Shown: one piece after another, positions 1 through 64,000 of the stretch | Layout: each line of letters begins with the position of its first letter | Numbering within the stretch: position 1 is the stretch's first letter | Assembly (NCBI GenBank): GCA_016875535.1 | Contig: VGPF01000007.1 | Location: forward strand, 7,998 to 71,997 | Origin: Chloroflexota bacterium | GTDB taxonomy: Bacteria; Chloroflexota; Dehalococcoidia; SHYB01 | Direction: 5' to 3' | DNA length: 64,000 nucleotides | Position numbers and translations under genes: made by a program | Notes under the pieces: generated by a model | Told to the model about the DNA's origin: nothing | The model's input: only the letters and a program-made list of their open reading frames with translations | Databases searched by the model: none

Positions 1-1160
1 TCGCCGGTGAAGGCGCTCTTAAGGCCCACGACGGCGATGATGTTGCCTGCGTCCGTCCAGTCAATCTCTTCGCGGGTATTGGCGTGCATGCGCACCAGGC
101 GGCTGACGCGCTCCTTCTCATCGCGGGTGGCGTTATAGACAGCGGTACCGGAGGTGATCTTGCCTGAATAGACGCGCAGGAAGACCAGACGGCCGACGAA
201 GGGGTCGGTCATGACCTTGAAGGCCAGTGCGCAGAATGGCTCCGTTGGGCTGGGCTTGCGCTCGGCAGGCTGCTCCGTCTTGGGGTGGGTACCTTTGATC
301 GCATCAATATCCACAGGAGAGGGCAGATAATCGGTGACGGCGTCAAGCATGAGCTGGACGCCTTTGCTCTTAAGGGCGCTGCCGTTGAGGATCGGGACGA
401 GCTTATTGGCAGCAACGGCCTTGCGGAAGGCCTTCTTGAGGGTATCCTTGGGAATCTCCTTGCCCTCAAGGAAAAGCTCGGTCAGAGAGTCGTCCGTCTC
501 CGCGATGCGCTCAACCAGGGCCTCGCGGTACTTCTTCACATCGGCCATGAGACCTTCGGGGATCGGAATCTCTTTCTGAGTGTGCTTCTCGTCGTCAACG
601 AACTCATAGGCCTTCAGCTCCAGCAGGTCAACCACGCCTTTGTAGGCGGCCTCGGACCCGATGGGAAGCTGGGCGACGGCGATACGCGCCTTGAGACGGT
701 CTACGATGGTGCCGATGGCGCGGAAATAATCGGCGCCGATGCGGTCCATCTTGTTGATGAAGCAGATCCTGGGAACGCGATGCCGCTCGGCCTGGCGCCA
801 CACGGTCTCCGACTGAGGCTGAACGCCGGCGACCGCGTCAAAGACGACGACGGCGCCATCGAGGACGCGCAAGCTGCGCTCCACCTCGGCGGTGAAGTCC
901 ACGTGGCCCGGGGTGTCAATGATGTTGATCCGATGGCCCTTCCAGTACGCGGTGGTGGCGGCGGCGGTGATGGTGATGCCGCGCTCGCGCTCCTGGTCCA
1001 TCCAGTCCATCGTGGCAGTGCCTTCATGAACCTCACCGAGCTTGTAGTTGCGCCCGGTGAAATAGAGGACGCGCTCAGAGACGGTGGTCTTGCCGGCATC
1101 AATGTGGGCGATGAAGCCGATATTGCGGATCTGTTCTATTGGAAATGGTCGCTCAGCCAT
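1..1160 (-). CDS. fusA: Elongation factor G, N-terminal part (runs off window start)
   Basis: Manual translation from CAT at 1158-1160: [65 protein letters not shown], the EF-G G1/G2 motifs; lies downstream of rpsG. Not in ORF track because it is open at the edge. Confidence 0.97.
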
Positions 1161-1197
1161 GACGTATATCTCTCGTGAGGAAGAAAAGCGCTGCCGT

Positions 1198-1665
1198 TTA
1201 CCAGCGATAGTGGACGAAGGCGCGGTTCGCCTCGGCCATCTTGAAGAGGTCCTCCCTGCGTTTCACCGCTGCGCCCTGGCCGCGAGCCGCATCCACCAGC
1301 TCCGCCGCCAGCTTCTCCGCCATGGGGCGTCCCTTGCGGGCGCGGGCCGCCTGAACGATCCAGCGCATGGCGAGGGTCGCCCGGATCTCCGGGCGGATCT
1401 CCACGGGCACCTGGTAGGTGGCGCCGCCGACACGGCGGGGCTTCACCTGGAGCACTGGGGTTGCATTCTTCAGCGCCTGGTCAAAGACCTCAAGGGCGGG
1501 GCGCTTGGCATCCCGTTCGGCCCTGTCCAGGGCGGTATAAACGATCTTCTGAGCCACGGTGTACTTGCCGCGCTCCATCACCTTATGGACAAAGCGAGAG
1601 ATATCCTCCCGGTTGTACTTCCAATCGGGCGGAATCGTCCGTCGCTCTGCATTTCTCCGTCTCAC
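1198..1665 (-). CDS. rpsG: 30S ribosomal protein S7
   Basis: [17 protein letters not shown] and [13 protein letters not shown] motifs; str operon position. Confidence 0.98.
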
Positions 1666-1766
1666 AGATAGTTCCCCTGTTTTTGTTTCTCTGGTGTATT
1701 ACAACGAACAAGCCTGGACGCTGGTGGCAAGGAGACTTCCCGAGCCTCACGCCTATCGCTACGAAG

Positions 1767-2243
1767 CTACTTTGCGGGAGGAGCCGCCGCCTTCTTCTCG
1801 CCTCCGCCCGAGGCAGCCGCCGCCCCGCCGCCCTTCCCGCGCTTGGCGCCGTACTTGCTGCGACCCTGCTTCCGATCAGTCACGCCGGCAGAGTCCAGCG
1901 TGCCGCGGATGATGTGATAGCGGACGCCGGGCAGGTCAGGAACACGGCCGCCGCGGATAAGGACCACGGAGTGTTCCTGGAGGTTATGCCCTTCGCCGGG
2001 GATGTAGGCGGTGACTTCCATGCCGTTGGTGAGGCGCACGCGGGCTACTTTGCGAAGCGCCGAGTTGGGCTTCTTGGGGGTAACAGTGCGCACCTGGGTG
2101 CAGACGCCGCGCTTCTGGGGAGCGCCGGGGCCGCGCTTCTGGAGTTTCTCCAGAGAGTTAAAGGTGAAACGAAGCGCAGGGGCCTTAATTCGGCTACCCT
2201 TATGCTTCCTTCCCTTACGTATCAGTTGGTTTATCGTAGGCAC
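1767..2243 (-). CDS. rpsL: 30S ribosomal protein S12 (GTG start, Gly/Ala/Lys C-terminal tail)
   Basis: [46 protein letters not shown]; start re-called at GTG 2243. Confidence 0.98.
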
Positions 2244-2308
2244 AGCTATCCTCAAGTTCTGAACGCTGGACAAGAAAATAGGAGGACAATGTATCCGCGC
2301 AAGTAGCT

Positions 2309-2337
2309 ATAGTAGCAGTCTCCCCTTTTGCTGTCAA
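2309..2337 (-). promoter_or_regulatory. Sigma70-type promoter of the str operon
   Basis: Minus strand TTGACA-17 nt-TACTAT with extended TG (TGCTACTAT). Confidence 0.8.
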
Positions 2338-2380
2338 CAGAGATGCCGGGGAGGAGCCGGGTCTGTGGCCTCGGGCTGTG

Positions 2381-2686
2381 CTACCCAGTCTTAACAACGC
2401 CGTCAATGCGTTGTGCCAGGTGCAAATCAAGTTCCGTCAGGCCGCCTTTCGCGTGGGTCCACAGGGTCAGCGTCACGCGATTGTAGCGGACATCGATATC
2501 CGGGTGGTGATTCTCCTCTTCAGCAAGACGTGCAACCTCATTCACGAAATCCATCGCATCCCGTAAGCTGCCAAGGGAGTAGCTCTTCCGCAGTTTTTTG
2601 ACGCGTCCGGAAAGAAGCCGCCACCCATGCAGGGTGTGCAAAGAGGACTGCAGACCGGCTGATGAGAGCACTGGGGGAATGCGCAT
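2381..2686 (-). CDS. phhB: Pterin-4-alpha-carbinolamine dehydratase family protein
   Basis: NHHPDI, VRYNRV and LWTHAKGGLTELD motifs. Confidence 0.88.
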   Translation of the reverse strand: MRIPPVLSSAGLQSSLHTLHGWRLLSGRVKKLRKSYSLGSLRDAMDFVNEVARLAEEENHHPDIDVRYNRVTLTLWTHAKGGLTELDLHLAQRIDGVVKTG

Positions 2687-2844
2687 CTGAAGTACGCTCG
2701 AAATCGAGGCCTACATTATATATAGGCGTGGGAATGCTCATGATGTTTGCCTGACGGAGAGACCTGGATCGTTATGACAAGTCCGGCCCATGGAGGGCGA
2801 AAGCCAGCGCAGGCATCGGGCGTCCAGTAGTATAGGAGACACCT

Positions 2845-3738
2845 ATGAAAGTCGGCGCCTTTGAACTCACCGAACCGTTGCCGGAGCTGCGGGAGCCGCA
2901 TGCCCTTGCGATGCTGCGCCCGTGGATTGATGTGGGCAGCGTCGGCAGTCTGGCCCTCGCGCGATTGGAGAGTCACCTGCAGGCGCAGGAGTTGGGGAAG
3001 CTCGCGAAACCGGGCATGTTCTTCGATTTCACCCGCTACCGGCCCATGCTGACGAACCGGGACGGCAAGCGGGAGGTAACTCTCCCCAATAGCTTCATCC
3101 GCTATGCTCGGCGGGCGAACGGCCCGGACTTCATCTTTCTACACTTACTAGAGCCGCACATGTTCGGGGAGGATTACACGGATTCCGTGGTTGAGCTCTT
3201 TAAGGTCCTTGGGGTGAAGCGCTACTTCCTGGCCGGGGCGATGTACGATGCCGTGCCCCACACGCGGCCGCTGCTTGTAACAGGCAGCATCTCCGGCATC
3301 AACATCCAGCATCTGCTCGGCTCAAGCAAGGTGGAGCAGAGCACGTACGCGGGCCCGACGACGATCAACTACCTTGTGGGACAGAAGGCGAGCGAGATGG
3401 GAATCGAAAACTCCAGCCTTATCGCGCATCTGCCGCAATATGCCCAACTGGATGAGGATTTTACCGGCGCGGCGCGCGTACTAGAGATCCTGGCGGCGAT
3501 CTACAACCTGCCGAAAGGCATCATAGACTACAAGCGCGGCGAGGAGCAGTACCAAGAGCTCGGCCTCGCCGTCGCCAGCGACCCGCGGCTCAAGCCGATG
3601 ATCCGCCAGCTCGAGCAGACCTATGACGCGCGGGCGAAGGAGCGCGCCGGCCCGTCGCCGGCGCAGCTCTCAGCCGAGTTGGAGAATTTCCTGCGGGAGA
3701 TGGGGGAGAAGCTGGACGGCGGCGAGACGAAAAGCTAG
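2845..3738 (+). CDS. PAC2 (proteasome assembly chaperone-like) family protein
   Basis: WIDVGSVG, FFDFTRYRP, EPHMFGEDY, HLPQYAQL resemble actinobacterial/chloroflexal PAC2 proteins; SD AGGAG upstream. Confidence 0.8.
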   Translation: MKVGAFELTEPLPELREPHALAMLRPWIDVGSVGSLALARLESHLQAQELGKLAKPGMFFDFTRYRPMLTNRDGKREVTLPNSFIRYARRANGPDFIFLHLLEPHMFGEDYTDSVVELFKVLGVKRYFLAGAMYDAVPHTRPLLVTGSISGINIQHLLGSSKVEQSTYAGPTTINYLVGQKASEMGIENSSLIAHLPQYAQLDEDFTGAARVLEILAAIYNLPKGIIDYKRGEEQYQELGLAVASDPRLKPMIRQLEQTYDARAKERAGPSPAQLSAELENFLREMGEKLDGGETKS

Positions 3739-3756
3739 TGCCCTGGGGCGGATGAC

Positions 3757-3792
3757 AAAAAAACGGCCCGCCGATACGGCGGGCCGTTTTTT
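3757..3792. terminator. Bidirectional intrinsic terminator
   Basis: AAAAAAACGGCCCGCCG-ATA-CGGCGGGCCGTTTTTT between convergent PAC2 gene and micropeptide 1. Confidence 0.9.
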
Positions 3793-3811
3793 CTCCATCG
3801 AGTTGGAGCAG

Positions 3812-3853
3812 TTACTTCTTCTTCTTCTTTGCAGCCTTCTTCTTAGCGGCCAT
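3812..3853 (-). CDS. Lys-rich micropeptide 1, MAAKKKAAKKKKK (13 aa)
   Basis: SD GGAGGTGAT upstream of ATG at 3853; all 8 Lys codons AAG; TAA at 3812-3814; own promoter and terminator. Confidence 0.65.
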   Translation of the reverse strand: MAAKKKAAKKKKK

Positions 3854-3890
3854 GGTAGATATCACCTCCCTCTCCACTAAGCTATTTTCC

Positions 3891-3919
3891 ATAGTAGCAT
3901 GCGCGATGGCGTCATCCAA
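3891..3919 (-). promoter_or_regulatory. Sigma70-type promoter of micropeptide 1
   Basis: Minus strand TTGGAT-17 nt-TACTAT; extended -10 TGCTACTAT is identical to that of the rpsL promoter. Confidence 0.6.
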
Positions 3920-4247
3920 ATGCGCTGTGTGAATACGTAATTTGTTTTCATGAATCGTTTGTGCTTGGTTGATGCATATGCGATGCATTGCGTGTGATTT
4001 CGCTACGCTATGCTTCGATTTCGCGTGATAGCGATGTTGCAGCGCACACGCGCCGATGATTTGCTCCGCGATACGCGCGCACGCGCTTCGAGGTCCGTCG
4101 AAGCTCCTCATCAACAACAGCCCGACACACGCACCCAGGGAAGAAATGCCGCTGCGTGACGGCGCGCTCCATCGGCGCGGCGCGCAGATCAATGCCGACG
4201 CCGCCCCAGCGGCAGCACCTCGGCATCTCGCGCCGACATTCGCGGGC

Positions 4248-4285
4248 AAAATAAAAGCGCCCCGATCTGCACCGGGGCGCTTTTT
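4248..4285 (-). terminator. Intrinsic terminator of micropeptide 2
   Basis: Minus strand AAAAAGCGCCCCG-GTGCAGAT-CGGGGCGCTTTTATTTT. Confidence 0.85.
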
Positions 4286-4304
4286 ATCCGCAGAGCGGAT
4301 ACAG

Positions 4305-4328
4305 TTACTTCTTCTTCTTCTTCTTCAC
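4305..4328 (-). CDS. Poly-Lys micropeptide 2, (M)KKKKKK (7 aa, GTG start)
   Basis: SD AAAGGTGGTGATC (12/13 match to the extended anti-SD complement AAAGGAGGTGATC) with 8 nt between GGTGG and GTG; AAG x6 then TAA. Confidence 0.55.
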   Translation of the reverse strand: MKKKKKK

Positions 4329-4362
4329 CAGGATCACCACCTTTCGACCTGAGGATTGATTC

Positions 4363-4390
4363 ATGGTATCACGAACATGCTTATGTTCAA
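4363..4390 (-). promoter_or_regulatory. Sigma70-type promoter of micropeptide 2
   Basis: Minus strand TTGAAC-16 nt-TACCAT with extended TG (TGATACCAT). Confidence 0.5.
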
Positions 4391-4573
4391 GTCCAACATC
4401 GGCAATCCACCGTATGAGTGCCTATTTGTGACGTTATCAATCGAGACCATATCGCGCATAGGCATGGATTTCGATGCAGTATGCCTCGATTTCTCCGTGA
4501 CCTATAGGCGCACCACGGAGATTCATGAAATCGAGAGCGCGCCGGTCTCGCACGTCGGAGCACCACACTGCGT

Positions 4574-5014
4574 CTACGACGCCGCGCGCGGCTTCTTCCT
4601 CGAGAAGTAGCGCTTCATCGGCTGGAAATAGAACTCGTCCCAGCCCTGCTTGTAGCTCTCGCCCTGCCCGGGAGGAATGTCTGTGTGCTTGAACGTGATA
4701 CGCGTTCCTCCCTGGGCTTTCGCAAAGAGCACTTCCAACCGCGAGTCCCTGGCATCCTTGGGAAACTCTGTGGTCCGCCAGGACTGCAGGATGCGCCTCC
4801 CCGGCTCAAGCGCCAGCGTCACGCCGGAGATGTAGCCGTCCCACGCCGTGTGCTTCCCACCCACCTTCGGCTCGATGACGGCCTCTCCCCCGGTGAAATC
4901 ACTGTGGGCTTTGCTATCGAGCCAGCCTTCGTACAGCCTCTTGGCATCGGCGGGTATCACCGCGGAAACCTCGATGGCGTCAAGCTTCGCGGCGGGCTTC
5001 TTCTTTCCAGGCAT
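4574..5014 (-). CDS. SRPBCC/AHSA1-like domain protein
   Basis: PKVGGKHTAWDGYISG, RILQSWRTTEF, GWDEFYFQPM typical of Aha1-like START fold. Confidence 0.85.
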   Translation of the reverse strand: MPGKKKPAAKLDAIEVSAVIPADAKRLYEGWLDSKAHSDFTGGEAVIEPKVGGKHTAWDGYISGVTLALEPGRRILQSWRTTEFPKDARDSRLEVLFAKAQGGTRITFKHTDIPPGQGESYKQGWDEFYFQPMKRYFSRKKPRAAS

Positions 5015-5512
5015 CTATCGCTCCTTCGCGCCGCTCTTCTTGGCATTGGCGGTCATGAATTCCACGATCTGCCTCTGGCCACGGCGCATCGTCCAATTGT
5101 GGTTCGCGCGGAAAAGGGGACGGAGGAGCGGGGAGAAATACTTCACCACGCCCTTCTCCACCCTCGGGTTCCAATCCAGCGTGACTCGAGAGCCGCCGGG
5201 CGCAGGCTCCACGATCCATCGGGAGGCGTCCGTCACGAAATCGCCCGTGGCCTTGAACTGGATGAGGCGCGGCCTCTCAAGAGCCGTGCTTTCGATCGTG
5301 AAGCGCAGCTTGTAGGGAAGGAAGCCCCGGGCGGTGACATCCACCAGCGCGCCCACACGCGGCTCCTTTTCGCCGTTGCGCGCCTTGGCGGTAAGGTACA
5401 CGCCGCGCCACCAGAGAGGAAAGTCCTCTGCGCGCGAAAGGACCCTCCAGACTTCGTCGGGAGGAAAGGGGACGAACCAGTGGTCTTCGAAGTGGTAGCT
5501 GTTGAGCGGCAT
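5015..5512 (-). CDS. SRPBCC (polyketide cyclase/dehydrase) family protein
   Basis: PPDEVWRVL...FPLWWRGV, C-terminal NHNWTMRRGQ helix. Confidence 0.8.
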   Translation of the reverse strand: MPLNSYHFEDHWFVPFPPDEVWRVLSRAEDFPLWWRGVYLTAKARNGEKEPRVGALVDVTARGFLPYKLRFTIESTALERPRLIQFKATGDFVTDASRWIVEPAPGGSRVTLDWNPRVEKGVVKYFSPLLRPLFRANHNWTMRRGQRQIVEFMTANAKKSGAKER

Positions 5513-5520
5513 AGCCTGCC

Positions 5521-5970
5521 TTACGGCGCTTTGCGCTGGGCAAGCATCTCGCAGCGCTTCTTGAGATTCGCCACGGTGGCATCCACTTGCCTGTTGAGGC
5601 GGCCCTTAATGAAGACGGTGAAGAGCGAGCCGATGAGATTAAGGTTGCTCGTCGTTCTATAGTCCACCGTTGTGACGCCATCGGCATGGCTGAAGCGGTA
5701 CTGCTCCAGCCCCTTGCCGAAGCGGCTCGCGTTGGCGATCTGCAAGCCTTCCCCCCGATTCGATTCAACGATGGTGAGCCTGAAATCGGTCTTCATAGGC
5801 CCCGCGTGATAGCGCCAGACGGCGGTGGAGGCCTTGGCGGGCCACTCCTTGGAGATGAAGGGGTAGTCCTCAAAGCCCGGCGCCCACTCCTTCGCGCTCA
5901 CCAGGTCTGTGATCACGTCCCAGACAAGTTCAGGAGGCGCGTTAATGGCGACTGTCCGTTGTATCTCCAC
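5521..5970 (-). CDS. SRPBCC family protein
   Basis: TVAINAPPELVWDVITDL...EW N-terminal signature; SD GGAGG before GTG. Confidence 0.8.
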   Translation of the reverse strand: MEIQRTVAINAPPELVWDVITDLVSAKEWAPGFEDYPFISKEWPAKASTAVWRYHAGPMKTDFRLTIVESNRGEGLQIANASRFGKGLEQYRFSHADGVTTVDYRTTSNLNLIGSLFTVFIKGRLNRQVDATVANLKKRCEMLAQRKAP

Positions 5971-6088
5971 AGGAAACCTCCCTAGGCAGGGACACGGCTT
6001 GCGGGAGCATCCGCAGGCGGCGTCTACACGTCAAGGCGCGGTAAACAGCTTATGCTCCGTATTATCTGCCTGGGGAGACGCGGCAGCG

Positions 6089-6742
6089 CTACGTCTGAAT
6101 AGAGCGCAATTGGCGGATGATGAGATCCGGGGAGGGCTCGTCCGCTATGTTCTTGGCGATATAGCTCCATCGCACACGCCCTGCCTTATCCACGATGAAC
6201 GTGGAGGGCGTGGCGAGGCGATCGTTGAAGAGGTTGTAGACACCCCATTCGCTGATGACCTTGGCCTGTGGGTCGTAGAGCACGGGGAAGCGGATGCCGA
6301 CCCGTTCGACGAGGTTGCGCGCCCCATCGCGGTCGTCGGTGCTGATGGCGACGACGGTCGTTTCCAGGGCTATCAGGTCTTTCTCACGCTCTTGCAACTC
6401 AACGAGGTGCTTGCGGCAGAACGTTCACCAAAAGCCTCGGTGGAAGACGACGACGACGTTCTTGCTGCCCTGGTAGCTCGCCAGGGAGACATTCTTCCCA
6501 TCGCCGCTGGGAAGCGTAAAGTTCCTGGCGAGTGGCGCGTTCGGCGGCGCAGTGGCAGCACGAGTAGCAGTCGCGGTCACATCTGCAGGCTGGGCAGTCG
6601 CCCCTAGGATGACAGAGGCTGTCGCCGTCGGCGCAACCGCCGTTGGCGAAGGCGCGAGTGGCGCGGCGCTTTCTCCGCCGCCAGAGCAGGCGGCGAGGAG
6701 GATCGCTATAGCGAGGGCGACGGCGAGGGTGTGTGTTCTCAT
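6089..6742 (-). CDS. Lipoprotein peroxiredoxin-like/AhpC-TSA redoxin, probable selenoprotein (UxxC)
   Basis: ORFs 6425-6742 and 6089-6397 are in one frame joined by TGA at 6425-6427: VVVFHRGFW-U-TFCRKHLVELQE; lipobox LLAAC; downstream SECIS-like hairpin. Confidence 0.85.
6386..6424 (-). promoter_or_regulatory. Putative bacterial SECIS element
   Basis: Directly after UGA: ACGTTCT/AGAGCGT lower stem, GCAA/TTGC, CTC-GTT-GAG apical stem-loop starting with G, 21 nt from UGA. Confidence 0.6.
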
Positions 6743-6809
6743 AGGCTGTTGTTAGTCTAAACGAACGACCGTGCATTTTGGATGCACGATCCGTATGATC
6801 TTGTGAAAT

Positions 6810-7592
6810 CTAGGCCTTCGCGCCCCTTTGGCGGGCTAAGATGTCCGCATCATCGGTCACGACGGCCTGGACGCCCATCTTCTTGATGGCGGCGTAGTCC
6901 ATGCCGGCGTCTACATCCCAGGCCAAGATAGGCCACCCGCGGCGACGGCACTTGGCGATGAGTTTGGGCGAAAGGGCACGCTGCTCCGGCTGGACCCAGG
7001 TGGGTTTTACAAGGGGCAGGAACCACTGCGGCGGCAGGCGGTAGGGGCGGAAGCGGCTCCAGGCATAGCCACGGGCCAGGGGCGGCTCCAGGCGGCGCGC
7101 CTCGTCCAGGGCGCGCGCGCTGAAGCTGGAGAGCATCGCCGTCTCGAGGCGATCGTGGCGACGGATGACTTCGATAGTGGCGGCGACAAGCTGTGCGTAG
7201 GCCAGGCCGAAGACCTTCACTTCCACGTCAATCAGAAAGTCATTCGGCAGGGCTTCAAAAACCTCGTCTAACGTCGGCACCTTCGCGCCTGCAAACTTCG
7301 CACTGAACCAGGAGCCCGCGTCAAGCCGCTGAAGCTCGGCCAAGGTCATCGCCCTCACGCTACCCCTGCCGTTGGTGGTGCGGTTGACCGTTGGATCGTG
7401 GATGACAACGACCTTCTTGTCTTTGGTCAGTCGCACGTCCAATTCGATGGCGTCGGCCCCAGCCGCATGGGCCAAGCGGAAGCCTTCGATGGTGTTCTCC
7501 GGCGCCGCCTTCGGCATGCCGCGATGGGCGACGATCAACGGAACGTGCGGGGCATCGGGTGAGAGACGCCAGGAGGCGGGTCTGTTCCCCAT
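6810..7592 (-). CDS. Glycerophosphodiester phosphodiesterase family protein
   Basis: VAHRG, PENT, IELDVRLTKD, VIHD motifs; start re-called at ATG 7592. Confidence 0.9.
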   Translation of the reverse strand: MGNRPASWRLSPDAPHVPLIVAHRGMPKAAPENTIEGFRLAHAAGADAIELDVRLTKDKKVVVIHDPTVNRTTNGRGSVRAMTLAELQRLDAGSWFSAKFAGAKVPTLDEVFEALPNDFLIDVEVKVFGLAYAQLVAATIEVIRRHDRLETAMLSSFSARALDEARRLEPPLARGYAWSRFRPYRLPPQWFLPLVKPTWVQPEQRALSPKLIAKCRRRGWPILAWDVDAGMDYAAIKKMGVQAVVTDDADILARQRGAKA

Positions 7593-7597
7593 GGCGT

Positions 7598-8656
7598 CTA
7601 ATTGAGCCGCAGACGCCACAGATCGCCGAGGTCACCCTGGCCCCCTGCGCCACCGAAGAGGTAAATGGACCTGGCGCGAACGTCTATCGCGCCAGCGTGG
7701 CTCTGACGAGGCTCCGGCGCAGGGGCGGCGACTGCCGCGCCCCTCCAGCCTGGCGTCTGACCAAAGGTCCAGACATCATTCGCATTGCCCGCCTGGGTGA
7801 AGCCGCCGAAGACGACAAATCGCGAAGCGGCGGGATCGGCTTGCAGCTCAGAGAAGAACCTGGGCGAAGGCTTTGCCGATGAAGCTGGAATCTCCGACCA
7901 GACGCGCGCCGCCGGGTTGAAGCGCCAGAGATCGCCGAGGATAGGCGTCTCATTCGATTGACCGCCGAAGAGGACGATGGACTTAGATTCGAGGTCGAAG
8001 GCGCAGCGATGGAGACAGCGCTTGATGGGCTTTGCTCCAGCGGCGGTGATATCTCGCCATTGGCTGCTTCCCAGGTCAAATACCCAGGTATCATCAAAAC
8101 GTCCGGCATTGGTGAAGCCGTGAGAGATGTAGAAGGCGTCCGCCTCGCCGTCATACGCGGCGCAGGAGCCGTAACGCGTGGGCGGCTTAGCGCCGCCGAT
8201 GCTCACCTCGCGCCACTGGCCTGTTGCAGGGTTGAAGGTCCAGAGATCGTTAAAGAAGCCGCTTGCGCTCTGCCCGCTGAAAACGACCATCTGCGCGCGC
8301 TTGGCGTCGTAGACCGCCACATGTCCCCAGCGAGCGGCGGGAGCGTTTCCGCCATCTGAGAGCCTCGTCCATCTGCCTGCAGGGATATCGAACGCCGAGA
8401 TGTCGTTTAGACCCTGGCCGTTTGCCCTGCCGCCGAAGAGCAGAAGGCGATTGGCCGAGCCATCGAAGACCAGAGTGGCATCGCGACGGGCGCCGGGGCC
8501 GCCATCGAAGCGCACCTGCTCCCATCGGAAGGTCTCGGCGGCGGGCGCTGAGGTCGCCGTTGGCGCAGTCGTATCATCCCCAGAGCAAGCGGTGAGTAGT
8601 ACCGCGAGAGCTAGGAAAGACAGCAGGAGGGACACGAACCATCGCGGTTTCATCAT
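7598..8656 (-). CDS. Kelch-repeat beta-propeller lipoprotein
   Basis: Lipobox LLTAC; repeated LFGG...DLW/DTW units. Confidence 0.85.
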   Translation of the reverse strand: MMKPRWFVSLLLSFLALAVLLTACSGDDTTAPTATSAPAAETFRWEQVRFDGGPGARRDATLVFDGSANRLLLFGGRANGQGLNDISAFDIPAGRWTRLSDGGNAPAARWGHVAVYDAKRAQMVVFSGQSASGFFNDLWTFNPATGQWREVSIGGAKPPTRYGSCAAYDGEADAFYISHGFTNAGRFDDTWVFDLGSSQWRDITAAGAKPIKRCLHRCAFDLESKSIVLFGGQSNETPILGDLWRFNPAARVWSEIPASSAKPSPRFFSELQADPAASRFVVFGGFTQAGNANDVWTFGQTPGWRGAAVAAPAPEPRQSHAGAIDVRARSIYLFGGAGGQGDLGDLWRLRLN

Positions 8657-8769
8657 GGCGCTCCATTCTTTGGCGCATCAGTGAAGGGCAGTGCCAGGCC
8701 AAAAGGTGTCCCGTTCGAAAGGGAAACGACTACGGAGTGTAGCTGAACCACCGCAATTCCAGTAGCCAT

Positions 8770-9642
8770 CTACAGCTTGCTGAGGAGTGTGTCATACGTG
8801 TGCTCGAGGAAAAGGTGGAAGTCTCCCTCCAAATTTCGTGAGTTCCACGAGAGCGGAGGGCGGAGATAGACGCGTGTCGCGCCTGCCTCTTCGTAGCGCC
8901 GCATGTTCTCAGGCGTTGGCTCCACAGCGCAAAGGCACGTGATATTGAATGGTCCGGTCTTGCCAAATTCCCGCCTATAGCGACGGATCTCTTCCGAAAC
9001 CTTTGCCACATCCTCAGGCTCAAAGCGCCCCGCGGAAATCCAACCGTCTCCAAGCTCAGCTGCGCGGCGCAAAGACGCCTTCGTCACACCACCAAACTCG
9101 ATAGGCGGATGCGGTTTCTGCACAGGCTTGGGCTGAAACTTCACAGCGTCGAACGAGTAGTACTGACCCGTATGCTGAATCGTATCCTCTGTCCAAAGCC
9201 GCTTCATCACTTCAACGATCTCTCTGGTCCTCTTAAAGCGATTCTCCCAATTCTCACCAACTGCCTGAAACTCTTCCCTTAGCCAGCCTGCGCCAACGCC
9301 GAAAATCACCCGCCCCTCAGAAAGACGGTCTAGTGTGGTGACTGCGCGTGCCGTTACAAACGGGTTGCGCAAGGGAAGGATATAAACGCCGGTGCCCAGT
9401 TTTATCTTTTTCGTGGCGGCAGCGGCAAAGCTGAGCACGACGAAAGGGTCGAAGAGGGGCGATTCCGGGTTGACGGGCGGACGGCCGCTGGCGGAATAGG
9501 GATAGGTCGCAGGCATTTCAGCCGGAAAGATAAGGTGCTCGCCTACCCAGACGCAGCCAAAGCCAAGCTCTTCAACTCTGGCAGAGACACTCAGTATGGC
9601 TGACGATTTCAGGCCGGAGATTGTGAAGCCGATATTGATCAC
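8770..9642 (-). CDS. LLM-class (probably F420-dependent) oxidoreductase
   Basis: VWVGEH, DPFVVLSFAAAATKKIKLGTGV, GVGAGWLREEF, RRAAELGDGW. Confidence 0.9.
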   Translation of the reverse strand: MINIGFTISGLKSSAILSVSARVEELGFGCVWVGEHLIFPAEMPATYPYSASGRPPVNPESPLFDPFVVLSFAAAATKKIKLGTGVYILPLRNPFVTARAVTTLDRLSEGRVIFGVGAGWLREEFQAVGENWENRFKRTREIVEVMKRLWTEDTIQHTGQYYSFDAVKFQPKPVQKPHPPIEFGGVTKASLRRAAELGDGWISAGRFEPEDVAKVSEEIRRYRREFGKTGPFNITCLCAVEPTPENMRRYEEAGATRVYLRPPLSWNSRNLEGDFHLFLEHTYDTLLSKL

Positions 9643-9720
9643 AAAATCATCTCCGCGACCTAAGCAGATTCGAACGACTTTCTCCTAAAGGATGAGGTCG
9701 CAAGTATGATGTGACAGAAG

Positions 9721-9796
9721 TGGTAGCCCCAGGGGAATTCGAATCCCCGTTACCGCCTTGAAAGGGCGATGTCCTAGGCCTCTAGACGATGGGGCC
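9721..9796 (-). tRNA. tRNA-Glu (TTC)
   Basis: GGCCCCATCGTCTAGAGGCCTAGGACATCGCCCTTTCAAGGCGGTAACGGGGATTCGAATTCCCCTGGGGCTACCA; cloverleaf, anticodon TTC, encoded CCA. Confidence 0.97.
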
Positions 9797-9885
9797 GCGA
9801 AAGACGCCGCCCAACAATAGGTCAGAGCGGCATACCTATTGTAGTTGAGGAGATGTTATCCGTTCAATGGGATTTCAGGCCGGCT

Positions 9886-10914
9886 TTACGGGTAGAGCGC
9901 AACCTGCTCAAGGCCCATCGTCTCCGGCAGGCCCAGCATCAGGTTCATGTTCTGCACCGCCGCGCCCGCCGCGCCTTTCACCAGGTTGTCTATGGCGCTC
10001 ACCACGATGAGCCGTCCCGTGCGCTCGTCCAGGGTGGGATAGACGATGCAATCATTGTTGCCCAGGGTGTACTTGGTATGCGGCGCAGTCGCCAGCACCT
10101 TCACAAAGGGCGCATCCCGATAAAAGTCTTTGTAAATCTCCATCAGCGCGCCCTTGCCACCAGCCCCCAGCTTGCCGCTCTTCACAGTGGCGTAGCAGGT
10201 GCTGAGGATGCCGCGCGTCATGGGGATCAGGTGCGGGATAAAGGTCACGCTGTATTTCTGGGTCGTATCCACGGTCTGCAGCTCTTGGGTGATCTCCGGC
10301 AGATGCCGGTGCCCATCCAGCCCATAGGCTGAGACATCCTCGTTCACTTCCGAAAAGTGGGTTGTCAGCGAAAGGGTGCGTCCTGCCCCTGAAACGCCCG
10401 ACTTGCTGTCTACGATGACATCACCGCCGATGAGCCCGGCCTTGGCGGCGGGAGCCAGGGCCAGCACCGCGCCTGTGGGGTAACAGCCGGGGTTTGCCAC
10501 TATCTTCGTCTTCTGCACGTCTTTCTTATGCAGTTCCGGCAGGCCGTAGACGGCGCTTGCCAGTGTGGCAGGCTCCGGGTGCTCCACCTTGTACCACTTG
10601 CTGTATTCGGCGGCGCTCTTCAACCGGAAATCGGCGCTCATATCTATGACGGGGATGCCCTTGTGGATGTACGGCAGGCACTTCGCGGCGCTGTCTTTAT
10701 GGTTCAGCGCGGAGAAGACCACATCCACATCGCCAAGCTCCTCGGTGATGGTCAGGTCAACGCCTGAGAGGTGCGGGAAGAACTCGCCGAGCTTCTGCCC
10801 GGCGGCGCTGCGCCCGGTGACGGAGGTGAGCTTGACGCCCGAGTGGCGGCAGAGGATGCGCGCAAGCTCCACACCCGCATATCCGGTGACGTTGATGATG
10901 CCGACTCGCTTCAT
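9886..10914 (-). CDS. argC: N-acetyl-gamma-glutamyl-phosphate reductase
   Basis: TGYAG, IDMSADFRL, ANPGCYPT, SGVSGAG, IDNLVKGAAG. Confidence 0.96.
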   Translation of the reverse strand: MKRVGIINVTGYAGVELARILCRHSGVKLTSVTGRSAAGQKLGEFFPHLSGVDLTITEELGDVDVVFSALNHKDSAAKCLPYIHKGIPVIDMSADFRLKSAAEYSKWYKVEHPEPATLASAVYGLPELHKKDVQKTKIVANPGCYPTGAVLALAPAAKAGLIGGDVIVDSKSGVSGAGRTLSLTTHFSEVNEDVSAYGLDGHRHLPEITQELQTVDTTQKYSVTFIPHLIPMTRGILSTCYATVKSGKLGAGGKGALMEIYKDFYRDAPFVKVLATAPHTKYTLGNNDCIVYPTLDERTGRLIVVSAIDNLVKGAAGAAVQNMNLMLGLPETMGLEQVALYP

Positions 10915-11636
10915 GACCTTCTCCTAACGCCTTTCGCCTTCTGGCTCGTGCGCCTTGCCCCTTGCGCCTTCACCCCAACTTTAGGGCAGCGCGGCTCCAG
11001 GACGCACCGGGCGCACAGCGGCTTCCTCGCATCGCAGACGCGGCGGCCATGGGTGATGAGGTACATATGAAATGGTAGCACTTCTTGGGGCTGGAGCATC
11101 GCCTCCAAGACATCGTGGGACTCCTCCACGGTGACCTTGGGTTTGTAGAGGCCCAGGCGCTTGGCGACGCGATGGATGTGGGTGTCCACAGGGAGGACCG
11201 GCTTCTCCAGGGCGAAGAGCATCACACAGCCGACGGTCTTGGGCCCCACGCCCGGCAGGGCGCGGAGCCAGGCCCGTGCCTCGTCCACCGCCATCTCGCC
11301 CAGGAAGGAAAGGTCATAGCCGCCGGTCTTTTCCTTCACCAGGCGCAAGACCTGCTGGATGCGCGGCGCCTTTTGCCGGGCTAGGCCGCCTTGGCGTATC
11401 GCCTCCATCACGTCGCTCGTCTTGGCGTGCACCACATCGTCCCAGGTCTTGAAACGCCTTCGCAGCTGCTCATAGGCAGGGACGGAGTTGGCGTCCGATG
11501 TGTGCTGGGAGAGGATGGTGTAGACGAGCTCGGACGTGGCATCCCAGCGTCGCGGCGGCGTCGGCGGGCCGTAGGACGGCGCAAGGCGCTCGATGATTTC
11601 AGCAGGCGACCACTTCGCGGCTTTCGGTGTACCCAT
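10911..11636 (-). CDS. nth: Endonuclease III-like HhH-GPD DNA glycosylase with 4Fe-4S motif
   Basis: LPGVGPKT, PVDTHIHRV, C-x6-C-x2-C-x5-C at C-terminus; start uncertain. Confidence 0.85.
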   Translation of the reverse strand: MGTPKAAKWSPAEIIERLAPSYGPPTPPRRWDATSELVYTILSQHTSDANSVPAYEQLRRRFKTWDDVVHAKTSDVMEAIRQGGLARQKAPRIQQVLRLVKEKTGGYDLSFLGEMAVDEARAWLRALPGVGPKTVGCVMLFALEKPVLPVDTHIHRVAKRLGLYKPKVTVEESHDVLEAMLQPQEVLPFHMYLITHGRRVCDARKPLCARCVLEPRCPKVGVKAQGARRTSQKAKGVRRRS

Positions 11637-11797
11637 AGGGCGCGCCGGCGCACCGAAATGACACGCCGAGCGAGCAGCCATTCTAGCATCGAGCGCCCCC
11701 TTCGGCGAAGCCTTCGATAAGGCGGCCCGCCGTGCTATAGTGATGGCACTTCACGAGGCCTCACCTCAGGTCTTCGTCACCCCTAGAAGAGGCATCC

Positions 11798-13162
11798 ATG
11801 CGCGACCAGATTGAATCCGCCCTTTCCGGCCACACAGCCGATTACATCGAAATACGGCTCGAAGAGTCCCAGTCCACGCGCTTGAGCTATCGCTCCCGGG
11901 ATCTGGAGGAGATCAACAAGAGCACCAGCAAGGGCGGCTGCGTCCGCGCTCTGGTGAGCGGCGGCTGGGGATTCGTCTCCTTCAATGACGCCTCCAACCT
12001 GCGGGAGCAGGTGGCCCTGGCCGTGCGGCAGGCCAAGCTGGTGGGCCAAGAGACGAGTCAGCTTGCCCCGGTGAACAAGGTCGTCGCCGACGCGCCCCTT
12101 GCGCCCATCAAGCGCGATGCGCGAACCATCTCCCTGGCGGAGAAGAAGCGCCTCCTGGATAGCTACAACGAGGTGATGTGGTCGGCGGCCAAGATCCAGA
12201 GCTCCAGCATCGGCTACAGCGATGGGTGGAAGAAGACCATCTTCGCCAACACCAACGGCTCCTACATCGAGCAGGAGCGCGCCGACGTGAACGCCCGCAT
12301 CGTGGCGATGGCGCGGGCAGACGGCGACCTCCAGCAGGCCGGCATCAGCATAGGCAGTCGCGGCGACTATGCCGTCGTCGAAGGCCTGCACGAACGGGCC
12401 AAGGAGCTTGCCGAGCGCGCCGTGGCCTTCCTCAAAGCGCCCACGGTGAAGGGCGGCGACTACACCGTCGTCCTGGACCCCATCCTCGCGGGCGTCTTCG
12501 TCCATGAGGCCTTCGGCCATCTTTCGGAGGCCGACCACGTCTATGAGAACCCCAAGATGCGCGAGCTGATGGTGCTGGGCGAAACCTTCGGCGAAAAGCA
12601 CCTGAACATCGTGGACGGCGCGGCGGTGCCGGGCCTGCGCGGCAGCTACGCCTACGACGATGAAGGCGTCCCCTCCACCAAGACGGACCTGATCCGCGAA
12701 GGCGTGCTGGTGGGTCGCCTCCATTCGCGGGAGACGGCGGCGCGCATGGGAGAGAAGCCCACAGGCAACGCCCGGGCCCTTAACTACACCTTCCCGCCCA
12801 TCGTGCGCATGACCAACACCTACATCGAGCCGCAGAAGGGCGTCACCTTCGATGACATCATCGGCGGGATCAAGGACGGCATCTACGCCAAGAACTGGTA
12901 CGGCGGCATGACCAGCATGGAGATGTTCACCTTCTCCGCGGGAGAGGCCTACCGCATCCGCAACGGCAAGATCGAAGAGCTGGTGCGCCCTGTGGTCCTC
13001 TCCGGCAACCTCTTCGAGACACTGAAGAACATAGACGCCATCGGCAACGACCTGGATATGAACCAGGGAGGCGGCTGCGGCAAGGGCGGCCAGATGCCGC
13101 TGCCCGTGACCAACGGCAGTCCCCATATCCGCATCCGCAAGTGCCTGGTGGGAGGCAAGTAA
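11798..13162 (+). CDS. tldD: TldD metalloprotease
   Basis: HEAFGH zinc motif, YDDEG, PIVRMTNTY, GCGKGGQ. Confidence 0.93.
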   Translation: MRDQIESALSGHTADYIEIRLEESQSTRLSYRSRDLEEINKSTSKGGCVRALVSGGWGFVSFNDASNLREQVALAVRQAKLVGQETSQLAPVNKVVADAPLAPIKRDARTISLAEKKRLLDSYNEVMWSAAKIQSSSIGYSDGWKKTIFANTNGSYIEQERADVNARIVAMARADGDLQQAGISIGSRGDYAVVEGLHERAKELAERAVAFLKAPTVKGGDYTVVLDPILAGVFVHEAFGHLSEADHVYENPKMRELMVLGETFGEKHLNIVDGAAVPGLRGSYAYDDEGVPSTKTDLIREGVLVGRLHSRETAARMGEKPTGNARALNYTFPPIVRMTNTYIEPQKGVTFDDIIGGIKDGIYAKNWYGGMTSMEMFTFSAGEAYRIRNGKIEELVRPVVLSGNLFETLKNIDAIGNDLDMNQGGGCGKGGQMPLPVTNGSPHIRIRKCLVGGK

Positions 13163-13163
13163 G

Positions 13164-14483
13164 ATGATGGAACGCTTGCTCTCCCTGGCCAAGAAGCGCT
13201 GCGAACAGGCGGAGGTGGTGCGCGTCTGGCACCGCAGCACGCCGGCAAACTTTGAGGCGAACCGCCTCAAGATGCTGGAGACCAAGGAGTCCTCCGGCAT
13301 CGCCCTGCGCATCGTGAGGAACGGGCGCATCGGCCTTTCGGCGACGAACGACCCGAAGGATGTGGACGAGCTGGTGGCGAGGGCCATCGAGCTTTCGGAG
13401 TTCGGCGCGGTGGCCAAGTTCGAGCTGCCGGGCCCCGCCAAGTTTCCCGATGTGCCCGTCTTTGACCGGGCTTCGGAGGCCGTGACGGTGGAGCAGATGG
13501 CCGATTTCGGCCAGGCGATGATTGACATCCTGCGCCGCGCCAACAGCGACCTGGTCTGCGAGGCGGGCGTCACCAAGTCCATAGACGAAGTTGAGATCAT
13601 CAACTCCAACGGCTGCCATGCCAGCTATAAGCGCTCCAGCTTCTCCTACGGCGTCCACGGCACCTTGATCCGCGGCACGGACATGCTCTTTGTGGGCGAT
13701 TGGGGCGCTTCCTGCAGTCCCATGCTGGACCCCAAGCCGGTCACCAAGCGCCCCCTGGAGCAGCTGGAGTTCGCCAAGGAGACCGTCCCGGCGCCCCAGG
13801 GCGAAGTGCCCGTCATCTTCACGCCCCACGCCATCGCCTATCTGTTGATGCCCCTCACCAGCGCCGTGAACGGCAGAACGGTGCTCCAGGGGGCCTCTCC
13901 CCTGCAGGGCAAGCTGGGCACACAGCTCATGGACCCGCGTTTCTCCCTGTGGGACGATCCCACCGTCCCCCTGAGGCCGGATAGCCGCAACGCCGATGAT
14001 GAGGGCGTCCCCTCCCGAAAGACGCTGCTCATCGAAAAGGGCGTGCCCCAGGGGTTCCTCTACGATCTGCAGACGGCCGGCCTCGCCGGAGCCAAGAGCA
14101 CCGGCAGCGCCTCCCGCAGTCTCAGCAGCCTGCCCACGCCGTCCACCAGCGTGCTCTTCATCGAAAAGGGCGATACGCCCTATGAGCGCATGGTGGCCGA
14201 TGTGCAGGACGGCCTCATCATCGAACAGCTCCTTGGCGCAGGCCAGGGCAACGTGGCGGGCGGCGAGATCGGCGGCAACGTCCTGCTAGGCTACCGCGTC
14301 CGGAACGGCAAAGTAGTGGGGCGCGTGAAGGACACCGTCATCGCCGGGAACGTCTATACCGCCCTCAGCGCAGGCAAGCTCATCGCCCTCAGCGATGCGC
14401 AGGAATGGGTGAGCGGCAGCTTGCTGGCCCCGGCCATCGCCTGTATGGGCATCACCGTCTCCACCAAACGCGCCGGCGAGTAG
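13164..14483 (+). CDS. pmbA: TldE/PmbA family protein
   Basis: DDEGVP, GFLYD, GKVVGRVKDTVIAGN; lacks HExxxH; follows tldD. Confidence 0.9.
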   Translation: MMERLLSLAKKRCEQAEVVRVWHRSTPANFEANRLKMLETKESSGIALRIVRNGRIGLSATNDPKDVDELVARAIELSEFGAVAKFELPGPAKFPDVPVFDRASEAVTVEQMADFGQAMIDILRRANSDLVCEAGVTKSIDEVEIINSNGCHASYKRSSFSYGVHGTLIRGTDMLFVGDWGASCSPMLDPKPVTKRPLEQLEFAKETVPAPQGEVPVIFTPHAIAYLLMPLTSAVNGRTVLQGASPLQGKLGTQLMDPRFSLWDDPTVPLRPDSRNADDEGVPSRKTLLIEKGVPQGFLYDLQTAGLAGAKSTGSASRSLSSLPTPSTSVLFIEKGDTPYERMVADVQDGLIIEQLLGAGQGNVAGGEIGGNVLLGYRVRNGKVVGRVKDTVIAGNVYTALSAGKLIALSDAQEWVSGSLLAPAIACMGITVSTKRAGE

Positions 14484-14487
14484 GCCC

Positions 14488-15411
14488 ATGGCCGCGATAG
14501 ATGCGATCCTCCAAGAGCTCGCGGCCGCCAAGGGGCGCATCGCGCCTGCGAAGCTGACGCAGCTTTCCGGCCTCTCCTCGGAGGAATTGCCCGCCTTCCA
14601 GAAGGCGTGGGACAAGATGGGCCTGCCGCAAAAGAAGGCCGTCATCGCCACCCTGACGGAGATGGCAGAAGACAACGTCGAGCTGGACTTCTTTCCCATC
14701 TTCAAACTGACGCTGAACGACGACGATGAGGATATCCGCATCGAGTCCATCGAAGGCCTGTGGGAATGCGAAGAGCGGGCCCTGCTGACGCCGCTCATCC
14801 GGTTGCTCACGGTGGACTCGTCAGCCAATGTGCGCGCCGCAGCGGCGCAGGCCCTGGGCAGGTTCGCCTTCCTGGCGGAGACGGGGAAACTGCTGGAGCG
14901 GGACGGCAGGCGTATCGCAGACGCCTTGCTGGAGACGATAGACAGCGAGTTCGAGTCCACGGACGTGCGCCGCCGGGCCATAGAAGCGCTGGCCGCCATG
15001 AGCCATGAGCGCGTGCCGGAGCTCATCCAAGAGACCTATGAGAGCGCCGATGTGAAGGTGAAGGCCAGCGCCCTCTACGCCATGGGCCGCACCTGCGACC
15101 CAAGGTGGCTGCCCCAGCTCATTGATGAGACGGCCAACAGGCAGGCTGAACTGCGCTACGAGGCCGTCTCCGCCTTAGGCGAGATCGGCGATGATAAGGC
15201 CATCACGCACCTCCTGCCGATGATTGACGACCCGGATAGCGAGGTGCAGGCCGCCGCCATCGCCGCACTGGGGAAGATCGGCGGGCCGGTGGCCAAGAAG
15301 GCCCTCACGCGCACCATGCAGCGCCCGGAAGCGCACATCCAGGAGCTGGCCCAGTCCGCCTTGGAGACTATGGATGAGTTCGACCCGCCTCTCTTTGAGC
15401 GCCGCAACTAG
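14488..15411 (+). CDS. HEAT-repeat protein
   Basis: Repeated VRAAAAQALG/VRRRAIEALA/LRYEAVSALG/VQAAAIAALG units. Confidence 0.88.
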   Translation: MAAIDAILQELAAAKGRIAPAKLTQLSGLSSEELPAFQKAWDKMGLPQKKAVIATLTEMAEDNVELDFFPIFKLTLNDDDEDIRIESIEGLWECEERALLTPLIRLLTVDSSANVRAAAAQALGRFAFLAETGKLLERDGRRIADALLETIDSEFESTDVRRRAIEALAAMSHERVPELIQETYESADVKVKASALYAMGRTCDPRWLPQLIDETANRQAELRYEAVSALGEIGDDKAITHLLPMIDDPDSEVQAAAIAALGKIGGPVAKKALTRTMQRPEAHIQELAQSALETMDEFDPPLFERRN

Positions 15412-15438
15412 CTACTCTGGCGGCACGTCCAGACGCCC

Positions 15439-15467
15439 TTGCCACTGGCGGGCGCAGTCCGTATGAT
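15439..15467 (+). promoter_or_regulatory. Sigma70-type promoter of vWA gene
   Basis: TTGCCA-17 nt-TATGAT. Confidence 0.55.
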
Positions 15468-15525
15468 GGCCTCCACGCCGCTTCCCTGGTTTGACCGGAC
15501 GGCACCAGCCTAGGCCACAGGTGAT

Positions 15526-17544
15526 GTGATGCGACGCTACCGCTACTCGTCCTGGGACGGCTCCGCAGAGCCATTCTCCCTGCACCCGGACGAGGTCATG
15601 GACGAAATCTCGAACGACCTCTTTGGCGATATGGGCCTGGAGCGCGCCCTCCAGCGCATCATCCAGCGCGGCATGCAGGACAAAGGCGGCCGCCGCACCC
15701 AGGGCATGCGCGACCTCCTGGAGCGCCTGCGCAACCGCCGCCGCGAGCAGATGGAGAAGTACGACCTAAGCTCCGTCCTCAACGATATCAAGGAAAAGCT
15801 CCAGGACATCGTCCAGACGGAGCGGGAAGGCATCCGCAACCGCCTGGAGCAAGCCCGGAACGACGCGAAGCAGGACCCCGCTAAAAAGCCGGGGCTGGAC
15901 ATGCTGGAGAAGCTGGCGGAGAAGCGGCGCGAGACGCTGAAGAGCCTGACCAACGATCCCGCCGAGCAGATCAAGGCTCTGAGCAACTATGACTTCATGG
16001 ACCAGGAGGCCCGCCGCAAGTTCCAGGAACTGCTGGACGAGCTGAAGAAGCGGGCCATGGACCAGTATTTCAAGAACATGCAGCAATCGCTCCAGAACAT
16101 GAGCGGCGACCAGATGCAGGCGATGAAGCAGATGCTGAAGGACCTGAACCAACTCTTCCAGCAGAACCGCCAGGGCAAGCTGAGCCAGGAGCAGTTCGAC
16201 CAGTTCATGCAGCAGTACGGCCAGATGTTCGGGGACAACCCGCCCCGCAACATGCAGGAGCTGGCGGAACGCCTGCAGGAGCGCATGGCCCAGGCCCAAT
16301 CGCTGTTAGACAGCATGCCGGAGACCACACGCCAGCAATTACAAGACCTCATGGAATCCATGATGGACGATGAGATGCGCCGGGAGATGTCCCAGCTGGG
16401 CCAGATGCTGGACGAGTTGGCGCCGATGGACGACCTGCGCCGCGAATATCCCTTCACCGGCGATGAGGAGCTCTCCATGCAGGAGGCCATGCGCCTCATG
16501 GAAGAGTTCCAGAAGATGGACAACCTGGAGCAAACCCTCCGGGATGTGCGCAGCGCCCAGGACCTGGAGCGCGTGGACGCCCAGGCGATGGAAGAGCTCC
16601 TGGGAGAAGATGCCCGCCGCTCCCTGGAGGAGCTGAAGGACCTCCTGCGGAAGCTGGAGGAGGCGCGCTACATCCGCCGCAAGGGCGACCGCTTTGAGCT
16701 GACGCCGCGCGGCGTGCGCAAGATCGGGCAGAAGGCCATCCGGGAGATCTTCTCCCAGCTGAAGAAGGACCGCGCCGGCAGCCACGAGATCACCAAGCGC
16801 GGGGGCGGCGGCGAGCCCAGCGGCGAGACGAAGCCCTGGGAGTTCGGCGACGACTTTCTGGTGGACCTGCGCAAATCGCTCCTCAACAGCGTGAAGCGCG
16901 AAGGCGCGGGGACCCCTCTGAAGATGCAGGTGAGCGACTTCGAGGTGGAGCGGATAGACTTCTCCACCCAAGCGGCCACGTGCCTCCTCATAGACCGCAG
17001 CCGCTCCATGGGCTATTACGGCAACTTCGCGGCGGCCAAGAAGGTCGCCATCGCCCTCCACACCCTCATCCGCAGCAAGTTCCCGCGCGATGTCCTCTAT
17101 ATCATCGGCTTCTCAGACGTCGCCACCCAGTTCAAGGAATCGGACCTGGCGGACCTCTACTGGGACACCGGCATCTCCGGCACCAACATGCACCACGCCT
17201 TCATGATGGCCCGCAAGCTCCTCTCCAAGCACAAGGGCGCCACGCGGCAGGCCATCATGATCACGGATGGCGAGCCCACAGCGCACCTGGAGCAAGGCGT
17301 CCCCTATTTCAGCTACCCTCCTTCGCCGCGCACCATCTCGGAGACGCTAAAAGAAGTGCGGCGCTGCACCCAGGAGCACATCGTCATCAACACCTTCATG
17401 CTGGAGAACAACTACCAGCTGGTGGACTTCGTGAACCTGCTCACGCGCATCAACCACGGGCGGGCCTTTTACGCCTCCCCCGATAAGCTGGGCGAATACG
17501 TGCTGGTGGACTACCTCTCCAACCGACGCCGCAGGGTGGCGTAG
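15526..17544 (+). CDS. Coiled-coil plus C-terminal vWA (MIDAS) domain protein
   Basis: YRYSSWDG N-terminus, long Q/M/E-rich helical region, DRSRSM (DxSxS), GTN, ITDGEPT. Confidence 0.88.
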   Translation: MMRRYRYSSWDGSAEPFSLHPDEVMDEISNDLFGDMGLERALQRIIQRGMQDKGGRRTQGMRDLLERLRNRRREQMEKYDLSSVLNDIKEKLQDIVQTEREGIRNRLEQARNDAKQDPAKKPGLDMLEKLAEKRRETLKSLTNDPAEQIKALSNYDFMDQEARRKFQELLDELKKRAMDQYFKNMQQSLQNMSGDQMQAMKQMLKDLNQLFQQNRQGKLSQEQFDQFMQQYGQMFGDNPPRNMQELAERLQERMAQAQSLLDSMPETTRQQLQDLMESMMDDEMRREMSQLGQMLDELAPMDDLRREYPFTGDEELSMQEAMRLMEEFQKMDNLEQTLRDVRSAQDLERVDAQAMEELLGEDARRSLEELKDLLRKLEEARYIRRKGDRFELTPRGVRKIGQKAIREIFSQLKKDRAGSHEITKRGGGGEPSGETKPWEFGDDFLVDLRKSLLNSVKREGAGTPLKMQVSDFEVERIDFSTQAATCLLIDRSRSMGYYGNFAAAKKVAIALHTLIRSKFPRDVLYIIGFSDVATQFKESDLADLYWDTGISGTNMHHAFMMARKLLSKHKGATRQAIMITDGEPTAHLEQGVPYFSYPPSPRTISETLKEVRRCTQEHIVINTFMLENNYQLVDFVNLLTRINHGRAFYASPDKLGEYVLVDYLSNRRRRVA

Positions 17545-17562
17545 CATCCCAGGAGGACGCGC

Positions 17563-18657
17563 ATGACCAACTACCAGGTGATCTCCGCCGATTCCCACGT
17601 CATCGAGCCTCCGAACGTCTGGAAGGACTACATGGAGCCGGCCTACAAGGCCCGCGCCCCCCATGTGGTGCGCGAAGGCGAGTTCGACGTGTGGAAATGC
17701 GAAGGGACGGTCCTAGGCCCGGTGGCCGCCTACGCAGGCGCCGGGAAACCCAGCGATAAGCTGAAGAGCCACGGCACCTATGAGAAGGACGCCCCCAAAG
17801 GCAGCTACGACCCCAAGGCACGCCTGGACGAGATGGCGGTGGACGCCGTGCAGGCGGAGGTTCTCTACCCCTCCGTGGCCTTGCGCATGTTCGGCATCCC
17901 GGAGCCGGACTTCCAAGCGGCCTGCTTCCGCGCCTATAACTCCTGGATCGCCGATTTCTGCAAGCCCTACCCCAACATCTTCAAGGGCATCGGCATCCTC
18001 TCCACAGACGACATCGAAGCCGCAGCGGGCGAAGTGCGCCGGTCCAAAAAGCTGGGCCTCTCCGGCGTCTCCATCTCGGTGAGCCCCGAAGGGCGGCCTT
18101 ACAGCGACCCGACCTTCGATCCGCTGTGGAGCGCGGCTGAAGAGTGCGATATGCCTATTAGCCTCCACATCCTCACGGAGCGCAAGCACAAGCAGCGCAT
18201 GGGCGAAGACTTCCTCTCCGGCCAGGTGACGGAGAGCGTGATGGTCCAGGACGCCTTGGCGCGCATGATCTTCTCCGGCGTCTTCCTCAAGTATCCCAAG
18301 CTCAAGATCGTCTCCGCGGAGAACGATATCGGCTGGGCGGGCTATTTCCTGGAGCGGGCCGATTACCTCCACGACCGCCGCCAGGTCTTCCACAAGATGG
18401 GCATCCCGCGCGATATGCTGCCGAGCCACTTCTTCCACAAGCACGTCTTCCTCACTTTCATGCGCGATCGCTCCGGCATCATGCTGCGCAGCATCATCGG
18501 CGTGGAGAACCTCATGTGGGCCTCCGATTACCCGCACCTGGACAGCACGTGGCCCAACTCCATGAAGTTGATCGAGCGCATCTTCGCCGGCGTGCCCGAA
18601 GGCGAGCGGCGCAAGATCATCGCCGAGAACGCCGCGAACCTCTACCGCTACGCCTAG
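17563..18657 (+). CDS. Amidohydrolase_2 family protein
   Basis: ISADSHVIEP, ISLHI, LMWASDYPH. Confidence 0.9.
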   Translation: MTNYQVISADSHVIEPPNVWKDYMEPAYKARAPHVVREGEFDVWKCEGTVLGPVAAYAGAGKPSDKLKSHGTYEKDAPKGSYDPKARLDEMAVDAVQAEVLYPSVALRMFGIPEPDFQAACFRAYNSWIADFCKPYPNIFKGIGILSTDDIEAAAGEVRRSKKLGLSGVSISVSPEGRPYSDPTFDPLWSAAEECDMPISLHILTERKHKQRMGEDFLSGQVTESVMVQDALARMIFSGVFLKYPKLKIVSAENDIGWAGYFLERADYLHDRRQVFHKMGIPRDMLPSHFFHKHVFLTFMRDRSGIMLRSIIGVENLMWASDYPHLDSTWPNSMKLIERIFAGVPEGERRKIIAENAANLYRYA

Positions 18658-18662
18658 GCCGC

Positions 18663-19130
18663 ATGCGCGTCGCCCGAAGCCGTCTCATCAAAGCGCCGGT
18701 GGCGCAGGTCTGGCGCGCCGCCTCCGCGCTCGACGACTTGCCCAAGTGGTTCAGCAGCGTGGAGGCCGTCCAGCATACGGGCGGCCCTGCCGAAGGCGCG
18801 GGTCGCAGACAGCTCGTTTCGCGGACGCTCTACGGGCGCGAAAGCAGGCTCACTCAAGAGGTGACGGCCTGGGAGCAGGAAAGACGGATCGCGCTCAAGC
18901 ACCTGGAGGAGACGGTGGACGGCGCGAAGGCCGGCGGCGTGCGTGATTTCCACACCATCATCGCCATACGCCCCATCGCCGACCGCACGGAGGTGACGCT
19001 AGCCTACGAGTGGCGTTCGCCCCTGGGCGTCTCCTGGCTCCTCAGCCTCTTTCTTGCCGGGCGCGTCATGGGCAAGGAGCAGAACGCCTCGCTCAAGCTT
19101 TTGGAGAAGCTGGCGCAGGGAACATCGTAG
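18663..19130 (+). CDS. SRPBCC family protein
   Basis: MRVARSRLIKAPVAQVW...LPKW signature; ATG 18663 rather than track start 18516. Confidence 0.75.
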   Translation: MRVARSRLIKAPVAQVWRAASALDDLPKWFSSVEAVQHTGGPAEGAGRRQLVSRTLYGRESRLTQEVTAWEQERRIALKHLEETVDGAKAGGVRDFHTIIAIRPIADRTEVTLAYEWRSPLGVSWLLSLFLAGRVMGKEQNASLKLLEKLAQGTS

Positions 19131-19237
19131 CGCCGCCGCTTGATTCTCTCTCGTCGTCGCGCTACCCTTCGCCTGTCTCCGGATCGCACCGTCTGACCCG
19201 TGCTCCATGAGCCTGAACCCCCGCTGAGGTGCTGCAT

Positions 19238-19936
19238 ATGCCCATCGCAACCATTGTGGAAGCCGCCCGAAAGGAAGGCCGCACCCTCCTGAACGAGGTG
19301 GAGGCCAAGCAGATCCTGAAGGAGGCCGGATTGAGCGTTGTGGAGACTCGCCTGGCCGCGAACAAGGCCGAGGCCCAGCGCATCGCCAGGGAGCTGGGCT
19401 TCCCCGTGGTGATGAAGATCCTTTCGCCGGACATCGCGCACAAGAGCGATGTGGGCGGCGTGAAGCTGGGGCTGAAGAACGAGGCCGAGGTGGCCGCCGC
19501 GCACGATGAGATGCTGGCGGCGGTGCAGCGCGCCGCGCCCAACGCTCGCATCGCGGGCGTCTCCATCCAGCCCATGGCCAGGCAGGGCACGGAGGTCATC
19601 ATCGGCATGACCAAGGATGCCGCCTTCGGCCCGGTGCTGATGTTCGGCCTGGGCGGCATCTTCGTCGAGGTGTTGAAGGACGTGGCCTTCCGCGTGGTGC
19701 CGCTGACCCAGCGCGATGCGCGGCAGATGGTGCGCGAGATCAAGGGCTACCCTGTGCTGCAGGGCGTTCGCGGGCAGGCCGGCGCAGACGTGACGAAGCT
19801 GGAAGAGGCGATCCTGAAGCTCTCCGCCTTTGTGGATGCGCACCCGGAGATCAAAGAGCTGGACATGAACCCGGTCTTCGCCTACCGGGACGGCCTGGCG
19901 GCGGTGGATGCGCGGATCGTGCTGGAGGCGGCCTAG
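19238..19936 (+). CDS. ADP-forming acyl-CoA synthetase beta subunit (ATP-grasp)
   Basis: LNEVEAK, GFPVVMKILSPDIAHKSDVGGV, FGPVLMFGLGG, ELDMNP. Confidence 0.92.
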   Translation: MPIATIVEAARKEGRTLLNEVEAKQILKEAGLSVVETRLAANKAEAQRIARELGFPVVMKILSPDIAHKSDVGGVKLGLKNEAEVAAAHDEMLAAVQRAAPNARIAGVSIQPMARQGTEVIIGMTKDAAFGPVLMFGLGGIFVEVLKDVAFRVVPLTQRDARQMVREIKGYPVLQGVRGQAGADVTKLEEAILKLSAFVDAHPEIKELDMNPVFAYRDGLAAVDARIVLEAA

Positions 19937-19939
19937 CGT

Positions 19940-20557
19940 CTAAAGCTGGAAGTCCACGTAACCCGGCGGGATGCCGTAGCGCTGCATCACCTTCTGCATC
20001 AGCTCGCCGGCGGCGCGGATATCCGGGTTGGACCGATAGGCGATGAGCTGCGTGGCGATGCGCGTGGAAGCGGCAGTATCGCCGCTGGCGAGAGCAGCCT
20101 TGAACTCCTTGGAGATCGCCACCACGCGCTCTGCGGAGCGGATCGCCAGGGTGCGCACCTCAACCAGTTCCGAGACCTCTACAGGGGCGGCGACCGCCGT
20201 CACATCCCGCAGATAGGTCTCCGAGAGCGCGATACCCCGGTCCACCAGCCGCGCGATGGCCGCCTGGTCCGTGGTGGAAAAGACGGCCGTTCCCGTGCCC
20301 TGGTATTCGGCGATGAACTTATTGCCGATCCCATTCAGCGTCTTCATATACTCGTAGGCCTTGAGCGCATCGCCGGTGAAGACGAGGACAGGCGTCGGCG
20401 AGGGCGTCGGCGGGCGGGTGGGCGTTGGGGGGACGGGCGTTGGTGTGGGGTCCTTAGCGGCCGAGCTGCACGCAGCGAGCATCGGCAGCAACAGGCATGC
20501 CGCCAGCCCTACCAACGAGATCCGCTTGCCTGCAAAGGCCATCGCCATCATGAGCAC
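19940..20557 (-). CDS. Hypothetical lipoprotein with Pro/Thr linker
   Basis: Lipobox LAAC followed by PTPTPVPPTPT. Confidence 0.7.
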   Translation of the reverse strand: MLMMAMAFAGKRISLVGLAACLLLPMLAACSSAAKDPTPTPVPPTPTRPPTPSPTPVLVFTGDALKAYEYMKTLNGIGNKFIAEYQGTGTAVFSTTDQAAIARLVDRGIALSETYLRDVTAVAAPVEVSELVEVRTLAIRSAERVVAISKEFKAALASGDTAASTRIATQLIAYRSNPDIRAAGELMQKVMQRYGIPPGYVDFQL

Positions 20558-20695
20558 CTTGCCCGACTGGGCATAGGCGGCCGCCGGCGCGAGGACGAGC
20601 CTTCGAGATGACTTACACGATACCTCCTACAACATCGCTGGCGAAGGAGCCCCACCACTATACGGGCTTGTGCGCCATAGCACCACCGCGGGCAC

Positions 20696-21712
20696 CTAAA
20701 GGAAACCGATGACGGCGGCGGCCAAGGCCGCTGAATCGTGGCGGAGGTAGTGGTTCGTCGCAAGGAGGGGCCTGGCGACGATGTTGGGCACGAGCCGCTC
20801 GCAGGCGGCGCGATCGAAGGCGACGGGTGTCGCGCGCTCGCCGGCGTACTTCTTCGCGAGGCGCGCTGGGACGGGCGCTGTGTTCACGAGGGCGTAGTCC
20901 AAGGCCTTCGCGTCGCCGAGGTACTTCAAGACAGTAGCGATGAAGCGGGAGGCGGTATAGCCGTCAGTCTCGCCGTGCTTGGTGACCAGGTTGCAGATGT
21001 AGACCTTCTTCGCTTTGGAACGGCGGATAGCCTCCGGCACGCCTGAGACCAAGAGGTTCGGAATCACACTGGTGTAGAGGTCGCCGGGGCCGATGACGAT
21101 AACGTCCGCCTGGGCGATGGCCCGCGCCGTCTCCGGCAGGACCTGCGCCTTGCGCTGGAGATAGACGCGCTTGATGGGCACGTCCGGGTCTACGGTGCGG
21201 ATGTCTATATGCGCCTCGCCGACGACGGTGTTGCCGTTGGCCAACTCCGCGCAGAGATTCGTGTCGGTCAGCGTCACCGGGAGGACGCGCCCCTTGATGC
21301 CCAGCAGGTGTCCCATCTCCTCCACGGCCTTGTCCGTGCGGCCGGCTACATCCGTCAGCACCGTAAGGAAGAGATTGCCGAAGCTATGGCCGTGGAGGCC
21401 GTTCCCCTTGTTGAAGCGGTACTCAAAGAGGCTCTTGAGCGTCGCACGGGCGTGGTCGTCCGGCGTGAGGGCCAGGAGGCACTGGCGCAGGTCGCCCGGC
21501 GGCAGGACGCCGAACTCATCGCGCAGGCGGCCGGAGCTGCCGCCGCTATCCGTCATGGTCACCACGGCGGTGAGCTGCGCCGGGTACTGCTTCAACCCCG
21601 AAAGGATAGTGAAGCTGCCGGTGCCGCCGCCGATGACGACGATCTTTTTGGAGGCGAGCTCGCGCTGAGAAGGGGGTCTGCGCGCCGCCCGAGCCGTGGA
21701 CGCTGGAGACAT
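20696..21712 (-). CDS. yvcK: YvcK/CofD-like (UPF0052) protein
   Basis: GGGTG, DSGGSSGRLR, PPGDLR, GHSFGNL, GPGDLYTSVIPNL; start re-called at ATG 21712. Confidence 0.88.
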   Translation of the reverse strand: MSPASTARAARRPPSQRELASKKIVVIGGGTGSFTILSGLKQYPAQLTAVVTMTDSGGSSGRLRDEFGVLPPGDLRQCLLALTPDDHARATLKSLFEYRFNKGNGLHGHSFGNLFLTVLTDVAGRTDKAVEEMGHLLGIKGRVLPVTLTDTNLCAELANGNTVVGEAHIDIRTVDPDVPIKRVYLQRKAQVLPETARAIAQADVIVIGPGDLYTSVIPNLLVSGVPEAIRRSKAKKVYICNLVTKHGETDGYTASRFIATVLKYLGDAKALDYALVNTAPVPARLAKKYAGERATPVAFDRAACERLVPNIVARPLLATNHYLRHDSAALAAAVIGFL

Positions 21713-21887
21713 CTGCCCACCTAAGGTGAGGATTAGGCGACCCAACTCAACGAACCCACATGGATTGTAAGAGGGAGATGCCATTTGTTCAATGCTCTCC
21801 AGAGGAAAGTTGCCCAAAACCACCCCATGCAGCACAGTGCAAGCCTATAATGGCTGTGGCGGCAGACTCCCACTCGAGGTGACACCC

Positions 21888-23300
21888 GTGCCACCGCCAC
21901 GATCGCCGGAAGCCCGCATCGCCCAGCTGCGCCGCATCTTCATGCCCCGCGCCATCGCCGTGGTGGGCGCTTCGCCCACGCCGGGGAAGCTGGGCAGCAT
22001 CATCGTCGCCAACCTCAAGGGCGCAGGCTATGTGGGCAACATCTACCCGGTGAACCCCAACTTCGCCGAGGTAGGGGGCCTGAAGTGCTACCCCTCGCTG
22101 GAGGCGGTGCCGGACGATACGGACGTGGCTGTGGTGGCCATCCCGGCGCCCGCCATCGCGGGGCTGGCGCCCGCCGCGGGCAAGAAGGGCATCGCCGGGC
22201 TGGTGGTCATCAGCTCCGGCTTTGCCGAGGTGGGCAACCGCCCCTTGCAGGATGAGCTGGTGCAGGCGGCGCGGGCCCACAACCTGCGCATCCTTGGCCC
22301 CAACATCTACGGCTACTTCTACACGCCCCTCAAGCTCTGCGCCACCTTCGCCATGCCCTACACGGAGCCGGGCGGCGTGGCCCTAGTCTCCCAGAGCGGC
22401 GGGATCGCCAACGCCATCCTGGGCTATAGCCGCTCCCGGCGCATGGGCGTCTCCGCCATCGTGGGCCTGGGGAATAAGGCCGATATAGACGATAGCGACG
22501 CGCTGGAGTTCTTCGGCCAGGACCCGCACACCCAGGTCATCGCCCTGCACATCGAAGGGCTGAAGGACGGTCGAGGCTTCCTGGAGACGGCAAAACGCGT
22601 TTCGAAAGTGAAACCTGTGGTGGTTCTAAAGGGCGGGCGAAGCAGCGCGGGCGCAAGGGCCGCCTCATCCCACACCGCCTCGCTGGCCGGCGAAGACCGC
22701 GTCTACGATGCCGCCTTCCGCCAGGCGGGGCTGATCCGCGCGCGCACGCTGGAAGACCTGCTGGACTGGTCGCGCGCCGTCCAGCTCCTGCCCGACCCTG
22801 CCGGGGAGAACGTCCTTATCGTCTGCGGCGCCGGCGGCCTGGGGGTGCTGATGGCGGACGCCTGCGCCGACCATGGCCTTTCCCTGCCGGCCCTGCCTCC
22901 GGACTTGCACCAGGCGATGAAGGCCTGCATCCCGCCCTTCGGCTCAGCCAACAACCCCATAGACGTGACGGGCGGCGAAGGCCCGGAGACCTACCGCAAG
23001 GTCATCACCCTTGCGCTCAATGATAGCCGCGTCCACGCCCTCGTCTTCGGCTATTGGCATACGCCGCTTGCGCCGCCGGGGGCCTTCGCCAAGCTCCTCA
23101 TCGAGCTGGTGCAGGAGGCCAAGGACAAGGGCATCGTGAAGCCGATGGTGGCGGGCCTGGTGGGCGATGTGGAGGTGGAGGAGGCGGTGCGCCACCTGGA
23201 GGCGAACGGCATCCCGGCCTACGCCTACGCGGTGGAGCAGGCCATCGGCGCGCTGGCGGCCCGCTACAAGTTCTGGCGGGGGAAGCGGAAAGACGCTTAG
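21888..23300 (+). CDS. ADP-forming acyl-CoA synthetase alpha subunit (CoA-binding)
   Basis: IAVVGAS, YPVNP, SSGFAE, LGPN, SQSGG, GLGNKAD, ASSHTASLAG, NPIDVTG; SD GAGGTG before GTG 21888. Confidence 0.9.
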   Translation: MPPPRSPEARIAQLRRIFMPRAIAVVGASPTPGKLGSIIVANLKGAGYVGNIYPVNPNFAEVGGLKCYPSLEAVPDDTDVAVVAIPAPAIAGLAPAAGKKGIAGLVVISSGFAEVGNRPLQDELVQAARAHNLRILGPNIYGYFYTPLKLCATFAMPYTEPGGVALVSQSGGIANAILGYSRSRRMGVSAIVGLGNKADIDDSDALEFFGQDPHTQVIALHIEGLKDGRGFLETAKRVSKVKPVVVLKGGRSSAGARAASSHTASLAGEDRVYDAAFRQAGLIRARTLEDLLDWSRAVQLLPDPAGENVLIVCGAGGLGVLMADACADHGLSLPALPPDLHQAMKACIPPFGSANNPIDVTGGEGPETYRKVITLALNDSRVHALVFGYWHTPLAPPGAFAKLLIELVQEAKDKGIVKPMVAGLVGDVEVEEAVRHLEANGIPAYAYAVEQAIGALAARYKFWRGKRKDA

Positions 23301-23380
23301 CCAAGCCGCCTCTTCTCTCCGCGGTTCCGAACGGGGACTAGACGATCGTCGCTATACTAATAGTAGATAGTGATGAAGAG

Positions 23381-24883
23381 GTGAAATTGCACGTGATGTA
23401 TGAGACTGAAGGCGGCGGGTTTCCCTGGGTGGCGCGATGGCCGAAGGTCCCGGCCTATGAGATCGCGAAGCGGATCATGGAGCGGCATGACTTCGCCAAA
23501 GACGCGAACGGACGGCTCTACCGCTATCTGAGCGGCGTCTACTTGGACGATGGCGAGGAGTTCGCCAAGCGGATGTGCAAGGAGGTCCTGGCGGAGGCGG
23601 AGCTCCTGGAATCGTGGTCGTCCCACAAGGCGGCGGAGGTGGCCGAGTTCATCCGCGTGGACGCCCGGCCGCTCCTCCAGCGCCCGGACCGCAACCGGCT
23701 CACTGTTGCCAACGGCATCCTGCACCTGGACACCATGGAGCTGATGCCCCATAGGCCGTCCTACGCCGTCACCGTCCGGCTGCCCATCGTCTACGACCCG
23801 AAGGCCAAGTGCCCCAGCTGGCTCCGCTTCGCGCAGGACTGGTTCGGCGAAGAGGGCCCCACTTTTGTGCCGGAGACGGCGGCCTGGCTCATGACGCCCG
23901 ACCTCTCCCTGCAGAAGGCCCTGCTCCTCTTGGGCGAAGGCGGCGAGGGGAAGAGCCGCTTCCTGGCGGGGCTGCGCGCCTTCCTGGGCGGCAGCAACGT
24001 CAGCACCATCGCCCTCCACCAGCTGGAGGAGGACCGCTTCAAGGCGGCGCGGCTCCAGGGCAAGCTCGCCAACTTCTACGCCGACCTGCCCTCCACCTAC
24101 CTGCAAAGCACGAGCCTCTTCAAGAGCCTTGTAGCCGGCGATGCCATAACCGGAGAGCAGAAGTTCAGGGAGAGCTTCGACTTCCAGCCCTTCGCGCGGC
24201 TCGTCTTCTCCGCCAACACGCCGCCGCGCTCGGCGGACGCCTCCTCGGCCTTCTTCTCGCGGTGGATCGTCGTGCGCTTCAAGCGGCGCTTTAGGGACGA
24301 GGCGGACCAGGTCTCCCCCCAGGAGATAGACCGCCTGCTGGCCGACCCCACGGAGCGGGCCGGGCTCTTGAACCTGGCGCTGGCGGCCCTGCCGCGCCTG
24401 CGGCAGCGGGGCTTCACCATAACGGCGGCGATGCAGGAGGCCTATAACGAGTTCGTGGAGGCCACGGACCCCTTCACCGTCTGGCTCAACGCCCGCACGG
24501 TGGAGGACGCGGAGGCATTCACCCCCTGCAGCGAGCTCATGGCCGCCTACCGCGACTACGCGCTGGAGCACAGCCTGGGCGTCAGCGTGACCAGGGTAGC
24601 GATCGGCAACGCCTTGCGCAGGGCGCGTCCGCGGGTGCGCTACGCGCAGAAAGCGGTTGCCGGCAAGACGATGTGGAGCTACATAGGTATCATGCTGCGA
24701 AAAGAGTCCCACGACTCACGCAACTCACGGACTTCACGGGCTTTCCCCAACTCTAGTCAATCGCGGGAGGAAACAATACGACAAAGAAATGGAGAGGAGT
24801 CCGTTAACTCCGTGAGTCCCGTGACTTCCACGCCATCGCCGCTGGTGGCGGAGGCGCTGCAGCAGGGCGGGAGGGTGGTGTGA
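23381..24883 (+). mobile_element. Orphan phage/plasmid P4-family (D5-like SF3) helicase, no primase domain
   Basis: D5_N-like region, Walker A GEGGEGKS, Walker B-like ANFYAD, motif C LVFSAN, SRWIVVRF; no integrase or capsid genes adjacent. Confidence 0.85.
24710..24823. repeat. Inverted arrays of 9-bp-period iteron-like repeats
   Basis: CACG at 24710, 24717, 24726, 24735 (ACTCACG, ACTCACG, CTTCACG) facing CGTT/CGTG at 24802, 24811, 24820 (CGTGAGT, CGTGACT). Confidence 0.7.
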
Positions 24884-24993
24884 CATCCGCCCCTTGATGG
24901 CTCTGTTACCTTGAAGGACAGGGTTCAAGTTTCGTTGTCAGTCATATCTTCGCATCTGCTATCCTGTCTCCCGGCACTTCGCCGGGAGGGCGC

Positions 24994-25932
24994 ATGCAGC
25001 GCGTCGCGGTCACGGGCGTCAGCGGCTACATCGGCGCACAGCTCATGGCGCGGCTGGCGGCCCACCCCTCCGTGGAGGCAATCATCGGCGTGGACGCCCG
25101 GCCGCCGCGGCAATCGCCTCCCAAGCTCACCTTCGTCCGGCATGACATCACCAAGCCCTTCGATGGGCTCTTCGCCCAGCACCGCGTGGATGCCGCCGTC
25201 CACCTTGCCTTCGTCGTCGCGCCCACGCGGCGGGAGGCCTGGGCCGCGCGCATCAATGTAGACGGCACGCGGCACTTCCTCCGGGCCTGCGGCCAGGGCA
25301 ACCTCGGCTACCTGCTCTACCTGGGCAGCACCTCCGTCTACGGCGCCCATGCCGATAACCCCGTGCCGCTGACGGAGGATGCGCCCCTTCGACCGAACCC
25401 GCGCTTCCAGTATGCCCGCGATAAGGCGACGACGGAGCGGCTCTTCGATGAGTACGCCAAGAGCCACCCGAACAGCAAGGTGACGGTCCTGCGCGGCGCG
25501 CCCGTCATGGGCCCCGGCGGGGCCAAGGCCATCGGCGCGAAGGTATTCCAGCCGGTGATGGTGCGCATGCTGGGCCGCAACCCGCCGGTGCAGTTCCTGC
25601 ATGAAGACGATCTCATCGCCATCCTGGTCATGCTGCTGGAGCGCGAAGCGCCCGGCACCTACAACGTCGCCGCCGATGGCACGGTCCCCTACAGCAGAGT
25701 GGCGAAGATGGCCAAGCGGCCCATGATCGCCCTGCCCAAGTCGCTCCTCGGCGGCGTCATGGACCTGGCGTGGAAGCTGCGCCTGCAACAGCAGTCGAAC
25801 TCGGCCGGCCTCGACTACATCGCCTACCCGTGGGTCGCGAGCAATGAGAAGCTGAAGCAGGCCACCGGCTTCCGCTACCGCTACACCACAGAGCAGACCA
25901 TCGAGTCTTTCCTGCGGCAGGCCAAGCGCTAG
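24994..25932 (+). CDS. NAD-dependent epimerase/dehydratase
   Basis: GVSGYIG, VHLAF, STSVYG, YARDK. Confidence 0.88.
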   Translation: MQRVAVTGVSGYIGAQLMARLAAHPSVEAIIGVDARPPRQSPPKLTFVRHDITKPFDGLFAQHRVDAAVHLAFVVAPTRREAWAARINVDGTRHFLRACGQGNLGYLLYLGSTSVYGAHADNPVPLTEDAPLRPNPRFQYARDKATTERLFDEYAKSHPNSKVTVLRGAPVMGPGGAKAIGAKVFQPVMVRMLGRNPPVQFLHEDDLIAILVMLLEREAPGTYNVAADGTVPYSRVAKMAKRPMIALPKSLLGGVMDLAWKLRLQQQSNSAGLDYIAYPWVASNEKLKQATGFRYRYTTEQTIESFLRQAKR

Positions 25933-26652
25933 ATGCGCCTCCACGTTGCGCTGACGCCTGCCGAGCTGAAGAGCCTCGACCTTCCCCAGTGGCGGGCCGT
26001 GGTGATAGACGTCACCCGCGCCACCTCCACCATCAGCCAGGCCATCGCCTCCGGCGCGGAGCGCATCATCCCTGTCGCCTCTATCGCAGAGGCGCGGCGC
26101 GTGCAGCGCTCCCTGGGCGAAGGAGCGCTCCTCGGCGGAGAACGCGGCGGCCTGCGCATCCCCGGCTTCCACCTCGGCAATTCGCCCCGGGACTACACGG
26201 CCAAGGTGGTGAAGGGGAAGACCATCGTCTTCACCACCACCAACGGCACCCGGGCGCTCAAGGCGGCGGCCACGGCCGGGGAGACGCTCATCGGCGCCTT
26301 CCTCAACCAGGGGGCGGCGGTGCGCCGCCTGGCAAGGGCCAGGGGCGATATCGTGCTGGTCTGCGCAGGGCGCGAAGGCGAGCCGGTGCCGGACGATACG
26401 GCCTGCGCGGGGGCCTTTGTGGAGCGCCTGCTGGAGGCGATCGGCGATGCCGGGCCCACGGAGGAGGCGGCGCAGGCGCTGGCGCTCTCCGAGCGCTATC
26501 GCGGGCGCATAGCCGCCGCCCTGCGCGAATCGCCTTCGGGCAAGGCCCTCATCGCCGTGGGCCTCGGCCGCGACTTGGCCGATTGCGCCAAGCTGGACGC
26601 GCTGAAGGTCGTCCCAGCCCTTGTGCGAGGCGAAGTGGTCAGGCTAAGGTAG
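25933..26652 (+). CDS. comB: 2-phosphosulfolactate phosphatase family protein
   Basis: VIDVTRAT, LLGGERGG, GNSP, TTTNGT. Confidence 0.9.
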   Translation: MRLHVALTPAELKSLDLPQWRAVVIDVTRATSTISQAIASGAERIIPVASIAEARRVQRSLGEGALLGGERGGLRIPGFHLGNSPRDYTAKVVKGKTIVFTTTNGTRALKAAATAGETLIGAFLNQGAAVRRLARARGDIVLVCAGREGEPVPDDTACAGAFVERLLEAIGDAGPTEEAAQALALSERYRGRIAAALRESPSGKALIAVGLGRDLADCAKLDALKVVPALVRGEVVRLR

Positions 26653-26671
26653 TTGCGAGACGTCCGTGTTC

Positions 26672-26742
26672 GCTCTCCTCTCCTTCGGTGGAAGGGAGCC
26701 TGCGCTGACTCTGCGAAGCAAAGTCGTGAGCGAAGGGAGAAG
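26672..26742. repeat. REP-like intergenic element, copy 1
   Basis: Core GAGCCTGCGCTGACTCTGC-GAAGC inside CTCTCC...GGGAGA arms; matches 55832-55908. Confidence 0.6.
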
Positions 26743-26752
26743 GCGGTAGGTT

Positions 26753-27130
26753 ATGCTCAACGTCGTGCTGGTCGGCCTCGGTGGAGCCGTCGGCTCCATG
26801 CTGCGCTATGGCGTAAGCGCGTGGGTCATGGGCGGCAGCAAATCGTTCCCCTATGGGACGCTGGCCGTCAACGCCATCGGCTGCTTCGCCATCGGTCTCA
26901 TCCTCGGCCTGGCGGAGACCCACGATTTCATCAACAGCCACACGCGCCTCCTGCTCACCACGGGACTCCTGGGCGGCTTCACCACCTTCTCCGCCTTCGG
27001 CTTTGAGACCTTCGCCCTCCTGCGGGACGACCGCCTGCCCGCCGCCTTCGCCAACATCGCCGTGCAGCTCATCGTCGGCCTCCTGGCGGTCTGGGCCGGC
27101 CATCAGCTGAGCCGAGCCTTTGGCGGCTAA
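26753..27130 (+). CDS. crcB: Fluoride channel Fluc/CrcB
   Basis: GGAVGSMLRY, FPYGTLAVN, TTGLLGGFTTFSAF. Confidence 0.95.
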   Translation: MLNVVLVGLGGAVGSMLRYGVSAWVMGGSKSFPYGTLAVNAIGCFAIGLILGLAETHDFINSHTRLLLTTGLLGGFTTFSAFGFETFALLRDDRLPAAFANIAVQLIVGLLAVWAGHQLSRAFGG

Positions 27131-27169
27131 GGGCAGGCTGGTATCATTGGATAAAGGAAGGCGAGGGCC

Positions 27170-27427
27170 ATGAAATCCTACATCTTTGATGTGGTCATCA
27201 AGGAAGACCGGTTTGAATCAGGGGAGAGGGCCTTCAGCGCGTCATGTCCTGCGTTGAAGGGATGCCGCTCTTGGGGCCACACCTATGAAGAGGCGCTCGC
27301 CAATATCCGCGAAGCGATCGAGCTCTACATCGAGGACCTGGTGGACGCCGGCAAGCCGGTGCCCACGAGCCAAAAGCGCGGCGTGACGGTTCGCGATAAG
27401 CCCGCCGTAGCCGTCAACGTTCGATGA
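27170..27427 (+). CDS. hicB: HicB family antitoxin (short, no DNA-binding domain seen)
   Basis: CPALKGCRSWGHTYEEALANIREAIELYIEDL. Confidence 0.9.
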   Translation: MKSYIFDVVIKEDRFESGERAFSASCPALKGCRSWGHTYEEALANIREAIELYIEDLVDAGKPVPTSQKRGVTVRDKPAVAVNVR

Positions 27428-27666
27428 GCCAAACGCCCAGGGGCGTCTCAGCGCGCCAGCTGGTGCGGGCCCTTGAGGCTGACGGCTTTGCCTTGCGGAG
27501 GTCGCGCGGAAGCCATCGAATTTTCAGCCACCCGGATGGACGGCGTATCGTTGTGGCCTACCATCATCCGGGCGATACCTTCCCCATCGGCACGCTGAAA
27601 GGCATCATCCACGATGCCGGCTGGTCTGATGCCGACCTGCACAGGTTGGGGCTGCTGAAGGGCTAA
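27424..27666 (+). CDS. hicA: HicA family mRNA interferase toxin
   Basis: GF...RGSHRIF.HPDGR, GTLKGII; ATGA overlap with hicB. Confidence 0.9.
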
Positions 27667-27766
27667 GCCCCCTTCCCCTTGCCGCCGTTCAGCCCCGGGC
27701 GTACACTGGGTAGCCTTCAATCCCACCATGGCTCCCGCGCCTGCCCCCAGGGAGCCGGAGCGACTC

Positions 27767-29017
27767 ATGCACATCTCCACCCTCCTGCAGAAGCACGACC
27801 CCCAGATCGCCGAAGCCCTGGCCCACGAGGTGGAGCGCCAGCGCAAGAACATCGTCCTCATCGCCTCGGAGAACTACGCCAGCAAGGCCGTCCTCGAGAT
27901 GATGGGCTCGCCCCTCACCAACAAGTACGCCGAAGGCTACCCCGGCAAGCGCTACTACGGCGGCTGCCAGTTCGTGGACGTGGCGGAACAGCTCGCCATC
28001 GAGCGCGCCAAGCAGCTCTTCGGCGCCGAGCATGCCAACGTCCAGCCCCACAGCGGCGCCCAGGCCAACATGGGCGCCTACTTCGGCCTCCTGGAGGTCG
28101 GCGATACGGTGCTGGGCATGCGCCTGGACCAGGGCGGCCACCTCACTCACGGCAGTCCCGTCAACTTCTCCGGCAAGTACTACAAATTCGTCTCCTACGG
28201 CGTGGACCGCGAGACGGAGCTGCTGGACTATGACGCCGTCCGCGCCCTGGCCAAGGAGCACCGCCCCAAGCTCATCGTCGCCGGCGCCACCGCCTACCCG
28301 CGCATCATCGACTTCAAGAAGTTCCGCGAGATCGCCGATGAGGTGGGCGCGAAGCTCATGGTGGACATGGCGCACCCCGCCGGCATCTTCGCCGCCGGGC
28401 TCCATCCCTCGCCCGTGCCCTACGCGGACGTCGTCACCTCCTCCACGCACAAGACGCTGCGCGGCCCCCGCGGCGGCATGATTGTTTCGAAGAAGGCCCT
28501 GGCCCCCGCGATAGACAAGGGCGTCTTCCCCATGGCGCAGGGCGGCCCCCTCATGCACATCGTCGCCGCCAAGGCCGTCGCCTTCGGCGAGGCGCTCAAG
28601 CCCGAGTTCAAGACCTACCAGCAGAACGTGATAGACAACGCCCGCACCCTAGCCGGCGAGCTGGGGAACCGGGGACTGCGAATCGTCTCCGGCGGCACGG
28701 ACAACCACCTCATGCTGGTGGACCTGAACCCCATCGCCGTCACAGGCCAGCAGGCGGAGAGCGCCCTTGAGGCGGTGGGCATCGTGGCGAACAAGAACGC
28801 CATCCCCTTCGATCCGAAGCCGCCGCGGGTCACCAGCGGCCTGCGCCTGGGGACGCCCGCGGTCACCAGCCGGGGCTTCGGCAAGGGCGAGATGGTGGCC
28901 ATCGCGCGGCTCATCGCCGCCACCCTGCGCAGCATCGGCAACGAGCAGGAGATGGCGAAGGTGAAGGACGAGGTCCAGACCATCGCCGCCAAGTTCCCCG
29001 TGCCGGGCTTGGAGTAG
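27767..29017 (+). CDS. glyA: Serine hydroxymethyltransferase
   Basis: [44 protein letters not shown]. Confidence 0.98.
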
Positions 29018-29024
29018 GGGAAAG

Positions 29025-29137
29025 GTTAGAGGAGCAGGGTTCCGGGAAAGCCCTTCCGTAGTTTTCCCAGGAATCCTCTTTCTCGATCCTGCCCTTGACC
29101 TCTAGACCTTGCTCCCTGCTCCCAGAACCTCTGCCTC
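29025..29137. repeat. Purine-rich/pyrimidine-rich imperfect palindrome with ~7-nt periodic units
   Basis: AGGTTAGAGGAGCAGGG can pair with CCCTGCTCCCAGAACCT; units such as TTGACCT/CTAGACC/TTGCTCC/CTGCTCC. Confidence 0.45.
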
Positions 29138-29213
29138 CTCCTTGCCCCCTCCGGCCCGCCCCGTGCTATAATAGCCGTTGGTTTTCGACCCCCCTTTCCT
29201 GAAAGAGGCTTTT

Positions 29214-29498
29214 GTGCGCAACTACGAACTTGTCATGTTGGTGAGCCCGGAGATCGCGGACGACCAGGTGAACACCGTCGTCGAAAAGGTGACCGGCTAT
29301 GTCACCACCCACGGCGGCAAGGTGGCCGAAGTCAAGCCCTGGGGCCGCCGCAGGCTTGCCTACCACATCGGCAACTTCCAAGAGGCCAGCTACGTCCAGG
29401 CCAACTTCTCCATGGAGCCCAAGCACGCCAAGCAGCTCCAGAGCGACCTCCAAATCTCCGAGCAGGTGATCCGTCACCTCCTCCTCAACGCCGACTAG
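29214..29498 (+). CDS. rpsF: 30S ribosomal protein S6
   Basis: RNYELVMLVSPE, WGRRRLAYHI, VIRHL; GTG start; TGCTATAAT extended -10 at 29164-29172. Confidence 0.96.
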   Translation: MRNYELVMLVSPEIADDQVNTVVEKVTGYVTTHGGKVAEVKPWGRRRLAYHIGNFQEASYVQANFSMEPKHAKQLQSDLQISEQVIRHLLLNAD

Positions 29499-29518
29499 GC
29501 GACCAAAGGGAGCGGCGC

Positions 29519-29929
29519 GTGGTAGGGCTTAACAAAATCTTGGTCATCGGCAACGTGGGGACGGAGCCGGAGATGCGCTACACCCCCAGCGGCCGGCCCA
29601 TCACCACCTTCCGCATCGCCGCCACCCGCAACTACACCTCCGGCGGCGAGCGCAAGCAAGAGACCGAATGGTTCACCGTCGTCGCCTGGAACCAGCTGGC
29701 GGAGCAGGCCAGCAACTTCCTCAAGAAGGGCCGCCGGGCCTACGTGGAAGGCCGCCTGCGCTCCAACCAGTGGACCGGCCAGGACGGCGCCACCCGCTTC
29801 CGCAATGAGATCATCGCCGATCGCATCCTCTTCCTGGATCGCCAGCCCGCCGAGGGCCAGGGCGAAGAGGCCCAGGCTCCCGCCCCAGAAGGCGGCGAGG
29901 CCGTGGATGCCGACGATCTTCCCTTCTAG
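29519..29929 (+). CDS. ssb: Single-stranded DNA-binding protein
   Basis: LNKILVIGN, EPEMRYTPSG, VEGRLR, C-terminal DDLPF. Confidence 0.97.
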   Translation: MVGLNKILVIGNVGTEPEMRYTPSGRPITTFRIAATRNYTSGGERKQETEWFTVVAWNQLAEQASNFLKKGRRAYVEGRLRSNQWTGQDGATRFRNEIIADRILFLDRQPAEGQGEEAQAPAPEGGEAVDADDLPF

Positions 29930-29965
29930 CCCCATAGCCACCATCACAGCACCGGAAGGACAGCA

Positions 29966-30310
29966 ATGAACGAACGATCATCAGGCGGCGGCAGATTCGG
30001 CGGACCGCGCGGCGATAAGGGCGACCGCAAAGACGGCGGCAGGGGCGGACGCCCCCGCTTCTTCGCCAGGCGCAAGGTTTGCTCCTTCTGCGTCCAAAAG
30101 ACCAAGGCCATTGACTACAAGAACGTGGACCTGCTCCAGCGCTTCGTCTCCGAGCGCGGGCGCATAGACCCCCGCCGCAAGACGGGCACATGCGCGCGAC
30201 ACCAGCGCATGCTCACGGAGGCCCTCAAGCGCGCCCGCCACCTGGCCCTCCTGCCCTTCACCTTCGACCACGTCCTGGAATCACGCATCATCCGGGCACC
30301 TGGGCGCTAG
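29966..30310 (+). CDS. rpsR: 30S ribosomal protein S18 (zinc-binding C+ form)
   Basis: [24 protein letters not shown]. Confidence 0.97.
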
Positions 30311-30386
30311 GGGTTCCCGGGCGCAGGCATCCTTGAACGCCTCGCCTGCGTATACCCTGTAGAACCTGCCATCGCGAGGACGCACC

Positions 30387-31799
30387 GTGGCACAGCGACG
30401 CCGTTCCGAGCGGAGAAAACAGGAAGCCCCCCAGCCGGTCGCGCCGGTTGACACGTCGCGCCGCCGCAAGCCTCCTTCGGGCCCGCGCAAGCTCTCGCCG
30501 CTCTTCTTCATCATCAGCGGCCTCCTTGTCGTCGTGATCATCGTCGTCCTCGTCGTCAACTACGTCGTCTCCGTCAAGCGCCCCGGCGATCAGCCGATCC
30601 TCCAGGTCAATAACAAGACCTTTACCTGGCGCTATTACGTGGACATCCTCAAGTCCCAAAAGCTCGGCTCGGATGCCCTGGGCGGCCAGTTCAACCCAGG
30701 CGTCGCGCCCTACCAGCTCATGCAGACCCTGGCGGAGAACGAGCTGATCCGCCAGGCCGCCCTCCGCGAAGGCCTCAAAGTCACGGATGAAGAGATCAAG
30801 CAGGAGATGATGAACCGCCTGCTGGACCCGAAGCCCTCGCCGGACACGCCCAAGTCCCAAGTAGAGCGCGAATTCCAGGTCAAGCTGAGCAACTATCTCA
30901 AGATCACTCAACTGCCCCGCGGCACGTATGAGGACATCGTCTACCTGGACCTTCTGCGCGATCAGCTCCGCAACAAGCTCGGCGCGAACCTGCCGAGGGT
31001 CCAGCCCCACGCCTTCGTCAACCAGATCGTGGCAGGCGATCAGACTCAGGTGGAGGCCATCCAGAAGCGCCTCAAGACGGAAGAGTTTTCCAAGGTTGCC
31101 CGCACCGCCTCCGTGGATGAAGAGACGGCCAAGGAAGGCGGCGCCATCGGCTGGACGCCGCGCCTGGTCATCAATGACCTGGACACCCTCTTCTTCGGCC
31201 TTGAGCTCAACCAGCTCAGTGACCCCATCTCCGCCAAGGAAGGCGTCTACATCATCCGCATCACCCAGCGCACCGGAGATAAGGCCCGCATCCAGGCCAT
31301 CTTGGCCAAGGACTTCGCCTCCGCCCAAGAGGCCAAGCGCCGCGTGGAAAACGGCACGCCTTTTGAGACCGTCGCCGCGGAGGTCGCTACGGATCCTCAG
31401 CTGCGCGCCGGCCGCGGCGACCTAGGGCTCATCGGCCCCGGCGATCGCGGCGGCATCTTTGACCTCTACATCGCGGGCATCCCCTTGAATACAATCACCG
31501 AACCCGTCAACCGGATCAACCAGACCGTCTTTTACATGATCAGCCAGCGCACCCAAGCCCTTGAGGTCTCCGAGAAGAACCTGGAAGTCTTAAAGACCCG
31601 CGCCCTGGAGGCCTGGCTCCGCCGGGAATGGGACTCGGGCCGGATCAACTACTGCCCCAAATCGCCCGACGATTGCTTCAGCAACCTGGACGTGGACAAG
31701 GCCCTCGGCGAGATCGGCGATGTCTCCCGCACCAAGTTTGAAGATTCGGCCACGGCCACCGCCCAGGCGCGCCAGCGCGGCAGCCAGTCCCGCTTCTAG
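30387..31799 (+). CDS. Membrane-anchored SurA/PrsA-like peptidyl-prolyl isomerase
   Basis: Single TM; two parvulin-like segments (FSKVARTASVD...GGAIGW; FETVAAEVATD...GDLG). Confidence 0.75.
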   Translation: MAQRRRSERRKQEAPQPVAPVDTSRRRKPPSGPRKLSPLFFIISGLLVVVIIVVLVVNYVVSVKRPGDQPILQVNNKTFTWRYYVDILKSQKLGSDALGGQFNPGVAPYQLMQTLAENELIRQAALREGLKVTDEEIKQEMMNRLLDPKPSPDTPKSQVEREFQVKLSNYLKITQLPRGTYEDIVYLDLLRDQLRNKLGANLPRVQPHAFVNQIVAGDQTQVEAIQKRLKTEEFSKVARTASVDEETAKEGGAIGWTPRLVINDLDTLFFGLELNQLSDPISAKEGVYIIRITQRTGDKARIQAILAKDFASAQEAKRRVENGTPFETVAAEVATDPQLRAGRGDLGLIGPGDRGGIFDLYIAGIPLNTITEPVNRINQTVFYMISQRTQALEVSEKNLEVLKTRALEAWLRREWDSGRINYCPKSPDDCFSNLDVDKALGEIGDVSRTKFEDSATATAQARQRGSQSRF

Positions 31800-31901
31800 C
31801 GCGGCTCCGCATCGCGTACAATGATTCCCACGTCTCGCCTGGCCGTCTCGTTGCCGTAAAGGCCGCGCCGGACAGCCGATAGCTGAAGAGAGCCGCGCCC
31901 C

Positions 31902-32993
31902 GTGAGCGATCCCGCCATCTCCGCACCCAGCCAGGGAGCCCACAAGGGCGTCCTGCGGGCCTATGGCGCCTACCTGCCCCTCACCGGCAAGACACCGCTC
32001 CTCACCCTGGGCGAAGGCGATACACCCCTGGTGCGCTCCCAGAACCTTGAGCGCGAGCTGCAGATCGGCGCCCTCTACTTCAAGCTGGAGGGCTGCAACC
32101 CCACCGGCTCCTTCAAGGACCGCGGCATGGTCATGGCCGTGGCCAAGGCCCTGGAAGAGGGCAGCAAGGCTATCATCTGCGCCTCCACCGGCAACACCAG
32201 CGCCTCAGCCGCCGCCTATGCCGCCCGCGCCGGCATCCAGTGCGCCGTTGTCGTCCCCAAGGGCAATATCGCCTTGGGCAAGATGGCGCAGGGCATGGCC
32301 TACGGCGCCAAGGTCATTACCGTGGAGGGCAACTTCGATCAGGCCCTCCGCATCGTCCGCGAAGTCTCGCAGACGCGCCCCATCACCCTGGTGAACTCCG
32401 TCAACCCCTACCGCATCGAGGGGCAGAAGACCGCCGCCTTTGAGGTGGTTGACGCCCTGGGCGAAGCGCCCGATTTCCTCTGCATCCCTGTGGGCAACGC
32501 CGGCAACATCACCGCCTATTGGAAGGGCTTCAGGGAATATCACGAAAAGAAGAAGGCCAAAAAGCGCCCCAAGATGATGGGCTTCCAGGCGGAAGGTGCG
32601 GCCCCCATCGTGCGCGGCCACCCGGTGGAAGTGCCCCAGACCATCGCCACCGCCATCCGCATCGGCAATCCCGCCAGCTGGAAGAGCGCCGTGGCCGCCC
32701 GCGATGAGTCCGGCGGCGAGATCGGCATGGTGAGCGACGCTGAGATTATTGAGGCCTACGGGCAACTGGCGCGCAAGGAGGGCCTCTTCTGCGAGCCCGC
32801 CTCCGCCGCCTCCTTCGCCGGGCTGATCAAGCTTCGCCGTAGCGGCCTCGATCTTTCCAAACAGACCGTCGTCTGCATCCTCACGGGCCACGGACTCAAG
32901 GACCCGGACACCACCACAAAAAACGTCAAGGCCGATATCGTCCCCATCATGCCGGACCTCCCCGCGCTTGAGGCTGCGCTAGGCTTTCGATAA
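31902..32993 (+). CDS. thrC: Threonine synthase
   Basis: [50 protein letters not shown]. Confidence 0.95.
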
Positions 32994-33110
32994 GCTCCCT
33001 TCTGTCAACTTGTTCTTCCCTCTCCATATCTGGTAGATTGAATAGTCTCCGTCTCTCCCGACCGATCCCGTATCTCTCTGCGTGGCCTTCCCACGCCTAG
33101 GAGGCGAATC

Positions 33111-33665
33111 GTGGACTCCCCACGGATCAAGTCAGCCGTTAGAGACATCATCAAGTCCATCGGCGAAGACCCCAAGCGCGAAGGCCTGACCGATACGCCG
33201 CGACGCATCGCCGAGATGTATGAAGAGCTCTTCGCCGGCCTGAAGCTCGACCCCAAAAAGGAGCTTGAGGTCGGCTTCGATGAAGGGCACCAGGAGATGG
33301 TCGTGCTCAAGGACATCCCCTTCTATTCCATGTGTGAGCACCACTTCCTCCCCTTCTACGGCATCGCCGCGGTGGGCTATCTGCCCAATGGGCGCGTCGT
33401 CGGCCTCAGCAAGCTGGCGCGCGTCGTTGAGATCCTGGCGCGTCGCCCGCAACTCCAGGAGCGCCTCACCTCCCAAATCGCCGATACGATTGATGAGGCC
33501 ATCAAGCCCACGGGCGTCGGCGTCGTCATTAAGGCGGAGCACCTCTGCATGACCATGCGCGGCATCAAGAAGCCCGGCTCCAACATGGTCACCTCCGCCG
33601 TCCGCGGCAGGTTCAAGCAGAGCCAGGTCACCCGCGCCGAGTTCCTCTCCCTCATCCAGGACTGA
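33111..33665 (+). CDS. folE: GTP cyclohydrolase I
   Basis: [29 protein letters not shown]. Confidence 0.97.
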
Positions 33666-33666
33666 C

Positions 33667-34647
33667 GTGGCCTTTTCGGTTCACACCGAATCCTTCGAAA
33701 GCCTCCAGCGTGAGTGGCGCGACCTCGCCGCCGCTTCGCCCACGCGCTCTGTCTTCACCACACCCGCCTGGCTTCACACCTGGTGGCAGACCCAGCGCAC
33801 CGGCGAAGAGCCGGCCCTCCTCGCCTTCCGCGATGGCGGGCGATTGCTGGGCCTGGCCCCCATGATGCGCTCCGCCGATGCCGTCCGCCTCCTGGCCGCG
33901 ACGGACGTCTGCGACTATCACGATGTGCTCTACCGCCCGGAGGCGGAAGAGGCCTTCTACCCCGCGCTGGTGGGGGCCTTCGAGCGGCACGGCTGGCTGC
34001 GTGTGGAGCTGGAAGGCATCATCGAGCTTTCGCCCACCCTGCGGAGGCTCACTGGCGCCGCCCTAGGCAAAGGCTGGACGGTGGAACAGCAGGTGGACGG
34101 CGTCTCCCCGGAGATCGCGCTCCCCGCATCGTGGGAGGCCTACCTGGAATCCCTGGACGGCAAGGACCGCCACGAGCTGAAGCGCAAGCTGCGCAAGCTC
34201 ACCGGCGCCGGGCGCGTGGACTGCTTCGACGCCCTGGACCGCCAACCCCTAGCCGAGGTGATGACCACCTTTGCCACGCTCATGCGCTCAAGCCGGGAGG
34301 ACAAGGCCCAGTTCCTCACCCCCGAGCGCGAGCGCTTCTTCCGCACCCTGGCGGAAGCGATGCAGAAGGAGGGCTGGCTCCGCGTCTACTTCCTCACCCT
34401 GGACGGCCACGTCACCGCCGCCTCCATGTTGTTCGATTATGACAACGGCTTCTACCTTTACAACAGCGGCTACGATACGCGCTACGCCCCCCTGAGCGTG
34501 GGCCTTTTGGTAAAGGCCCTCTGCATGCAGGAGGCCATCGCCAAGGGACGCAAGCTCTTCAATTTCCTGCGCGGTTCCGAACCCTACAAGTACAGCCTCG
34601 GCGCGAAAGATGTCCGGCTCCACAAGCTCACCCTCAAGAAGGGATAG
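33667..34647 (+). CDS. GNAT family (CelD/BcsL-like) acetyltransferase
   Basis: SVFTTPAWLHTWW, DYHD, YLYNSGYD, LSVGLL, FNFLRGSEPYKY. Confidence 0.8.
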   Translation: MAFSVHTESFESLQREWRDLAAASPTRSVFTTPAWLHTWWQTQRTGEEPALLAFRDGGRLLGLAPMMRSADAVRLLAATDVCDYHDVLYRPEAEEAFYPALVGAFERHGWLRVELEGIIELSPTLRRLTGAALGKGWTVEQQVDGVSPEIALPASWEAYLESLDGKDRHELKRKLRKLTGAGRVDCFDALDRQPLAEVMTTFATLMRSSREDKAQFLTPERERFFRTLAEAMQKEGWLRVYFLTLDGHVTAASMLFDYDNGFYLYNSGYDTRYAPLSVGLLVKALCMQEAIAKGRKLFNFLRGSEPYKYSLGAKDVRLHKLTLKKG

Positions 34648-34706
34648 GTTTCCCTTGGCAACTAGGTACGCCTGCCGTATCCTCATCAGCGGAGACTGCT
34701 GAATCC

Positions 34707-35912
34707 ATGCGCATCGCCCTTATCAGCGTCCACGGCTGCCCCACGGCGCGCCTGGGCGCAAAAGACACCGGCGGCATGAACGTCCTCCTGCGGGAGACGG
34801 CGCGGGAGCTTGGCCGCCTAGGCCACACCGTGGACGTCTACACCCGCACCCACGATGTGCGCGACCCGCAAATCGTTCCCATCGGCCAGGGGGCGCGCGT
34901 CATCCACATCAACGCCGGCGACCTCGCCACCGCCAAGCGCGACCTGGCGGCTCACCTGCCCCAGTTCACAGAACACCTCGCTGATTACGCCCAAAGCATG
35001 GGCCTCCGCTACGAACTCATCCACGCGCACTACTGGCTCTCCGCGCCCGTCGCCTTCACGCTCAAGGCGCGCTGGGGCCTCCCCGTCGCCGTCAGCTTCC
35101 ACACCTTGGGCAAGGTCCAGGGCATCGTCCGCGCAGGCGAGCCCGATGCCAAAGACCGTATCCCCGCGGAGGAGATGGCCGTCGCCCAGGCCGATGCGAT
35201 CGTCGCGGGCAGCCCCCATGAGATCGAGCAGTTGGTGAACCTCTACGGCGCGCGACACGACAGGGTCTCCCTGGTCCCCTGCGGCTTCGATCAATCGCTC
35301 TTCAAGCCCATCACCCGGCGTGCGGCCCGCGATAGCCTGGGCCTCAACGGCCATAAGATCGTCCTCTTCGTCGGACGCATGGAGCGCATCAAGGGAGCGG
35401 ACATCCTCCTGCGCGCCGTCGCCGCCTTAGATAGCAGCCTGGACTCCCAGCTCATCGTCATCGGCGGCAGTGAGGCCGACCCCGAGCGCCGCCGACTCCA
35501 GCGCATGGCGCGCGGCCTGGGCATAGAGCACCGCATGCTCTTCGTGGACGCCGTGCCGCAGAAGGACCTGCCCCTTTATTACAGCGCCGCCGATGTCTGT
35601 GTTGTCCCCTCGTTCTATGAGACCTTCGGCCTGGTGGCGCTGGAGGCCCTCGCCTGCGGCACGCCCGTCATCGCCGCCAAGGTCGGCGGGCTCCAGCACA
35701 CCGTGAGCCATGGCAAGACGGGCTACCTGGTCCCCTGGCACTGCCCCGAGCCCTACGCGGAAAAACTGGAAGTTCTCCTCGCCAACGACCACCTGCGCGA
35801 AAGCCTGGGCCAAGCGGCGCAGGCGGCGGCAAAGGGCCAGTCCTGGGAGGCGGCGGCAAAGCGCGTGCTGAGCGTCTACGAAGGATTAGTGAAAGAAGCG
35901 ACGAGGGTTTAA
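34707..35912 (+). CDS. GT4 glycosyltransferase, MshA-like
   Basis: ISVHGCP...DTGGMNV, HAHYWLS, FHTLG, VGRMERIKG, ETFGLVALEA. Confidence 0.85.
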   Translation: MRIALISVHGCPTARLGAKDTGGMNVLLRETARELGRLGHTVDVYTRTHDVRDPQIVPIGQGARVIHINAGDLATAKRDLAAHLPQFTEHLADYAQSMGLRYELIHAHYWLSAPVAFTLKARWGLPVAVSFHTLGKVQGIVRAGEPDAKDRIPAEEMAVAQADAIVAGSPHEIEQLVNLYGARHDRVSLVPCGFDQSLFKPITRRAARDSLGLNGHKIVLFVGRMERIKGADILLRAVAALDSSLDSQLIVIGGSEADPERRRLQRMARGLGIEHRMLFVDAVPQKDLPLYYSAADVCVVPSFYETFGLVALEALACGTPVIAAKVGGLQHTVSHGKTGYLVPWHCPEPYAEKLEVLLANDHLRESLGQAAQAAAKGQSWEAAAKRVLSVYEGLVKEATRV

Positions 35913-36811
35913 AGCCTCTTCTCCCACCAATCGATATCGTAGATACGCTTGAAGCCGACTGCTTTGTAGAGCTCCACTGCCGGCGCATTATCGGCGTAGA
36001 CCGTCAGCTCCACCGCAGTCGCGCCCCGGCGCTTCAGGTCCGCGATGCTGGCCTCCAGCATCGCGCGCCCCAAACCCTGGCCCCGGTAGGCCGGGTCCAC
36101 GCCGATCATCCAGATGATGCCCGTCGCCCCGCCTTTGCCCTTGTTCACGCGCGTCCAGCAATAGGCGGCGGGCGCGCCCTTCACTTCGAGAATCAGCGCA
36201 TCCTGCACCCTGCTGCCGCGCATCCGCAGGCGGTAGCGCAGCTCCTCCGGAACGTTCGGAGCAAAGCCCCAGCTTCCGCCAAAGGCCCGGTTCTGGATGC
36301 CCGTCACCAGCGCCTCTTCGCCGGGCTGGAGCCGCCGCACCGTGATGCCTTCTTTCGCCTTCGCCGGGGCCTTCCACCGCGCCGCGTCAAGGCGCATCTG
36401 CCACTGGCGCTTCACCTGGGCAAAGCCGAGCCTCTTGTAGAGCGCCGCCGCCTCGCGGTCGTGCCCCTGAGCAGAGACGTGCGCCAGCTTCGCGCCCAGG
36501 CCCCCAGCATGCGCCAGGCATCGCGCCAGCAGCGCCTCCCCCGCCGTCACGCGCGCCTCCGCAGGTGCGGCCCCCCACTCGATGACGGCGCGACCGATGG
36601 GAAGCTCCGGCACCACCAACGCGTAGCCGCCAGCCCTGCCGACGTTCATCGCGAGGAAGCAATCACGCCTTGGGCGAAGGTTCGGCTGGCCCAGATAGTC
36701 CTTCGCATCTGCCGCCGTGTAGCGCGCGCCAGGCCCCCGAGCCGCCCGCACGATGCGCGCATAGGCGGCGAAGTCGGCCTGGGTGAACTTTCTCAGCGTC
36801 AGTCTGCTCAT
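35909..36811 (-). CDS. Tandem-GNAT acetyltransferase, MshD-like
   Basis: Two GNAT domains; AYCWT, IWMIGVDPAYRGQGLG, VYADNAPA. Confidence 0.8.
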   Translation of the reverse strand: MSRLTLRKFTQADFAAYARIVRAARGPGARYTAADAKDYLGQPNLRPRRDCFLAMNVGRAGGYALVVPELPIGRAVIEWGAAPAEARVTAGEALLARCLAHAGGLGAKLAHVSAQGHDREAAALYKRLGFAQVKRQWQMRLDAARWKAPAKAKEGITVRRLQPGEEALVTGIQNRAFGGSWGFAPNVPEELRYRLRMRGSRVQDALILEVKGAPAAYCWTRVNKGKGGATGIIWMIGVDPAYRGQGLGRAMLEASIADLKRRGATAVELTVYADNAPAVELYKAVGFKRIYDIDWWEKRL

Positions 36812-36899
36812 TGAACGCCTTCTTGAACGGCTTGGGAACCGCCCGATATCCTACCACGTAGACTTCTGGAGCGCCCCCTGCGCAAACTGGGGCATTTCC

Positions 36900-36929
36900 T
36901 TGACGTTTCGAATGTGAAAAGAGTAACAT
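36900..36929 (+). promoter_or_regulatory. Promoter of copD-ccm operon with overlapping Rex/CRP-like box
   Basis: TTGACG-18 nt-TAACAT; ATGTGA-AAAGAG-TAACAT near-palindrome at 36912-36929. Confidence 0.5.
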
Positions 36930-36957
36930 AGTTGGGCGCCCAAACCAGGAATCGGCC

Positions 36958-37512
36958 ATGTTCGCGCGCCTTCGAGAGGCTTATGTGGAAGGCATTGATT
37001 ACTTCCGGGCGATAGTCAGATGGTTGCACGCCATCGCCGCTGTGGTGTGGGTGGGTGGCAGTATCTTTTACCTCTTCGCCCTTCGCCCATCCCTGGCGGA
37101 AGCCAACCTCGCCGCCGCCAGAGGCCCCTTCGAGGCGCTCATCAGCAAGCACTTCCGCACCCTAGTGGACGCCGCCATCATCACCCTCATCCTCACCGGT
37201 GTCATCATCACCTTCGATCGCCTGCAATCGGCCCCCATCACTGCCCTCTACTACACCGTCCTGGCCCTCAAGCTCCTAGCCGCCCTTTCCATGTTCCTCC
37301 TCGCCCGCGATCTCGGCACGCGCCTGGGGCGCTTGGGCCGCCGCGCCGCCGCGCCGCAGGCCGAGCCGACCCTCGCCGAGCCCTCTCCCGCGAAGCAAGG
37401 CTGGAGGCGCATGCTCTCCCCATCCCGGCTCATCCTGGCCCTGGGGCTTATCGCCTTTCTCCTCTCTGCGCTCCTGGTCCACATCTATGAAAGCGACGTG
37501 ACCGGCCTATGA
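36958..37512 (+). CDS. CopD-like membrane protein
   Basis: RWLHAIAAVVWVGG and LALKLL motifs, four TM helices. Confidence 0.65.
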   Translation: MFARLREAYVEGIDYFRAIVRWLHAIAAVVWVGGSIFYLFALRPSLAEANLAAARGPFEALISKHFRTLVDAAIITLILTGVIITFDRLQSAPITALYYTVLALKLLAALSMFLLARDLGTRLGRLGRRAAAPQAEPTLAEPSPAKQGWRRMLSPSRLILALGLIAFLLSALLVHIYESDVTGL

Positions 37513-37982
37513 CCACCGCAATCACAACGCCTCCCCCCAAAGGCGGCTGGTTCAAGCGCGCCAATAAGAAGCTCATCGCCGTTGTCGTCATCGTCATCGT
37601 CGCCATCGGCATCCTCATCGGGACGAGCCTTCGCGGCGCGCTCACGTACTACATCACCGTGGACGAGCTGACGGCCAAGGGCGCCGAAGGCTACAACGAC
37701 CGGGTGCGCGTCGGCGGGCGCGTCCTCAAGGGCACCATCGTGAAAGACGCCCAGAACAACCTGACCTTCTGCATGTACCACAACGAGCCGTCCAACCTTC
37801 TGCCCGTGAGCTATAAGGGCGTGGTGCCGGACATCTTCGGCGATGAGACGGACGTCATCGTGGAGGGCAAGCGCCTCCACGACGGCACCTTCCGCGCCAT
37901 CAAGCTCCTGAGCCAGCACCCGCCCGAGTTCCGCCTCGCCGAGCCTGGCAAACCCCACGCCCCCGTGGACGAAAGAAAGTAG
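37509..37982 (+). CDS. ccmE: Heme chaperone CcmE
   Basis: YYITVDEL, RVRVGG, VSYKGVVPDIF, IVEG; heme motif variant QHPPEF. Confidence 0.9.
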   Translation: MTTAITTPPPKGGWFKRANKKLIAVVVIVIVAIGILIGTSLRGALTYYITVDELTAKGAEGYNDRVRVGGRVLKGTIVKDAQNNLTFCMYHNEPSNLLPVSYKGVVPDIFGDETDVIVEGKRLHDGTFRAIKLLSQHPPEFRLAEPGKPHAPVDERK

Positions 37983-37991
37983 CATAGGGGC

Positions 37992-39986
37992 ATGCACGCC
38001 TCCGATATCGGCTTCGTCGCCCTCATCATCGCCATCGTCGCCGCGACCTACGTCGTCTTCGCCGCGCCTATCGGCCTGCGGCGCAGCATCCCCCAGCTCG
38101 TCCATAGCGCCCGCAACGCCGTCTATGTCGTCGCCGCCATGATGCTCGCCGCCATCGCGGTCCTCGCCTACTCCCTCATGAGCCACGATTTCGGCGTCGC
38201 CTACGTCTCCCGCACCTCCAACCTCGCCCAGCCCTGGTACTACACCCTCGCCGCCGTCTATGGCGGCCAGGCAGGCTCGCTTCTCCTCTGGGCCGTCGGC
38301 CTCGGCCTCTTCTCCGCCCTCGCCGTCTGGGCCAACCGCCGCAAGCTGGAAGCCGTCATGCCCTATGCCATGGCGACCCTTATGCTGGTGCAGGTCTTCT
38401 TCCTCATCGTCCTCATCTTCCTCTCCAACCCCTTCGAGCGCCTGCCCTTCACGCCGCCTGACGGCCAGGGCCTCAACTCCCTCCTCCGCGACCCGGGCAT
38501 GCTGGCGCATCCGCCCTTCCTCCTCTCCGGCTATATGTCCTGGACCATCCCCTTCGCCTTCGCCATGGGAGCGCTGATCTCCGGCAAGCTGGACAGCCAG
38601 TGGCTCAAGGCAGCCAGACCCTGGATCATCGTCGCCTGGGCCATCCAGGGCACAGGCCTCATCCTGGGCGCCTGGTGGGCCTACCATGTCCTGGGCTGGG
38701 GCGGCTATTGGGGCTGGGACCCGGTGGAGAACGTCGCCCTTCTTCCCTGGCTCTGCGGCACGGCGTTCCTTCACTCCATCATCGTGCAGGAGCGGCGGGG
38801 CATGCTCAAAAAGTGGAACATGCTCCTTATCCTCATCACCTTCTGCCTCGCCATCTTCGGCACCTTCGTCGTCCGCGGCGGCCTCCTCGCTTCCGTCCAC
38901 AACTTCGCCACTTCCGCCCTTGGCCCAACCTTCCTCTCCTTCCTCGCCTTCTCCATCGCCGTCAGCCTCTTCTTCTTCTTCCGCAGGCAGTCCCTCCTCC
39001 AATCGGAGAACCGCTTCGACTCCGTCATTTCCAAGGAATCGAGCTTCCTGCTCAACAACGTCCTCCTGGTGGGCGTCGCCTTCGCCACCTTCTGGGGCAC
39101 CATCTTTCCCCTGCTTACCGAAGCCTTCAACGGCTCCAAGATCACCGTCGGCGCCCCTTTCTATGAGAAGGTCAACGGACCGCTCTTTCTTGGCGTCATC
39201 ATCCTCATGGGCATCGGGCCGCTCCTCGCCTGGAGGCGGGCCGCCTGGCAGAGCATCAAGCGCAACTTCCGCTGGCCCCTCGCCTTCGCCATCCTGTGGG
39301 CTGTCGTCATGCTCGCGGCGCTGGGGATACGCAACGGCTGGACGCTCCTTGGCGTCAGCGGGTGTGCCTTCGTCTTCGGCACCGTGGTCCTCGAGTACTA
39401 CCGGGGCGTGAAGGTGCGCCGCGCAGGCGCCCGGGAAGGCTATCCCCAAGCCGTGGCTGGCCTGGTGAGCAGCAACCGGCGGCGCTACGGCGGCTACATC
39501 GTCCACATCGCTATGCTGTTCATCGCCCTCGGCGTCATCGGCGCGAACCTGCACCAGAAGGAACAGGCCGTCACCTTGGCGAAGGGCGAGTCCACCGCCA
39601 TCGGCGATTACACCCTCGTCTACACGGCCTTCCGCGAATACCGCTCCGGCGATTCCACCATAGACGAGGCGGAGCTGGACATCTTCAAGGGCGGCAAGAA
39701 GATCGGCGTGGCCCACCCGCGGCGGCAGACGATAGACAACCAGGAGAGCCAGCCCACTTCCCGCATCGCCATCCGCAGCACGCCCAAGGAAGACCTCTAT
39801 GTCCTTCTTGCCGCCTGGGATGACAAGGTCGCCACCTTCACCATCTTTGTGAACCCCCTGGTCATGTGGCTCTGGATCGGCGGCGGCGTCTTCCTCCTCG
39901 GCACCGTCATAGCCGTCTGGCCGGAGCGCCAGGTCGCCCGCGCCGCCGCCAGGGAACCTGCCGGGGCCGCTGTGAGCAAGGCCTGA
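37992..39986 (+). CDS. ccmF: Heme lyase CcmF
   Basis: GSLLLW, HPP, WGWDPVEN, FLHS, SVHNF, PLVMWLWIGG. Confidence 0.96.
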   Translation: MHASDIGFVALIIAIVAATYVVFAAPIGLRRSIPQLVHSARNAVYVVAAMMLAAIAVLAYSLMSHDFGVAYVSRTSNLAQPWYYTLAAVYGGQAGSLLLWAVGLGLFSALAVWANRRKLEAVMPYAMATLMLVQVFFLIVLIFLSNPFERLPFTPPDGQGLNSLLRDPGMLAHPPFLLSGYMSWTIPFAFAMGALISGKLDSQWLKAARPWIIVAWAIQGTGLILGAWWAYHVLGWGGYWGWDPVENVALLPWLCGTAFLHSIIVQERRGMLKKWNMLLILITFCLAIFGTFVVRGGLLASVHNFATSALGPTFLSFLAFSIAVSLFFFFRRQSLLQSENRFDSVISKESSFLLNNVLLVGVAFATFWGTIFPLLTEAFNGSKITVGAPFYEKVNGPLFLGVIILMGIGPLLAWRRAAWQSIKRNFRWPLAFAILWAVVMLAALGIRNGWTLLGVSGCAFVFGTVVLEYYRGVKVRRAGAREGYPQAVAGLVSSNRRRYGGYIVHIAMLFIALGVIGANLHQKEQAVTLAKGESTAIGDYTLVYTAFREYRSGDSTIDEAELDIFKGGKKIGVAHPRRQTIDNQESQPTSRIAIRSTPKEDLYVLLAAWDDKVATFTIFVNPLVMWLWIGGGVFLLGTVIAVWPERQVARAAAREPAGAAVSKA

Positions 39987-39990
39987 CGCC

Positions 39991-40488
39991 ATGATCGCCA
40001 CCCATAGACGCAGCCTGCTCGTCCTCCTCCTCGCCTCGCTGGTCCTGCTGGGCGCGATCCTCTCGCAGGCGGCCTACGCCCAGGTGAACGAGACGCAGGT
40101 GCGCAAGATCGGCGATAAGATCCAGTGCCCCGTCTGCGAGGGCACCTCCGTGGCCGATTCGCCCTCTCCCGTGGCCGCCGGCATGCGCGAGTCCATCCGC
40201 GAACAGCTCGCCCAGGGCAAGAGCGAAAAGCAAATCATCGCTTTCTTCGTGGACGTCTATGGCCCCGGCGTCCTCCGCGAGCCGCCCAAGACCGGCTTCT
40301 ACTCCGCCGTCTGGTGGGTGCCCGGCTTGGCCGTCGTCGCCGCCGCGCTCATCATCCTCGTCGCCCTCCGCCGCCAGCGGGCCGGGAGTGCCGTGCAACC
40401 GGCGGCCGCCCCTGCGCCACTCCCAACTCAGGAGAGGGACGCCTACCGCAAACGACTGCGCGATGAGCTGAACGAGAGGAATGACTAG
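39991..40488 (+). CDS. ccmH: Cytochrome c biogenesis protein CcmH/CcmL
   Basis: IQCPVC, SVADS, IREQL..G.S..QI, YGPGVLREPP. Confidence 0.92.
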   Translation: MIATHRRSLLVLLLASLVLLGAILSQAAYAQVNETQVRKIGDKIQCPVCEGTSVADSPSPVAAGMRESIREQLAQGKSEKQIIAFFVDVYGPGVLREPPKTGFYSAVWWVPGLAVVAAALIILVALRRQRAGSAVQPAAAPAPLPTQERDAYRKRLRDELNERND

Positions 40489-40490
40489 CC

Positions 40491-40835
40491 GTGGCAGCCG
40501 TCATCTCCATCCTCCTCGCCGCAGGCGCCCTCTTTATCATCCTGCGTCCTCTACGCCAAGCCGGCCGCGAACCCGCGCCCATAGCCGAAGAACGCAGCCC
40601 CGCCCAAAGCCTCCTGGACCGTCGCGACACCCTCTACCGCTCCATGCGCGACCTGGAGTACGACCGCAAGCTCGGCAACCTGGTGGAAGAAGACTACACC
40701 GCCATGCTCGCCGATTATGAGTCCCAGGCCATCTCCGTGCTGAAGGAGATAGATGCTCGGCTCAACGGCGCGGACGAAGCCCTTGAGCGGGAGATCGCCG
40801 CCAAGCGCCAGACCCCCGGGAGCGCACAGCCGTGA
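40491..40835 (+). CDS. Short CcmI-N-terminus-like membrane protein
   Basis: One TM then RDTLYRSMRDLEYDRKLGNL.EEDY segment. Confidence 0.6.
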   Translation: MAAVISILLAAGALFIILRPLRQAGREPAPIAEERSPAQSLLDRRDTLYRSMRDLEYDRKLGNLVEEDYTAMLADYESQAISVLKEIDARLNGADEALEREIAAKRQTPGSAQP

Positions 40836-42034
40836 AACGCCTTGCCATCCTCGCCCTTATCGCCGTTATGCTGGCCATCGCTCTACCGGCCCGCGCTGCC
40901 CTTGCTCAGGCCACAGGCGTCATCCAAGGCGCCATCGTCAACGGCACGGCAGGCGGCGGCAGCGTCGCGAACACTCCCCTTTCGCTCAAGACCTTTCGCG
41001 GCGATACGGAGACGGCCCAGCGCCTCGCCGCCGCCGATGCCCAGGGGCGATTCCGCTTTGATGGCCTGGACACCTCCGGCGACCTTCGGTACGTCGTCGC
41101 CGCGGGCTACCAGAACGTCGCCTATAACTCACAGCCCACGGACCTTTCCAAAGGTCCGGGGACTATCGAGATCAAGGTCTACGAGACGACGACCTCCGAC
41201 GCGAACATCTCCATCAATCTCGCCCAGTTGGAGATTCTGGACGTAGACGGCGCAAGCGGCGTCATTGCCGTCTTCCAATCCGTCACCTTCCTCAACAGCG
41301 GCGACCGCACCTACGTCGGCGATCTCTTCACCAACCTCCAGGGCGGCGGCACCGTGAAGTTCCCGCTCCCCGGCAACGCCTTCGACCCCGTTCCCGGCCA
41401 CGGCTTCGTGCCGGATGGCGCCGTCGTCACGCCGGGGGGCCTAGCCGCCAAGACGCCCGTCCAGCCAGGCGAACAGCGCTTCGTCCTCGCCTTCGGCATC
41501 CCCTACACGGACACCGCCACCGCCTTCGATGCTGCCTTTGCCTATAAGACGCAGACCGTCGGCGTCCTCATGCCGCCCCAGTTCGGCGCCATCGCCAGCG
41601 CAGATCTCAGCGACCTAGGGCGCGTGGACCGCGGCGGCAAGGCCTTCAACCTCCTGGCGCGCCTTAACGTGGAGCCGGGAACCCTCCTGCGCATCGAACT
41701 CTCCAACCTCCAGCGCTTCGCCCCTGCGCGGAAGAACGATTCGAACCTGGATGCCGTCCTCCGCTACCTCGGCGTGGCGCTCATGGCGGCCCTCGCCGGC
41801 GGCATCGCCTACTACGCGATGCTTCGCAGGCGCGAGCCCATCGCGGCAGGCGGCGCGGCGAGCCTCCTCAGAGAGCGCGATGATCTGATCGCCTCCATTG
41901 CCGCCCTGGATGATATGCTCGCCGCAGGGGCCATCGCCAAGGAAGACCACGAACGCCGCCGCGCCCCCCAGAAACGCCGCCTCCTGGATGTGACGCTCCT
42001 CTTGAACGAGAGCGAGCCGAAGGCGGGACGATGA
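40832..42034 (+). CDS. Secreted beta-sandwich (carboxypeptidase-regulatory-like) protein with C-terminal TM and CcmI-like tail
   Basis: Signal peptide, DAQGRFRFDGL, C-terminal TM, ERDDLIASIAALDD...G.I..EDH. Confidence 0.6.
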   Translation: MKRLAILALIAVMLAIALPARAALAQATGVIQGAIVNGTAGGGSVANTPLSLKTFRGDTETAQRLAAADAQGRFRFDGLDTSGDLRYVVAAGYQNVAYNSQPTDLSKGPGTIEIKVYETTTSDANISINLAQLEILDVDGASGVIAVFQSVTFLNSGDRTYVGDLFTNLQGGGTVKFPLPGNAFDPVPGHGFVPDGAVVTPGGLAAKTPVQPGEQRFVLAFGIPYTDTATAFDAAFAYKTQTVGVLMPPQFGAIASADLSDLGRVDRGGKAFNLLARLNVEPGTLLRIELSNLQRFAPARKNDSNLDAVLRYLGVALMAALAGGIAYYAMLRRREPIAAGGAASLLRERDDLIASIAALDDMLAAGAIAKEDHERRRAPQKRRLLDVTLLLNESEPKAGR

Positions 42035-42747
42035 ACACAGCCTCCCCCGCGATAGCGGTGCAGGGCCTAGGCAAGCGCTATGGCCCCCAGGCCGCCCTCA
42101 AGTCTCTCGATCTCGCCGTCGCCCCCGGCGAGCGCCTCGCCGTCTTCGGCCCCAACGGCTCCGGCAAGACCACGCTCCTGCGCATCCTCTCCGGCCTCAC
42201 GCGCCAGACCAAGGGCGAGTTCACCATCGCCGGGATGGACTACCGGCGGGACGGCATGGCTCTGCGGCAAAAGGTCGGCGTCGTCGCCCACCATCCCTAT
42301 CTCTATGAAGACCTTTCGGCGGAGGAGAACCTGCGCTTCTACGGGCGGATGTTCGGCCTCGCCGATCCCGCCGCCCGCGCCGAAGCCCTCCTGGCCCAGG
42401 TGGGCCTGGCCGCGCGCAGGCGGGACAAGGCGCGCACCTTCTCCCGTGGCATGCAGCAGCGCCTCGCCCTCGCCCGCGCACTCCTCCACGACCCGGATAT
42501 CCTGCTGATGGACGAGCCGGATACCGGCCTGGATCAGGAAGGCTCCCATCTCATCCAGGGCCTCCTGCACCGGGAAGGCGCGCCGCGCACCGTCGTCATG
42601 GCCACCCACAACCTGGCCTTGGGGCGCGCCCACTGCCTGCGCTTCCTCATCCTCGCGGCGGGGCGCATCGCCCACCAAAGCTCCCTAGAGAACATCGGGA
42701 CTGCGGAGCTGCAGGAGACCTACCAGCGCTATGTCACAGCCCGGTAG
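42031..42747 (+). CDS. ccmA: Heme ABC exporter ATPase
   Basis: GPNGSGKT, FSRGMQQRL, LLMDEP; ccm context. Confidence 0.92.
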   Translation: MNTASPAIAVQGLGKRYGPQAALKSLDLAVAPGERLAVFGPNGSGKTTLLRILSGLTRQTKGEFTIAGMDYRRDGMALRQKVGVVAHHPYLYEDLSAEENLRFYGRMFGLADPAARAEALLAQVGLAARRRDKARTFSRGMQQRLALARALLHDPDILLMDEPDTGLDQEGSHLIQGLLHREGAPRTVVMATHNLALGRAHCLRFLILAAGRIAHQSSLENIGTAELQETYQRYVTAR

Positions 42748-43450
42748 CCACCCGCCTCAGCCTGCCGCCCGCCCGGGCATCGTGCGCCAGCTTCACGCCA
42801 TGCTCTGGAAAGACGTCGTCATCGAGCTGCGCACCAAAGACAGCCTGGCGGCGATGCTGATGTTCGGCATCCTGGCCCTCACCATCTTCAACTTCGCCTT
42901 CGAGCTTCGCGCCGATAGCCTGCTCCTCGTCGCTCCCGGCGTCCTCTGGGTCGCCATCCTCTTCGCAGGCATCCTGGGCCTAGGGCGCTCCTACAGCCAT
43001 GAGCGTGAGCGCGGCTCTATGGAAGGCATTCTCTTATGTCCAGTGGATAGGGGGGCCGTCTACCTTTCGAAGTTCCTCGCCAATCTACTCTTCATCGGCC
43101 TCTCCGAGGTTTTCCTTGTTCCCGCCTTCTCCGAGTTCTTCGATGTGGACGCCTTGAGGGGCACCGTTATCGCCGTCATAATACTCGGGACGGTGGGATT
43201 CGCCGCCGTCGGCGCTCTCTTCGGCGCGATGGCCGTGAACACCAGGGCGCGCGAGGTGATGCTGCCGGTCCTGCTCCTGCCGATTCTCGTCCCGCTCGTC
43301 ATCGCGAGCGTGAAGGCCACGGGCCTCCTCCTGGACGGCGAGCCTTGGCGGGAGATCAGGGCCTGGGCCACAATCCTGATCGTCTTCGATGTCGTCTCTC
43401 TGGTCGTCTCCTACATCGTCTACGAGTACGTCCTTGAAGACTGGGGCTAA
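42731..43450 (+). CDS. ccmB: Heme exporter permease
   Basis: WKDVVIELR, ERERGSMEG, LPVLLLPILVP. Confidence 0.92.
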   Translation: MSQPGSHPPQPAARPGIVRQLHAMLWKDVVIELRTKDSLAAMLMFGILALTIFNFAFELRADSLLLVAPGVLWVAILFAGILGLGRSYSHERERGSMEGILLCPVDRGAVYLSKFLANLLFIGLSEVFLVPAFSEFFDVDALRGTVIAVIILGTVGFAAVGALFGAMAVNTRAREVMLPVLLLPILVPLVIASVKATGLLLDGEPWREIRAWATILIVFDVVSLVVSYIVYEYVLEDWG

Positions 43451-43456
43451 ACAGCA

Positions 43457-44197
43457 GTGAAGGCCATGAACACAGCGCAGCCCAAGGGAAGCGGCCCGGG
43501 ATTCATGGGCCTGCCTCCCGCGCGCCTCATTTCGTATATCTACTTCCACCCCGAGCTCTTGGGGCTCGCTGCCGCCGTCCTCTGGATCGTCGGCCTCTAC
43601 CTCGCCCTCATCTGGGCGCCGGTAGACCTCCTCCAGGGCGAACCCTACCGCATCTTCTACCTCCATCTGCCCATGGCCCTAGCCGCCTACCTCTCCTTCA
43701 TCGTCGTCTTCATCGGCGGCATCCTCTACCTCTGGAAACGCAAGCGCCTCTTTGACGTCTGGGCGCGCTCCGCAGCGGAAGTCGGCCTCCTCTTCCTCAC
43801 CCTTGTCATCGTCTCCGGCGGTATCTGGGGCCAGGCCACCTGGGGCACCTTCTGGGCCTGGGAGCCGCGCCTCACCTTTACCTTCATCCTGTGGCTCATC
43901 TTCGTCGCCTATGTCATGCTGCGCCAGACCGTGAAAGACCAGGAGCAGGGCGCGCGCTATGCCGCCGTCCTCGGCATCATCGGATTCCTGGACATGCCCA
44001 TGGTCTTCCTGTCCGTCTACTTGACGGACCGCGACCTGCACCCGGAGCCGCGGGAGCTTCCTCCCGAAGTTTGGACCGTCACCTGGGTCACCTTCGCCGC
44101 CTTCATGGCCCTGTTGGCCTATATACTCATCCAGCGCGTCCGCATCGAACAGAGCCGCGAAGAGCTTGAAGAGCTTCGCGCTTCCCTAGAGGAGTAG
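43457..44197 (+). CDS. ccmC: Heme exporter CcmC
   Basis: IFYLHLP, WGTFWAWEPRLT (WWD), LHP. Confidence 0.93.
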   Translation: MKAMNTAQPKGSGPGFMGLPPARLISYIYFHPELLGLAAAVLWIVGLYLALIWAPVDLLQGEPYRIFYLHLPMALAAYLSFIVVFIGGILYLWKRKRLFDVWARSAAEVGLLFLTLVIVSGGIWGQATWGTFWAWEPRLTFTFILWLIFVAYVMLRQTVKDQEQGARYAAVLGIIGFLDMPMVFLSVYLTDRDLHPEPRELPPEVWTVTWVTFAAFMALLAYILIQRVRIEQSREELEELRASLEE

Positions 44198-44200
44198 CCT

Positions 44201-44353
44201 ATGAGTGGAATCACGGCAGTCTACGTCGCCTTCTCCATCGTCATCGCGGCCATCTTCGGCTACACCTTCCTCCTCGGGTGCCGCCAGCGCGATGTGGAGG
44301 CCGAGATCCAAGATCTCAAAGCCGCCATCGCGCAGAAGAAGAGCGGCACGTAA
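44201..44353 (+). CDS. ccmD: CcmD-like small membrane protein (50 aa, absent from ORF track)
   Basis: MSGITAVYVAFSIVIAAIFGYTFLLGCRQRDVEAEIQDLKAAIAQKKSGT; single TM plus coiled tail directly after ccmC; SD GAGGAG. Confidence 0.7.
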   Translation: MSGITAVYVAFSIVIAAIFGYTFLLGCRQRDVEAEIQDLKAAIAQKKSGT

Positions 44354-44370
44354 GGCGAGGTGGTACGTCC

Positions 44371-44973
44371 ATGCAGAACAAGGTCGCCGTGCTCCTCGCC
44401 GCCCTCGCCGTTGCCGGCATCATCGCCTCCTGCTCCGGCGGCGATTCCGGGAAGGGCAGGCCCACGCTCACACCGGCCTTCCGCACGCCCACCCCCACGG
44501 CCCCCATCGCGACGGTGCGCCAGGGGCAACAGGCGCCAGATTTTACCGTCCGCGCCGCCGATGGACGGGAGATAGCCCTCAGCAAACTCCTTCAGGAGAA
44601 GCAGGCCGTCATCCTCGTCTTCTATCGTGGCTTCTTCTGAGGCATCTGCAGGAACCAGCTCGTGGAGCTGCAAGAGAACTACCAAGCCTTCAAGGCGCGC
44701 AACGTGGAGGTCCTGGCCATCAGCATGGATAGGGAAAGCGATGCCAAGCAGATGGCCGATCTCGCCAAGGCCCAGTACCCCGTCCTGCCGGATCCCACCG
44801 GAGCCATCGTCCGCCGCTACGGCGTCTTCAATCTCCTGGGCGATAGCGTCGCAGCGCCCGCCACCTACATCGTCGCCAAGAGCGGCGCCGTCACTTGGGA
44901 CCACATCCCGCGCGATATCGCAGACCGCCCCACATCGGTCCAGCTCCTCCAGCGGCCTGAACTGCCCAAGTAG
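44371..44973 (+). CDS. Lipoprotein peroxiredoxin-like/TlpA-like redoxin, probable selenoprotein (UxxC)
   Basis: ATG 44371, in-frame TGA 44638-44640: LVFYRGFF-U-GICRNQLVELQE; lipobox IASC; paralog of 6089-6742. Confidence 0.85.
44641..44672 (+). promoter_or_regulatory. Putative bacterial SECIS element
   Basis: CAGCTC-GTG-GAGCTG hairpin, loop starts with G, 21 nt after UGA (same spacing as in the paralog). Confidence 0.6.
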
Positions 44974-44981
44974 GCATTCTG

Positions 44982-45914
44982 ATGCTCCCTGCCATCCTCG
45001 CGCACACCGTCGGGCCTGAAGGCGAAGGCGCGGCATCCCTCGCCCGCTGGTCCTTCGACCCCATCATCATCCTCGTCGTCCTCCTCCCGGCGTGGCTCTA
45101 TGCCCGGGGCCTGCGGAACTGGTACTTCCGCCCCTCCTGGTTCGCCTCCTGGCGTCCCTTCGCCTTCTATGCGGGCCTCTTCTCCCTCGTCATAGCCCTC
45201 TGCTCCCCCATAGACGCCATGAGCGACGATCTCTTCTTTATGCACATGGCCCAGCACATGCTGCTCCAGCTCATCGCACCGCCTCTTATCCTCCTCGGCG
45301 CGCCTACCACGCCCATCCTGCGCGGCCTTCCCCGCCGCGTGCGCCAGGGCTTCGTGCGGCCCATCGTGCGCAACCAGCTGGCCCGCGCCCTCTTCGGCCT
45401 CATCGCCAATCCCATCCTCGTCTGGGCCGCCTTCGCCGCCGCCAATTGGGGCTGGCACCTGGGCGGCGGCCTCTATCAATCGGCCCTGGAGAGCCAAGGC
45501 ATCCACTACCTTCAGCACGTCAGCTTCATGGCCGTCGCGATGCTTTGGTGGGTCACCGTCATAGATGCCAAGCCCCTCCGGAGCCGCCTCAACTACCCTG
45601 CGCGCGCCCTCTTCATCGGCCTGACGATGTTCCAGAACATCTACCTCGGCGCCAGCCTCACCTTCCGCAAGACCCTGCTCTATCCACACTATGCCGACCG
45701 AACCCACATCTGGAACTGGACGCCTCTGGAAGACCAGCAGGCCGGCGGCGCGCTTATGTGGGTCGGCGGCGATACCCTCCTCCTTATCGTCGCGGTCTAT
45801 ATCCTCTCCGTCTGGTTCGATGCGCGCGAAAAGCAGAGCCGCGAAGAAGAGCGCCGCGCCGATGAGCGGGCCGCCCGTGCCGCCGCACAGGAGAAACGTA
45901 CTCCGGTACAATAG
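44982..45914 (+). CDS. ctaG: caa3-type cytochrome c oxidase assembly factor CtaG
   Basis: HMAQHMLL, PPLILLG, HYLQH, DQQAGGALMW. Confidence 0.9.
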   Translation: MLPAILAHTVGPEGEGAASLARWSFDPIIILVVLLPAWLYARGLRNWYFRPSWFASWRPFAFYAGLFSLVIALCSPIDAMSDDLFFMHMAQHMLLQLIAPPLILLGAPTTPILRGLPRRVRQGFVRPIVRNQLARALFGLIANPILVWAAFAAANWGWHLGGGLYQSALESQGIHYLQHVSFMAVAMLWWVTVIDAKPLRSRLNYPARALFIGLTMFQNIYLGASLTFRKTLLYPHYADRTHIWNWTPLEDQQAGGALMWVGGDTLLLIVAVYILSVWFDAREKQSREEERRADERAARAAAQEKRTPVQ

Positions 45915-45937
45915 GGATACCCTTCAAGGAGCGTTGG

Positions 45938-46468
45938 ATGCCAAAGACAAATCGCAAGAAAGCCGCCGTCAGGCCGGACCGCAAGCCGCGCAGGCTGAGC
46001 GGCGGCGCCTGGTGGATCGTGGCCGGGGTTGCCATCATCATCGTCATCGTCGTCGTCGGACTTGTCGCCTCCCGGGGCAGTTCCGGCTACGCCCAGGTGG
46101 GCGATCATTGGCACGCCCCCATCACCGTCAGCGTCTGCGGCGAAAACTGGGTGCCCCCCGCCTCGGATATCGGCAGCCACGGCATGCACTCCCACGGCGA
46201 TGGCCTGGTCCACATCGAGCCTTCGAGTGCGTCCTCTGCCGGAAGCAACGCCAAGCTCAAGCGCTTCTTTGATTCGCTGGAGAGCCTGCGCTTCAAGATC
46301 ACCAACAACAGCATCCAGCTTCCCGGCGGCAAGTTCTACACCAACGGCGATGCCTGCCCCAACGGCACGCCCGGCACGCTTAAGGCCACCGTGAACGGCG
46401 AAGCGGAGAACGACTTCCTGGGCTATCACCCCAAGGACCAAGACCGCATCGTCATCAGCTTCAACTAA
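45938..46468 (+). CDS. His-rich membrane-anchored hypothetical protein
   Basis: Single TM; HWHA...C...[15 protein letters not shown]...C. Confidence 0.7.
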
Positions 46469-46479
46469 GCGCACCGCCT

Positions 46480-47520
46480 ATGGCCCGATACCTCATCACC
46501 GGGGGCGCAGGCTTCCTCGGCATCAACCTCACGCGCTACCTCCTCGCCAGGGGCTACAGCGTCGCCTCCCTGGACATCGCCGAATTCACGTACCCGGACG
46601 TGAAGGACAAGGTCGCCGTCCACAAAGGCGATATCCGCGATATGGCGGCCGTGGACAAGGCCGTCGAAGGCGCAGACATCGTCGTCCACACGGCGGCGGC
46701 GCTCCCCCTCTACAAAAAGCGCGATATCATCAGCACCGATATTGATGGCACCAGGAACGTCCTGGAGGCCGCCCACCGCCGCAAGGTCCAGCGCTTCATC
46801 CACATCTCCTCCACCGCCGTCTATGGCGTGCCGGACCACCACCCCCTCTATGAGAACGACAAGCTCGTCGGCGTCGGCGCCTACGGGGCAGCCAAGATCG
46901 CCGCTGAGCAGGCCTGCCTCGAATACCGCGCCAAGGGGATGTGCGTCACCATCATCCGGCCCAAGTCCTTCGTCGGCCCGGAGCGCCTCGGCGTCTTCGC
47001 CATCTTCTATGATTGGGCCAAGGATGGCCGCGGCTTCCCCATGATCGGCAGCGGCAAGAACCGCTACCAGCTCCTGGACGTGGAAGACCTCTGTGAAGCG
47101 ATCCACCTGGCAGCCGCCGCGCCCGTGGAAAAGGCGAACGATACCTTCAACATCGGCGCGAAAGAGTTCACCACCATGCGGGAGGACTACCAGGCCGTCC
47201 TCGATTACGCGGGCCGCGGCAAGAAGATCCGAGGCCTCCCCGCCGCGCCCATCATCATGACCCTCCGCGTCCTGGAAAAGTTGCGCCTTTCTCCCCTGTA
47301 TAAATGGGTCTATGAGACGGCCTCCAAAGACTCCTTCGTCTCCATAGAGAAGGCGGAAAAGGCCCTCGGTTTCAAGCCCAAGTACTCCAACAAGGAAGCG
47401 CTCGTCCACAACTACCAGTGGTACCTGGCGAACATCGGGCAGATCAAGGGAAGCTCCGGCGTCTCCCACCGCGTACCGTGGAAGCAGGGTATCCTGGCTC
47501 TCGCCAAGTTCTTCTTCTAA
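46480..47520 (+). CDS. NAD-dependent epimerase/dehydratase (3-beta-HSD-like)
   Basis: [25 protein letters not shown]. Confidence 0.88.
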
Positions 47521-47536
47521 GCCCCTGCCTTCGCCC

Positions 47537-47570
47537 AAAAAGAAAGGCCCCTCACGTGAGGGGCCTTTTT
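47537..47570. terminator. Bidirectional intrinsic terminator
   Basis: AAAGGCCCCTC-ACGT-GAGGGGCCTTTTT between convergent operons. Confidence 0.9.
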
Positions 47571-47589
47571 GCATGCTCAGGCTATCGCG

Positions 47590-48123
47590 TTACTTCTGCG
47601 CCAACAGGAAGGCGACCAGGTTATCCAGGTTCGTGCCGCTCGCCAGCCCCGGCGGCATCGCATTCGCAAACGTCGGCACGATGAATGCGCCGGGGTTCTC
47701 GATGGACTCCTTGATGTACTGCCCTGCCGTCTTTCCGGCTACGCGCGTCTCCGCCACTGTGCCGATGCGCGTCAGGTTCGGGCCCACGGAGCCGGTGGAG
47801 ATGCCCGTGATGGTGTGGCAGCCGCTGCAGCCGCTATTGGTATAGACCTGGCGACCCGCCGTCACGTCGCCGTTCCCCCCGCCTGTAGGCGGAGGCGTCG
47901 TCGGCCCGCCCGTCGGCACAGCCGTCCCGTGCGCGGGCGTCGCCGTTGCCTTCGGCCCTTCGGGGAAGCGCGCCGTCGGCGTCGGCGTAAAGCCTACCAC
48001 CTGGGAATCGCCGCCCAGGGAGAACGGCTCATCCTTGCCGTCGCCGCCGCAGGCAGTCACCGTGATCGCCACGGCGCTGATAAGCCCGGCGGCTATGAGC
48101 ATCTTTTTCATGAATCTAGCCAT
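47590..48123 (-). CDS. Lipoprotein-anchored monoheme cytochrome c
   Basis: Lipobox VTAC, Pro/Thr linker, CSGCH, VGPNL, distal Met (NAMP). Confidence 0.9.
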   Translation of the reverse strand: MARFMKKMLIAAGLISAVAITVTACGGDGKDEPFSLGGDSQVVGFTPTPTARFPEGPKATATPAHGTAVPTGGPTTPPPTGGGNGDVTAGRQVYTNSGCSGCHTITGISTGSVGPNLTRIGTVAETRVAGKTAGQYIKESIENPGAFIVPTFANAMPPGLASGTNLDNLVAFLLAQK

Positions 48124-48132
48124 CTCCGTACC

Positions 48133-48603
48133 CTATCTCAGTTGGAAGTTGCTGAAGAGCGCCATCAGCGTCAGCAGGATGCCCGCGCCGATAAAGAACG
48201 GACCGACAAAAAGAAGTGTGTAGAGCTTCTTATCGCCCTTCAGGTGCATGAAGAACATCACCACCAGGCAGAACTTCGCAGTCGAAAGGATGATCAGCGC
48301 GGCAAGCTTCACAACCTGGTTGTCCAGGCTCGTGAAGACCAGCTCGATCAGTGTGATGACCGCCAGTGCCGCAAAGACGCCGAGATAGAACATCTGGGAA
48401 TGGTGGGATCCGCCGTGGGCCTCGGCATGTCCGGCCGCCTCGCCATGGGCGGCCGCAGGCGCAGCATGGGCGCCCGCCGGAGCCGCCGCTGGGCGCGGCA
48501 TCAGCTCCTCGCGGAAGCGGAAGGCGCAGTTGTTGCAGAACTTCGCCTCGTAGGAGTTCTTGTGGCCGCACTGAGGGCAGATTTTCATCGTTTGTGTGCT
48601 CAT
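48133..48603 (-). CDS. ctaF: Cytochrome c oxidase subunit IV with N-terminal zinc ribbon
   Basis: CPQCG...FCNNC, His/Ala linker, then YLGVFAALAVIT...KFCLVVMFFMHLKGD. Confidence 0.85.
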   Translation of the reverse strand: MSTQTMKICPQCGHKNSYEAKFCNNCAFRFREELMPRPAAAPAGAHAAPAAAHGEAAGHAEAHGGSHHSQMFYLGVFAALAVITLIELVFTSLDNQVVKLAALIILSTAKFCLVVMFFMHLKGDKKLYTLLFVGPFFIGAGILLTLMALFSNFQLR

Positions 48604-49433
48604 GCGAAGAGATACACCACGGTGAAGATGACGACCCAGACGATATCAACAAAGTGCCAGTAGAGGCCCACCAGCTCCACGTTCAGCACCTTCTCCTCGG
48701 CCAGGTGATGCGCCTCGAACTGCTTCACGGAGACATCCGGAGGCAGCACGGGCGGCGGCGGGGCCTGCGTCTGCTCACGCACGAAGGCGATGAAGCGGCG
48801 ATGCCTGGGCCGCGCCTCGATGGCCGTCCCCGGCTCGCGCTTGGGCACGCCGGAAAGGAAGCCCAGGAACTTGGGTAGCATCGTCGCCATGATCGGCCGG
48901 TGGTCCGTCTTTGGGTGCAGGCGCACCAGCGCCGCCACGGAGACGAGCCACAGGATGCCCAGCGTCACGTGCGCCCCGTGGAAGCCCGTGAGGACCATAA
49001 AGGACGCCCCGAAGAGGCTGGCATGAGGCGTCAGGCCTTCCTGTGTGAAGTGCCAGAACTCGTAGCCCTGGGCGCCGATGAAGAAGAGGCCGAAAAAGGC
49101 CGTCACAAGCAGCCACACCCGCATCATCTTCTCGTCGCCCCTGCGCGCAGCCGCCAGCGCCAGCACCATCGTGAAGCTGCTGGCGAGCAGCACAAAGGCC
49201 ATGATGCTCACCAGCGTCAGGCTCTCGAAGGCGTGCTCGCGGTCTGGGCCCGATGCCACATTATTGTGATAGATGAGGAACGTCGCGATCAGCGAGCCGA
49301 AGAACATGCACTCGGTGCCCAGGAAGGTCCACATGAGCACCTTACGGTGGCTCTGCCCCGTGCTCGTCCTATGGTGCTCTTTCAGGTCTTCGAGCGCTTG
49401 GTTGACTGGTTGCGCCTGCTGAACCATGACCAC
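48600..49433 (-). CDS. ctaE: Cytochrome c oxidase subunit III
   Basis: WTFLGTECMFF, LLASSFTM, LTGFHGAHV, GLYWHFVDIVW. Confidence 0.93.
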   Translation of the reverse strand: MVMVQQAQPVNQALEDLKEHHRTSTGQSHRKVLMWTFLGTECMFFGSLIATFLIYHNNVASGPDREHAFESLTLVSIMAFVLLASSFTMVLALAAARRGDEKMMRVWLLVTAFFGLFFIGAQGYEFWHFTQEGLTPHASLFGASFMVLTGFHGAHVTLGILWLVSVAALVRLHPKTDHRPIMATMLPKFLGFLSGVPKREPGTAIEARPRHRRFIAFVREQTQAPPPPVLPPDVSVKQFEAHHLAEEKVLNVELVGLYWHFVDIVWVVIFTVVYLFA

Positions 49434-49438
49434 TGCTC

Positions 49439-51313
49439 CTAATGATGCCCTTCGGACTGCTCGGCGATCGGCGGCTCAAGGACCCACGCATACGTTGCGA
49501 TCACAGCGATCGAGAGGCCGATGGGCAGCACCGGCAGGATCGTCGCGTGATAGAGGCCGCCGAAGGCCGCGATGGTCATGCCGGCCGCAAGCACGATGGG
49601 CCAGTACGAAGGGCTCGGCAGCGCGATATGCTTGTTCTTCGGCGCTGGGGCCTGCGGCGGGGGCGGCCCGTGCTCGGCAAGCTCGGGGTGCTTCTGGTCC
49701 CAGAATGGCCGCGTGCTGCGCACCTCGGGGATCTGCTCGTAATTATAGTGCGGCGGCGGCGATGAGACGGACCACTCCAAGGTGTGCCCATCCCAAGGGT
49801 CGTTCCCGGCCTTCTTGCCGCTCTTCAGCGATTTGATGATGTTGTACGCCAGGAAAAAGAAGGAGACGCCCATAATCATGGCGCCCACCGTGGACATCAT
49901 GTTGAGCCAGCCCAACCCCAGGTCGGAGTCGTACGTATAGATGCGGCGAGGCATGCCGTTCATTCCGCTGAAGTGCATGGGGAAGAAGGCCAGGTTCGAT
50001 CCGATGAACATGACCCAGAAATGCCACTTGCCCAACGTTTCGCTCAACATCCGCCCCGTCACCTTGGGGAACCAGAAGTAGATGCCGCCCATGATGCCGA
50101 AGATCGCGCCGCCGAAGAGCACGTAATGGAAGTGCGCCACGATGAAATAGGTGTCCGTCTGCTGCAGGTCCGTCGGCGGCGAGGCGTGCATGATGCCGCT
50201 GATGCCGCCGATGGTGAAGAGCGCCACAAAGGCCAGCGCGAACAGCATCGGCGTCTCGAAGGTCAGCTTGCTCTTATGAAGCGTTGCGATCCAGTTGAAG
50301 ATCTTCACGCCCGTCGGCACGCCCACCAGCATCGTCGCCGTGGCGAAGTACGTGTTCGCGATGGGCCCAAGGCCCACGGCGAACATGTGGTGGCTCCACA
50401 CCGCGAAGCCCGTCACGCCGATGAAGATGCCCGCCAGCACCACGAACTTATAACCGAAGATCGGCTTCCGCGCGAAGACCGGCAGGATCTCGGAGACCAT
50501 GCCCATCGGCGGGAGGATCAAGACATAGACTTCCGGATGGCCGAAGATCCAGAACAGGTGCTGCCACAGGACCGGGTCGCCGCCCGCGCTGGGGATGAAG
50601 AAGTGCGTTCCGGTGAACCGGTCGAACATGAGGAGCACCAGGCCCACGGTGATGACCGGTAGCGAAAGGACCAGCAGGAAGGCCACCACGAAGGTCATCC
50701 AGACAAAGATGGGCAGGCGCATGAAGGACATGCCCTTCGCCCGCAGGTTGATGATCGTCACGATGAAGTTCAGCGATGAGAGCATGGAGGAGACGCCCAG
50801 GATCTGGATCGAGAGGATCCAGTAGTCAATCCCCGTCTCAGCGGAGAAGGGCTTCTCCGTCAGGTTCGCGTAGGAGAACCATCCGGCGTCAGGCGGGCCG
50901 GAGGCGATGAAGCTCACATGCAGGAAGAGCCCGCCGAAGAGGAACATCCAGTAGCTCAGGGCGTTCAATCTCGGGAAGGCCACGTCCCGCGCCCCGATCT
51001 GCAGCGGCATCACGAAATTGAAGAAGGCGGCGTTCAGCGGCATGATGACCAAGAAGACCATCGTCGTGCCGTGCATCGTGAAGAGCTGGTTGAACGTCTC
51101 CGGCGAGGTGATGTTCTGCTCGGGCGCCGCCAGCTGGACGCGCATCATCAGCGCTTCCATGCCGCCCGCGATCAGGAAAATCAGCGCCGTGACGCCGTAC
51201 AGCACGCCGATGCGCTTGGCGTCCACTGTCGTGATCCAGCCCCACACGCCTTCCGTGCTGGTGGGGCGGCGCAGGACGGCCAGGCCCTTCATGCCGCCGG
51301 TTATTGTGGCCAT
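49439..51313 (-). CDS. ctaD: Cytochrome c oxidase subunit I (A1 type)
   Basis: GHPEVY, VWSHHM, PTGVK, VAHFHY. Confidence 0.97.
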   Translation of the reverse strand: MATITGGMKGLAVLRRPTSTEGVWGWITTVDAKRIGVLYGVTALIFLIAGGMEALMMRVQLAAPEQNITSPETFNQLFTMHGTTMVFLVIMPLNAAFFNFVMPLQIGARDVAFPRLNALSYWMFLFGGLFLHVSFIASGPPDAGWFSYANLTEKPFSAETGIDYWILSIQILGVSSMLSSLNFIVTIINLRAKGMSFMRLPIFVWMTFVVAFLLVLSLPVITVGLVLLMFDRFTGTHFFIPSAGGDPVLWQHLFWIFGHPEVYVLILPPMGMVSEILPVFARKPIFGYKFVVLAGIFIGVTGFAVWSHHMFAVGLGPIANTYFATATMLVGVPTGVKIFNWIATLHKSKLTFETPMLFALAFVALFTIGGISGIMHASPPTDLQQTDTYFIVAHFHYVLFGGAIFGIMGGIYFWFPKVTGRMLSETLGKWHFWVMFIGSNLAFFPMHFSGMNGMPRRIYTYDSDLGLGWLNMMSTVGAMIMGVSFFFLAYNIIKSLKSGKKAGNDPWDGHTLEWSVSSPPPHYNYEQIPEVRSTRPFWDQKHPELAEHGPPPPQAPAPKNKHIALPSPSYWPIVLAAGMTIAAFGGLYHATILPVLPIGLSIAVIATYAWVLEPPIAEQSEGHH

Positions 51314-51371
51314 CGCTTGCCTCCGCAGGCTGCCGACATATGGTCAAGCCGTTGCATGATAGGTCGCTTCC

Positions 51372-52484
51372 TTACTTCGCTGCAGCCTTGCGGCTCATCA
51401 GATAGGCCACAAGGGCGTCTACATCTTCGGTCGTGAGCGCGCTGTTAGAGTCCGTGTAGGCCTGCGCCAGCTCAGTCATCCGGTTACCCGGCTTGATATT
51501 CGCCGGGTCCTCAAGCCACTTGCGCAGGTTCTGCTCGTTCAGCTCAACCAGGCCCGCGCCCAGGGTGATTCTATCGCCGAAAGTCGTCAGGTTCGGCGCG
51601 GGGAATGAGGCGCGCCCCTGCTCAAAGCCTTGCGCGCGGCCTTCCTGCACGCCCGGGGCGTCGGGGCCGTTAATCGTGTGGCACGCCACGCAGCCCTTCA
51701 CCGCAAAGGTCGTCGCTCCCTTGGCTGCAAGGCTGTTTGCCGCAGGCGGCGCAGGAGGACTCTGCTGAGCCTTCACCCACGCGTCAAAATCGGCTTGCGT
51801 ATGCGTGTTCACCCGGAAGCGCATCTGGGCGTGGGCAAGGCCGCAGAGTTCGGCGCACTGGCCGTAGTAGCTCTGGCCCGGGTTATCAGCCACCAGCCAC
51901 ATCACATTGATATGGCCGGGGATCACGTCCGTCTTGCCCGCCAGCTTAGGTATCCAGAAGCTGTGGATCACGTCCTGGGACTCCAGCGCCACCAGGATCG
52001 TCTTGTCCACGGGTATGTGCATCTCGTTTGCGGTGATGACGCCTAGGTCCGGGTAGCGGAACTCCCACCACCACTGATGGCCGATGACCTCGACCTTCAG
52101 CGCATCACCCTCCGGCGGGTCCTTGTGGTCCGCGATGGTGCGGTACGTCGGGATGGCGATGGCCGCCAGGATAAGCACCGGAAGGAGCGTCCAGGCAATC
52201 TCCAGCCGGTTGTTCCCGTGGATCTGCGGCGGGATGCTCGTATCGTTCGCCTTGCGGCGGTACTTGAAGATAAAGTAGACCAGGACGCCTTCAACCACGA
52301 CGAAGACGATAACGGCGATCCAGAAGATGAACTTGAAGAGTCCCTCCTGGTCCCGGGCGATCTTGCCCTCGGCGCCGAAGGTGGACTGGGGTTCATCGGG
52401 AAGACAGGCGGTGATGAGAAGGAGCATAACCGCCGTAAGGAGGATGATCGCGAGGCGGCGGGCGAGCGACTTGTTGAAGGACAT
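51372..52484 (-). CDS. ctaC: Cytochrome c oxidase subunit II with fused cytochrome c (caa3)
   Basis: Lipobox ITAC, HQWWWEF, DVIHSFW, CAELCGLAHAQM (CuA), CVACH. Confidence 0.96.
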   Translation of the reverse strand: MSFNKSLARRLAIILLTAVMLLLITACLPDEPQSTFGAEGKIARDQEGLFKFIFWIAVIVFVVVEGVLVYFIFKYRRKANDTSIPPQIHGNNRLEIAWTLLPVLILAAIAIPTYRTIADHKDPPEGDALKVEVIGHQWWWEFRYPDLGVITANEMHIPVDKTILVALESQDVIHSFWIPKLAGKTDVIPGHINVMWLVADNPGQSYYGQCAELCGLAHAQMRFRVNTHTQADFDAWVKAQQSPPAPPAANSLAAKGATTFAVKGCVACHTINGPDAPGVQEGRAQGFEQGRASFPAPNLTTFGDRITLGAGLVELNEQNLRKWLEDPANIKPGNRMTELAQAYTDSNSALTTEDVDALVAYLMSRKAAAK

Positions 52485-52564
52485 CTCTGTTCGAGTCTCG
52501 GTTCGCGCTTGGGCGTCCCCTAGGCGCGTCCCCCTTCAAAGTGGACCTCGTTTGAGGCGTTGGA

Positions 52565-52617
52565 ATCCTATCAAAGGCGCATCTGGGTTGTCAAGCATTT
52601 GTTCCGAACATCACAAA
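52565..52617 (-). promoter_or_regulatory. ctaC promoter with upstream Rex/CRP-like box
   Basis: Minus strand TTGACA-18 nt-TAGGAT (extended TG); TTTGTGATGTTCGGAACAAA at 52598-52617. Confidence 0.55.
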
Positions 52618-52700
52618 CTTTTTCCGCGGCAATAAGCCTCGCTCTCCCAGATATGTCCGCCCAAAGACGCTCACAACGCCCTGCCGACTCACCACGACCC

Positions 52701-52718
52701 TTGTGATATAATTCGCAA
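52701..52718 (+). promoter_or_regulatory. Rex-like operator enclosing the ctaB -10 box
   Basis: TTGTGA-TATAAT-TCGCAA. Confidence 0.65.
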
Positions 52719-52748
52719 GACTTTGCGCCCCGCCATTCAGCCTGTTCA

Positions 52749-53672
52749 GTGACTCCCTCGCAGGTAGGCACAGTGGCTCACTCCACCTCCGCTATCGAGG
52801 CCCCCCATACCCTCCGGGCAACCATCGGCGATTACATCGCCCTGATGAAGCCCAAGATTATCCTCTTGCTCCTCGTCACCGCCCTCGGCGCGATGTTCCT
52901 CGCCGCGGAGGGCGCTCCCGCAGGCGGCACCGTCGCCCTCGTCCTCATCGGCGGCAGCCTCGCCTCCGGCGGCGCTAACGCCCTCAACCACTACCTGGAC
53001 CGGGACATTGACCAGATGATGGGGCGCACCCGCAAACGCCCTCTGCCGGGCCGCCGCGTCGAGCCGCTCCACGCCTTCATCTTCGGCGTCACCCTCAACG
53101 TCATCGCCTTTGTCATGCTGGCCGGCGGCGTCAACCTCCTGAGCGCCTGGCTCACCCTGAGCGCCACCCTCTTCTACGTCTTTATCTACACCCGCTGGCT
53201 CAAGCGCTCCACCACCCAGAACATCGTCATCGGCGGCGCCGCAGGCGCCATCCCTCCCCTCGTCGGCTGGGCCGCCGTCACCGGCAGCCTCTCCCTGGAG
53301 GCCTGGTATCTGTTCGCCATCGTCTTCTTCTGGACGCCGCCGCACTTCTGGGCCCTGGCCCTCATGATCAAGGACGATTACGAGCGCGCAGGCGTCCCCA
53401 TGCTCCCCGTGGTGCGCGGCGTCAGCGAGACGGCCTGGAGCATCTTCCTCCACGCCGTCACCCTGGTCACCATCACCATCCTCTTCGTCATGATGGACAC
53501 CGTCGGCGCGGTCTATGGCGGCGCGGCCATCGCCCTGGGCGGCGTCTTCCTTGCCATGAGCCTCCACCTCCTCCGCAGCCTCTCTCTCGCCCACGCCAAG
53601 CGCCTCTACCTCTTCTCCCTTCTCTATCTCGCCCTGCTCTTTCTCTTCGTCGGTCTTGAGGGAAGCGTCTAA
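52749..53672 (+). CDS. ctaB: Heme O synthase (protoheme IX farnesyltransferase)
   Basis: MKPKI, NHYLDRDID.MMGRT.KRPL, FFWTPPHFWALA. Confidence 0.95.
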   Translation: MTPSQVGTVAHSTSAIEAPHTLRATIGDYIALMKPKIILLLLVTALGAMFLAAEGAPAGGTVALVLIGGSLASGGANALNHYLDRDIDQMMGRTRKRPLPGRRVEPLHAFIFGVTLNVIAFVMLAGGVNLLSAWLTLSATLFYVFIYTRWLKRSTTQNIVIGGAAGAIPPLVGWAAVTGSLSLEAWYLFAIVFFWTPPHFWALALMIKDDYERAGVPMLPVVRGVSETAWSIFLHAVTLVTITILFVMMDTVGAVYGGAAIALGGVFLAMSLHLLRSLSLAHAKRLYLFSLLYLALLFLFVGLEGSV

Positions 53673-53675
53673 CGA

Positions 53676-54635
53676 TTGCAGCATCGGCCTTCGCCAGGGC
53701 CGGGAGAGCGAGCCTTCACGATGGTCTCCGGGTTCACACGCTGGTTCACGCGCCTCAGCGATCGCATCAGCCCTCGCGCCCTTGGCCGCTTCGTCCTCCT
53801 CTCCGCCGTCTTCACCGGGGGCCTCATCGTCTACGGCGCATGGGTCCGCGTCTCCGCCTCCGGCCTCGGCTGTCCCGATTGGCCCCTCTGCGATGGCGCT
53901 GACCTCCCCGGCAACAAGTTCGCCGCCATCGAATCGGGCCACCGGCTCCTGGCCGGCATCACCGCTGCCATGGTCTGCGCCGGCGGCGTCTTTGCCTGGA
54001 TGAAGCGCAGGCTTATCCCCGGCCCCGCTAGACTCTTGGTCGCCGCGGCGCTCCTCATCTTGGGCCAGGCCATCCTGGGCGGTATCGTCGTCCTCACGGA
54101 CCTCCACGGCTTCACACGCCTCGCGCACCTGGGGCTGGGCATGACCATCCTCGCCCTCCTCTTCATCGGCGGCTACGCCCTCGTGCAGCAGCCCGCGCGA
54201 GCGCGTATCGGCCCCCTTGGCCGGGGACACCTGGTCTTGCTGGGAGCGGGCGTCATCATGTTCGGCGGCACCATGGTCGCCACCTCCACCGGCGCGCTCT
54301 GCCATAACCTGCCCTACTGCGCCTCAGAATCTCCCAGCATGGCCGCCTTCCTCCACGGCGCTCATCGCACCTTGGCGATCATCTTTGCCGTCGGCGTCGT
54401 TGCCCAGGGGATCATCCTTCGCAAGCGCGGCGCGGATCAGGGAACGTGGCTTGCCTATTGCGCCCTCTTCGCCTTCACAGCAGCCCAGCTCGGCGCAGGC
54501 GTGGCGACGGTGGTGAAAGACCTGCCCGATGAGCTTCGCGTCCTCCACGTCGCTCTCGCCACCCTCATCTGGGCAAGCATCGTCAGTCTCTGGTCCCTGT
54601 TCTCCTTCGCCGCTTCGCCCAAAAGGGCCGCCTAG
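53676..54635 (+). CDS. ctaA: Heme A synthase
   Basis: GLGCPDWPLC, ESGHR, LAHL, LHGAHR, LHV. Confidence 0.85.
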   Translation: MQHRPSPGPGERAFTMVSGFTRWFTRLSDRISPRALGRFVLLSAVFTGGLIVYGAWVRVSASGLGCPDWPLCDGADLPGNKFAAIESGHRLLAGITAAMVCAGGVFAWMKRRLIPGPARLLVAAALLILGQAILGGIVVLTDLHGFTRLAHLGLGMTILALLFIGGYALVQQPARARIGPLGRGHLVLLGAGVIMFGGTMVATSTGALCHNLPYCASESPSMAAFLHGAHRTLAIIFAVGVVAQGIILRKRGADQGTWLAYCALFAFTAAQLGAGVATVVKDLPDELRVLHVALATLIWASIVSLWSLFSFAASPKRAA

Positions 54636-55792
54636 GCGGACGTCCCCATCGCCAGGGCGATCTCTTCCCGCACCCAGGCCTCACCCTCTCGCGCCGCCGC
54701 CTCCTTCAGCGCCCTCCGGGACTCCCTTCCGCCGATGCGCCCCAGCGCCCATGCGGCGTGTCCGCGCACCAGCGCCTCGCGATGGCTCAGTGCCTGGACA
54801 AGCGCCGGGACCGCCCTGGCATCGCGCAGATTCCCAAGGGCGATGCATACGTTGCGCTGCAGGCCGCTCAACTTCGCCCGGCGGACCGCGCTTCCCCTGA
54901 ATCGCCGCTCGAAATCGGCCTCGGTCAGAGAGAGCATCTCGATCAAGTCCGGCCACGCCGAATCAGCATCCTTCGGCGCGAATTCGCTATCGCCCTCACC
55001 GCGGGAACGACTGTTCACCGGGCAGACATCCTGGCAGATGTCACAGCCAAAGACCCAATCGCCCATGAGCGGACGCATTCCCCGGGGGATCACGCCCCGA
55101 TTCTCGATCGTGTGATAGGAGATGCACCGGCGGTTGTCCACAACATACGGAGCTATGATGGCGTTGGTGGGGCAGGCCGGGATACAGGCGATGCACTTGC
55201 CGCAGTTCTTCTTCAGCGGCCTGTCCGGCGTCAGCGGAAGGTCCGTGATCACCTCTGCAAGGAAGACCCACGAGCCAAGGCCGCTCGTCAGGAGGTTCGT
55301 ATTCTTTCCGAACCATCCAAGCCCGGCCCGCTGGGCCACGGCGCGGTCGGGCATCGGCCCATAGTCAACGTAGAACCTGCTCTCCATCGCGCCAAGCTCG
55401 GCCAGCTGCTTCGTGAAGGCCTTGACGCGCCTCTCGATGACTTTGTGGTAGTCGCGCCCCCACGCATAGCGCGCGATCCGTCCGCGCAAAAGCCCGTCCG
55501 CAGGATGGCCCGGCGGAGCGACCGCGTAGCTGAGGCCCAATGAGATGATGGAACGCGCCCCAGGCAGCAGCTCCTTCGGCCTGCATCCGCGCCGAGCCCG
55601 CGCCTCGTTGTACCACGGCAGGCCGTCCAACAGTCCGGCCCGGACGCGCTCGGCGATGACCTCCTCCGTCTCGGGAAAGTCCTCGGCGGACGTCACGCCG
55701 ACGAGATGGAAGCCCGCCGCCTTGGAAAGCCCCTTCACCTGGCGTGTCAGGCTCGCCACACGTGGGGAAACGGTAGCCGGGGAATCGCTCAT
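54632..55792 (-). CDS. queG: Epoxyqueuosine reductase
   Basis: IARYAWGRDYH, DRAVAQRAGLGWFGKN, CGKCIACIPACP, GCDICQDVCP; start re-called at ATG 55792. Confidence 0.93.
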   Translation of the reverse strand: MSDSPATVSPRVASLTRQVKGLSKAAGFHLVGVTSAEDFPETEEVIAERVRAGLLDGLPWYNEARARRGCRPKELLPGARSIISLGLSYAVAPPGHPADGLLRGRIARYAWGRDYHKVIERRVKAFTKQLAELGAMESRFYVDYGPMPDRAVAQRAGLGWFGKNTNLLTSGLGSWVFLAEVITDLPLTPDRPLKKNCGKCIACIPACPTNAIIAPYVVDNRRCISYHTIENRGVIPRGMRPLMGDWVFGCDICQDVCPVNSRSRGEGDSEFAPKDADSAWPDLIEMLSLTEADFERRFRGSAVRRAKLSGLQRNVCIALGNLRDARAVPALVQALSHREALVRGHAAWALGRIGGRESRRALKEAAAREGEAWVREEIALAMGTSA

Positions 55793-55831
55793 GTCATGAC
55801 TCCGCCTCAGCAATTCACGCTGACGCCAGTA

Positions 55832-55908
55832 CCCCTCTCCCTCGATGGGAGAGAGCCTGCGCTGAGTCTGCCGAAGCGAACTCAAGCGTAGCCCGAGAGG
55901 AGAGGGTG
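55832..55908. repeat. REP-like intergenic element, copy 2
   Basis: CCCCTCTCCCTCGATGGGAGAG + GCCTGCGCTGAGTCTGCCGAAGC + GAGAGGAGAGGGTG. Confidence 0.6.
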
Positions 55909-55981
55909 ATCTTCTCAGTGGCCCTAGTCTATGAGGGGAGACCCGAGGAAGGAACCCATCCCTGACCATCCCACCTTTACG

Positions 55982-56779
55982 CTACCCGGTCAGCTCTTCG
56001 CCGCCGTCCACGCCGATCACGTTGCCCGTGATCCAATAGGCTCGGTCGTCGCTCAAGGCCGCGATCGCCTTCGCCACATCCTCCGGCGTCGTCAGGCGCT
56101 TGCTCGGGTTCTTCCGCTTCGCCCCGTCAATGAGCAGGTCGTTCCCGGGGATCTTTCGCAGGGCGGGCGTGTCCGTGACGCCTGCGCGGATCGCATTGGC
56201 GCTGATCCCGCGCGAGGCCAGCTCATAGGCCAGCTGGCGGATGTGCGCCTCCAGCGCCGCCTTCGCGGCGGAGACCGGCCCGTAGGAGGGCCAGGCGTGG
56301 AAATCGCCCGCGCTCGTCATCGCGAAGATCTTGCTGCCGCGTTGGAGCAAGCCCTGCTGGTCAAGGTCCTGCGACCAGTAGACCAGGCTGTTCGCCATCA
56401 CATCCAGCGTCATCTCCATCTGCTTCTGGTTCACCAGCTCATCCGCCTTCGCCCCCGTAAAGGGCCGCAGCGTGCCGAAAGCCAGCGAATGCATCAGCAC
56501 ATTCACGAACTCGCCGGGGCGCAGCCTCGCCCTCATCTCCTGGGCCGTCGCCTTGCGCTTCTCCGGGTCGGCCGCGTTCATATTGAAGAAGATCGCCTCT
56601 TTGCCATGGGCGCGCACATCCGCCTGCACCTTCTCCGCCATCGGCATCGTGCTGCTGCGGTCCAGGTGCACCCCAACGATATGGTGGCCCGCTTTCGCCA
56701 GCTCAACCGCCGTCGCGCCCCCGAATCCGCTCGAAGCCCCCAGGATCAAGGCCCATCGCCGGGCCGGTTCATTGCTCAT
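55982..56779 (-). CDS. FabL-like enoyl-ACP reductase (SDR)
   Basis: GASSGFG, Y-x6-K (YGPVSAAK), ANAIRAG, WITGNVIGVDGG. Confidence 0.75.
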   Translation of the reverse strand: MSNEPARRWALILGASSGFGGATAVELAKAGHHIVGVHLDRSSTMPMAEKVQADVRAHGKEAIFFNMNAADPEKRKATAQEMRARLRPGEFVNVLMHSLAFGTLRPFTGAKADELVNQKQMEMTLDVMANSLVYWSQDLDQQGLLQRGSKIFAMTSAGDFHAWPSYGPVSAAKAALEAHIRQLAYELASRGISANAIRAGVTDTPALRKIPGNDLLIDGAKRKNPSKRLTTPEDVAKAIAALSDDRAYWITGNVIGVDGGEELTG

Positions 56780-56831
56780 GCGCTGCTCCTCGTTAAGCTC
56801 TGTGGTAATTGTAGCGGAAACATGCGGCGGC

Positions 56832-56870
56832 AAAAAAAGAGGCCCGCGCTCCGCAAGGAGGGGGCCTCTT
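56832..56870 (-). terminator. Intrinsic terminator after aldehyde dehydrogenase
   Basis: Minus strand AAGAGGCCC...GGGCCTCTTTTTTT. Confidence 0.7.
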
Positions 56871-56891
56871 CGTGCATCTTTTTTTGATGGC

Positions 56892-58373
56892 CTACGACCA
56901 GTGGATCGCCATCATCTCCGTATACTCGGCCACGCCGAACTTCCCACTCTCGCGGCCGATGCCGCTCTCCTTGAACCCGCCGAAGGGCGCCGTGCGGACG
57001 TTTGCGCCTGGGCCCACGCTGACGCTGCCCGCCCGCATCCGCCGCGCCATCTGTCTCCCCTTGGGCATATCGGTCGTGAAGATCGTCGCGCCCAGCCCGT
57101 AGGTTGTGTCGTTCGCGATGCGGATGGCGTCTGCCTCGTCCGTGTACGGGATCACGGAGACCACGGGGCCGAAGATCTCTTCCCGCGCGATCTTCATATC
57201 GTTGCGCACGTTCGCGAAAACCGTCGGCTCCACAAAGAAGCCCTTGGGCAGGTGCGCCGGCCGCTTGCCGCCTGTCACCAGCTCCGCTCCTTGCGCCTTC
57301 CCGGACGCGATGTACTCCTCGATCTTCGTCCGCCGCTCCTCGCGGATCACCGGCCCCATCATCACCTGCGGGTCCGCCGGGTCGCCCATCTTCACGTTCT
57401 TCAGCTGGTTCGCCATCTTCTGCACCAGCATATCGTGGTTCTTCCTGCTCACCAGGACGCGCGTCGTGTTCACGCAGCCCTGGCCGCTGTGCATGAAGGC
57501 CGGGGCGGAGGCCGCGGGGACCGCCATATCCAGGTTCGCGTCATCCAGGATGATGAGCGGCGATTTCCCGCCGAGCTCCAGGTGAACCCGCTTCAGCGTC
57601 TTGGAGCCCGCCTCCATGATCTTTTTCCCGGTGGCCACGCTCCCCGTGAAGCTGACCTTGTCCACCATGGGGCTGTCCACCAGCTCCGTGCTGATCTCCA
57701 CGCTCTCCCCCGTCACTACGTTAAAGACGCCGTGCGGCAGGTCGCTCTCCGCGACGCACTTTGCCAGCAGGAGATTCACCAGCGGCGCATAGGGCGGCGT
57801 CTTCACCACCATCGTGGCCCCTGCGGCCAGCGCCGGGCCCACTTTTTGGATCGTGGTGAAGAGCGGATAGTTCCAGGTGGGGATGAGGCCGCAGACTCCC
57901 ACGGGCGCGTAGTAGACCATGCTGTTGATCAGGCGTCCGCTCCCCGGCCCATGGCGCATCACGATGGGCGGCACCATCTCGTCGAACTCGAAGGTGGCGG
58001 CCAGGTCGGCGTAGTCGTACATGTGCTCGATCACCCAGTCCACGTTCACCATATAGGTATAGGCCTCGGCGCCCGCCTCCGCCGTCACGAGCCTCTTCAG
58101 CTCGTCCTTCCGCTTCGTCAGGCCGTCGGCGATCTGGCGGATGATGCGGGCGCGCTCCCGCTTGTCCGTGTGCGGCCAGGCCCCTTCGTCAAAGGCCTTC
58201 CGCGCCGCCTGGATTGCCTGCCGCATATCCTGCCTGCCCGCGTTCGGCGCCAGTCCCACCGGCTCCTCTGTGGCCGGGTTGATGACGGCATACGTCCTGC
58301 CGTCGGATGCGGACGTCCATTTCCCCTCTACGTACATCTGATAGGTTGGCGTTCGAGCCGCTGTCGTTGTCAT
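56892..58373 (-). CDS. Aldehyde dehydrogenase
   Basis: PTWNYP, FTGS, ELGGKSP, GQGC, EEIFGPV, PFGGFKESG. Confidence 0.95.
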   Translation of the reverse strand: MTTTAARTPTYQMYVEGKWTSASDGRTYAVINPATEEPVGLAPNAGRQDMRQAIQAARKAFDEGAWPHTDKRERARIIRQIADGLTKRKDELKRLVTAEAGAEAYTYMVNVDWVIEHMYDYADLAATFEFDEMVPPIVMRHGPGSGRLINSMVYYAPVGVCGLIPTWNYPLFTTIQKVGPALAAGATMVVKTPPYAPLVNLLLAKCVAESDLPHGVFNVVTGESVEISTELVDSPMVDKVSFTGSVATGKKIMEAGSKTLKRVHLELGGKSPLIILDDANLDMAVPAASAPAFMHSGQGCVNTTRVLVSRKNHDMLVQKMANQLKNVKMGDPADPQVMMGPVIREERRTKIEEYIASGKAQGAELVTGGKRPAHLPKGFFVEPTVFANVRNDMKIAREEIFGPVVSVIPYTDEADAIRIANDTTYGLGATIFTTDMPKGRQMARRMRAGSVSVGPGANVRTAPFGGFKESGIGRESGKFGVAEYTEMMAIHWS

Positions 58374-58406
58374 ATCCCCTCTCCTTGTCTCCTCTTGGGT
58401 TCTCTT

Positions 58407-59183
58407 CTAGCCCAGCATCACCAGTCCCGCATCCACGGGTATCGTCTGTCCCGTCACCATCGCGCTATCTTCCGAGGCCAGGTAGACCGCGGTCCCCGTC
58501 AGGTCCCACGGCTCCAGGCTCTTACCCAGGGCTGTCACGTTCTTCAGCCCGTCAATCATCTGCGGCGCCACCACCTTCTTCGTCGCCTCGGACATCGTCA
58601 CGCCGGGCGCGATGGCGTTCACTCGGATGTTGTACGGCCCGCCCGTCATCGCCATCATCTTCGTCAGGTATATGGCCCCTGACTTCGTCAGGCCGTAGTG
58701 GTAGGTCGAAAAGTTGCTCGCCTTGAACTTCATAGGCTGGGGCAGTACGTAGGCCGCGCCGGAGGAGATATTGATGATGCTCCCGCCGCCCTGGTCCTTC
58801 ATGATCGGGAAGACGGCCCTGCCGCAGATGATGATGCCGATGAGATTCACGTCAATCATCTTCCGCAGATAGGCGATGGACTGGTCCTTGGAGTCCATGT
58901 CGTAGTAGATGGCGGCATTGTTCACCAAGATATCCACCCGGCCGAAGCGGTCATAGACCTCCTTCGCCATGGCGTTGGCGCTCTCCTCGTTCGAAACATC
59001 GGCGCGGACCGCCAGCGCCTTGCCCCCTGCCTTGATGATCTCCGATTCCACCGCCTTCGCCTGCTCGATCCGCAGATCGGCTATGCCCACCGCCGCTCCC
59101 TCCTGCGCGAACCGCAGGCAGTACGCCCTGCCGATGCCCTGGGCGCCGCCCGTCACGATCGCCACCTTCCCTTTCAGTCGCAT
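58407..59183 (-). CDS. Short-chain dehydrogenase/reductase
   Basis: TGGAQGIG, NNA, YGLTK, TGQTIPVDAG; SD GGAGGTG. Confidence 0.92.
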   Translation of the reverse strand: MRLKGKVAIVTGGAQGIGRAYCLRFAQEGAAVGIADLRIEQAKAVESEIIKAGGKALAVRADVSNEESANAMAKEVYDRFGRVDILVNNAAIYYDMDSKDQSIAYLRKMIDVNLIGIIICGRAVFPIMKDQGGGSIINISSGAAYVLPQPMKFKASNFSTYHYGLTKSGAIYLTKMMAMTGGPYNIRVNAIAPGVTMSEATKKVVAPQMIDGLKNVTALGKSLEPWDLTGTAVYLASEDSAMVTGQTIPVDAGLVMLG

Positions 59184-59322
59184 GGCGCACCTCCACACGG
59201 GGCTCTGTCCCCAAAAGTGGGCGTAGTATGCCCACAGCCAGGATGAATTGCAATGAGGAAACGCGCCGTGTCTCTACGCCCGTCTCCTTGACGAACCATA
59301 TTGCCCCCTATACCCTCGAAGA

Positions 59323-61737
59323 GTGAAAGAGCACGGTCTGACGAAATACCTGCTCATCGCCATCTGGGGCGGCTTGGCCTTCCTTCTCTTGATGCCGTTC
59401 CTCATCGGCATTGACACCATCTTCCCCTACATCGTCCGCAAGTCCATCTTCGCCCGCGCCCTCATCGAGATCCTCGCCGGGCTCTGGCTCATCCTTATCC
59501 TGCACGACGGCCGCTACCGCCCCAAGCCCTCCTGGGTCATCTATGCCCTGTGCGCCTACCTCCTCCTCTCCGTCGTCTCCGCCGTCTTCGGCGTCAGCTT
59601 CAACCGCAGCATGTGGTCCACCTATGAGCGCATGATGGGCATCTGGGACCTCCTCCACTGGGTCGTCCTCGCCCTCATCCTCGCCTCCGTCATGCGCACC
59701 AGCCGTGCCTGGTTCTGGCTCTTCAACTGGAATCTCTTCCTCGTTCTCCTCCTCTGCCTCATCGGCTTTACAGAGATGTACGGCATAGGCAAAAAGGCCA
59801 TCCCTGAGGCTCTGAACGACTTCCTCTATCCGGAGCTCATCTATCGCGGCTGCGGCGGCAGGATCTGCGCCACCCTGGGCAACCCCTCCTTCCTCGCCGC
59901 CATCCTCGTCGTGAACATCCCCATCGCCGCAGGCCTCTTCGTCCGCTCTTTCTATCAGTCGAAAGAGCCCCCCGCTACTGGCAAAAAGCCGAAGGTCGCG
60001 CCCAGGAACTGGCCGCTGCTCCTCTCCAGGGCCTTCTGGGCGCTCTGCACTCTTACCTTCCTCTGGATCCTCTACCAGAACGGGACACGCGGCGCCTTCA
60101 TCGGCCTCGCCGCGGCGGCCCTTTTCCTGGGGGCGCTCGCCCTCTTCCGGGTCAACAAAGTGGCCCGCAAGCCGCTCCTCATCGTTGCGGCAGTCGTCTT
60201 CGGCGGCCTCTCGCTCCTCTACTTCTGGGACGTCTCCGTCAACATCCCTGCGCCCAAGGGATTGGTGACCAGCACCGCGGGAGAGCGCATCACCGTCAAC
60301 ATCGTCCAAGACGGCAGCGTGAAAGGACGCCTGATCGCCGCGCGCGCCGCGTTGCACGGCTTCGCCCAGCGTCCCGTCCTCGGCTGGGGGCCGGACAATT
60401 TCGCGGCGGCCTTTGATAAGAACGTCCGCGCCGAGGACTTCTATCTCGGCGAAAACTACGTGGACAACGCCCACAACAAGATCATCAATGACCTGGTGAC
60501 CGTCGGCCTCCTCGGCACCTTGGCCTATCTCGCCGTCTGGATCGCTCCCCTCTGGTTCGTCGTCCGTCGCAGGCGGCGGCCGGACCATGAGATCTTCACC
60601 TACGTCGTCCTCTGCGCTCTTGCCGCCTATTTCGTCCAGAACCTCCTCCTCTTTGATACGCCGGCCATGATCCTCCAGTGGACCCTCCTCGTCGGCTTCG
60701 TCGCCGCCCAAGAGCGCGGCTTCGAAGATGAGGCGCAGGAAGAGCCGAAGGCGCAACCCGCCAATGCGGCTCAAGCGCCTGCGCCGCGAAAGCAGTCCGC
60801 CGCCGCGATCCCGGTCCTAGACGGCTGGGCCTTCGGCGCAGCTGCAGTCCTTGTCATCGGCCTCTTCGCCTTCGCCGTCTATTTCTTCAACTACCGGACC
60901 TACCAGGCCGGGAAGCAATTCGAGCTGATGCTTGAAAGCGCCGGGGAATACAGCGTTGCGATTGATGCCGCTCAGCGGGCGCGTCCTGAGGATAGGCCTC
61001 CCATCCAGGCGGCCGCGAATCGCCTCTTCGATGCTCAGATCACGGCATTCGAAAAGACAACGAACCTGGCTCCCACGCTAGGGAATGAACCGCGCAGAGT
61101 CTTCTTCAGCTCCATCGTCAACCAATTGCGCACCCTCACGCCGGAACAGACAACAACGGCATTGAAGGCCTTCTCGAATGAATGGCCCCGCGGCATAGAT
61201 ATCGAGCCTAAGAACTTCCAGTATCTCCGCAGCGTTGTCTTTGTCTTCCAAAGCTTCAAGGGCACGCCCGAAACCTCCCAGGGCGTGGAGGTTCTTCTCG
61301 CCCGTCTTGAGCGGGTGGGCTCTGAGCGCTTCGAAGTCCCCTTCCACAAGGCCGTCCTTGATCTAGACCAGGGCCGGTACCAGCAAGGCATCGCCACCAT
61401 CGAGGCCTACCTGGACATCGTGCCCGAGATCCAGAAGAGCCTGATCCCTGTGGAAGAGCAGCTATGCAAGACCTTCTATGACGCCGACCGCAATGGCTTC
61501 TTCCAAACGCCCGTCTGCTTCAAGTTCATCATCACGCCTGAGGTCATCGAACGGCTCAAGCAAGAGGATGTCTCGCAACCCCAGATCTTCAAACGTCTCA
61601 TCGCCCACGCCTATTACACGGAAGACTACAAGCGCGTTGTGGCGATTTCGGATGCCTTCACATCCAGAGGCGGCGTGCTGGACAACGATATGCGCGAACT
61701 CACCGATAGGGCGCGCAGTCTCATCCCTGCCAGCTAG
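59323..61737 (+). CDS. O-antigen ligase-like (Wzy_C) membrane protein with large C-terminal soluble domain
   Basis: ATLGNPSFLA, GTRGAFIG, RPVLGWGPDNF, DNAHN; about 12-13 TM. Confidence 0.8.
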   Translation: MKEHGLTKYLLIAIWGGLAFLLLMPFLIGIDTIFPYIVRKSIFARALIEILAGLWLILILHDGRYRPKPSWVIYALCAYLLLSVVSAVFGVSFNRSMWSTYERMMGIWDLLHWVVLALILASVMRTSRAWFWLFNWNLFLVLLLCLIGFTEMYGIGKKAIPEALNDFLYPELIYRGCGGRICATLGNPSFLAAILVVNIPIAAGLFVRSFYQSKEPPATGKKPKVAPRNWPLLLSRAFWALCTLTFLWILYQNGTRGAFIGLAAAALFLGALALFRVNKVARKPLLIVAAVVFGGLSLLYFWDVSVNIPAPKGLVTSTAGERITVNIVQDGSVKGRLIAARAALHGFAQRPVLGWGPDNFAAAFDKNVRAEDFYLGENYVDNAHNKIINDLVTVGLLGTLAYLAVWIAPLWFVVRRRRRPDHEIFTYVVLCALAAYFVQNLLLFDTPAMILQWTLLVGFVAAQERGFEDEAQEEPKAQPANAAQAPAPRKQSAAAIPVLDGWAFGAAAVLVIGLFAFAVYFFNYRTYQAGKQFELMLESAGEYSVAIDAAQRARPEDRPPIQAAANRLFDAQITAFEKTTNLAPTLGNEPRRVFFSSIVNQLRTLTPEQTTTALKAFSNEWPRGIDIEPKNFQYLRSVVFVFQSFKGTPETSQGVEVLLARLERVGSERFEVPFHKAVLDLDQGRYQQGIATIEAYLDIVPEIQKSLIPVEEQLCKTFYDADRNGFFQTPVCFKFIITPEVIERLKQEDVSQPQIFKRLIAHAYYTEDYKRVVAISDAFTSRGGVLDNDMRELTDRARSLIPAS

Positions 61738-63167
61738 CGTCTCCCCTTAAGCAGCCAGGCCGTCGCCAGCCCAACCAGGCAGACCGCCGCCGCGACGACG
61801 AAGATCTCGTGGAAGAAGCTCAGCGTCGCCCTGCGCACCAGCTCCTCGTAGTGCTCGCTCTCCGCCGGCACGCGCCCCACCAGCGTCTGGAAGCGCTCCT
61901 TGCCCCAGGAGCTCAGGGCCGCCAGGCCCAAAATCATCCCCGTCATCCGCGTCACCGTCACCAGGGCCGCCGCCGTCGCGCGCTGCGCCGCCTCCGCCGC
62001 ATCCAGCGCCGCCACCGTCACCGGCGCGATGACCAGGCCGAAGCCCAGCCCTGTCAGCATCAGCTCCAGCGTCATCCTCGGGCCGCCCACATCCAGCGGC
62101 CATCTTCCAAGGAGGAAGAAGCCCGCCGCGCTGCACCCCAGGCCCGCGGCCAGGACGACGTGATGCCCCGCGCGCTGCGTCAGCCACCCGCCGATGATCG
62201 CTCCCACCGGGATCATCGCCGTCAGCCGCAGGAGCCGCAGGCCGCCCTCCAGGGGAGGCTGGCCCATGATCGTATCCGTCATCAGCGGGATATTGACCAG
62301 CGCCAGGATCAGCGCCCCGCCGATGAGCAGGTTCGCCGCGCTGGAGCCGATGATGGCGCGGTGCTTGAGAAGCCGCAGGGGCAGCAGCGCATCGCGGGAT
62401 GCGGCCTGCCGCGCCAGGAATGCCGCGAGGGCCGCGCCTCCCAGGGCCAGGAGCGCGATGCGCCAGCCGAACCCAGCGGGAAGGGCCGCCTCCCCGGAGA
62501 CGCCGATGGCGAGACAGGCGATGGCGGCGGCCGCCAGGCCGCCGCTCAGCATGTCGAGTCGTGACCCTGCCAGGCGGGGCCGCCCTGGGGCCTTGAGCAT
62601 CACCGCCAGCACCAGCGCGCCGATGGGGATGTTAATCCAGAAAAGCCACCGCCAGTCCACGAAGTGCAGGATGCCGCCGCCGTAGAGCGGCCCCAGCACC
62701 GAGCCCCCTTCGGCGACGGCGGCCACAAGGCCGATGGCCATGCCGCGCCTGGACGGGGGAAGCGTTTCGCTCGCTAGGGCCAGCGTCACGGGGATCAGCG
62801 CGCCGCCGCCGATGGCCTGCACCACCCGCGCCGCCACGATCCACGCCAGGCTATCGCCCAGGGCCACCAGCACGGAGCCCAGGATAAAGAGCAGCATCGC
62901 CCCGGCATAGGCGGGGCGATAGCCCAAGACATCGGCCGCGCGGCCCAAGAGCGGCAACGCGGCCGTGAAACCCACCAGATAGCCGTTGATCACCCATGCG
63001 CCCTCATCAATCCGCGTCACCGGAAGTTCGATATCGAGGAAGATTTCCGGCAGCGCCGTGACCACCACCGTCTGATCGAGTGAGGCGAGGAAGACGCCGA
63101 CGCAGGCGGCGATGAGGGCAATGGTGGGCGAAAGCGCGGCGGGTCCCTGGGCCTGGCGGGGCTTCAC
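61734..63167 (-). CDS. DHA2 MFS transporter, P55/Rv1410c-like
   Basis: LASLDQTVVVTALPEI...WVINGYLVGFTAALPLLGRAAD, GPLYGG, WLFWINIP. Confidence 0.85.
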   Translation of the reverse strand: MKPRQAQGPAALSPTIALIAACVGVFLASLDQTVVVTALPEIFLDIELPVTRIDEGAWVINGYLVGFTAALPLLGRAADVLGYRPAYAGAMLLFILGSVLVALGDSLAWIVAARVVQAIGGGALIPVTLALASETLPPSRRGMAIGLVAAVAEGGSVLGPLYGGGILHFVDWRWLFWINIPIGALVLAVMLKAPGRPRLAGSRLDMLSGGLAAAAIACLAIGVSGEAALPAGFGWRIALLALGGAALAAFLARQAASRDALLPLRLLKHRAIIGSSAANLLIGGALILALVNIPLMTDTIMGQPPLEGGLRLLRLTAMIPVGAIIGGWLTQRAGHHVVLAAGLGCSAAGFFLLGRWPLDVGGPRMTLELMLTGLGFGLVIAPVTVAALDAAEAAQRATAAALVTVTRMTGMILGLAALSSWGKERFQTLVGRVPAESEHYEELVRRATLSFFHEIFVVAAAVCLVGLATAWLLKGRR

Positions 63168-63174
63168 AGGCCTC

Positions 63175-63930
63175 CTATTGCGGCGCCGCGATGGCGAACG
63201 TCTGGTTGAAGCTGGAAAGCTCCAGCACCCGGCTCATCCCCGGCGGCTCGCCCTCCGAGATGCGGCCGAAGAGCTTCGCCTCCCGCATGAGGCTGTCCCG
63301 CGCGCCGATGAGGATATCCACGTCCACCCGGGCCCCTTCCAGCGCGCCCGTGGTCATGAACGCCACCGAGGTTGCCGGGATGCTGCCCTTCACCCGGTAC
63401 GTCTCCGCGCCGTCCGTCGCCGGGCCGGCCGATACCACCGGCCCGCTCATGCTCCGCATGATCTGCACAAGCCCCTTCTCCGCGTCCAGGAAGGCCAGGA
63501 GGCCCAGGGCATAGTCATAGGTCTGCCACCGGCCCGTGAGGGGATTGGTCACATAGGTGCGGTCGTTCGCGCTGATGACCTTCAGCTCCACAGGAAACCC
63601 GGCCACCCGGGCGGCGAACTGCGCCTCCATCTTGTCCGGGTGCACCAGCGACCCCTTCGCGCTCCTAAGAGCCAGGCCATCCGGCAGCGGCGTCTCGCCA
63701 TTCTCGTTCGTCAGGGAAAAGCGGATGGAGCGCACCTGGGCCATCGCCTGGGCCGACCTGGCAAGCAGCGTCTCCGCGGGCGGCAAACCCTCCCGGGACG
63801 ATGGCGCGCCCTCACTGCCGCAGGCCGTCGCCGCAAGGAGCGCGGCGCACGCCCCCGCCATGATGGAGAGCTGGAGGAAAAAGCCCCGCGCGCCTTGAAG
63901 AATCTTCGCCATGTACGGCATTATAGCCAC
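63175..63930 (-). CDS. LppX/LprAFG family lipoprotein
   Basis: Lipobox ATAC, LLARSAQAM...SIRFSL, YVTNPLTGRW, TYRVKG, LSSFNQTFAI.AP. Confidence 0.8.
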   Translation of the reverse strand: MAIMPYMAKILQGARGFFLQLSIMAGACAALLAATACGSEGAPSSREGLPPAETLLARSAQAMAQVRSIRFSLTNENGETPLPDGLALRSAKGSLVHPDKMEAQFAARVAGFPVELKVISANDRTYVTNPLTGRWQTYDYALGLLAFLDAEKGLVQIMRSMSGPVVSAGPATDGAETYRVKGSIPATSVAFMTTGALEGARVDVDILIGARDSLMREAKLFGRISEGEPPGMSRVLELSSFNQTFAIAAPQ

Positions 63931-64000
63931 TGGTAAGAACTGACTCTCCGGTCGACGCGTATCCTTTCTCGAGGCCTATGTGAAATCCCTTCGTCCGGTC

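What the first reader, a model, noticed from the sequence alone, without database searches (positions are those of the whole stretch)
3812..3919. Micropeptide 1 (MAAKKKAAKKKKK) has a ribosomal-protein-grade promoter
Seen: TTGGAT-17-TACTAT with TGCTACTAT identical to the rpsL extended -10, and a 9-nt SD. Established: AAKK-type repeats occur in histone H1 tails and bacterial histone-like proteins that compact DNA. Inference: a highly expressed minimal H1-like or ribosome-associated peptide. Its downstream neighbour is convergent, so it cannot be an attenuator leader for a downstream operon.
Basis: partly seen in the sequence, partly recalled or inferred. Interest (0 to 1): 0.7.

Follow-up and report, generated by a model that had tools for sequence, protein, structure and literature searches.

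The report
Stand-alone oligolysine micro-gene, widespread family
The 13-codon reading frame is very probably a real, strongly expressed miniature gene for a tiny lysine-rich peptide, and near-identical unannotated mini-genes occur in many unrelated bacteria, so an abundant class of gene-encoded polycations may have been overlooked.

Summary
On the minus strand, 3853-3812 encodes MAAKKKAAKKKKK. It follows a 12-bp Shine-Dalgarno (SD) sequence and TTGGAT-17-TGCTACTAT, and precedes a bidirectional terminator.

A second unit, MKKKKKK (4328-4305), lies 450 nt upstream. These two have the strongest SD-start pairs in the window (-19.6 and -21.3 kcal/mol; best long ORF -14.5).

A sister species (PAC2 88% identical) keeps both units and has a third, MKKKGKK. 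From the -10 to the terminator, ORF1's unit is about 94% identical there, while PAC2 third codon positions differ at 43%. The rival 145-aa ORF shows no codon-position bias and is not coding.

A metagenome scan found at least 81 ORFs of 46 aa or fewer beginning MAAKKKAAKKK, in 59 flank clusters (GC 31-75%). They show SD motifs, TAA/TAG stops (TGA 1 of 81), AAG preference, terminators and tandem arrays. Members are abundant in soil metatranscriptomes.

No protein collection, Pfam, NCBIfam, Rfam, PDB or paper searched holds them.

Most likely the product is a free H1-tail-like polycation. That function is inferred, not shown.

The parts
3928..3955 (-). A+T-rich block (ATTCATGAAAACAAATTACGTATTCACA) 9-36 nt upstream of the -35; possible UP element or regulator site
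   Evidence: Nearly invariant between the window and the sister species, while neighbouring intergenic DNA diverges. Its function is inferred.
3914..3919 (-). -35 hexamer TTGGAT (TTGGAC in the sister species)
   Evidence: The spacer is 17 nt in both species although 7 of 17 spacer bases differ. A third variant in run X21 also changes only spacer bases.
3891..3899 (-). extended -10, TGCTACTAT, identical to that of the rpsL promoter (2309-2317)
   Evidence: two occurrences in the window against 0.06 expected. Invariant in the sister species.
3854..3884 (-). predicted 5' UTR (start site about 3884, inferred) with the SD GGAGAGGGAGGTGAT at 3861-3875
   Evidence: 0 differences in 31 nt between the two species. 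Duplex with the anti-SD is -19.6 kcal/mol, second strongest of all start codons in the window.
3812..3853 (-). micro-ORF 1: MAAKKKAAKKKKK, stop TAA
   Evidence: The sister species shows two substitutions, both synonymous (GCC>GCT, GCA>GCT). An identical peptide sits behind unrelated UTRs in about 15 other loci.
3757..3792 (.). bidirectional intrinsic terminator (A-run, CGGCCCGCC/GGCGGGCCG stem, T-run), shared with convergent PAC2
   Evidence: One compensatory G-C to A-T change in the stem in the sister species.
4363..4390 (-). promoter of micro-ORF 2: TTGAAC, 16-nt spacer, TGaTACCAT
   Evidence: Read from the sequence. This block is 94% identical in the sister species while the surrounding intergenic DNA does not align.
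4305..4345 (-). micro-ORF 2: SD GAAAGGTGGTGATCC (4331-4345), then GTG AAG x6 TAA = MKKKKKK (4328-4305)
   Evidence: Duplex is -21.3 kcal/mol, the strongest in the window. Conserved in the sister species, where the stop is TAG.
4247..4285 (.). intrinsic terminator of micro-ORF 2 (bidirectional in form)

Best explanation
Window 3757-3955 (minus strand) is a complete miniature gene. It has a sigma-70-type promoter (conserved A+T-rich block, weak -35, extended -10 shared with rpsL). The transcript is about 125 nt and carries an unusually long SD, a 13-codon ORF and an intrinsic terminator 25 nt after the stop.

The ORF is translated into MAAKKKAAKKKKK. The mature form is probably AAKKKAAKKKKK, with about +8 to +9 charge. 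It is one of two tandem paralogues here (the other is MKKKKKK) and three in the sister species. It belongs to a widespread, unannotated family of (A/x)AKKK-repeat micro-ORFs.

The most likely product function is a diffusible oligolysine polycation. It would act like a free-standing histone-H1/Hc2-type tail or a gene-encoded polyamine. It would bind nucleic acids or other polyanions (nucleoid DNA, rRNA and other RNA, polyphosphate) non-specifically. Dosage would be set by copy number and strong expression signals.

Shown: the anatomy, conservation, family-wide translation signatures, and transcription of relatives.
Inferred: translation in this organism, peptide stability, and the polyanion-binding role.
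For: Anatomy and chance controls.

Purifying selection:
- From the -10 to the terminator the unit is about 94% identical to the sister species, with 0 of 31 changes in the 5' UTR and 2 synonymous changes in the ORF.
- There is one compensatory change in the terminator stem.
- PAC2 third codon positions differ at 128 of 297, and other intergenic DNA does not align.
- Promoter hexamers and spacer length are kept while spacer bases change, in three lineages.

Family:
- At least 81 ORFs of 46 aa or fewer, in 59 flank clusters, locus GC 0.31-0.75.
- UTRs are unrelated and Ala/Lys codon choice varies freely.

Translation signatures not imposed by the search pattern:
- SD motif in 75 of 81 against a 24% background (p 3e-39).
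- TGA stops 1 of 81 against 56% (p 9e-28).
- AAG fraction 0.75 against 0.61 (p 5.5e-9).
- SD duplex median -12.4 against -6.5 kcal/mol (p 2e-18).
- Terminator within 100 nt in 39 of 59 clusters against 26 of 234 random windows.
- K:R of 202:8 in GC-rich loci.

Other points:
- Tandem arrays recur in L073, L083, L080/L084, L128 and L149.
- The 18-aa member is held by at least 14 soil metatranscriptomes. In the four laid on it, contig depth is about 45-1300x (200-1300x in three of them) against 0-3x in the flanks. Other members are also present.
- The same N-terminal motif occurs as a tail on HU and SWIB DNA-binding proteins and in roughly 100-aa H1-like proteins.
- Lysine pentamer repeats and tails bind DNA or RNA in Hc2, TopA, Ku and PhaF (abstracts of PMC2848022, PMC5714199, PMC3553676, PMC12818456, listed).
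Against: - There is no RNA, Ribo-seq or proteomic datum for this organism.
- The UTRs are as conserved as the ORF between the two sister species, so that pair alone cannot separate peptide-level from RNA-level selection.
- The family was retrieved with a pattern that fixes the first 11 residues. Identity of those residues is therefore not independent evidence, and low-complexity convergence cannot be told from common descent.
- A 7-residue product (MKKKKKK) is very short for a stable functional peptide.
- H1-like family models do not match.
- No binding partner is known.
- The 16S 3' end was assumed, not read from this genome.
Confidence: 0.5

Rival explanations
1. The act of translation or the RNA itself is the function. 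In this reading a minigene transcript with a very strong SD captures or recycles 30S subunits as a ribosome decoy, or reports lysyl-tRNA supply. The peptide would be a by-product.
For: - The two SDs are the strongest of all start codons in the window, 5-7 kcal/mol beyond any long ORF.
- The 5' UTR and the 3' spacer are as conserved as the ORF between sister species.
- One paralogue encodes only 7 residues.
- The alphaproteobacterial member lies in an RNA with conserved hairpins, 10 of whose pairs show double changes.
Against: - Across lineages only the SD and the peptide are shared, while the UTRs are unrelated.
- The strict preference for Lys over Arg and the continuum to longer H1-like proteins point to the product. 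The excess of AAG fits efficient or accurate translation of the product.
- SD strength is variable in the family: the 15-46-aa classes have medians of about -8 to -11 kcal/mol.
- No target or downstream gene is evident.
Confidence: 0.2
2. It is a dedicated small ribosomal protein occupying a fixed rRNA pocket, like Thx, bS22, bL37 or eL41.
For: - The extended -10 is the same as in rpsL, and the gene lies 1.5 kb from the rpsL operon.
- Expression signals are strong.
- Very small basic ribosomal proteins exist (own knowledge).
Against: - Length varies from 7 to 46 aa and copy number from 1 to 3.
- The sequence is low-complexity.
- Neighbours in 132 flanking genes fall into 90 Pfam families, with no ribosomal-operon linkage.
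- No NCBIfam or PDB match for relatives of 20-55 aa.
- PAC2 relatives at 62-66% identity keep rpsL-PAC2 synteny without the micro-ORFs.
Confidence: 0.12
3. It is a lysine-sensing leader peptide of a transcription attenuator.
For: There are 8 Lys codons in 13, and a terminator follows. A weak sub-threshold Rfam Thr_leader hit falls on the terminator (26.9 bits against a cutoff of 55).
Against: - The next gene is convergent.
- The stop lies 25 nt before the hairpin, and no alternative pairing appears in the minimum-free-energy fold.
- No lysine-pathway family is among the 25 commonest of the 90 Pfam families among the family's neighbours.
- Many members are followed by opposite-strand genes.
Confidence: 0.04
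4. There is no function: an (AAG)n microsatellite that happens to lie behind an ATG, or the 145-aa ORF 3812-4249 is the real gene.
For: The repeat is low-complexity. The frame stays open upstream for 157 codons in the window and 97 in the sister species.
Against: - Upstream substitutions are flat across codon positions (13/11/15, p 0.74), against 29/20/128 in PAC2.
- The promoter and SD lie inside the long ORF, which has no Pfam match.
- The units are islands of conservation.
- Family-wide SD, stop-codon and terminator statistics argue against chance.
Confidence: 0.03

Closest known systems
Bacterial histone-H1-like lysine-rich repeat proteins (chlamydial Hc2, Pseudomonas AlgP, the PhaF tail, Burkholderia H1-like protein)
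   Same: Built from Lys/Ala-rich pentamer-type repeats with no acidic or hydrophobic residues. About 20 H1-like proteins of roughly 100 aa in the same scan start with the identical MAAKKKAAKKK. These proteins bind DNA, RNA or polyphosphate through such repeats (papers listed).
   Different: - 13 (or 7) residues instead of 100-240.
- No match to NF038052 or NF038053: best 10.8 bits against a cutoff of 80, and only for a 55-aa relative.
- Own promoter and terminator, arranged in tandem arrays.
- Binding is untested.
Lysine-rich tails of DNA enzymes and nucleoid proteins (actinobacterial HU/Hlp, Streptomyces TopA, mycobacterial Ku)
   Same: The same AAKKK/PAKKA chemistry. In this scan the motif also occurs as the N-terminal tail of HU-like and SWIB-domain proteins.
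   Different: Here the tail is expressed alone, with no folded domain to target it.
Very small basic ribosomal proteins (Thx, bS22, bL37, bL36; eL41 in archaea and eukaryotes)
   Same: Tiny, highly basic, strongly expressed and often missed by annotation (own knowledge). Here the gene shares its -10 with rpsL.
   Different: Those have fixed lengths and specific sequences. This family is a variable-length low-complexity repeat with variable copy number and no ribosomal gene linkage.
Amino-acid-rich leader peptides of attenuators (thrL, hisL; mycobacterial poly-Cys short ORFs)
   Same: A short ORF dominated by one amino acid's codons, followed by a terminator.
   Different: No regulated downstream gene, no antiterminator, a strong SD and stand-alone transcription units.
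Polyamines (spermidine, spermine) as cellular polycations
   Same: The proposed role is the same: small, diffusible, multivalent cations that neutralise nucleic acids. This is an inference.
   Different: Made on the ribosome from a gene, with a higher charge (+7 to +9), and degradable by peptidases.

Membership tests
H1-like lysine-rich DNA-binding proteins (Hc2 NF038052, Burkholderia type NF038053) | Lys/Ala-rich short tandem repeats without acidic or hydrophobic residues | tested here: met
   The sequence is M-AAKKK-AAKKK-KK. The family's unconstrained part contains K 202, A 80, R 8 and L 1, with no D or E.
H1-like lysine-rich DNA-binding proteins (Hc2 NF038052, Burkholderia type NF038053) | Score above the curated cutoff of the family model | tested here: not met
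   no hit for relatives of 20-36 aa. The 42-aa relative hit only an unrelated Rpf model at E 8.2. The 55-aa relative scored 10.8 bits against a cutoff of 80, and 8.4 against 135. The 13-mer is too short to scan.
H1-like lysine-rich DNA-binding proteins (Hc2 NF038052, Burkholderia type NF038053) | Binds and condenses DNA | not testable with these tools
   Needs gel-shift (EMSA), condensation assays or localisation.
Leader-peptide transcription attenuator | Run of codons for the sensed amino acid in a short ORF | tested here: met
   8 of 13 codons are Lys.
Leader-peptide transcription attenuator | Alternative antiterminator that a stalled ribosome would favour | tested here: inconclusive
   The stop is 25 nt before the terminator hairpin. 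The minimum-free-energy fold shows only a 5-bp hairpin plus the terminator. No suboptimal or covariation analysis was possible with two sequences.
Leader-peptide transcription attenuator | Co-oriented downstream biosynthetic or transport operon | tested here: not met
   The downstream gene, PAC2, is convergent. The family's neighbours span 90 Pfam families, and no Lys-pathway family is among the 25 commonest.
Small basic ribosomal proteins (Thx, bS22, bL37, bL36) | Conserved specific sequence and fixed length, recognised by family models | tested here: not met
   Length is 7-46 aa. No NCBIfam match.
Small basic ribosomal proteins (Thx, bS22, bL37, bL36) | Seen as a chain in a solved ribosome structure | tested here: inconclusive
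   No PDB chain matches a 22-aa relative at E up to 10. However, chains under 20 residues are not in the library, and no ribosome of a carrier may have been solved.
Small basic ribosomal proteins (Thx, bS22, bL37, bL36) | Conserved linkage or co-regulation with ribosomal protein genes | tested here: not met
   The window gene is 1.5 kb from rpsL and shares its -10. Across the family no such linkage holds, and closer PAC2-rpsL syntenic loci lack the ORF.
Type I toxins and membrane micro-proteins | Hydrophobic transmembrane segment | tested here: not met
   The peptide has no hydrophobic residue other than Met1 and Ala.
Rfam sRNA families (sX6 RF02225, CC2171 RF01867) | Score at or above the gathering threshold | tested here: not met
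   sX6 scored 29.6 bits against 40, and CC2171 24.5 against 75. The aligned parts are the AAG run and the terminator only. The gathering-threshold scan of the whole window found only a tRNA.
Sigma-70-type promoter with extended -10 | -35 and -10 hexamers, TG at -15/-14, 16-18-nt spacer, conserved in relatives | tested here: met
   TTGGAT-17-TGcTACTAT. Hexamers and spacer length are conserved while spacer bases change. The -35 matches only 3 of 6 positions. Activity was not measured.

The most novel reading that the evidence does not exclude
Bacteria from at least two phyla (Chloroflexota and Alphaproteobacteria), and probably many more, carry stand-alone and often tandemly repeated genes for 7-46-residue oligolysine peptides. 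These genes are among the more abundant transcripts in soil communities and are absent from current protein catalogues. In this reading the peptides are gene-encoded polyamine-like counter-ions that tune nucleoid, ribosome, RNA or polyphosphate electrostatics. That would be a new class of abundant cellular component.
Probability: 0.35. Interest if true: 0.85.

Novelty: new variant of a known kind. Interest (0 to 1): 0.72.

Why it matters
If the peptides are made, a common and highly expressed gene class has been invisible. Gene callers discard ORFs this short. Low-complexity filters hide them from similarity searches. Trypsin cuts the product into single residues and dipeptides, so standard proteomics cannot see it.

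Ribosomally made oligolysines would add a genetically tunable polycation to the known set of Mg2+, polyamines and nucleoid proteins. That bears on how bacteria neutralise DNA and RNA charge, stabilise ribosomes and organise polyphosphate.

The case is also directly testable. The alphaproteobacterial 18-aa member lies in a lineage close to cultured Hyphomicrobiales, where deletion, recoding, Ribo-seq and top-down mass spectrometry are feasible.

For annotation, the family gives a clear signature: strong SD, M-AAKKK repeats, a TAA/TAG stop, and a terminator about 26 nt downstream.

Tried and rejected
- Known RNA families: the Rfam gathering scan of the whole window found only a tRNA. Permissive scans gave only sub-threshold hits on the AAG run and terminators, and nothing for the L054 RNA.
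- The 145-aa ORF: no Pfam match, and a flat codon-position substitution pattern.
- Synteny: 36 genome loci with PAC2 at 63% identity or less, and three metagenome loci of 62-64% relatives, keep rpsL-PAC2 but have no K-rich micro-ORF. This locus is therefore informative only within the genus.
- Expression in this organism: only DNA metagenomes from lake water hold the sequence. No RNA run holds the window or the sister species. Run X21 gave a third DNA variant only.
- Conserved neighbourhood: 132 neighbours fall into 90 Pfam families, none dominant.
- Named families: NCBIfam and PDB searches with relatives of 20-55 aa were empty or insignificant.
- Exact look-up of ten members of 22-55 aa in the 15-billion-protein collection found none. 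The 13-mer is below the tool's length limit.
- Literature: seven full-text searches, including the peptide strings themselves, and two small-proteome papers found no description.
- My first terminator detector was too strict. It was replaced by the one.

Full report
**1. The observation**

Read on the minus strand, the window carries these elements:
- An A+T-rich block at 3955-3928.
- TTGGAT at 3919-3914, a 17-nt spacer, and TGCTACTAT at 3899-3891.
- A 5' leader of about 31 nt containing GGAGAGGGAGGTGAT (3875-3861).
- ATG GCC GCT AAG AAG AAG GCT GCA AAG AAG AAG AAG AAG TAA at 3853-3812, which reads MAAKKKAAKKKKK.
- A 25-nt spacer with a 5-bp hairpin.
- A strong hairpin flanked by an A-run and a T-run (3792-3757). 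This serves as a bidirectional terminator for this unit and for the convergent PAC2-family gene (2845-3738, plus strand; Pfam E 6e-29).

Chance controls:
- TGCTACTAT occurs twice in 64 kb, at the rpsL promoter and here. Shuffles give 0.06.
- AAGAAGAAGAAGTAA occurs twice. Shuffles give 0.
- The consensus promoter scan did not list this site, because the -35 matches only 3 of 6 positions. It did list the rpsL promoter.

**2. A second unit, and exceptional ribosome-binding sites**

About 450 nt upstream on the same strand lies a second unit:
- Promoter TTGAAC-16-TGaTACCAT (4390-4363).
- SD GAAAGGTGGTGATCC (4345-4331).
- GTG AAG x6 TAA, which reads MKKKKKK (4328-4305).
- Its own terminator (4285-4247).

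I assumed a standard 16S 3' end (GAUCACCUCCUUUCU). On that basis the SD/anti-SD duplexes are -19.6 kcal/mol for ORF1 and -21.3 kcal/mol for ORF2.

For comparison, the best value among 52 long ORFs is -14.5, even when each long ORF is given its most favourable start. Their median is -8.6, and rpsL scores -6.7. Over every ATG, GTG and TTG in the window on both strands, these two rank first and second.

**3. Conservation in the nearest relatives**

The flanking PAC2 protein has only two close relatives in 5.8 billion clusters, at 100% and 87% identity. The next are at 66% or less.

The 87-88% relative is represented by L001 and L038, which are identical over the region. L001 is a MAG contig whose record title reads Thermoflexus hugenholtzii. 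The window sequence itself is held by lake-water metagenomes.

This sister species has the same arrangement with three units: MKKKKKK, an extra MKKKGKK, and MAAKKKAAKKKKK. Each has an SD and a terminator.

For ORF1, the stretch from the -10 to the end of the terminator is about 94% identical:
- The 5' UTR shows 0 of 31 changes.
- The ORF shows two changes, both synonymous.
- The terminator stem shows one compensatory G-C to A-T exchange.
- The promoter spacer differs at 7 of 17 positions but keeps its length.

By contrast, PAC2 third codon positions differ at 128 of 297. The rest of the intergenic DNA does not align.

A third variant, in run X21, changes spacer bases, one base upstream of the -35 and one base near the predicted start. 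It shows no change in the -10, SD or ORF.

ORF2 with its promoter is a 94%-identical island.

More distant PAC2 loci keep rpsL-PAC2 synteny but lack any such ORF.

**4. The rival 145-aa ORF**

The frame of ORF1 stays open upstream for 157 codons here and 97 in the sister species. However:
- Substitutions there are spread 13/11/15 over codon positions (chi-square p 0.74). In PAC2 they are 29/20/128 (p 4e-27).
- The promoter and SD lie inside the long ORF.
- It has no Pfam match.

It is not a gene.

**5. A widespread family**

I scanned public metagenome contigs with ATGGCNGCNAARAARAARGCNGCNAARAARAAR.

Of the 122 ORFs, 81 complete ORFs are 46 aa or shorter:
- 28 in total have 12-14 residues, counting the window and L001.
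- About 15 loci encode exactly MAAKKKAAKKKKK.
- The remainder are (A/T/V/P)xKKK repeats of increasing length.

A further group of about 20 are H1-like proteins of roughly 100 aa. A few are ordinary proteins, such as HU-like and SWIB-domain proteins, with this N-terminal tail.

The micro-ORF loci have GC contents of 0.31-0.75 and unrelated UTRs. They fall into 59 clusters by flanking sequence.

The pattern fixes the first 11 residues, so I tested only features it does not constrain:

| Feature | Micro-ORFs | Background | p |
|---|---|---|---|
| SD-like motif at -20 to -4 | 75/81 | 24% before any ATG in the same loci | 3e-39 |
| SD duplex energy, median (kcal/mol) | -12.4 | -6.5 | 2e-18 |
| TGA as stop codon | 1/81 (TAA 58, TAG 22) | 56% of long ORFs | 9e-28 |
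| AAG share of Lys codons | 0.75 | 0.61 | 5.5e-9 |
| Terminator within 100 nt (per cluster) | 39/59 | 26/234 random windows | 6e-17 |
| K:R beyond residue 11, loci with GC 0.6 or more | 202:8 | far lower in background | - |

Further details:
- A-runs in the micro-ORFs stay at 9 nt or fewer even in 31-35% GC loci.
- The hairpin starts a median of 26 nt after the stop, as in the window.
- The free part of the peptides contains no acidic residues.
- With one representative per cluster the results hold: SD in 53/59, and stops TAA 44, TAG 14, TGA 1.
- Tandem arrays of two or three different K-rich micro-ORFs recur in L073, L083, L080/L084, L128 and L149.
- Flanking genes are unrelated: 132 neighbours fall into 90 Pfam families, and no lysine-pathway family is among the 25 commonest.

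**6. Expression of relatives**

No RNA run holds the window or the sister species.

The 18-aa member, MAAKKKAAKKKAAKKKKQ, lies 78 nt after nrdJ. Named NrdJ relatives of that lineage are Alphaproteobacteria, mostly Hyphomicrobiales, at 70-80% identity.
- It is held completely by at least 14 soil metatranscriptome runs.
- Four of those runs were laid on the locus. RNA contigs cover L054 3745-4191 at assembler depths of about 45-1300 (200-1300 in three runs), while the flanks have 0-3.
- Contigs carrying other family members are present in the same runs. These include the L066 type (depth 35 against 2-3 in the flanks) and a GAGGGGG-SD type (depth 146).

Contig depth is a rough measure, but transcription of family members is established.

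**7. What is known**

- Rfam has no family for these RNAs.
- NCBIfam and the PDB sequence library give nothing significant for relatives of 20-55 aa.
- Ten members of 22-55 aa are absent from a 15-billion-protein collection, so they have not been called as genes there.
- Full-text searches found no description. These included the strings AAKKKAAKKK, KKKAAKKK and MAAKKK, and two small-proteome papers.
- The closest described entities are lysine-rich pentamer-repeat proteins and tails: Hc2, AlgP, PhaF, TopA and Ku.

**8. Interpretation**

The evidence is strong (I put it near 0.9) that this is a real, translated, strongly expressed micro-gene. It is not a leader, a chance repeat, or part of a longer gene.

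What the product does is inferred. Four points support a free oligolysine polycation that binds nucleic acids or other polyanions non-specifically, in effect a stand-alone H1/Hc2-type tail or a gene-encoded polyamine:
- The composition is only Lys and Ala, and Lys rather than Arg even at 70% GC.
- Repeat number and gene copy number vary.
- There is a continuum to H1-like proteins.
- The same motif serves as a tail on DNA-binding domains.

I give this about 0.5.

The main rival is that the RNA or the act of translation matters (about 0.2). It is supported by the extreme SDs, the equally conserved UTRs in the sister-species pair, and the 7-codon paralogue. It is weakened because across lineages only the SD and the peptide persist.

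A dedicated ribosomal protein remains possible (about 0.12). That model fits poorly with the variable length and copy number and with the lack of ribosomal linkage.

An attenuator leader and 'no function' are largely excluded.

**9. Verdict**

It is one copy of a tandem array and a member of a widespread, expressed, unannotated family of oligolysine micro-genes.

I rate it a new variant of a known kind (lysine-rich H1-like polycations and small proteins). The interest is high because the family appears undescribed and is directly testable.

Limits of this work:
- No expression or peptide data exist for this organism.
- The family search was biased by its pattern.
- Homology cannot be separated from convergence for such low-complexity sequences.
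- The 16S 3' end was assumed.

Noticed in passing
L001 5375-5398 (minus strand); equivalent spacer in window 3960-4246: The sister species has a third micro-ORF, MKKKGKK, with SD GAGAGGGAGGTGAT and its own terminator, between the two units shared with the window. The window has no trace of it. Copy number therefore changes between close species.
   Followed up: partly
L054 3706-4005 (minus strand) and eight related loci (alignment A4): The alphaproteobacterial 18-aa member is embedded in an RNA whose 5' and 3' UTRs form conserved hairpins. Ten predicted pairs show double, pair-preserving changes. There is no Rfam match, and depth in soil metatranscriptomes is very high. It could be a dual-function or unusually stable RNA.
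   Followed up: partly
L145 179-247 (minus-strand orientation): One locus of the same lineage has the ORF disrupted after codon 15 by a deletion, giving MAAKKKAAKKKAAKKTSTKSPS, and lacks the conserved 3' structure. This is a natural loss variant.
   Followed up: no
window 1767-2273 (minus strand): The ribosomal protein S12 gene ends with about 21 extra Gly/Ala/Lys-rich residues ([21 protein letters not shown]), compared from memory with E. coli S12. Its real start is probably the GTG before [10 protein letters not shown], not the mechanical TTG.
   Followed up: no
window 3943-3953; L001 about 5490-5500 (upstream of the third unit): A TTCATGAA palindrome sits 25-35 nt upstream of the -35 of ORF1 in both species, and upstream of the extra unit in the sister species. 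It may be a regulator site or part of an UP element.
   Followed up: no
window 4238-4405 and 3738-3867 (minus strand): There are sub-threshold Rfam hits to the Xanthomonas sRNA sX6 (29.6 and 15.3 bits, cutoff 40) and to Caulobacter CC2171 (24.5 bits, cutoff 75). The sX6 alignment, the only one inspected, covers only the GAAGAA run and the terminator. It would be worth checking whether those sRNAs contain K/E-rich short ORFs.
   Followed up: partly
L064, L074, L093, L105, L159: A recurrent 78-84-aa protein begins with the same motif: MAAKKKAAKKKTIRRTTLRSSKGTKLYAVRAADGTFKDIQTYKRAHSADIRKS... It also ends in a K/A-rich tail and was not identified.
   Followed up: no
window 4574-5014 (minus strand) versus L001 about 6010-6030: The AHSA1/SRPBCC-family protein next to the array ends in ...SRKKPRAAS in the window but in ...GKTKKKK in the sister species.
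   Followed up: no
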